The notes under the pieces are model-generated. The model had not been told where the DNA came from and did no database searches. It worked only from the letters and a program-made list of their open reading frames with translations. Shown here one piece after another: positions 1 through 30,337 of a DNA stretch of 30,337 nt. The stretch spans positions 1 to 30,337 of the IMG/VR virus record IMGVR_UViG_3300025718_000221; one strand, 5' to 3'. The position numbers and the translations under genes are program-made. Each line of letters opens with the position of its first letter. Within the stretch, counting starts at the first letter, position 1. Source of the DNA: a virus (lineage: Duplodnaviria > Caudoviricetes).

Positions 1-807
1 ATGGAACGAATTGCGGACGTTAAGAATGCTGATAAAAATATTAAAAATGAAATATTGATTGGTGATTCAAATGTATATGGAAATGTAAAAGAATATATTA
101 AAGATTGTAAATTAAGGACAAATTCAGTAATTGGAAGAGAATTATTAATCACTGCTAGTCCTGATTTTTTTAAAGGATTAGGTACTGCTGAATTAGAAAT
201 ATGGAAACAGGAAAATGTGAAATGGCTCAAAAGCAACTTTGGAGAAAATTGTATATATTCAGTTTTGCATAAAGATGAAAAAACTTGGCATATCCATAGT
301 TTAATAATTCCGAGGTTTAAGAATAAAAAGAATCAACTCATATTAGCTAATTCAAGGTATTTCGATGGTATTAGCAAGTTTCAAGAATGGCAGACCAATT
401 ATGCCAAAGGAATTGGAACACACTTTAAATCGCTTAATAGGGGCATTAAATACAGTAAAATGAAGCACATTCAATTGAAAACTTTTTATGCTATGCTTCA
501 GCAAAAAACAAATGAAAAAGATATTCCTCAATTAGTGGCTAAAGCTAAAAATGCTGAATTATTAGAAATTAAAATTCAAGCCGTTCAAAAAACACTTGAG
601 GTATATAAAAATTACAACTCTAAAAATGAATTAGTCTTGCAGGAGTCCAAGGAGCTAATAGCAGATATATCCAAAATAAAAAAGAATTCAGAAAATTATA
701 AAGACGTTTTAAGTCTGCTTAGTCAGCAATATAAAATACCCCAATATTCTATAAAAGAGGCAATTAGAATTTGTGAAAATATAAGTGAAAAGGAGAATGA
801 AAAATAA
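1..807 (+). CDS. mobV: MobV/Pre family relaxase (plasmid recombination enzyme), probably 5'-truncated by the window edge
   Basis: ELLITASPDFF (MOBV motif II) and SVLHKDEKTWHIH (HxDE..HxH motif III), followed by a coiled-coil C-terminus. The N-terminal motif I His is not seen, so the true start is probably upstream of base 1. Confidence 0.9.
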   Translation: MERIADVKNADKNIKNEILIGDSNVYGNVKEYIKDCKLRTNSVIGRELLITASPDFFKGLGTAELEIWKQENVKWLKSNFGENCIYSVLHKDEKTWHIHSLIIPRFKNKKNQLILANSRYFDGISKFQEWQTNYAKGIGTHFKSLNRGIKYSKMKHIQLKTFYAMLQQKTNEKDIPQLVAKAKNAELLEIKIQAVQKTLEVYKNYNSKNELVLQESKELIADISKIKKNSENYKDVLSLLSQQYKIPQYSIKEAIRICENISEKENEK

Positions 808-1160
808 TGTGGGACATGAAGGAAATTAGATGTGGATGCAATACATGTCATGTAAATGTTGAACCGATAAATCATTTTACTAGTGTGGATGGTAGAATAC
901 TTTGTGATGAGCATAGTAAAGGGGTAGAGCCTTGTAGTATAAAACTTAAAGAAATTATAATGCATGAAAAGACTAAAAATTTATTTGGAAAAATTGAATA
1001 TCTTTATAATAGTAAAAGTGGAACAAAAATTGGAGAAATTATATATTTTAAAGATAAAAAATCATTTGAAGAAGAATTAAATGAATGTTATGACGTAGGA
1101 ATACCAATTAATCCAGTAAAATATAATCAAAATGAAGCCGAGAATGAAAGGGAGAAATAG
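807..1160 (+). CDS. Hypothetical protein with possible Zn-binding motif
   Basis: AAGGAG RBS near 790, start overlaps the mob stop; CGCNTC...LCDEH pattern. Confidence 0.65.
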   Translation: MWDMKEIRCGCNTCHVNVEPINHFTSVDGRILCDEHSKGVEPCSIKLKEIIMHEKTKNLFGKIEYLYNSKSGTKIGEIIYFKDKKSFEEELNECYDVGIPINPVKYNQNEAENEREK

Positions 1161-1343
1161 ATGGATAATAAATTTGAACTAATATATGAAGATACTCAGC
1201 ACTCAGAAATGTTAGGAGAATTAAAAAATGAAGAGACACAGTGTTGGGAAAATATGAGACATACTAGAGCAGTTGAAAGTATAAATAATAGAGGAGATAA
1301 TTTATGTAAAGAAAAAGATGATTGGGAATTATGTAAAGAATAA
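1161..1343 (+). CDS. Small acidic hypothetical protein
   Basis: GGGAG RBS at 1150-1154, abuts the upstream stop, followed by a long hairpin. Confidence 0.55.
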   Translation: MDNKFELIYEDTQHSEMLGELKNEETQCWENMRHTRAVESINNRGDNLCKEKDDWELCKE

Positions 1344-1349
1344 AGAGTT

Positions 1350-1397
1350 CCGTAGAAAATGTAAGGGATTAAAATATTACCCTTGCATTTTTTACGG
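1350..1397 (+). terminator. Long inverted repeat / probable terminator between convergent genes
   Basis: ccgtagaaaatgtaaggg (1350-1367) pairs with cccttgcattttttacgg (1380-1397). Confidence 0.6.
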
Positions 1398-1406
1398 TTA
1401 CATAAA
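1379..1406. repeat. Imperfect 28-bp direct repeat, copy 1
   Basis: acccttgcattttttacggttacataaa; 23/28 identical to 2417-2444. Confidence 0.6.
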
Positions 1407-1425
1407 ATTAATTCATAAAAGTACC

Positions 1426-1869
1426 TTAGTTCTTATTTGAATTAAAACTTGAAAACATAGCCACAATCATAAAACCGATAAATATTATAGCACCAACAAG
1501 TTGAAACATAATTAAACTTTTCCAGACTGCAAATATAATAACAAATATACTTGTTGCAATCAATATAACACTCAATATTCTTCCTATTATCTCTTCTTCT
1601 AAAAAATTATTAATAAGATGTAAAATTGAAAAAATCATTACTGCCATTACTATAGCTACTGCGAACACTCCTAATGCCAAATCATGACGATTAGTTTGCA
1701 TATATTTAATTACAAAATCAAATGTGTTGATATTAGGTATACTATTCAGCATATTAACAATAAGTCTTTTACTACATTCTATAATAAATAAACAGGTGAA
1801 AATTATTAAAGCAAAAAATGATTTATTTAAAAGTGTATTAGGTATGGTTAGGTTTTCTTTGTTTTCCAT
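1426..1869 (-). CDS. Integral membrane protein (about 4 TM helices), accessory gene
   Basis: Four hydrophobic segments; GGAAGGT RBS upstream on the minus strand. Confidence 0.8.
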   Translation of the reverse strand: MENKENLTIPNTLLNKSFFALIIFTCLFIIECSKRLIVNMLNSIPNINTFDFVIKYMQTNRHDLALGVFAVAIVMAVMIFSILHLINNFLEEEIIGRILSVILIATSIFVIIFAVWKSLIMFQLVGAIIFIGFMIVAMFSSFNSNKN

Positions 1870-1980
1870 TATAAATACCTTCCTTCAATATTCTATTGTT
1901 CTATTATATTATTAACATAAGGTAAAGTATGTATGAATTTATTAAATTAAGTATATTCTAAAAAGTAGTACCAAATACAA

Positions 1981-2009
1981 TTGATATAAAGAGTATATAG
2001 TGTTAAAAT
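1981..2009 (+). promoter_or_regulatory. Sigma-A type promoter for the 102-aa gene
   Basis: TTGATA (1981-1986), 17 bp, TAAAAT (2004-2009), with extended TGn. Confidence 0.6.
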
Positions 2010-2036
2010 GTAAATAAATGGAATAAAACTGAGGGA

Positions 2037-2345
2037 GTGGGGATAATGAAAATACGATTTATAGAAATGAATGAACAGAATAATGTATTAATGGAAACTA
2101 ACAATGCAGAATGGTTAAGTGCTATATTTAATAGAAATACCCAAATATATATTACACAAGTAAAAGAAATATTGGTATGTGAATATGTTTATAATGTATT
2201 GAAAATATTAGAAAATGAAATGGACATTTTTGTGAATATTACTGATAGTGATGAAATAAAAGAATTGACACCTGAGGAATTGAAAATAAAAAAAGACATT
2301 AAAAAGAAATTAATGAAAACAAATATATTTGAAGAACTTAACTAA
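2037..2345 (+). CDS. Hypothetical protein (start may be ATG 2046)
   Basis: GAGGGAG RBS, own promoter and terminator. Confidence 0.65.
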   Translation: MGIMKIRFIEMNEQNNVLMETNNAEWLSAIFNRNTQIYITQVKEILVCEYVYNVLKILENEMDIFVNITDSDEIKELTPEELKIKKDIKKKLMKTNIFEELN

Positions 2346-2351
2346 AATAAG

Positions 2352-2384
2352 AAGATTAGGCTCTTTAAAAAGCTTAGTCTTTTT
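2352..2384 (+). terminator. Intrinsic terminator
   Basis: aagattaggct / agcttagtctt stem followed by a T tract. Confidence 0.75.
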
Positions 2385-2416
2385 GTATGCAATGAAATTT
2401 CAATGCTACGAAGAAA

Positions 2417-2444
2417 ACCCTTGTAAACTTTACGGCTACATAAA
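2417..2444. repeat. Imperfect 28-bp direct repeat, copy 2
   Basis: acccttgtaaactttacggctacataaa; 23/28 identical to 1379-1406. Confidence 0.6.
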
Positions 2445-2475
2445 TAATTAAAAGGTATGATAAATATAAATGACT

Positions 2476-2510
2476 AAATAAAAGGTTATCTGTGGGATAA
2501 CCTTTTATTT
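2476..2510. terminator. Perfect 15-bp inverted repeat, bidirectional terminator-like
   Basis: aaataaaaggttatc-tgtgg-gataaccttttattt. Confidence 0.6.
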
Positions 2511-2635
2511 TATCTTATTAAAGAATGTTATTGATATTTTATCATATAATATTTAAAGCCCATTTGCTAGACGTTGTGTAGCTAATGATTATAACTAGAG
2601 GTTTAAAGTTGAAAATAATAAAATGAATAGGGGGT

Positions 2636-3823
2636 TTGATGATGCCAGATACTGCAAATATGGATTTAACAGAGTTCAATAAATGGGAATGTAAAGTAAC
2701 GAAAAATGTATATTCATTTGAGGTATTATGTAATTTAATTAAAGATGGTTATGAAAGAAAACATGGTGGAATAGTTTTAAATCCTGATTATCAAAGAGAA
2801 TATAAATTTAACAGACAAAAAGAGTCAAGTATCATAGAATCATTACTGGTTAATATTCCAATACCAATAATTTATCTTTCTCAGGATACTGAGCAAGATA
2901 AAGTATTATTGAATGTTATAGATGGTGCTCATAGATTAAAGGCTATGTATAGATATAAAAACAATAAATACCCATTAACAGAATTATCTAGACTTAAAGG
3001 GCTTAGCAATATGAAATACAGAGAGCTTCCACCGAATGTTAGAAATCGTTTAGATATGAGGAGTCAAGTAAATGTAGAAAGCATTGATGTTTCAGATAAT
3101 GAAGAATTAGAGTATGAAATATTCATTAGGTTTAATCAGGCTACAAATCCATTGACTAAACAAGAACTTAATGAAGTAGTATTTCGTTCTGAATTTTCAC
3201 TTTGGTTAAAAGATATATTAATTGAAAAATTAACTGCTAAAATGATATTTAGAAGTATATTCAAACATAACACTACTAGAGCTAAAGATAAAACTGTAAA
3301 TTACGATTTATATGCATGCCTTGGTTATTCATATGCTGGACTCGTAGATAAAAAAAATGATACCCCTTATTATGTTAGTAGATTTATGTGTGAGATGAAA
3401 AAATTATCAGGAAATGAATTAGAGTTAAAGAAACTAGAAGTTGAAGAATATTTAAATAAGTTCTTAGAATTTTATCATAAAATTACACTGAACGTAGGGA
3501 TAGTAAATATATGTTCTAAAGAATTTGTTACAAAGATAATTCCAAAAAGGAATCACAATTTCTTAATAAGTATGCTTATACCATTAACTTTGTCCTACGA
3601 TTATTTATTGCTTAAAGGTTTCTTTGATAACGGGAAAGGTTTAACAGACATTGATACGATAGAAGCATACGATGCCATTGTAAAGGGAATGAATAAAGCA
3701 GATTTTATAGACTTTGGTGGTGTTTCATCTACTAGTTACCGATTTCAAAAGAAATGTATAGATTGCATTAAAGAATCTATTGATGAAATGATAATAAAAC
3801 GTAAAAATCTAATAATACTATAG
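2636..3823 (+). CDS. DUF262 (ParB/Srx-like NTPase, GmrSD N-terminal type) domain protein, possible defence gene
   Basis: PDYQREY, IESLLVNIPIPIIY, VIDGAHRL (variant of DGQQR) and IFIRFNQ motifs. AGGGGG RBS at 2629-2634 favours ATG 2642. Confidence 0.85.
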   Translation: MMMPDTANMDLTEFNKWECKVTKNVYSFEVLCNLIKDGYERKHGGIVLNPDYQREYKFNRQKESSIIESLLVNIPIPIIYLSQDTEQDKVLLNVIDGAHRLKAMYRYKNNKYPLTELSRLKGLSNMKYRELPPNVRNRLDMRSQVNVESIDVSDNEELEYEIFIRFNQATNPLTKQELNEVVFRSEFSLWLKDILIEKLTAKMIFRSIFKHNTTRAKDKTVNYDLYACLGYSYAGLVDKKNDTPYYVSRFMCEMKKLSGNELELKKLEVEEYLNKFLEFYHKITLNVGIVNICSKEFVTKIIPKRNHNFLISMLIPLTLSYDYLLLKGFFDNGKGLTDIDTIEAYDAIVKGMNKADFIDFGGVSSTSYRFQKKCIDCIKESIDEMIIKRKNLIIL

Positions 3824-3850
3824 ACTAGGCTCATTGCTTAGTCTTTTTTT
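3822..3850 (+). terminator. Intrinsic terminator
   Basis: agactaggc-tcatt-gcttagtct followed by a T run. Confidence 0.8.
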
Positions 3851-4105
3851 AATTACTCTGAATTTACCCTATACTTATACCTATAAACTCACATAGTCTG
3901 TTACAAATCAAATTAGGTGGTATATGATAGGGTACGACACGCATATATAACCTAAAAACAGTTATCACTTTGAGTGATAAGAGATTATATCGTCTGTAAT
4001 GAATTATAAAAGTTGCCTATATAACTATTACCTAATAATTTTTTAAGTAGCTTAGAATTGATGTGAGATGGCATTTAGAAAAACTTATATTAGAATATTT
4101 AAAAT

Positions 4106-4135
4106 AAAAAAAGGACACGATCTATTTCGTGTCCT
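4106..4135 (-). terminator. Intrinsic terminator of the RHH gene, overlapping its stop codon
   Basis: aggacacga (4112-4120) / tcgtgtcct (4127-4135) stem; the A run at 4106-4112 gives a U tract on the minus strand. Confidence 0.75.
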
Positions 4136-4286
4136 CATCCTCTAATTCCCCTAAATATCTAGTAATAATTGTGGTTATCAAGTTTGCGGTAGTCCTGCAT
4201 TCTTTATCTGCTTGTTTCTCTAATTTCTCTTTTAATTCGGTTTTGATAGTTAATACGATTCTCGTAGAACCTTTTGCAACTCCCAC
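4122..4286 (-). CDS. Ribbon-helix-helix (CopG/Arc-like) DNA-binding protein, 54 aa, absent from the ORF track
   Basis: My translation: MGVAKGSTRIVLTIKTELKEKLEKQADKECRTTANLITTIITRYLGELEDEDTK. GAGGTG RBS 7 nt before GTG; beta-strand (TRIVLTI) then two helices; has its own promoter and terminator. Confidence 0.85.
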   Translation of the reverse strand: MGVAKGSTRIVLTIKTELKEKLEKQADKECRTTANLITTIITRYLGELEDEDTK

Positions 4287-4307
4287 ATTAAATCACCTCT
4301 TGATATC

Positions 4308-4316
4308 ATTATAGCA
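4308..4316 (-). promoter_or_regulatory. Extended -10 promoter of the RHH gene
   Basis: Minus strand reads TGcTATAAT; a TGATATCA palindrome (4301-4308) lies over the predicted +1. Confidence 0.6.
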
Positions 4317-4377
4317 TCACTTTGTGTAAATGTGATAACACTTGTAAAAATAAACTGAAAAATATTTTAAAAAAGTG

Positions 4378-4406
4378 TTGACATGTGATATCACATGATG
4401 TATATT
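4378..4406 (+). promoter_or_regulatory. Strong sigma-A promoter with a palindromic operator in its spacer
   Basis: TTGACA (4378-4383), 17 bp, TATATT (4401-4406). Perfect 16-bp palindrome CATGTGATATCACATG at 4382-4397; 13/15 copy at 4330-4344. Confidence 0.8.
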
Positions 4407-4464
4407 TAACTTATGGAAAACAAATCCAACGTTTTCATAGAAAATAATAAGGGGGAATTATAAA

Positions 4465-4737
4465 ATGAGTAAGATGCAAAAATTATACGGGTACATGTTA
4501 GCTATCGAGGAAGAATTTAGAATCGGTACAGAGGTAGAAATTAAAGAAATGGTTAAAAAAGTAGGTCAACCACTTTGGATTAAAACATTAATTTCTAGTC
4601 AAGAATTAGTAGGGTTTATGGCTGAAGGAATAGAAGTTATTGAAGGTTATTATATTACATCAGACGAAACGTGTGAAGTTTGTGGTGAAGAAGAAGATTG
4701 GGAAGTAGTTAAATTATCAAATTTAGTATTAGTTTAA
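4465..4737 (+). CDS. Acidic hypothetical protein with CxxC, first gene of the signalling operon
   Basis: AAGGGGG RBS; directly downstream of the 4378 promoter. Confidence 0.75.
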   Translation: MSKMQKLYGYMLAIEEEFRIGTEVEIKEMVKKVGQPLWIKTLISSQELVGFMAEGIEVIEGYYITSDETCEVCGEEEDWEVVKLSNLVLV

Positions 4738-4798
4738 TATAATAGGCGTTGCCTAAAGGGTTTAAAGAAAAGATTAATTTTTAAGGGGATAAATAATA

Positions 4799-5731
4799 AT
4801 GGGTATTTGCAGAAATGAAATCTACTGGTGCAATCTTAAAGAATCTTATAAATATTGTCTTACTGGAATTCACCCAGTTATTATTATATCGTCTTTCAAA
4901 CACTTACTTAAAAATGATTTAATACAAGTAATACCAGTAACAAGTAATGTTAAAAAAGTATGTAAAAGTCATATTGAAATTAATCAATGTGGACTTAAAA
5001 AAAATAGTAAAATTGAGTGTGAGCAGATTCTAACTGTAAATCGTATTGATTTAAAAGAAAAAATAGGTAAAATAAGCAATGTTAAAATGTTTGAGGTTAA
5101 TAATATTCTAAAACAACACTTACAATTAGACGGAAAATTTAAGAATTTGGAATCAGTAGACTTGGAGGAGTTGTTTTTCAAGGGGGAAATTAAAATGGGG
5201 AATAAAAGAGAATTAAATATATTAAAAAGTAGGGCAAGATTATCTTATTTAGAAGAAGATTATGAAAAATGCATAGATCATTGCAGTAAACTTATTGATA
5301 AAACAAAATTGAATGAATTTTTATGGTATGGATATTACGCAAAAAGTTTAAGTTATATGAAGTTAAATAAAATAGAATGTGCTTTAAAATGTGCAGAATC
5401 AAGTCTTAAATATATAAATGTAGTGGATGTGTTTAGTCAGGATTTCTGCTTGAGTATGCAGTGTATGGCTAGGTGTTATGCTGACACAAATATAGATAAA
5501 AGTATTGAGGTTTATAAAACTCTAAGTAATATATATAGAGAGGCAACAAATAACAGACTAAGGTTGAGTTGTATTTTTAACATAGCAAGTTTAAAACATA
5601 ATTTATCTGCAATGAAGCGATTAATTAACATAGTGGAAAATACAATTGACACAAAATGGTATTTTTTTGATAACAAAGAGCAATTCTTAGAAAATATGAA
5701 ATTTGAATTATCTACCTTAACAGGTATTTAA
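4799..5731 (+). CDS. PemK/MazF-fold N-terminal domain fused to a TPR domain; putative RRNPP-like peptide receptor
   Basis: aa 1-110 follow the MazF pattern (RNEIYWCNL..GIHPVIIIS..VIPVTS..H..GLKKNSKIECEQILTV..L.EKIGKI). aa 133-310 are TPR-like helical repeats (YEKCIDHCSKLI, YYAKSLSYMKLNKIECALKCAESSL, MARCYA..IDKSIEVYK). Confidence 0.85.
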   Translation: MGICRNEIYWCNLKESYKYCLTGIHPVIIISSFKHLLKNDLIQVIPVTSNVKKVCKSHIEINQCGLKKNSKIECEQILTVNRIDLKEKIGKISNVKMFEVNNILKQHLQLDGKFKNLESVDLEELFFKGEIKMGNKRELNILKSRARLSYLEEDYEKCIDHCSKLIDKTKLNEFLWYGYYAKSLSYMKLNKIECALKCAESSLKYINVVDVFSQDFCLSMQCMARCYADTNIDKSIEVYKTLSNIYREATNNRLRLSCIFNIASLKHNLSAMKRLINIVENTIDTKWYFFDNKEQFLENMKFELSTLTGI

Positions 5732-5762
5732 AATATATATTATAAAAGGAGAAATGATTAAC

Positions 5763-5900
5763 ATGAAAAAAACAAATGTAGTAGTAACAGGAGCAGTCTT
5801 AACAGTATTGGTTGGAGGATTAATAATTGGTAATGTAGCAGATGTAAAGACTGTTGAAAAACCAAAAGTAATTTGCCATATTGACCCTCCGATAGTTTAA
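5763..5900 (+). CDS. Secreted signalling propeptide, 45 aa (Phr/AimP/Qsp-like), absent from the ORF track
   Basis: My translation: MKKTNVVVTGAVLTVLVGGLIIGNVADVKTVEKPKVICHIDPPIV. AAGGAG RBS; basic N-terminus, hydrophobic core, polar linker, Pro-containing tail. Starts 31 nt after the TPR gene. Confidence 0.8.
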   Translation: MKKTNVVVTGAVLTVLVGGLIIGNVADVKTVEKPKVICHIDPPIV

Positions 5901-5931
5901 AATTTAAAAAGAAATTTAACGCAAAAAAAGC

Positions 5932-5960
5932 TTGACTCTAACAAATGAATAGTGTAATAT
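5932..5960 (+). promoter_or_regulatory. Sigma-A promoter for the early/replication operon leader
   Basis: TTGACT (5932-5937), 17 bp, TAATAT (5955-5960). Confidence 0.6.
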
Positions 5961-6120
5961 AAGAACGGACGAAAAGTTTACAGGGGATAGCTGACACTAT
6001 TTCCCTATATCCATTTATTAACTTTATCTATATCTTAACCAACTATTTAAAATTTATACCTGCTACAAAAATAAACTATGGAAGGGAAGTGAATCATATA
6101 AGAAATTATCTATTAAATAC

Positions 6121-6149
6121 ATAATAACACCCATTTTATCGAATTGCAA
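6121..6149 (-). promoter_or_regulatory. Antisense sigma-A promoter within the leader
   Basis: Minus strand TTGCAA, 17 bp, TATTAT with extended TGn; no minus-strand gene downstream. Confidence 0.55.
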
Positions 6150-6242
6150 GACATTTAACTGTGCTAAACGAAAATTTCTTACAGTTAAATTATATTTACT
6201 AACAAAATAAAATTAAAATACCCACGGGAGGGGATTATCAAA

Positions 6243-7160
6243 ATGGAATTTATAAAAAGGACTTGTAAAAAAACTAGACAACAATTATTGAATAAAATAT
6301 TAGAGGAAGAAACGGAGAAATTAAGAAAAAAGTGTTTCCCATATAAAAAGAAAAAACTATTACGTGATGAAGTTATTATTAGAGAATCAAATTTTGAAAA
6401 TGATACACAAGCAGGACAATATAATTATACAGATAAAAAACATATAATTTTAGTGGACAAATTAACATTATATAGTGTTCATAAAATGCCTGCAAGTTGG
6501 ATTAGGAAGGATTACTATAAGAAAGTTAAAAATATTGTTAAACACGAACTAATCCATGCTTTAGTAGAACAAGAATTTGAACATATCTGTAAAAATATAA
6601 TAGGTAAAAACAGAGATGCAAGTCCAGTTTTTCTAACAGTACTAAATTGGTGTCAAGGAGTTAGCCATCATAAATGTTTTGAGAAATTTGAACATACAGA
6701 CAATTATATAGAAAGTAATTGTTGTATAAATACATATGAAGATTTGTTCTACTACATAATTGAAATGTTATATAACTATAATAAATCAATAAAAAATTTA
6801 GAATACATAAGCAATGAAAAAGATTATCTTGAACAAAAAGGGAAAATTGGATTAAATATTATATCAAATAAATTTGAATTTGCTAATAGAGAATGTGGAT
6901 TTACTAAAAGTGTAGAAGTTAAAAGAATAAATATGTTTAAAGAGAATAACAAATTTCGTAAAAAACATACAAACATATTAAGAACTTGGGAAATAGGATG
7001 TAATATACTGCCTGAGCAAATAGCTGAACTATATAATAAAAAAGAATCATGTGATGCTAGTAATTATAATTATGCTAAATCTATAGCAGAATTTGAAAAT
7101 GGTGAATTAAAAACTTTAAAAGTATTAAAAGAGAAAAAGAACTTCGGAGATAATTTATAA
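6243..7160 (+). CDS. Zincin-type metalloprotease-like protein (SprT/ImmA-like HExxH)
   Basis: AGQY..HIILVD..IVKHELIHAL; a downstream His pair (VSHH) could supply a third ligand; GGAGGGG RBS. Confidence 0.65.
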   Translation: MEFIKRTCKKTRQQLLNKILEEETEKLRKKCFPYKKKKLLRDEVIIRESNFENDTQAGQYNYTDKKHIILVDKLTLYSVHKMPASWIRKDYYKKVKNIVKHELIHALVEQEFEHICKNIIGKNRDASPVFLTVLNWCQGVSHHKCFEKFEHTDNYIESNCCINTYEDLFYYIIEMLYNYNKSIKNLEYISNEKDYLEQKGKIGLNIISNKFEFANRECGFTKSVEVKRINMFKENNKFRKKHTNILRTWEIGCNILPEQIAELYNKKESCDASNYNYAKSIAEFENGELKTLKVLKEKKNFGDNL

Positions 7161-7456
7161 TTTAATTACATAGAACAATGTACATTGAAAACTGAATAAT
7201 ATAACACTATATAATGAAATCCTTTGGGGAACATATGAGAGTTATGGAGCAATAAAATATGATTGGTTTAAGGAAAGAACTGAAGAACTGTGTAAATACC
7301 TTATAGATATAAAAAAAGAATACAAATTAGTATCAACATTAGATGATTTAGAAAATTTATTATACTATATGGAAAAATAACATCAAGGGCAGGGAGTCTA
7401 ATTCTCTTTGCTCTATTATCAATTTAATACAATATAAAATAATAAAAATAAGAGGA

Positions 7457-8287
7457 GTGTTAATGATGAAAGGTACAAAAAATAAGATAAAGAAAATGGG
7501 CAAAGGAGAAATTAAGTTAATAAAAGATTTTAAAGATACACAAATTGAAATAGAAGATTATTTTTTAACAGTTGCTTCAGATAAAATTCTTGATTTCGTA
7601 GATAAAAAAGGACAAGAAAAATATAATTTGATGCATGATTTAATTAAAAAACTAAAAGAAATAATGTCAAAAATGATTGATTTTGAGAGTTATGAATTAA
7701 ATATGGAAGAATACGAGAAAACATATTATGAAATAGCTTATTTAAAGGTTGAAGCAGAGGAGTATTTTAACAAAGAAGGAGAATTTGTGCCAGATATGAC
7801 TGATGAGATAATAATACAAACACTACCCAATCTAGGTAAATTACAACAACTTATTACTAAAGGTAAAATTATTGGATATAGTAAAACAGTTAATAATCTA
7901 AGATTTGAAAATAAAAAGTTTGTTGAACGAATCCAATATATAATTAATATGAGTTTCAGAGAAACTGCAAGGGAATATATGAATAATATATATGATTTAA
8001 TAAATAATGTACAAGAAATAACAAATGCAAAAGCTGATATATATGATGAATTGAAAAAACTTAATACTACTGAAGAAATTAAGAAACAAAAAATGAAGAA
8101 GATATTAGATTGTGATGTAATGGATGATTTGTTATTAGAAAGTGGTTATGAACCAATACGTCAAAATGGCTCACATTTAATTTATAGTGATGGTGTTAAT
8201 AGTATTCCAGTACCTCAACATGGGACTTTAAATAAAGGATTAGGCTATGAAATACAAAAACAAATATTAAATAATGAAGAAGAATAA
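7457..8287 (+). CDS. Helical N-terminal region fused to a C-terminal HicA-like mRNA interferase domain
   Basis: C-terminal LLLESGYEPIRQNGSHLIYSDGVNSIPVPQHGTLNKGLGYEIQKQI matches the HicA G(F/Y)..R..GSH..VP.H..L..G...I.KQ pattern. Confidence 0.8.
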   Translation: MLMMKGTKNKIKKMGKGEIKLIKDFKDTQIEIEDYFLTVASDKILDFVDKKGQEKYNLMHDLIKKLKEIMSKMIDFESYELNMEEYEKTYYEIAYLKVEAEEYFNKEGEFVPDMTDEIIIQTLPNLGKLQQLITKGKIIGYSKTVNNLRFENKKFVERIQYIINMSFRETAREYMNNIYDLINNVQEITNAKADIYDELKKLNTTEEIKKQKMKKILDCDVMDDLLLESGYEPIRQNGSHLIYSDGVNSIPVPQHGTLNKGLGYEIQKQILNNEEE

Positions 8288-8288
8288 A

Positions 8289-8330
8289 TAGACTAGACCA
8301 AGGAGAGCAACTTCTCCTTGGTGCTATCTA
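8289..8330 (+). other. Intergenic stem-loop without U tract (processing or stability hairpin)
   Basis: accaaggaga (8297-8306) / tctccttggt (8313-8322), extendable outwards. Confidence 0.5.
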
Positions 8331-8360
8331 ATAATTGAAAATAGAAATATAAGAAGGAGA

Positions 8361-8570
8361 ATGATGATAATAATGAAAAAAATTAATGGAGACGTATTCT
8401 GTGCAAAAAAATCGCACCTCGCAGGATACTTAATGATGAATGGATTTAACTTAAAGAGGATGCCCAAGGATGAAAGAAATTCTAACTATAATGTGTACAT
8501 ATTTAATAACTCCCCTGAGTTAGAGATAGTTGTAGATAAATATTTTAAGGAATTTAGTGTAAACAACTAA
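8361..8570 (+). CDS. Small phage protein, DUF5659-like
   Basis: LAGYLMMNGF.L....D......VYIF..S.EL pattern, recalled from Firmicutes phage proteins next to replication genes; AAGGAG RBS. Confidence 0.65.
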   Translation: MMIIMKKINGDVFCAKKSHLAGYLMMNGFNLKRMPKDERNSNYNVYIFNNSPELEIVVDKYFKEFSVNN

Positions 8571-8587
8571 ATAAGGGGGTAACGATT

Positions 8588-10465
8588 TTGGTAGCAAAAA
8601 TAAAAGGAGAATATAGTATTAACAAAAATGATAAAGAATTAATGGAAATGGTAAAAGACATAACTAGACCATTTGGCGAATTAAATAGTAGCAATAAATT
8701 TAAAGTCTACACTTTAGAAACTGCACGAGGTAAGACAACAGGTAGTGTTTATAGTATTGTAGAAGACATTAAAAAACATGGAGCCACAGGAAAGAGAATT
8801 GTATTTGTAAGTAAATTAAAAAAAGAGTGCATTGATTTTGCTACTCAAGTAAATAAAAAAACTAATGAAAGTTATGCAATTGCATATATTCCAAGTGCTG
8901 AAGACGAAGAAAAGAAGAATAAAAATATAACAAGTAATTTCAATGAATGTTTAACTAAAAAGATTATAACAATAACACATTCCATGTTTATTAGATTATG
9001 TCAGGCAAATACATTAAGATATATAAAAATGAAAGACCAATTAGAGGAAAATTTTAATTCATTACTTGTCGATGAACAAATAGACAATGTAAATAGTACA
9101 TATACAACTTTTTCTGAAATTGAACATAACCAAGTATTAAATATATTTAAATCACATAATGAAATAAAAAAAATATATAAGAAAATATGCGAACCACTTC
9201 TTGAATTAATAGATAATAATAATTTTAATAATGGAATGATGCACAGAGTTACATATGCAGATGAATTTGATAGTGTTGATTTTTCTATAGAAAAACAATG
9301 TGAAACGATAAATAATTTTATAGAAAAAAATATTGTTGATGAATCATTAGAAGATTATGGCATTGATAGTAATTACATAATGACCAAAAGTGATTTAACT
9401 AAATTTATTGATGGGATAGCATTATTTTATACTGAAATAGAAAACGATAATGTTCTAATAAATTCAGAATATAAAACTATTTACACATATAATAGTGAGT
9501 TTGAATTTATAAAACTAAAAAACAATTTTTGGTTAGATGCTTCTGCGAAATTTAATAGTATGTATAAACTAGATGAAAATTTCTTTGATGTTGTTGATAG
9601 TACTAGAATAATAGACCACACAAATTGCAACTTCTACTATCATAGGGAGAATACATCTAAAAGTTTCAAACAAAGAAATGATATTACAAAGTTTAGAAAA
9701 GATAAAATAAAATATATCCTGGAGCATAGTAAAAAAGACAGCAAGATATTAATTTTATCAAGTAAAACGGAGTGTAGTCAACTTGAGAAAAATCACATTG
9801 ATAAAGAATTTACTGATAAATTTGAGGAATATGCATTTCTTAACTTTGATAATATGCGAGGGATTAATAATTATGGTGATTATAATTATTGTTACATTCT
9901 ACAAACTCCAAGAAAACAAATACCATATTACATATTTCTATATGAATACTGGACTAAAACTAAACTAACTGATGCTGAAATGGAAACTAGTAAAATTAAT
10001 GGGAATGAAGACTGGGGATTTAAAAATCATAAAGAATTACAACAATTAATGACTGATGATATAGCATCAAGTTTTTATCAAAGTTGTAAAAGAATAGCTA
10101 GAAGCAATGAACCAGTGGGGTATTTTCATATATTTTGTAAAATTGATAAGGCGGTTTTAATTACGTTGAAACAACTTTATAATATTAAGGCTTGTACAGA
10201 TGGAAAATTAACCGATTATGATAATAGTGAAAGAAAGAAAAACAGTTACGTGTCAAAATTTATTGAATTAGTGAAAACACTAAACGAAGGCTCATATAAA
10301 AAGAAAGATATTTGTATCGAATTGGGTATGAAAGATAGTAAACATTTTTCAGATAAAGTTTATAAAGATGATGCAAAAGTGTTTATAAAAAAGTATGAAA
10401 ATAATGTGAAAATTAGAGGGCAAGATATTATAATTTTAGAAAAACTCCCCTTGAATTGTAATTAA
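8588..10465 (+). CDS. SF2 helicase-like protein, probable replication/origin-binding protein
   Basis: Walker A ETARGKTT, Ia IVFVS, Ib ITITH, Walker B LLVDEQ, III LDASA, V MRGINNY, VI-like QSCKRIAR; possible C-terminal HTH (YKKKDICIELGM). Confidence 0.7.
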   Translation: MVAKIKGEYSINKNDKELMEMVKDITRPFGELNSSNKFKVYTLETARGKTTGSVYSIVEDIKKHGATGKRIVFVSKLKKECIDFATQVNKKTNESYAIAYIPSAEDEEKKNKNITSNFNECLTKKIITITHSMFIRLCQANTLRYIKMKDQLEENFNSLLVDEQIDNVNSTYTTFSEIEHNQVLNIFKSHNEIKKIYKKICEPLLELIDNNNFNNGMMHRVTYADEFDSVDFSIEKQCETINNFIEKNIVDESLEDYGIDSNYIMTKSDLTKFIDGIALFYTEIENDNVLINSEYKTIYTYNSEFEFIKLKNNFWLDASAKFNSMYKLDENFFDVVDSTRIIDHTNCNFYYHRENTSKSFKQRNDITKFRKDKIKYILEHSKKDSKILILSSKTECSQLEKNHIDKEFTDKFEEYAFLNFDNMRGINNYGDYNYCYILQTPRKQIPYYIFLYEYWTKTKLTDAEMETSKINGNEDWGFKNHKELQQLMTDDIASSFYQSCKRIARSNEPVGYFHIFCKIDKAVLITLKQLYNIKACTDGKLTDYDNSERKKNSYVSKFIELVKTLNEGSYKKKDICIELGMKDSKHFSDKVYKDDAKVFIKKYENNVKIRGQDIIILEKLPLNCN

Positions 10466-10530
10466 TATATATATACATTTAAGTGGGACTTTTTAAGAAA
10501 ATAAGAAAATAAGAAAAATAAAAATTTAAC

Positions 10531-10703
10531 ATAGTCTTCGCCACGGTGGCGAAACAAGTAGGAATCATAGTAAACTCTTCAGATTATGAAGCGAGAGCGA
10601 AATAAGCTGAGCAGAGTTTCATTATGACTATTAACTCTACAGTAAATAAAAGAAAGGTCAAGTTCAAAAGATATCGTGGTGGAAAAGAACCACCCCGAAC
10701 GAT
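10531..10703. other. GC-enriched hairpin cluster: candidate origin or structured RNA leader of the RNAP gene
   Basis: ttcgcca-cgg-tggcgaa (10537-10553); long bulged stem 10565-10627; atagtc/gactat closing pair; atcg-tggtgg...ccacc-cgat (about 10673-10702). Confidence 0.5.
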
Positions 10704-10788
10704 TACATATTTAAATATTTAAAATTACATAGAATAATTGCAGCGAGATCCAAAATAAATAATAAGAAATTCGAGGAGGAATATAATA

Positions 10789-13700
10789 ATGATAGCAAAT
10801 AAACAGGTTCAAATATACAGTGTAGGTGGTAATTACTTTTATAATAAGGAAGAAAATAAAATACATAGTGAAATGCTTAATGAAATGAATATAATAGGTG
10901 CTTTAGAAAGATTCGCTTTATATAGCGCGTTAGAAGAAGCAGAGAAAAAGAAATATACATTTAATTCTTATGAGGATATTAAAAACTTATATGAAATGAG
11001 ATGGAGTAAAGATTTTACTGATGAAGAAGAGAAACTTTTTAATAGTAAAAAATATATAAAGAGATATTTCACTGGTATTGAAAAAAAATATAATGATAGA
11101 TTTGAAGAAATAAAACTAGCTTTAAAGGATAATAATGATATTTACATAAATGCAAATAAACTAAAAGAAGACAAGAAAAAAGAATTAGATTTAGTATTAA
11201 AAGAAAATAATGAGGTTAGAAAATTGAATACAACTAAATTAAGTAAATACGATAAGATAAGTTTATTTGATAGCAATTTAATTAGAGTGATGGAATTAGA
11301 ATTTAATAAGTTGAGCAAAGAGTTATTAATTGTAGAAATAACTCAGCACATTATAATGGATAGTATAATTTCTAAAGGGTTTGATTGGGAAAAAGAAAAT
11401 GGTGAATTAGAACATTACATATTTCTAGTTTCTTCAGCCGGTCAAGTCAGAAAACAAAAATTAGTTATGATTTCTGAAACTAAATATAAAAAAATAGCCG
11501 ATATATTAACTGCTGGATTAACATTAGAGATTATAAATAGTAAAGAAAATGGCGGTTGTAATGTTAATAAATATTTGGCATATTTGAGTTTGAATTCGTC
11601 AAGTTCAGAAGTGTGGGAAAATTTTAATATTGATGAATGCATAGTTTTAAATGATTTTGAATCAGAAGTTATTGGTACAGTAGATTATATTGGAACTAAG
11701 GAAGTAGAGCAGACTTTTGATAAATTAGATACAAAAGGTAATAAATATTTTAATGAAAATGGTAAGATAGTAAAAGAAAAAAGAACAGTAAAAGCTTTAA
11801 CAGAAGTTGAAAGAGTTCCTGATATGAGAGTTCCTATAGAACATTCTGATGGATGTGGTTGGATATTACCTGAGTTATCTGAAGTTAATTTTATGTGTAG
11901 GTTAAATTGGATTAAAGGATTACTAACACCTTGCGATTACATAAAGTGGATTGAGTTATTTAATGAGGGTAATTATAAAGTGACTGATATTGATGATAGA
12001 GAATGGGATTTAAAAGAGGATAATATAAAAGTTATTTTCTTTAAGTCGCAATTCAAGATGCACAAATATTACAAGAATATATTAAATGAAAACGGAGAAA
12101 TAGTTAAATATGGTTGGGACGTATACAAGGATAATTTCAAAGGTAAAAATGGTTGGGATATAACTAGCAGTAAAGTAATAAGAAAAGCTTGTGTAGCTAA
12201 TAAATGTAACGAAGAACCAAAGAATGTTAAAGATTTTAAGCAAGCTAGATTTACATATCAGATGCTTCAGACCTTGGTAAATATGAAAGAGGATGAATTA
12301 AAGGAGTTCACTAATCCAATTAAGGATTTAGTTGGAAAAGCTTATGTAAATAGAAAGACACAATTAAACTTGTTAGGAGCTACTAAGACAAATAAAAAGT
12401 TAACTAATTTTCAAAATGCATTAATGTTATATCCTGCATTGCTTAAAGACGAACATGTAAAAGAAGAATTAAGTACTAAAATAACAGCTTTAAAGAATGA
12501 TGCAAGAGAAGGAAAATTTTCTATTAAGGGTAGTGCATATACATTTATTATTCCAGATGTGTTTGCATGGATGCAAAATATATTTTTAGGACAAGAAAAT
12601 CCTTGTGGATTACTTGAAGATGGTCAAGTTTATTGTAATATATTTAAAGAAGAAAATGAGTTGCTTGTAAATCGGTCGCCCCATTGCTATGCAGAACACG
12701 CTGTAAGAAAGAATTTTACAGGAAGCATAAAGTATCAAGATAAAGAAGTCCTATTATCAGATTGGTTTATAACAAATGGAGTTTATACTTCAAGCCATGA
12801 CCTAATCACAAAATTAATCCAAAATGATAATGATGGCGATAAATCCCTCGTAATAAAAGGAAGTTTAGTAGCTATAGCCGATAGGGAGATGAAAGCTATG
12901 AATGTAGTTCCCCTGTATTATGAAATGGAAAAAGCTGATGCAGAAGTAATTAATGAAGATAGTATCATAAAATCATTAAAGAGTGCTTTTAAATTTGGTA
13001 ATATTGGTACATATTCAAATAAATTAACTAAGATATGGAACAGCGAGGAAAGAGATGTTAAAACTGCAAAAATTCTTTGTGCACTAAATAACTTTTTTAT
13101 TGACGGAGCCAAAACTAATTATTGTCCTGAGGTATTCAGTTCAGTAAAAGAAGAAGTAAAAGAATTTAAGATAGACCAAAGAACAATATTATTACAAAGA
13201 GTTGAGGCATTAAAGGCTGAACAAAAGTTAGAAAAACAAAAGATATTATTCACTATAATCGGTAAGGAAGCTAAAAAAGCTAAACGAACAGAATTAAACG
13301 AGTTATATAAAGAAGGAATAGTAAATTTAAAAATTAAGTTAAATTTTGAAAATACTATAAAAGTTGCTGAAAAGAAAGAGGATATATTAAAAACTGATAT
13401 GTCTTATAAGATTAAAACGTCTGATAAAGATAAATTACCTTACTTTTTTAAATATGCTAAAAATATGAAAACAAGTGAAGTAGAAGAAATGAACGATAGT
13501 ACCGTAAATAAAGCTTGTAAGTTAATAGATGAGATTCCTCAAGGAACATATAATTTTGGAGAAGATAAGTTTAATTCTCATTATTTAGCTAATAATTTTA
13601 AAATTAGTACTACGACAGAAGTAGCAGTGGCTATAATTGAAAAGTATAAAATACTAAACAATCAAATGAAAAGTTATTTTGCACAAGCTAAGGAGGATGA

Positions 13701-14076
13701 TTCTGAAAAGGATGGCGTTAAAATAGCAATTGCAGCGAGAGTTTATGCAACTATAAGGAATGATTTTGAAGTGTTTGTAAAGGAATTAGGAATAGATATA
13801 GTAGATGCTACAGACATAGTTGTAAGAAATATCTATAGGAATAATCCTGGTTGTAAGAAAGCATTTTTGTTTGATGTATTGGGAGATATTATATTAACCA
13901 ATATACAGAAAAACATTAAAGTTAAAACACCAAGGAAAAGTGCTAAGAAAGGGTTCCTATTCTGTAGTGTTTGTGGAAAAGAAGTTAAGAGAGAAAGTAA
14001 TAGACAAAAAATGTGCAAGGAATGTGCTAAAGAACTAATAAAAGCCAAGGATAAGAAAAGAAAATCTAAAAAATAA
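10789..14076 (+). CDS. YonO-like single-subunit two-barrel RNA polymerase (homologue of eukaryotic RNAi RdRPs), probable late-gene DNA-dependent RNAP
   Basis: SSAGQVR, HSDGCGWI, FMCRLNWIKGLL, KSQFKM, VNRSPH, catalytic DNDGD (12826-12840), IDGAKT, LPYFFKY; C-terminal CxxC-x13-CxxC Zn finger. Confidence 0.88.
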   Translation: MIANKQVQIYSVGGNYFYNKEENKIHSEMLNEMNIIGALERFALYSALEEAEKKKYTFNSYEDIKNLYEMRWSKDFTDEEEKLFNSKKYIKRYFTGIEKKYNDRFEEIKLALKDNNDIYINANKLKEDKKKELDLVLKENNEVRKLNTTKLSKYDKISLFDSNLIRVMELEFNKLSKELLIVEITQHIIMDSIISKGFDWEKENGELEHYIFLVSSAGQVRKQKLVMISETKYKKIADILTAGLTLEIINSKENGGCNVNKYLAYLSLNSSSSEVWENFNIDECIVLNDFESEVIGTVDYIGTKEVEQTFDKLDTKGNKYFNENGKIVKEKRTVKALTEVERVPDMRVPIEHSDGCGWILPELSEVNFMCRLNWIKGLLTPCDYIKWIELFNEGNYKVTDIDDREWDLKEDNIKVIFFKSQFKMHKYYKNILNENGEIVKYGWDVYKDNFKGKNGWDITSSKVIRKACVANKCNEEPKNVKDFKQARFTYQMLQTLVNMKEDELKEFTNPIKDLVGKAYVNRKTQLNLLGATKTNKKLTNFQNALMLYPALLKDEHVKEELSTKITALKNDAREGKFSIKGSAYTFIIPDVFAWMQNIFLGQENPCGLLEDGQVYCNIFKEENELLVNRSPHCYAEHAVRKNFTGSIKYQDKEVLLSDWFITNGVYTSSHDLITKLIQNDNDGDKSLVIKGSLVAIADREMKAMNVVPLYYEMEKADAEVINEDSIIKSLKSAFKFGNIGTYSNKLTKIWNSEERDVKTAKILCALNNFFIDGAKTNYCPEVFSSVKEEVKEFKIDQRTILLQRVEALKAEQKLEKQKILFTIIGKEAKKAKRTELNELYKEGIVNLKIKLNFENTIKVAEKKEDILKTDMSYKIKTSDKDKLPYFFKYAKNMKTSEVEEMNDSTVNKACKLIDEIPQGTYNFGEDKFNSHYLANNFKISTTTEVAVAIIEKYKILNNQMKSYFAQAKEDDSEKDGVKIAIAARVYATIRNDFEVFVKELGIDIVDATDIVVRNIYRNNPGCKKAFLFDVLGDIILTNIQKNIKVKTPRKSAKKGFLFCSVCGKEVKRESNRQKMCKECAKELIKAKDKKRKSKK

Positions 14077-14085
14077 ATATTATAT

Positions 14086-14117
14086 AGAGGTAGTTGAAAC
14101 AAACTATCTCTTTTTTT
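14086..14117 (+). terminator. Intrinsic terminator after the RNAP gene
   Basis: agaggtagtt / aactatctct stem followed by a T run. Confidence 0.8.
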
Positions 14118-14328
14118 ATGTTATAAATTCCACATTTAGAAAAAAGATACATGGTCAGTTTATACCTATTTTGCGACACTTTATGTCAATTATTAGAAAA
14201 ATAACTCAAAAAATAAAATAAAAATAGTGGCTATAAGCGTTGGTATATAAGGCTTTAGAAGCAATTTTAGACTTGTTATATATATGGAATAGCATCATAA
14301 TAATTAGTAAATAAAATTACTCAATTAT

Positions 14329-14358
14329 AGTATAACATAAATAAAAGTAAAGTGTCAA
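14329..14358 (-). promoter_or_regulatory. Leftward sigma-A promoter with no downstream gene
   Basis: Minus strand TTGACA, 18 bp, TATACT with extended TGn. Confidence 0.55.
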
Positions 14359-14403
14359 TAGATTTTGAAAAATAGTAATAAACTATAAAAATATAAGGGA
14401 AGG

Positions 14404-14601
14404 GTGGCAGTGATGAATGAATTAACAAATAATATAGTACGAGAAAAATTACAAAAGTACTTACTTAAATATGGAGTTAAGCAAAGTTTCTTTGCAATAA
14501 ATACAGGTCTAAGTGATTGCTCTATAAGTAAATTCTTGTGCAATGAGAGAGATTTAAATATAATATATCTTAAAAAAATAAATGAACTGATTAAAAAATA
14601 A
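14404..14601 (+). CDS. XRE/Cro-like helix-turn-helix protein
   Basis: LQKYLLKYGVKQSFFAINTGLSDCSISKFLCNERDL fits the HTH_3 pattern. Confidence 0.8.
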   Translation: MAVMNELTNNIVREKLQKYLLKYGVKQSFFAINTGLSDCSISKFLCNERDLNIIYLKKINELIKK

Positions 14602-14610
14602 ATTAAGAGG

Positions 14611-14727
14611 ATGGTGAGAAATTATAACAAAATAATTGTCCCATTTATACAAATTTACAAAGGCGAGAAAGGTGGTAGAGTAGGAGACCAAAATAGAAAA
14701 ATGCCAGAGGTTATAAAGCAAAAATAA
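14611..14727 (+). CDS. Possible 38-aa ORF
   Basis: Open frame MVRNYNKIIVPFIQIYKGEKGGRVGDQNRKMPEVIKQK after AAGAGG; RBS spacing is poor. Confidence 0.25.
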   Translation: MVRNYNKIIVPFIQIYKGEKGGRVGDQNRKMPEVIKQK

Positions 14728-14740
14728 GTTATAAAAAATT

Positions 14741-15184
14741 ATGGAATATCAAGAATGGAAACAAAAATATTATACAGGAAACGAATCATATTTTAAGAAG
14801 TATTATGAGAAATTTAGAGAAGAGAATACTAGACATTGCATTTATTTTATTGTAACTGAGGAATTAAAAGTTAAGTACTGTGGTTCGACTGACAATATGT
14901 ATGCTCGGGAAATTTCACATATGAATGGATTTTCTTCTGTAGAATTAACTGAAGAAAAATGGAATGCTAATAAATTAGATCACTTTGAAGTTGCATGGTG
15001 TGATGGAGTTACAAAACAGGAAAGATTATATATGGAATATTATCTAATAGAAAAATATTCTGATAATGATTTATTAAATGAATATGAGCCGTATAAGGTT
15101 AAGTTTAAAGATATAGAAGAATTAAAAAAATGTGAACTAGAAGAGATGGCTGAAGCTTTAGTGTTTAATATTTATAAAAGATAA
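14741..15184 (+). CDS. GIY-YIG nuclease family protein
   Basis: CIYFI..KYCGST....R...H, then E (LYMEYYLI) and N (LLNE); no clear SD before ATG 14741. Confidence 0.8.
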   Translation: MEYQEWKQKYYTGNESYFKKYYEKFREENTRHCIYFIVTEELKVKYCGSTDNMYAREISHMNGFSSVELTEEKWNANKLDHFEVAWCDGVTKQERLYMEYYLIEKYSDNDLLNEYEPYKVKFKDIEELKKCELEEMAEALVFNIYKR

Positions 15185-15264
15185 CAATACATCAACTATA
15201 CTATAACACAAAAACTATATTAACACAATAAAAAATAATAAATAAAAAAGGATGGTAATTAAAA

Positions 15265-15417
15265 ATGGAAGATAAAATATTAGTATGCCAAGATTGTCAA
15301 GAAGAATTTACATTTACTGAGGGAGAACAAGATTTCTACGGAGAAAAAGAATGGGACGACCCAATAAGATGCCCACAATGTCGTAGAGAAAGAAAACAAA
15401 AAAGAAATAATTATTAA
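15265..15417 (+). CDS. Zinc-ribbon protein (zf-trcl-like), 50 aa, absent from the ORF track
   Basis: My translation: MEDKILVCQDCQEEFTFTEGEQDFYGEKEWDDPIRCPQCRRERKQKRNNY; AAGGATGG RBS. Confidence 0.88.
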   Translation: MEDKILVCQDCQEEFTFTEGEQDFYGEKEWDDPIRCPQCRRERKQKRNNY

Positions 15418-15815
15418 GTATGTTTTTAGGTCATATAATTAATTTTATATGGCTCATAAAGCACACTTAAATGTGGTGCTTTATTTGTAATTGTACATGA
15501 TACCTCTTGTACTTCTACAACTGAATTGACTTATGTTTTTATCGTTTGTACATTCGGAGTATCGTAATAGATGCTCAATTCCTCCGAAGTTTAAAATGTG
15601 CTGAGTGTGAAGGTTTTGCAGGGATAATTTCCTTTGGGAGTCATTGCCCATTTCACATAAGTGTTAGGGTTCACAATAAAAAACCCTTTAAAGTTAATTA
15701 AAATTAAAATAGAGTTGCAACTTAAATGTGTGCATACTCAAAGAATTAACTTCTTTTTTAATCTAATAATATGCAACGGGATTCATACCCTCGTTGCACT
15801 CCTTAAAAGATTATA
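15415..15815 (+). ncRNA. Candidate large structured noncoding RNA, family not recognised
   Basis: No ORF; at least eight nested or adjacent stems; two different stems carry the identical loop ACTTAAATGTG; G-U pairs favour the + strand. Confidence 0.55.
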
Positions 15816-15877
15816 ATTGCAATTGTATTTTGATTTTAAAAAATAAATAATAAGAATAAAAGGAGATAAGATTAAAA

Positions 15878-16102
15878 ATGGACTATGAATTTCAACACAA
15901 AAACACTAATGTAAAGAAAAAAACCGAAGAGCAAAAGAGGATAGATTTAGAAAAAATGTTACTTAAATTAGATAAAGAACATAAAAGTAGAGGTTCTGCA
16001 AAAACAGAATTTAGAAATAAAAGAGAAAAAACAAAGGATAAATTACGTAATACTAAAGATAGAAAAGCCTCTGAGAAAAAAGCAAAGCAAGGTGATAAAT
16101 AA
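15878..16102 (+). CDS. Basic (Lys/Arg-rich) hypothetical protein
   Basis: AAGGAG RBS; first gene of the late cluster. Confidence 0.7.
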   Translation: MDYEFQHKNTNVKKKTEEQKRIDLEKMLLKLDKEHKSRGSAKTEFRNKREKTKDKLRNTKDRKASEKKAKQGDK

Positions 16103-16389
16103 TGATTAGAGATAATGAGTATTATGAAAATGTTAAAAACTGGACTATACAAGATGCTGAAGAAAGAGGAATCAAGGCTGAATACGAAGAAGAAATGAAA
16201 TATATAAAATATGTAAATCTATTTGATAGTGATGAGTTATTACAAAAAATTGATGATTTGCAATTAACAACTATGCAGTTTAAAAGAAATAGAGAAGATA
16301 TTTTCATAAAGGGACAATTGATGGACGTAATAAATAATTTAATATTATATATATTTGAAAATACAAAAAATGAAAGTGAGGGTAAATAA
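16102..16389 (+). CDS. Hypothetical phage protein
   Basis: Translationally coupled (TAATG), AAGGTG RBS. Confidence 0.7.
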   Translation: MIRDNEYYENVKNWTIQDAEERGIKAEYEEEMKYIKYVNLFDSDELLQKIDDLQLTTMQFKRNREDIFIKGQLMDVINNLILYIFENTKNESEGK

Positions 16390-16391
16390 TA

Positions 16392-16898
16392 ATGGAAAGA
16401 ATTAATTTAAGTGATTTTAAATCGGTGTCTAAATTCAAAATAATTGATGGCGTATTTAGTAAAGTTGCAAAGAGATTAGAGGGTAAGGAACTAGAATTCT
16501 ACGGCATAAATAGTGACATAATGGAGGAATTAAAAGGTAAAGAAGTTACTGATAATGATTTAGAATTTATGTTTAATTTAATACCAGTTATTTCTAATGT
16601 TGATACAGATATTACGTTTGTTGAATTCGAGAAAATGTGTAAAATTCCTTCAATTCAATTTGCAGGATACATGGACTTACTTGTTGTACATTTTAAGGAA
16701 TTATTTGAGACTGCAAAGAAATTTGAGGATTTAAATAAAAGTGTTATAACTACCGTAAAAGATTTAGGATTAGAAACCCCAAAGACCAAAGAGGAAATAT
16801 TAGAAGATTTATACAAAGAGTTAGAATCTGTTAAAGATAAATTAAAGAAAAGAGAAATAATAAAAAAGATTAGTGAATTAGATGCTATAAATGAGTAA
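16392..16898 (+). CDS. Hypothetical phage protein, possible tail assembly chaperone
   Basis: Acidic and helical, 168 aa, two genes before the tape measure; function inferred from position only. Confidence 0.55.
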   Translation: MERINLSDFKSVSKFKIIDGVFSKVAKRLEGKELEFYGINSDIMEELKGKEVTDNDLEFMFNLIPVISNVDTDITFVEFEKMCKIPSIQFAGYMDLLVVHFKELFETAKKFEDLNKSVITTVKDLGLETPKTKEEILEDLYKELESVKDKLKKREIIKKISELDAINE

Positions 16899-17307
16899 TG
16901 AGGCTGATGAATTTGAAAAATATATAGTTCTTCAAATTACAATGCAATTAAAAGAAATCATGGCTGATGCTAAAAATATATTAAAAAGAAATGTAGAAAA
17001 TGAAGTATATAATTCATATAGTCCAGTTCAATATAATAGGACAAACGACCTATTAAGTTCAATTGAGAATGTATTTACTCTAAGTGAGGGTATTATATAT
17101 TTTAATTCGTCTGCTATAGGTCATACAGATAATATGTATAATCCAGTTGGAGATTACACTCCAAAATGGATTGACATGGGACATAAGGACTCTACAGGTA
17201 TTGATAACATGTATCATAATTATCCTGCAAGAAATTTTATACAACTTACTATAGATGAACTTGAAGAGAAGTATGGTAAAGATTGTGTTATTAGATTAGA
17301 TAATTAA
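16891..17307 (+). CDS. Putative tail completion / neck protein (HK97 gp10-like)
   Basis: VY..Y.P..Y.RT..L..SI and YPARNFI patterns resemble gp10-like RTG.L..S and P.RPF motifs. Confidence 0.55.
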   Translation: MSNEADEFEKYIVLQITMQLKEIMADAKNILKRNVENEVYNSYSPVQYNRTNDLLSSIENVFTLSEGIIYFNSSAIGHTDNMYNPVGDYTPKWIDMGHKDSTGIDNMYHNYPARNFIQLTIDELEEKYGKDCVIRLDN

Positions 17308-17332
17308 GTAACTAGGAATGGTTACTTTTTTT
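17306..17332 (+). terminator. Intrinsic terminator before the tape measure gene
   Basis: aagtaacta-ggaa-tggttactt followed by a T run. Confidence 0.7.
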
Positions 17333-17439
17333 ATGTTGTTTTAAAATAGACAAAAAATTGTATGTTTATTTTTGTGATTTTGTAACATACCTAAATATGA
17401 AAAAAAATCATAAAAATAAGTATACAAGGAGATGGAATA

Positions 17440-20400
17440 ATGTACGGAATCAAGACAAGTTTAGATTTAAATAGTGTGAAACTAGTTAAAACACAATTTA
17501 CAACTCTTTTAAAAGAAATGCAGAACATTGCTAATAAAAATGTAATACAAATAAAAGTTGGGAACATGAATAATCAACTTAATCAAACTACTTCAGGACT
17601 TTCAAATATGAATACTCAAGCAAAAAGTTTTGGTTCTAATATGCAATATGCAATTGGTCAAGTGGCTAAATTTGCTATTGGAATGACGGCAGTATATGGA
17701 ACAGTAAGACTTGTAAAAGAGGGTATTCAAGAAATTGCTGATATAAATAAAAGTAATGTAAATATTGCAATGATAACGAACCAAGATGTTGCTACAGTGG
17801 AGAAAATGAATTCAACTTATTTAGAAATGGCTCAAAATTTAAAAGTAGTTAATAGTGAAGTTTTAAATGGCTCAGAGGCATGGTTGAGGTCTGGCGTAGA
17901 TAACGCTACGGCAAACAAAAACTTAGAAACAACTACTAAATTATCTAAAATCGCGGGCGTTTCAAATAAGGAAATGAGTGATAGTTTGATTGTAATAAGT
18001 AATCAGTACAAACTTAATAGTACAGATTTAGAGGCGTATGCTTCAAAGGTTGCGTTATTGGATAATACTTCTGCTTCTAGCTCTGAAAAAATCAACTCTG
18101 CCATGCAATTTTCAGCAGAGACATTTAAAGCCACTGGAATTAATATGGATGATGCCCTTGCAATGGTCACAAATTATAGCGAAAAATCAGCTAAGGCGGG
18201 TACAGAAATTGGCAATGGATTTAAGGGCATGTTGCTTAATTTCACCAAAATGAAACTAGGATTCAATAGTGGTGATGATGAAGAAGTCGGAGCGGTAAAC
18301 AAACTTGAAACATTATTGAATAGTAAAGGAATTGCACTCAGAAAAAATAAAGATGAATGGAATAATTTAGGAGATGTAATTAAAAAGATACAACAGAATA
18401 TGGGTTCATTTACAGATGTTCAGAAATCACAACTTTCTTTTTTGATAGGTGGTAAGGAACAAGCGGAATTAACATTAAGCACATTAAATAATATGACAAG
18501 AATAAATGAATTAAAAAATAAAATACAAGCTGATGATGGGGCGCAAGCATTGAATGAATCTTATTCAAAATATCTGACTTCCATTGAAGCAAAAAAAGCA
18601 GAACTAAAGAATACTTTAACACAACTTTGGACTAAAACAATAACAAGTGAGTCTCTTAAAGATGCAATATCAGGACTAACAGAAATTGTAAAGGTAACAG
18701 AATTCCTTATAACAGATTCTAAACTATTAATTGCTACATATATCGGTTTAATATTAGCTATAAAGAATTTTGGAGCTTTGAAATTTGCAATTGGAGAAGT
18801 AACTGCATTTATGAGTTTACTTAAAACAGAGGGTGCTGAGACTTTACTCTTATTGAATTTTAATCCAGTTATATTAGCTATAACGGCTTTAACGGCAGTA
18901 ATTGGAGTAGTTATCTATGAACAGTATAAACATTCTAAGCAAGTAAAAGAACTTAAAACAGAGTATGAGGGACTTTCTAAAGCTATGAGCGAAATGGACA
19001 ACAAAGGAATAGTAGAAAATACAACAAAACTAAAAGAACAACAAAAAGAATTAGAGAAATTAGCACAACTAGCAACTGTTAAAACAGATTTAGGATATGG
19101 AGTTAAAGATGATTCAGGTCAAAGAAATTTAGATAAATTTGTTAAAACTCTTGAGGAGGCAGGGTTCCATGTAGATTTAGCTAAAAATAAAATAGTTGAG
19201 TTAGGAGTTGCAGAAAGCAATATTGCAACAAATAGTGCCGTTACTAAAATTCAAGATAAAACAAATTTAACAATTGAAGAGGCGAATCAAACTCAAAGTT
19301 TAATAGGACAATATCAAAGTTTAGCTCAGGAAGAAAATAAATCAGCAGATAAGAAAAAATTATTATCAGGTTTAAGTCAACAATTAGTTGGACGAGTTCA
19401 AGGACTTACAACAAGCATTGATAAGAATGGCAATATGGTAATTACTAATACAGATTTACTAGGTGGACAAGTTGATGCTCTTGAAGTTTTAAAGATGGCA
19501 AGTACCCAAACGGCGAACACTGAGATACAAAATGCTATTGCTACTGCACAATATATGTCTGAGGGAACAATGCAAACACTTGATGATATGAAGAAGAAAT
19601 TACAAGGATATCAAGCGTTATCTTCAGCACTTGCAAATACAGATGCAGGGAAGTCGGGATTCTTTGATACTCAAATAACGGGATTAGATATGGGAGTTGC
19701 AAATATGACAAACTCTATAAGTGCAATTGAGGCTTTAAAGAGTAAATTTTCAATGAAAGCTCCAACAATTTCAAGTTCTTCAACGACTGGTAGTGGTGGA
19801 TATATGGCTGATGATACTAAGGATGCAACTAAAGCAACTGAAGGACTTACTGATGCCGAGAAGAGATTAGCCAGTGCTACTAAACAAGCAAATAATGCTG
19901 TAAAAGATTATGACACCAGTATGTCAAAATTGAACATTTTAATGAAGGTTCAAGATAACAGTCTTGCTGATTTGAATAAAAATAGTAAGGAATATCGTGA
20001 GGGATTACAAGCTAAAGCTAAATTAATTCAACAAGAAATTACACTTACGCAAAAAAGTATTAGTGTAAATACTGCAAACGCAAAATTATTAACAAGCATG
20101 GAGGGTTCAGCTAGTTCATCAACTAGTAGTTCAAGTTCAGCAGGGAGTACATATAATGGAACTGGAACATATAAAGGTAATTATGCAAATGGTAAATATG
20201 CAAATTGGATAAATGAAGCAGGAGCTAAATATGGAATCTCGCCTACGCTACTAGCCGGCATGATACAAACTGAAAGTGGGTTTAATCCCAATGCAAAAAA
20301 TAAATCGAGCGGAGCTACGGGCTTGGCTCAATTTTTGTCCAGTACTGCAAAAGATGAAGGACTTGCTGACAGAACTGACCCACAATCTTCTATATTTGCT

Positions 20401-22032
20401 ATGGCTAAATATCTAAAGAAACGTATAGGATGGAGCGGTGGAAACGTTCAAAAGGGCATTCAAGGTTATGGGGAAGGAACTTTAGCATATTACAATAAAG
20501 TTATGGCTAATGTGCCTACTTCTAGTGGTTCTAGTTATGTTTCTAGTGGAGTTAGTAGTGTAGATTCTAGCACAACTGATGGTGGTTCTGATGGAATATT
20601 ATCTAAAATTGAGACTGAAAAATCTTCACTAATTGATATGCAAAAAGAATTATTAGCAATTCCATATCAGATTTTTCAAAGTGTTCTTGGAGAGTACGAT
20701 GACCGTGTTGCAGATATCACAACTAAAATTGGAATACTTCAAAATGAATCTGAACAAAGTCAAAGTGGAACAACTCGATTAAATAATTCTGTAAAAGAAA
20801 ATGTTTTACTCAAAGAAGAAATGTCTCTAACGCAAGAAAAGGAAAGATTTATTAGAAGAGAAATTGACAGTAGAAAATATACAAATGCACAAGTTGCAGA
20901 AATGAATACAGAATTATTAGGAGTTTTGAGTACAGAACAAGATATTTATACGTCTTTAAGACAACAAGAAGCTGATAGACTTGCTATTATCGCAACAGCT
21001 GAATCTAAAGTAACTGAAATAATACAAAAGCAAGTTGAATTAAGAAAGAAAGCAATTACTGACCAGTATGATACTGAGAAGAAAGCATTAGAAGATACTC
21101 AAGCATTATATAATAAAACAAATACTACAGATGATTATAATAAGAATCTTAAAACAGAGCAATCTGCATTAAGTGATATAAACGCTGAAATTACATCTGC
21201 AAGTAGAGACACAAGTTTCTCAGGTCAAGCTAGATTAAAAACATTAAATGAATCAAAGACAACGCAACAGGCAGTAATTGATGAAATGGTATTAAATCGT
21301 GGTAGAGATGTTAATAATGAAAATTTTGATACGGCTTCAACTAATTTAGATACTCAACAACAAGATAAATTAGATGCACTCGATGTTAAATATTCGGATG
21401 AAGAAATTGCTAAAATGAGCGCTAATGCAGTGCAAAGTGGACAAATGAGAGATTTAAATGACAATATTATATCAATTACTCAAGCTTATGTAAACTTTGA
21501 AAATGAGTTTGGAGAAGGAATGAAAGCTTCAGGCGAATCTGTAAAGGTGAATTTAATCGCTGTGCTAACAGAGGCTAAGGGGTTATTTAAAGTATTAGCA
21601 GATTATGGTGCTATTAGTCCAACTACAGGGAAATTACCAGGATTTAAAGAGGGGTTAGATAATGTACCATATGATGATTTTGAAGCAAGATTACACAAAG
21701 ACGAAGGAGTTTTAACTGCACCTGAAAATGTTCAATGGAAGAAGATTAAAGCAATGGGAATATTGAACGATTTGGGGAATGCAACTACTGGAATTACACA
21801 AAGTAATAAAGCAATGAATTTTAGTATTCCTAAAATGAATAGTGTTGATATGAGTAGTGTTGGAAGTAGTAAAAGTGCAGGAGTAACATTTAATGAGCCT
21901 TTGATTTCAATAGCAGGAAATGTTGATTCAAACATGATGCCTGATTTGAATGCTTTGGTATCTAAAGCTAGTGATATGGTTGTAACTAAAATTAATGGAG
22001 TATTTTCAGATTTTGGACTAAATAACCACTAA
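17440..22032 (+). CDS. Tail tape measure protein with lytic transglycosylase (SLT) domain
   Basis: 1530 aa, TP901-type N-terminal core (EIGNGFKGM), hydrophobic segments, coiled coils; SLT motifs MIQTESGFNPNA..SGATGLAQF at about 20200-20510 between Ser-rich linkers. Confidence 0.92.
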   Translation: MYGIKTSLDLNSVKLVKTQFTTLLKEMQNIANKNVIQIKVGNMNNQLNQTTSGLSNMNTQAKSFGSNMQYAIGQVAKFAIGMTAVYGTVRLVKEGIQEIADINKSNVNIAMITNQDVATVEKMNSTYLEMAQNLKVVNSEVLNGSEAWLRSGVDNATANKNLETTTKLSKIAGVSNKEMSDSLIVISNQYKLNSTDLEAYASKVALLDNTSASSSEKINSAMQFSAETFKATGINMDDALAMVTNYSEKSAKAGTEIGNGFKGMLLNFTKMKLGFNSGDDEEVGAVNKLETLLNSKGIALRKNKDEWNNLGDVIKKIQQNMGSFTDVQKSQLSFLIGGKEQAELTLSTLNNMTRINELKNKIQADDGAQALNESYSKYLTSIEAKKAELKNTLTQLWTKTITSESLKDAISGLTEIVKVTEFLITDSKLLIATYIGLILAIKNFGALKFAIGEVTAFMSLLKTEGAETLLLLNFNPVILAITALTAVIGVVIYEQYKHSKQVKELKTEYEGLSKAMSEMDNKGIVENTTKLKEQQKELEKLAQLATVKTDLGYGVKDDSGQRNLDKFVKTLEEAGFHVDLAKNKIVELGVAESNIATNSAVTKIQDKTNLTIEEANQTQSLIGQYQSLAQEENKSADKKKLLSGLSQQLVGRVQGLTTSIDKNGNMVITNTDLLGGQVDALEVLKMASTQTANTEIQNAIATAQYMSEGTMQTLDDMKKKLQGYQALSSALANTDAGKSGFFDTQITGLDMGVANMTNSISAIEALKSKFSMKAPTISSSSTTGSGGYMADDTKDATKATEGLTDAEKRLASATKQANNAVKDYDTSMSKLNILMKVQDNSLADLNKNSKEYREGLQAKAKLIQQEITLTQKSISVNTANAKLLTSMEGSASSSTSSSSSAGSTYNGTGTYKGNYANGKYANWINEAGAKYGISPTLLAGMIQTESGFNPNAKNKSSGATGLAQFLSSTAKDEGLADRTDPQSSIFAMAKYLKKRIGWSGGNVQKGIQGYGEGTLAYYNKVMANVPTSSGSSYVSSGVSSVDSSTTDGGSDGILSKIETEKSSLIDMQKELLAIPYQIFQSVLGEYDDRVADITTKIGILQNESEQSQSGTTRLNNSVKENVLLKEEMSLTQEKERFIRREIDSRKYTNAQVAEMNTELLGVLSTEQDIYTSLRQQEADRLAIIATAESKVTEIIQKQVELRKKAITDQYDTEKKALEDTQALYNKTNTTDDYNKNLKTEQSALSDINAEITSASRDTSFSGQARLKTLNESKTTQQAVIDEMVLNRGRDVNNENFDTASTNLDTQQQDKLDALDVKYSDEEIAKMSANAVQSGQMRDLNDNIISITQAYVNFENEFGEGMKASGESVKVNLIAVLTEAKGLFKVLADYGAISPTTGKLPGFKEGLDNVPYDDFEARLHKDEGVLTAPENVQWKKIKAMGILNDLGNATTGITQSNKAMNFSIPKMNSVDMSSVGSSKSAGVTFNEPLISIAGNVDSNMMPDLNALVSKASDMVVTKINGVFSDFGLNNH

Positions 22033-22112
22033 AGACAGTTAGAGGAGAATTAAAACGCTCCTCTTATTACTATGAATATAATTAATTAAAAATATAGAGG
22101 AGGCAACAAAAA

Positions 22113-22895
22113 ATGAGTTTTATGTCAACAGATTTTGAATGGAACGGTCAAGACAATTTATCACAAGGAATAATGCTGGTTAAACTTGATGGAGGCAATA
22201 TTACTCAATTGTTGTCGTCAGAAAAAACATTTATAACTGAACATGTTAGGTTTAAAAAAACTAGCTTTTACGGAACTGATTTAGGTACATACAAACTTTC
22301 ATTTCAAGTTATGAAAATAGGAAATGACCAAGAGCCGTTTGATAATTTTGAACGTATGGATTTAATGCAATTTTTCGCACCTGATAATAATTTCCATTGT
22401 TTTACAAGTGCCGACTTCCCAGATATCGAGTTTTGGGTACAGTTCTCAAAAACACAATTTATTAGTTTTAGACAAAATGTGGGAATTTTTGAACTCGAAT
22501 GTGTAAGTAACGCACCATATCCTTATGCACCTATGATGTATGTTAATTATGAAGCAAGTCCAAGTTCACAAATAATTGAAATATCAAATAATAGTAATGT
22601 TGATGCATATTTCACACCGAATGTTTTTACTTTCACATTAACAGGGAATGCAACAAGTTTTTCACTAGCTAATAATTCTAATTGTGGTAAAATTCTTTCC
22701 TTTACTGGACTGGATTTAAATGAAAGTATCAGCATAAATTCAAAGCAAGAAATAATTTCAAGCACTGGTAAACAGAGAATAAGCAATTTTAATTTTGGTT
22801 ATGATGCATTAAAACTTAGGTATGGAATTAACAGACTTCAAATATCTGCTAATGCTGAAGTAGAGTTTAAAATGCAATTTCCAATACAAATATAA
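22113..22895 (+). CDS. Distal tail protein (Dit)
   Basis: 260 aa directly after the TMP; N-terminal DFEWNG, APYPY and C-terminal LKLRYGINRLQI patterns. Confidence 0.8.
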   Translation: MSFMSTDFEWNGQDNLSQGIMLVKLDGGNITQLLSSEKTFITEHVRFKKTSFYGTDLGTYKLSFQVMKIGNDQEPFDNFERMDLMQFFAPDNNFHCFTSADFPDIEFWVQFSKTQFISFRQNVGIFELECVSNAPYPYAPMMYVNYEASPSSQIIEISNNSNVDAYFTPNVFTFTLTGNATSFSLANNSNCGKILSFTGLDLNESISINSKQEIISSTGKQRISNFNFGYDALKLRYGINRLQISANAEVEFKMQFPIQI

Positions 22896-22913
22896 GAATC
22901 AAGAGGAGGAAAC

Positions 22914-25517
22914 ATGGATTTATTTGAGAATGTAATTTTAGATATAAATAAAAAGTACGACTATTCGCTAATACAAACGATGAAGAGTAGACAACCTATA
23001 AATTTTTTAAGCACTGCATTTAATCGAACACTATCGCCAACTATTGAAGGAATTTCAAGTCTTAAATTTGATATTCCAAAAACTGTAGAAGATGATATTA
23101 CGCATGAAATTATAGATAATATTCAGTACGACTCTATTAAAACAGAGAATCTAATATTATTAAAAGTTGGAGACATAGCAGACCCTATATCTCAATCATA
23201 TTACATAATTAAAAATGTATCTGAATCTACAGATGCAATGACTATTAGTGTTGAATGTAAAAGTTTAGAGTCAAAATTAAATAATGATCTCATAACAATT
23301 ACTGGCATTGAAAGACAATTAGTAAATGATGTTGATAAAGATGGCATATTAGATATGATTGAACAACAAACAAGTTGGAGAATTGGTCATGTCGATGAAT
23401 CATTAAAATATGATGTAATAAATGGAGGAACTAGTCCCCGTTATAGGTGGATTTCTGATTTATCTAAACCAATATTACAATTTTTAAAAGATGATATAGC
23501 AAAAGCTTTTAAAGTTCTATTTATGTTTGATACATATAATAAATTAATTAATTGCTATGATAATGAGAATTTTGGAAGTGATACTGGAATAATTTTATCA
23601 GATGAAAATTATTTGAAAAGTCTTGTTAAAGATACAAAAGGTGAGAGTATTTGTACAAGACTTGAGGTATCAGGAGACAATAATCTTTCTATAAATAGTG
23701 TCACGCTTGATGGAAGTAGTTATGTTACAAATTATGATTATTACATAGCAAGTGGACAAATGAGTGAAGAACTCGTATTAGCTTTGGGCTATTATAATGC
23801 TTTACTTGTTCAAAAAGATACTGAATTTAAAGTATTAAAGACTCAATTAGATACTATAGAGCAATCTTTAGTAACAAAGAATACTGAGTTAGATACTTTA
23901 AATATATTAAAAACAGGATTAGCACTTATTCAGACTAATTATATTGTTACAAAAGATGCTACCAATTTAACTACTGCTACTCTGAATTGCAATAATAACA
24001 AGACTGCAATTGCTAATAAGAATGCAGAAATTACTAATTTGAATAATCAAGTTACGGCAACTAATGTATTAATGGCAGTAATTGCAACAGATATTAATAA
24101 AAGTAATGCAAAGAAAATAGGTACAAGTATATTGATATTTAATGATGATACTAGAATTGAATTGGAAGACTGGACTCTAACTGAACAATGGTCAAGTTCT
24201 GTATATACAACTCCTTCTCAATTAAAGAAAGCAAGTGAAGATGTATTAAAAGAATATCATATACCCACTACTGAATATCAAGTTAGTTTAATAGACTTTT
24301 ATAGTCAACCTGATGCACAACATATTTGGGATAAGATTAAATTAGGTAACTTAATTAGAGTTTATTCTCCTAAGATTAAAACTAATATTGATTTAAGGAT
24401 TGTTGCATATTCTTATAATATTGATACTAATAGTTTATCTATTGATTTTAGTAATAAGAATAAGAAATCTGATGATTTAAATGCTATAGGACAGAAAATG
24501 ACTCAAGCAATTACGGTAGGAAAATATGTAAATACTAAGAAACTGGATTGGAACTTGATACGGGGAACGGCAGGGGCAGTAAAGTTGTTTACTGAAAATT
24601 CGCTTGATATGGCTAAACAGAATGTTATTGGGTCAGCAGGATATAATAAGGTTGAAATTTCCGAGAATGGTCAAAAAATTTCTGATACAAGAGACCCTGA
24701 TAAACAACTCTTGTTAGTTGCAGGCACGCTAGTTACAACTTCAGATAATTTGGAAACTGTAGATTCTTATATCTCAACAGATGGCATAGCAGGCGAATTT
24801 ATTATAGGTAAAATTATTATAGGTGAAAATCTCTACATAGAAAATGAATCTTCCACCTTTAGAGTTGATGAAACAGGAGTAACTATTACAGATTCTTCAA
24901 AAATAGATTTAACAGAAAATGCTCAATTCCAAGTTATGTCAGAATCTATAACAAGTCAAGTAAGCCAAGGTGAATTTGATACTTATACTTCTCAAACTGC
25001 ACAAGAAATAAGTGCAAAATTAACAACTTCAACGTTATCAACTGAAATACAAGCTAGAGCAGGAGATGTGCAAATTGCTTTTAATAACATTGATGGAAAT
25101 ATATCAAACAAGTTAGGCAAGTTTAATATTATAAATGGTGCAATTAATGTAACTAATGGAAGTAATGTAGTTGTTATTGATGGAACTCATAATATGCACA
25201 AAATATTAACAAGTGGAACAGTTACATTAAGTTTGGCACAAGGAGAAACAAATAAAACAGTAGATGTTTACCACAATCTAGGGTACAGTCCTTGCCACAC
25301 TGCTTACATATTAAATGCAGGAGGAGACGTATCTTTGTTAGGACTTGGAAGTTATGTAGCAGACCCGAATAATGATACTTTTTTAGGTATGACTAAAATG
25401 ACTAGATGTTGGGTTAACACTACTAGAATACAATTTAATGTAATAAGAAGTATTAATGAAAGTCCTGCAAATACAACAACACTCAGATATTATTTATATA
25501 AGGAGGTAGCAATTTAA
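22914..25517 (+). CDS. Tail hub/spike (Tal, prophage endopeptidase-tail-like) with coiled coil and putative receptor-binding C-terminus
   Basis: Follows Dit; SLKFDIPK, WRIGHVD, ICTRLEVSG, IKLGNLIRV motifs; beta-rich C-terminus with HNLGYSP. Confidence 0.8.
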   Translation: MDLFENVILDINKKYDYSLIQTMKSRQPINFLSTAFNRTLSPTIEGISSLKFDIPKTVEDDITHEIIDNIQYDSIKTENLILLKVGDIADPISQSYYIIKNVSESTDAMTISVECKSLESKLNNDLITITGIERQLVNDVDKDGILDMIEQQTSWRIGHVDESLKYDVINGGTSPRYRWISDLSKPILQFLKDDIAKAFKVLFMFDTYNKLINCYDNENFGSDTGIILSDENYLKSLVKDTKGESICTRLEVSGDNNLSINSVTLDGSSYVTNYDYYIASGQMSEELVLALGYYNALLVQKDTEFKVLKTQLDTIEQSLVTKNTELDTLNILKTGLALIQTNYIVTKDATNLTTATLNCNNNKTAIANKNAEITNLNNQVTATNVLMAVIATDINKSNAKKIGTSILIFNDDTRIELEDWTLTEQWSSSVYTTPSQLKKASEDVLKEYHIPTTEYQVSLIDFYSQPDAQHIWDKIKLGNLIRVYSPKIKTNIDLRIVAYSYNIDTNSLSIDFSNKNKKSDDLNAIGQKMTQAITVGKYVNTKKLDWNLIRGTAGAVKLFTENSLDMAKQNVIGSAGYNKVEISENGQKISDTRDPDKQLLLVAGTLVTTSDNLETVDSYISTDGIAGEFIIGKIIIGENLYIENESSTFRVDETGVTITDSSKIDLTENAQFQVMSESITSQVSQGEFDTYTSQTAQEISAKLTTSTLSTEIQARAGDVQIAFNNIDGNISNKLGKFNIINGAINVTNGSNVVVIDGTHNMHKILTSGTVTLSLAQGETNKTVDVYHNLGYSPCHTAYILNAGGDVSLLGLGSYVADPNNDTFLGMTKMTRCWVNTTRIQFNVIRSINESPANTTTLRYYLYKEVAI

Positions 25518-25741
25518 TGGTTATATATTATAACTTAGAAACAAAACAAATTACAAGAACCGAGGATAATACAATGACTCCTATACTTCCATTCAATGCA
25601 ACATTTGAAGAACAGAAAGCACATTATAAGTCTATAGGTGAAGATTTTATAGGATTACCTTACGAAATGGGTTCATATGTTTATTCGTTTAAATTAGGGT
25701 TTGATGTGGATGGAAATTTTGTGGGTTTGCAATCTAAATAA
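25517..25741 (+). CDS. Small tail-associated hypothetical protein
   Basis: AGGAGG RBS, coupled to the Tal stop. Confidence 0.7.
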   Translation: MVIYYNLETKQITRTEDNTMTPILPFNATFEEQKAHYKSIGEDFIGLPYEMGSYVYSFKLGFDVDGNFVGLQSK

Positions 25742-25766
25742 ATTAAAACAATATATTAATGATAAT

Positions 25767-25797
25767 AAGACGGAGATTAAATTCTACTGTCTTTTTT
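25767..25797 (+). terminator. Probable intrinsic terminator of the tail block
   Basis: aagacgg-aga...tct-actgtctt followed by a T run. Confidence 0.55.
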
Positions 25798-25846
25798 ATT
25801 ATCTAAAAAGAAATACAAAATAAAAAACGAAAGGATTGATTAAATA

Positions 25847-26353
25847 ATGGAAGATGTAAAAGTAGAAGGTCAAGAAGTTGAAATTAAAGTGGAGGTTGTT
25901 AAGCCTGATGATGTGAAAACTGAAGAGGTTAAGGCTGAACCAGTTAAAGAGGAAGTAAAAGTTGAGGAAGAAATAAAAGATGCTGCTAAAGAGGATGTTA
26001 AAACTGATGCTGAAACTAAGTATGATGCAATGGTTGAAAAACTAAGAGTATTAGAAGAATCTAATAAAACTCAGTCAGATTTACTTAATACTGCAAATAT
26101 TAAAAGTACTATCATGGAAAGAGTTCAAGACAAAGAACTCCAAAAAACTATAATGGAAACTGGACTTGTAAAAAGTATTGATGACATAGATATGGTAATG
26201 AAAATCGTTGAAATGTCTAAAGTATTAAATAAAGGTGTTAGTCATGTAGATGGATTTATACCATCTGATGAAGTACAAGCTACAGGATATGAACAAGCCG
26301 AAAAAGAGGGCAACATATTAGCAATGATAACTCATAAGTTAAGTAGAAAATAA
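25847..26353 (+). CDS. Capsid scaffolding protein (putative)
   Basis: Acidic low-complexity N-terminus, coiled coil, C-terminal YEQAEKEGNILAMI..KL; directly upstream of the capsid gene. Confidence 0.7.
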   Translation: MEDVKVEGQEVEIKVEVVKPDDVKTEEVKAEPVKEEVKVEEEIKDAAKEDVKTDAETKYDAMVEKLRVLEESNKTQSDLLNTANIKSTIMERVQDKELQKTIMETGLVKSIDDIDMVMKIVEMSKVLNKGVSHVDGFIPSDEVQATGYEQAEKEGNILAMITHKLSRK

Positions 26354-26369
26354 AAGATAATTAGAATTA

Positions 26370-26402
26370 AAAAGACTATTAACATTTGTTGGTAGTCTTT
26401 TT
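26370..26402 (+). terminator. Intrinsic terminator between scaffold and capsid genes
   Basis: aaaagactattaac-attt-gttggtagtctttt. Confidence 0.7.
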
Positions 26403-26508
26403 ATATACACAAAAATCGTGACTTTTATTAATTAGTCTATAAAGAAATTACTATAAATGTTTTATTGACGGAGCTACGAAAAAGTAGCCATCAAAAGGAG
26501 GAATTTTA

Positions 26509-27384
26509 ATGTATACATCAGATAATTTCGCACAATTCCAATCACTAGACCTAAGCAAGGAAATCGCTTTAATCAATCCACAGAGGACTCCATTCCTATC
26601 ATTCTTACTTCAAATGGGTAAGACTTCAAAAGCTGAATCACCTATCATAAATTGGTATGAGGAAACACTTGGTAGTGATGCTATATCAACAGGTATAGAG
26701 GGTCAAGATGCTCCTGCTGATAAACAAGATGTAACTGCTCTATTAACTAACTATACTGAGCTTTTACTTGGAACTGCAAAGGTTTCTTGTACTGCTCAAG
26801 CTAGTAATATAGTTGGAGTTAACGACCTTATGGCTCGTGAAACTACTAAGAAATTAACTCAATTAAAATATAAACTTGAAGACACAATAATGACTGGTAC
26901 TTTAGCAGTTAAAACTGGTTCAGTAGGTCAGAAAATGAATGGTTTATTAAACCAAATTAATGCTAGTAATGTTGTAACTGCCGTTGGTTCAGTAGTTACT
27001 AAAGCAGACTTTGAGGCTATGATTAAAAAATTATATGATGCAGGAACTTCTGATAACATGGTATGTTTTATATCTGATACTGATAAGGTAGCAGTTAATG
27101 AATTTTATGGTGTTCAATACTTTGCTAAAGATTTATTTTTAGGATTCACTTGTGATAAATACCACACAGAATATGGAGACGTTACATTCGTTTTATGTCC
27201 ATCACTTTCTGGTGCAAAATCAGTAGTTGTTGTTAATCCTGATTATCTTGAACTTAAAGAATTACAACCTGCTCAAGCTGTAGACCTTGCAATTACTGGT
27301 GACTCTATATCTAAAATGGTTAAAGTTGAAGCAACACTTAAACTTGGTAACTCTAAGGGTGCTTCTAAAATAGTTTTAGTATAG
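26509..27384 (+). CDS. Major capsid protein (DUF5309/SU10-like HK97 fold)
   Basis: DLSKEIALINP..TPFLS, WYEETL, EGQDA, NYTEL....AKVS.TAQA, MNGLL, LAITGDS....V..EATL motifs. Confidence 0.85.
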   Translation: MYTSDNFAQFQSLDLSKEIALINPQRTPFLSFLLQMGKTSKAESPIINWYEETLGSDAISTGIEGQDAPADKQDVTALLTNYTELLLGTAKVSCTAQASNIVGVNDLMARETTKKLTQLKYKLEDTIMTGTLAVKTGSVGQKMNGLLNQINASNVVTAVGSVVTKADFEAMIKKLYDAGTSDNMVCFISDTDKVAVNEFYGVQYFAKDLFLGFTCDKYHTEYGDVTFVLCPSLSGAKSVVVVNPDYLELKELQPAQAVDLAITGDSISKMVKVEATLKLGNSKGASKIVLV

Positions 27385-27396
27385 GAGGTTTGAACA

Positions 27397-27552
27397 ATGA
27401 AATTTAAGACAGATAACTTATTCTTATATGTGGAAAGAATACAATTCATTAATGGTTTGTATGAAACTACTGATAAGGATAAGATTGCTATATTAAAAAA
27501 ATATCCTGATAGTATTAGTGTAGTGGAGAAATCTACTAAGAAAACTAAATAA
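27397..27552 (+). CDS. Small head-associated protein, 51 aa, absent from the ORF track
   Basis: My translation: MKFKTDNLFLYVERIQFINGLYETTDKDKIAILKKYPDSISVVEKSTKKTK; AGGAGG RBS; lies between capsid stop and terminator. Confidence 0.8.
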   Translation: MKFKTDNLFLYVERIQFINGLYETTDKDKIAILKKYPDSISVVEKSTKKTK

Positions 27553-27565
27553 TCATACATAATTT

Positions 27566-27598
27566 GGGATAGGGAGTAACTTCCTTATCCCTTTTTTT
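27566..27598 (+). terminator. Intrinsic terminator after the capsid unit
   Basis: gggatagggag-taac-ttccttatccc followed by T7. Confidence 0.85.
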
Positions 27599-27679
27599 AT
27601 CTATTTCTAAGCATTTATTAATTGAATTTTTAGGAATAGATAAAAATAGACAAATTTAAAAAAAGAGGAGTGGTATAAA

Positions 27680-28138
27680 ATGGCAAAAGGAAAAGGAAAT
27701 AAACCTAGAGGAAATTTTATAACAGAATTATACAAAAAGTTTGATGGAAAATTACATTACTATTATTACTTCATGTGGATAAATAAATTAACAAATATTA
27801 GAACAGATTTTTCAGATATTACAGAGGAAGATTTTATATTTAAGTATTGCAGACGAAAAATAAACGGTGTTTATAACGATGGTGAAAGTAGTTTTAAAAA
27901 TTTAAAAATGTGGGAGAGTACAGAGGAATTTCAAGGATATATGCAAGAGTTATATTCTTATAAAATGAATCAAGACTTTTATGGACTATATGAAATATAT
28001 TTAGCTAAAGCCATTGAGGGAGATGAAAAATCATTAAATGCATTAAAGATTATTAAAAAGGAAATTGAATCGTTAAATAAGGCTAATAGAGTAGATAAGC
28101 CAAAGGTGATAGAAGAAACAAGTTATGACATGAAATAA
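27680..28138 (+). CDS. Putative terminase small subunit
   Basis: 152 aa directly upstream of TerL; helical, WE...EFQ and KAIEGDEKS patterns; mainly a positional call. Confidence 0.6.
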   Translation: MAKGKGNKPRGNFITELYKKFDGKLHYYYYFMWINKLTNIRTDFSDITEEDFIFKYCRRKINGVYNDGESSFKNLKMWESTEEFQGYMQELYSYKMNQDFYGLYEIYLAKAIEGDEKSLNALKIIKKEIESLNKANRVDKPKVIEETSYDMK

Positions 28139-28154
28139 GGGAGTGATAATATAA

Positions 28155-29774
28155 ATGGCTAAGCAGACTGCACAAGAACAAATAAATGAAATTTTTAATG
28201 ATAGCAGATTGTTTGCTAAGAATATGACAAAAATACTTGATGTTAATAATAAGAAAGTAAAATTTGTATATAATGGTGAACAAGAAATAATGAATAATAC
28301 TGTAAAAGATAATAAATTTGTAGTTTGTCTCAAATGTCGGCAAATAGGAATAAGTGAGTATTGCATTAATTACATAATTAGAAATATGCTTATAACTCCT
28401 GAAATAACGTGTCTTATAGTTTCTTATGAAGAGAAGGCACGTAATGCGGTCGCAAATAAATTTAAGAGACAATATAATAGTATACAAAAACCTCATAGAC
28501 TTAATACTCTACGAGACAATGATATAGAATTTAAACTAAGTAATGGAGCCAGAGTTATATTTGGAGTAGCAGGCAATAAGGATTTACTGAGAGGTGAGAC
28601 CGCACAAATAATAATGTTAACTGAGTTTGGTATATGGAATTCAAATACTCAAGAAGATGCAGTCGTTTCACTAGAACCTCTATTATCTAAAAATGATGAC
28701 AGTAGAATGTTAATAGAATCCACTGCGAAAAATGGAACAGGAGATTACTTTTATCGACTATGCATGGGAGCATTAAATGGTAAGAGTAAATATAAACTAG
28801 TATTCTTTGCTTGGTATGAAAATAAAGAATTGTATAAGTCAGAATATATAATGTCTGAAAAATGGTATAAATCAATCAATCATGGAAATAGGTTAACTGA
28901 AAAAGATTTAGACCCAGACGAATTAAACTTATATAAGAAAGGGGCAACGTTGATACAATTGATGTGGAGAAAATGGAAACTATTGGACATGAAATTAAAC
29001 AAATTCTTTAACGAACATCCTAGCACACCACAGGAGGCATTCGCAGGAAATAGTATTGATAATGTATTCGACCAACAGATTATATTGGAAAGAATTAATT
29101 ATTTAAATGCTGAAGAAATTAAACCATTGAGTTTTAAAGAAGTTAATGAAAATGAGCCTCTACCTCCATTACTCGCTAGATATTATGGAGAGGAAAAAGG
29201 ATTCAATATTTATAAAACTTTCGATAAAAATATGACTTATTGGGGCGGAGTAGATACTTCAATGGGAATAGGTGGAAATAGAGATGGTCAAGTAGTTCAA
29301 ATATTAGATTCAGATGGCGAACAAGTTGCTTCATTTAATAGAAATGATGTTCCTATATATAAATTTGCTGATATTTGTTATGAAATTGGAATGTATTTTA
29401 ATTATATGATGTTAAATATTGAGGTAAATACGAATGGTGGAACTGGTATGGATTTGGTTACAAGATTAAAAGAAAAAGGTTACATACAAATATTAAAGAC
29501 TAAGAGGTTTGATAAAATATCAGGTAAAACTAAGTTCTCAATGGGTTGGACTTCTATGGAGGGAACAAAATCAAAATTGATTAGTGATTTAAAAGAGTAT
29601 TTTGAAATGGCAATGATATGTGTTAATGAAATAGAGACCTTAAATCAATTGAATACTTACATAGAAAAGAATGGAAAGCTAGGTAATCAAAGAGGCGAGA
29701 CTATGCATGATGATTTGGTAATCTCATTAGGTTTATCCGTAATGTGCATGATTGCAAGCAGAAGTTACTTATAA
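28155..29774 (+). CDS. terL: Terminase large subunit
   Basis: Walker A LKCRQIGIS, LRGETAQIIMLTEFG (Walker B), coupling motif IESTA, nuclease GVDTS..G...D and HDDLVIS. Confidence 0.93.
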   Translation: MAKQTAQEQINEIFNDSRLFAKNMTKILDVNNKKVKFVYNGEQEIMNNTVKDNKFVVCLKCRQIGISEYCINYIIRNMLITPEITCLIVSYEEKARNAVANKFKRQYNSIQKPHRLNTLRDNDIEFKLSNGARVIFGVAGNKDLLRGETAQIIMLTEFGIWNSNTQEDAVVSLEPLLSKNDDSRMLIESTAKNGTGDYFYRLCMGALNGKSKYKLVFFAWYENKELYKSEYIMSEKWYKSINHGNRLTEKDLDPDELNLYKKGATLIQLMWRKWKLLDMKLNKFFNEHPSTPQEAFAGNSIDNVFDQQIILERINYLNAEEIKPLSFKEVNENEPLPPLLARYYGEEKGFNIYKTFDKNMTYWGGVDTSMGIGGNRDGQVVQILDSDGEQVASFNRNDVPIYKFADICYEIGMYFNYMMLNIEVNTNGGTGMDLVTRLKEKGYIQILKTKRFDKISGKTKFSMGWTSMEGTKSKLISDLKEYFEMAMICVNEIETLNQLNTYIEKNGKLGNQRGETMHDDLVISLGLSVMCMIASRSYL

Positions 29775-29794
29775 TAAGAGAGGAGTCGATGACA

Positions 29795-30337
29795 ATGAAT
29801 TTACAAGAATACATAAAAGAATATTATGGAAACGTAACATATTGGTTCGTAAGTGAGGTGTGTCAACAACAGCATATAGATAGAATCAATAAAGTAGTTG
29901 AATTAAAATCATATTTAGATGGTGAACGACCTAAAGATGGTAATTTAATCAATATAGATGGAAGATGGATTGCACCAACTAGAATTAAATTAAATTTTGC
30001 TTCAATACTATTAGATCATAACGTGAGTTTTCTAATGAAAAACCCAGTCACTTTGATTTGTGGTGATGATGCTGAGACATTAAAAGAATATCAAAATGTA
30101 TATAAGAAAGGTAGATTTAAAAGGATTGATACAAAGTTATATGAGAATATGAAATCATGTGGTCAAGCATTCGAGTATTTATACTTTGATGCAAAGAACA
30201 ATATTCAAAGTAAAGTATTACTTCCTGAGTGTTCATATCCAATTTATACAGATACAGGGAATTATGTTTGTTACATTAATCATTATATGACAACTAATTA
30301 TATAGAATATTATACTTTATATTTTCCAGATAGAGTT
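29795..30337 (+). CDS. Portal protein (SPP1 gp6-like), truncated at the window end
   Basis: Open to the end: MNLQEYIKEYY...YLDGE...RIKLNFASILLDHNVSFLMKNPVT...GQAFEYLY..; AGGAG RBS; follows TerL. Confidence 0.88.
   Translation, partial: MNLQEYIKEYYGNVTYWFVSEVCQQQHIDRINKVVELKSYLDGERPKDGNLINIDGRWIAPTRIKLNFASILLDHNVSFLMKNPVTLICGDDAETLKEYQNVYKKGRFKRIDTKLYENMKSCGQAFEYLYFDAKNNIQSKVLLPECSYPIYTDTGNYVCYINHYMTTNYIEYYTLYFPDRV

Follow-up and report, generated by a model that had tools for sequence, protein, structure and literature searches.

The window analyzed here, a stretch of 30,337 nucleotides, is a phage fragment with a GC content of 24–35%, containing tape-measure, tail, capsid and terminase genes, and its source is likely a clostridial phage. 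On the plus strand, an ORF at 4799–5731 encodes as its long product a 310-aa MazF/PemK-TPR fusion, with a MazF fold at aa 5–108, including His25 and Thr48, and a TPR domain at aa 133–310. A 45-aa propeptide gene follows on the same strand at 5763–5900. Its product has a Lys-rich N-terminus, a hydrophobic stretch and a C-terminal IDPPIV (5880–5897), which is the predicted signal core. Both elements had been proposed in a sequence-only reading of this DNA. The two-domain protein is now supported by Pfam, AlphaFold2 and fold searches, and the ORF call confirms a signal-peptide-like 45-aa ORF, starting at ATG 5763, 31 nt past the fusion stop.

Upstream of the two genes, a minus-strand gene (4122–4286) encodes a 54-aa ribbon-helix-helix protein of the Arc/CopG-like type (Pfam RHH_5, E 1.5e-9; PHROG Arc-like repressor). 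This gene diverges from the module and likely encodes a repressor, and small divergent HTH-type regulator genes lie upstream in several homologous loci. At 4378–4406 on the plus strand, a promoter-like TTGACA-17-TATATT matches the consensus at 11 of 12 positions and overlaps the palindrome TGTGATATCACA (4384–4395). It is likely the promoter of the 90-aa ORF, receptor and peptide genes; promoter-like sites in the window are not enriched over shuffles (23 vs 17.4 ± 5.0). The 90-aa ORF (4465–4737, plus strand) is acidic, belongs to no Pfam or PHROG family in our scans and matches no MazE-like family. It has one homologue among the loci compared, in L009/L032, and is not conserved upstream of most homologues. 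A second palindrome, TAGGC-GTT-GCCTA (4743–4755), locates ~45 nt before the receptor start and is a candidate operator or small hairpin. Its core GGCGTTGCC is common to L020, L008 and L002, and a related TAGC-NNN-GCTA is present in L001, L004, L005 and L009.

Downstream, on the plus strand, a promoter-like TTGACT-17-TAATAT (5932–5960; 9/12 match) and a hairpin (5983–6005) together span 5932–6005 and precede the next gene; L009 has a similar promoter-plus-hairpin after its peptide gene. The first gene past the module (6243–7160, plus strand) encodes a 305-aa SprT-like HExxH protein (ESM Atlas SprT-like clusters, 0.96). SprT-like homologues closely follow the module in L032 and L035, and the gene follows in only three of the loci compared. 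Further along, a plus-strand gene at 10789–14076 encodes a YonO-type phage RNA polymerase with a DxDGD motif, sharing 35% identity over 90% of length with SPbeta yonO (E ~1e-116). The presence of this gene marks an SPbeta-like phage. Among the 29 scanned proteins of the window, which is part of a phage, none matches an AimR- or AimX-like family.

The N-terminal domain matches PemK_toxin in Pfam (aa 5–107, E 5e-16). AlphaFold2 modeled the 310-aa fusion with a mean pLDDT of 89 from a 30-sequence alignment, and the model matches S. aureus MazF in Foldseek (E 1.8e-8). Superimposing the MazF part on solved MazFs gave a Z of 19.2 and an rmsd of 1.4 over 111 aligned residues, within an rmsd range of 1.4–1.9 Å. 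The equivalents of Thr48, His58 and Glu75 are mostly retained. In the alignment to S. aureus MazF, His25 occupies the position of the catalytic Arg. This His is shared by 32 of 35 fusions; Thr/Ser48, which is Thr48 in the window protein, is kept in 35/35 and H58 in 27/35. Among the matches, the Arg is kept in 45/50 stand-alone MazFs, and His takes its place in 13/53 phage-type PemK proteins with a C-terminal extension and in 5/50 short MazFs. In many members, the loop that leads to His25 is shorter by about five residues. The active-site positions of the fusions are conserved, not drifting.

In other RNases, His is able to serve as acid or base. The conservation of His25 across the fusions argues for a retained role. 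In Bacillus MazF, the residue Arg25 is reported as the predicted general acid/base and mutants at this residue are severely impaired in activity, whereas MazF4 of M. tuberculosis carries a Lys at this position (PMC7354611). The sequence-only reading had proposed a peptide-gated ribonuclease at this locus. There is good support for a module of receptor and propeptide in which a MazF fold takes the output position; the ribonuclease part stands less firmly, since replacement of the catalytic Arg by His leaves the RNase activity of the fusion putative.

The same residues bear on another function of the fold. The MazF domain might act as a protein-binding decoy that pairs with host MazF and poisons its dimer, an effect like that of AimX, or that captures MazE; the peptide would switch the decoy off, so that host MazF decides lysogeny. 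CalpT uses a MazF fold as a protein binder, and the Arg-to-His change and the shortened loop would fit such a use. A canonical host mazF (L006) is present in genome G001, the same genome that carries three of the fusions, and SPbeta-like phages are described as acting on host MazF through AimX (10.1101/2023.04.27.537455). However, His25, Thr/Ser48, Ser/Thr49 and His58 are conserved at ~30% identity, beyond the need of a dead site, and the same His occurs in the extended phage-type (13/53) and short (5/50) PemK proteins. We regard the decoy as rather unlikely.

Upstream of the fusion we found no MazE-like antitoxin. The 90-aa ORF matches no Pfam, PHROG or NCBIfam family, the upstream genes differ between loci, and an all-against-all comparison of the loci gave no conserved upstream antitoxin candidate. 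Control of the MazF fold must therefore come from elsewhere.

The TPR domain (aa 133–310), folded alone, reached a pLDDT of 94.6 and consists of nine helices. By VIA-align, Foldseek and ESM Atlas, the isolated domain matches only TPR proteins, such as Pins (VIA-align Z 17.6, rmsd 3.4, 162 aligned), and the ESM Atlas TPR clusters are assigned at 0.96. A C-terminal half other than TPR had been set beforehand as a possible refutation of the two-domain reading; both the separately folded domain and the fold searches identify the half as TPR. In Pfam, the window protein itself receives no TPR call (TPR_BSK1_C, E 0.008, under its cut-off), and two homologues exceed a Pfam TPR cut-off. N261, R255 and Y180 are each conserved in 28/30 fusions and W176 in 25/30. 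RRNPP receptors typically carry a conserved groove Asn gripping the peptide backbone.

We further compared the domain with known peptide receptors. It matches RapH with an E of 1.2e-4 and LGN, the better match, with 2.3e-6. AimR (Z 14.8, rmsd 5.5, 154 aligned) ranks below Pins, the phi3T Rap (Foldseek E 5e-3) appears amid generic TPRs, and no PlcR, PrgX, Rgg or NprR chain is among the best 50 matches listed of the TPR fold searches. Since RapH and AimR rank below eukaryotic TPRs, neither sequence nor structure links the domain specifically to RRNPP receptors, the likeness being that of TPRs in general, and descent of the domain from these receptors is unproven.

Two starts are possible for the small ORF, of which ATG 5763 has the stronger ribosome site (−9.3 vs −3.4 kcal/mol for ATG 5754, with the anti-SD motif taken from general knowledge); this form gives 45 aa and the 31-nt distance from the fusion stop. 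A comparable ORF is present in all 11 fusion loci with downstream DNA, the window included: it bears an RBS, encodes 41–70 aa with a Lys-rich start and a hydrophobic stretch, and lies within 80 nt. The 11 loci form about three or four lineages, and the count of 11/11 overstates their independence. The other ten are L001, L002, L004, L005, L008, L009, L010, L011, L020 and L021. Dropped rows were L019 (same sequence as the window), L023 (ends after 84 codons), L018 (a long unrelated repeat protein), the duplicates L003, L012–L014, L016, L017, L022, L024, L025 and L077, and two PemK loci without TPR, L006 and L007. The filter, which asks for an RBS-bearing ORF of 25–75 aa with a basic N-terminus and a hydrophobic stretch within 80 nt downstream, was designed knowing the window's peptide and judges the export signal from charge and hydrophobicity. 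Applied to controls, it selected 0/38 other genes of at least 150 aa in the fusion loci and 2/433 genes in 38 other phage loci. Homologues lacking a secreted-type ORF downstream, which the sequence-only reading had named as evidence against itself, were not encountered among these 11 fusion loci.

The propeptides are conserved only in the Lys/hydrophobic leader at the N-terminus and in a short Pro motif, which reads IDPPIV, IDPPGI, VDPPMP, TDSPIV, TDGPIV, GGGPIP or GGGVVP. IDPPIV recurs in L001, written in other codons than in the window, next to a receptor of ~30% identity. In L008 the unit appears three times (IDPPMV, MDPPMV, IDPPM) and in L021 twice (VIAPMC, VIAPMV), each time in different codons. 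Repeats of the unit within one propeptide are the pattern of peptide pheromones, and RRNPPA systems are known to include multi-copy propeptides (PMC9765709). Three fusion paralogues in genome G001 each have their own peptide (VDPPMP, TDSPIV and TDGPIV). As for the signal itself, HIDPPIV had been suggested as an example; the Pro-rich C-terminal tail is borne out, but the conserved and repeated unit points to a core of about IDPPIV, not specifically HIDPPIV.

Propeptide tails that co-vary with the receptor had also been expected. Downstream propeptides are indeed found in 11/11 loci, and Lys/Arg at positions 143 and 182 occurs in 8/8 fusions with Asp peptides and is absent in two with Gly-rich ones, but this covariation amounts to one contrast and the same residues are present in the Asp-less L021. 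With too few lineages and this counter-example, we dropped it as support.

Peptides of this kind also accompany other forms of the TPR. L027 has a stand-alone TPR behind an HNH gene and a leader peptide ending in ILPPH; the stand-alone TPR of L026 has a leader peptide with IEPPLP, just beyond the distance filter. In L015, a split PemK + TPR pair is followed by a leaderless 22-aa IDPPGG form, and the split pair of L028 has no propeptide ORF. These two split loci, together with an export and cleavage judged only from charge and hydrophobicity, would suit a small ORF that encodes a membrane-bound micro-protein, for instance a type I-like toxin or direct antitoxin, with the TPR domain binding something else. 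That conservation is limited to the leader and a short Pro motif, repeated within single propeptides, speaks against such a protein, and we consider it highly improbable. PADLOC and NCBIfam hold no family for the receptor or the peptides.

A word-indexed search identified six close relatives of the fusion with 55–64% identity, two of which are named PemK/MazF toxins of Clostridium estertheticum and Clostridium sp. CF012. A full HMMER search added ~25 full-length fusions, down to about 27–28% identity, along with TPR-only proteins of 180–210 aa and numerous PemK proteins that carry a helical extension. P0054 and P0099 represent a second fusion architecture, in which an extended PemK is joined to the same TPR. 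Databases label the fusions as ordinary PemK/MazF toxins, which hides the family from name-based surveys. Longer fusions of the module's TPR, in a weak search, were only generic TPR proteins, and none of 11 matches of 97–364 aa was an HTH-fused form.

The fusion family is rare. In the large genome searches few candidates were scored per genome, so that the following counts are floors: at least 5/393 genomes of the G001 family scored with A2 and at least 9/386 with the TPR profile, at least 4/30 genomes of the G001 genus, and at least 1/401 in a phylum sample, namely G001 itself. The genome-derived loci all come from the family of Clostridium sp. CF012. In the annotated phage collection there was no full-length relative (five records match the PemK part only) and no match to the L027 TPR, and the annotated plasmid collection had no relative of the fusion. 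Scans of viral contigs with A1, A7 or a degenerate TPR pattern gave no match, whereas those with A2 and A8 hit the same single contig. Phage c-st was considered as a carrier of the same module; its PemK with extension lies two genes before YopQ/YopR homologues, but no family TPR was present in 6.2 kb, and we rejected it.

At the boundary of the two domains we notice a second possible start of translation. An internal ribosome site, AAGGGGG (5180–5186), precedes the in-frame ATG 5195 (Met133), the whole spanning 5180–5197 on the plus strand, and the predicted product is a TPR-only protein of 178 aa (5195–5731). With −10.3 kcal/mol, this site ranks first among the 157 in-frame ATGs inside 15 genes of the window, and it exceeds the fusion's own start (−7.3). 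The equivalent site is the strongest internal one of its gene in 8/11 loci, with energies from −8.4 to −12.6 kcal/mol. Values of −8.4 or below, found in 8/11 loci, occur in 1.9% of 1459 background internal starts, and values of −10.3 or below, found in six loci, in 0.14%. The site is absent in L010 and L011, L008 has TTA, and a Met lies within two residues of the Met133 column in only 11/30 fusion proteins.

Part of this signal is imposed by the protein sequence. Synonymous recoding of the same amino acids gives mean energies of −6.8 to −9.2 kcal/mol, which accounts for most of the site strength; the observed site is stronger than the recoded mean in 8/9 cases, individually below 0.05 in 2/9. 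On the other hand, the nine loci with a Gly codon always use GGA or GGG, the codon after it begins with G while specifying any of four residues (E, A, V, D), and this invariance suggests selection on the bases. Stand-alone TPR proteins such as P0009 begin at the Met133-equivalent residue. The internal site may be a relic of the fusion. From these sequence features, a real TPR-only second product that is under selection seems probable.

Such a product would also fit a scheme in which the peptide and TPR signal through another partner, for example the SprT-like protease or a repressor, and the MazF domain is an ungated fused neighbor. The internal start, often stronger than the gene's own, would then ensure that the TPR-only protein, as the real receptor, is still made. 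Stand-alone TPRs with DPP-like peptides and no PemK in front (L026, and L027 behind HNH) and the split loci L015 and L028 are consistent with it. However, the fusion is retained in ~30 proteins down to 27% identity, the second architecture (P0054, P0099) joins the same two domains, and a SprT-like gene follows in only three of the loci compared. We think this scheme improbable.

The surroundings of the module were then compared between loci. A YonO-family gene lies 0.5–4.9 kb downstream in 7/11 fusion loci and also in the split locus L015, with DxDGD in three, and an integrase is found upstream in 4/6 fusion loci fetched widely. A small divergent regulator gene is common as well, and the arrangement resembles a prophage control region. 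Exceptions are L002, L005, which has an integrase upstream and tail genes downstream, and the short contigs L020 and L021, which have no YonO match. Among 38 other YonO loci (flanks up to 10 kb, several short or near-duplicate), none has PemK or a fusion-type TPR, which indicates that the module is accessory and not core to YonO phages; as a mark of all YonO phages it is ruled out.

Some of these neighborhoods would instead suit a toxin with a diffusible antitoxin. In that case the peptide-free, full-length protein would be an active RNase, silenced by the re-imported peptide and the TPR-only product. Its role might be in addiction, in abortive defence or in dormancy at low density, or it might trigger lysis by cutting repressor mRNA. 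There is no cognate MazE gene, the module in L002 is kept alone among host genes in a 2.2-kb island between 94-nt direct repeats with no phage genes, and defence-type genes (GmrSD, Mrr, AIPR) lie near some fusion loci. Gene-within-gene antitoxins are established for Rpn (10.1101/2023.05.02.539157). Against this, the place between an integrase or divergent repressor and a polymerase gene suits a lifestyle switch, no PADLOC family matches the fusion, and a newly infected cell would have no protection from an antitoxin that must first leave the cell and come back in, except where the internal product provides it. We hold this reading to be unlikely.

Taken together, the fusion and its propeptide likely form an RRNPP-like communication module with a MazF-fold output, steering lysis versus lysogeny. 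The propeptide would leave the cell and be processed into a short Pro-rich peptide with the core IDPPIV, and the mature peptide would re-enter cells and bind the TPR domain, a step in which we have high confidence. The bound TPR domain would gate the attached MazF fold, which is overall quite likely. That the peptide controls a MazF-fold output in some form, whichever its direction, we would assert with high confidence.

For the direction of control, we speculate that without peptide the MazF domain would be held off by the TPR part, helped by the Met133 TPR-only protein as a brake or buffer. With accumulating infections, the peptide would be bound and a weak or narrow RNA-directed activity released, which would damp lytic transcripts, such as those of the downstream polymerase operon, and favor lysogeny. 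In phi3T, MazF RNase activity at high peptide is reported to be needed for lysogeny, and high peptide leaves host MazF active (10.1101/2023.04.27.537455). It is this analogy that suggests the polarity chosen here, in which the peptide turns the activity on and favors lysogeny. AimR and Rap receptors are active when free of peptide, and this argues for the opposite polarity. The RNA rather than protein target and the polarity are the least certain parts; with both included, our best explanation, a peptide that switches on the RNA-directed activity of the MazF fold and favors lysogeny, has somewhat less than an even chance of being right. In its fullest version, two genes would give a three-product switch, consisting of a phage-encoded MazF-type ribonuclease with its own peptide sensor, a TPR-only regulator and a secreted peptide that would switch the nuclease on or off according to cell density, a proposal that we make tentatively and with some doubt. 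If true, a single protein would do the work of the entire arbitrium-AimX-MazEF cascade of Bacillus phages, and a communication peptide would directly gate a toxin-antitoxin system.

The module combines two known kinds, and it is real and conserved. Like the RRNPP(A) systems (PlcR-PapR, Rap-Phr, NprR-NprX, AimR-AimP, and the clostridial Qsr-Qsp and QssR-QssP), it pairs a cytoplasmic TPR protein of 250–500 aa with an adjacent propeptide gene, whose product starts with a basic/hydrophobic leader and carries a short motif, either C-terminal or repeated. The QspB heptapeptide AEPTWGW likewise has an acidic residue and then a Pro (PMC7376267), and the TPR domain is close in size to the five-TPR core given for RRNPPA receptors (PMC12700828). 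Unlike these receptors, the fusion has about four TPRs with a capping helix and likely an internal TPR-only product. The outputs described in the available text on RRNPP(A) receptors are HTH or a three-helix bundle (PMC9765709; PMC12700828), in contrast to the MazF fold here. As the output domain differs in this way and the TPR homology is equivocal, we do not file the module as an RRNPP member.

Arbitrium shares with the module the broad phage kind, marked by the YonO polymerase, and a lysis-lysogeny decision in which a peptide signal and MazF activity are reported to meet (10.1101/2023.04.27.537455). In AimR-AimP-AimX, however, the receptor controls transcription of an antitoxin against host MazF, whereas here a phage-encoded MazF fold lies within the receptor, in place of the N-terminal HTH of AimR. 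MazEF/PemIK share the MazF fold; the fusion differs from them in having no upstream MazE/PemI, a His for the catalytic Arg and 200 extra residues of linker and TPR. Lacking the catalytic Arg and an upstream antitoxin, it is not a standard MazEF system. For the extracellular death factor (EDF) peptides, we know of no adjacent dedicated propeptide gene; EDF also acts on ordinary MazF and has no TPR sensor. It resembles the module in that a secreted peptide is reported to enhance MazF RNase activity (PMC5930309, PMC7616896). Rpn, in turn, has an N-terminal nuclease-fold domain and a C-terminal helical domain with an internal start, and its separately translated C-terminal domain is described as blocking the full-length nuclease (10.1101/2023.05.02.539157). 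Here the corresponding product is predicted, and Rpn differs in that it is a PD-(D/E)XK DNase, lacks a peptide signal and makes a C-terminal product that is very small.

That no system of such an architecture had been described was part of the sequence-only reading, and the literature searched, which left most subscription papers outside, agrees with it: we found no description of a MazF-TPR protein with a propeptide. The available part of the RRNPP_detector paper and the main-text passages available from a survey of 384 viral systems (10.1101/2021.07.15.452460) contain none, and the text of the RRNPP_detector supplement, which may list proteins by accession only or be partial, lacks the terms 'PemK', 'MazF' and 'PF02452'. 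The module is apparently undescribed. New here are the internal start with its predicted TPR-only product, the Arg-to-His change in the fusions, the link to YonO and the split PemK + TPR forms.

To our knowledge, the characterized peptide systems of lysis-lysogeny come from Bacillus phages. In the sources available to us, the phage receptors for peptide communication act via DNA binding or a phosphatase; in these clostridial SPbeta-like prophages a toxin fold is at the output, which suggests an independent and more direct route linking peptide signal, MazF and lysogeny as in phi3T. A peptide-switchable RNase, if real, would be a useful tool. The module is also a small test object, with one 310-aa protein, one internal start and a set of natural peptides: IDPPIV, TDSPIV (L004/L009), TDGPIV (L005), IDPPMV and GGGPIP (L010).

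The palindrome TAG(G)C-NNN-G(C)CTA lies ahead of the receptor gene for the MazF/PemK-TPR fusion in eight loci (window 4743-4755 and equivalent positions) and is a candidate operator. One clade has GTT as its loop, the other AAC, AAT, GAT or TTT. A conserved ORF of 60-66 aa with no assigned family adjoins the PemK gene upstream in L004, L008, L015 and L020, standing in place of the window's 90-aa ORF (4465-4737). Also upstream of the module, and within the phage contig, we notice a Mob_Pre relaxase-like gene (window 1-807) and a GmrSD_N/NsnA-like defence gene (window 2636-3823).

Immediately after the peptide gene, an SprT-like HExxH protein family is encoded (window 6243-7160; L032:11074-12021; L035:7597-8520), possibly acting as an anti-repressor protease or in processing of the peptide. 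The window also encodes, at 7457-8287, a 276-aa protein with a long helical N-terminus and a C-terminal HicA-like domain, a further toxin-fold fusion in the same operon, with its Pfam match slightly below the cut-off (E 1.7e-5).

In phage c-st (L078, 22935-27129) and in L038:8911-13001, a PemK with a C-terminal helical extension closely precedes YopQ/YopR-like genes, which in SPbeta come after the arbitrium locus. In L038, a TPR gene without a peptide gene locates between the two. Such extended phage PemKs (phrog_1936) may represent a broader class of lysogeny regulators. At L027 (genome G144), the gene in front of a stand-alone TPR of the module's family with an ILPPH propeptide encodes not PemK but an HNH endonuclease, a possible second nuclease partner.

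The exact DxDGD motif of the YonO-family polymerase is present in the window, L001 and L033, and absent from the family members (phrog_8308, 965-1013 aa) at L029:1477-4515, L031:13351-16245, L034:13876-16803 and L035:3532-6516, which are candidate variant or inactive polymerases.

Prophage integrases are found immediately after spo0A in L034:4753-6740 and after spoIVA in L032:1450-4252, indicating that these elements integrated next to sporulation genes. In Clostridium sp. CF012 (L002:4179-6500), the module is nearly the sole content of a 2.2-kb island. The direct repeats on either side of the island are 94 nt long and 98% identical, and duplicate the 3' end of a host gene. This island looks like a prophage remnant, retaining only the receptor, the peptide and two tiny ORFs.
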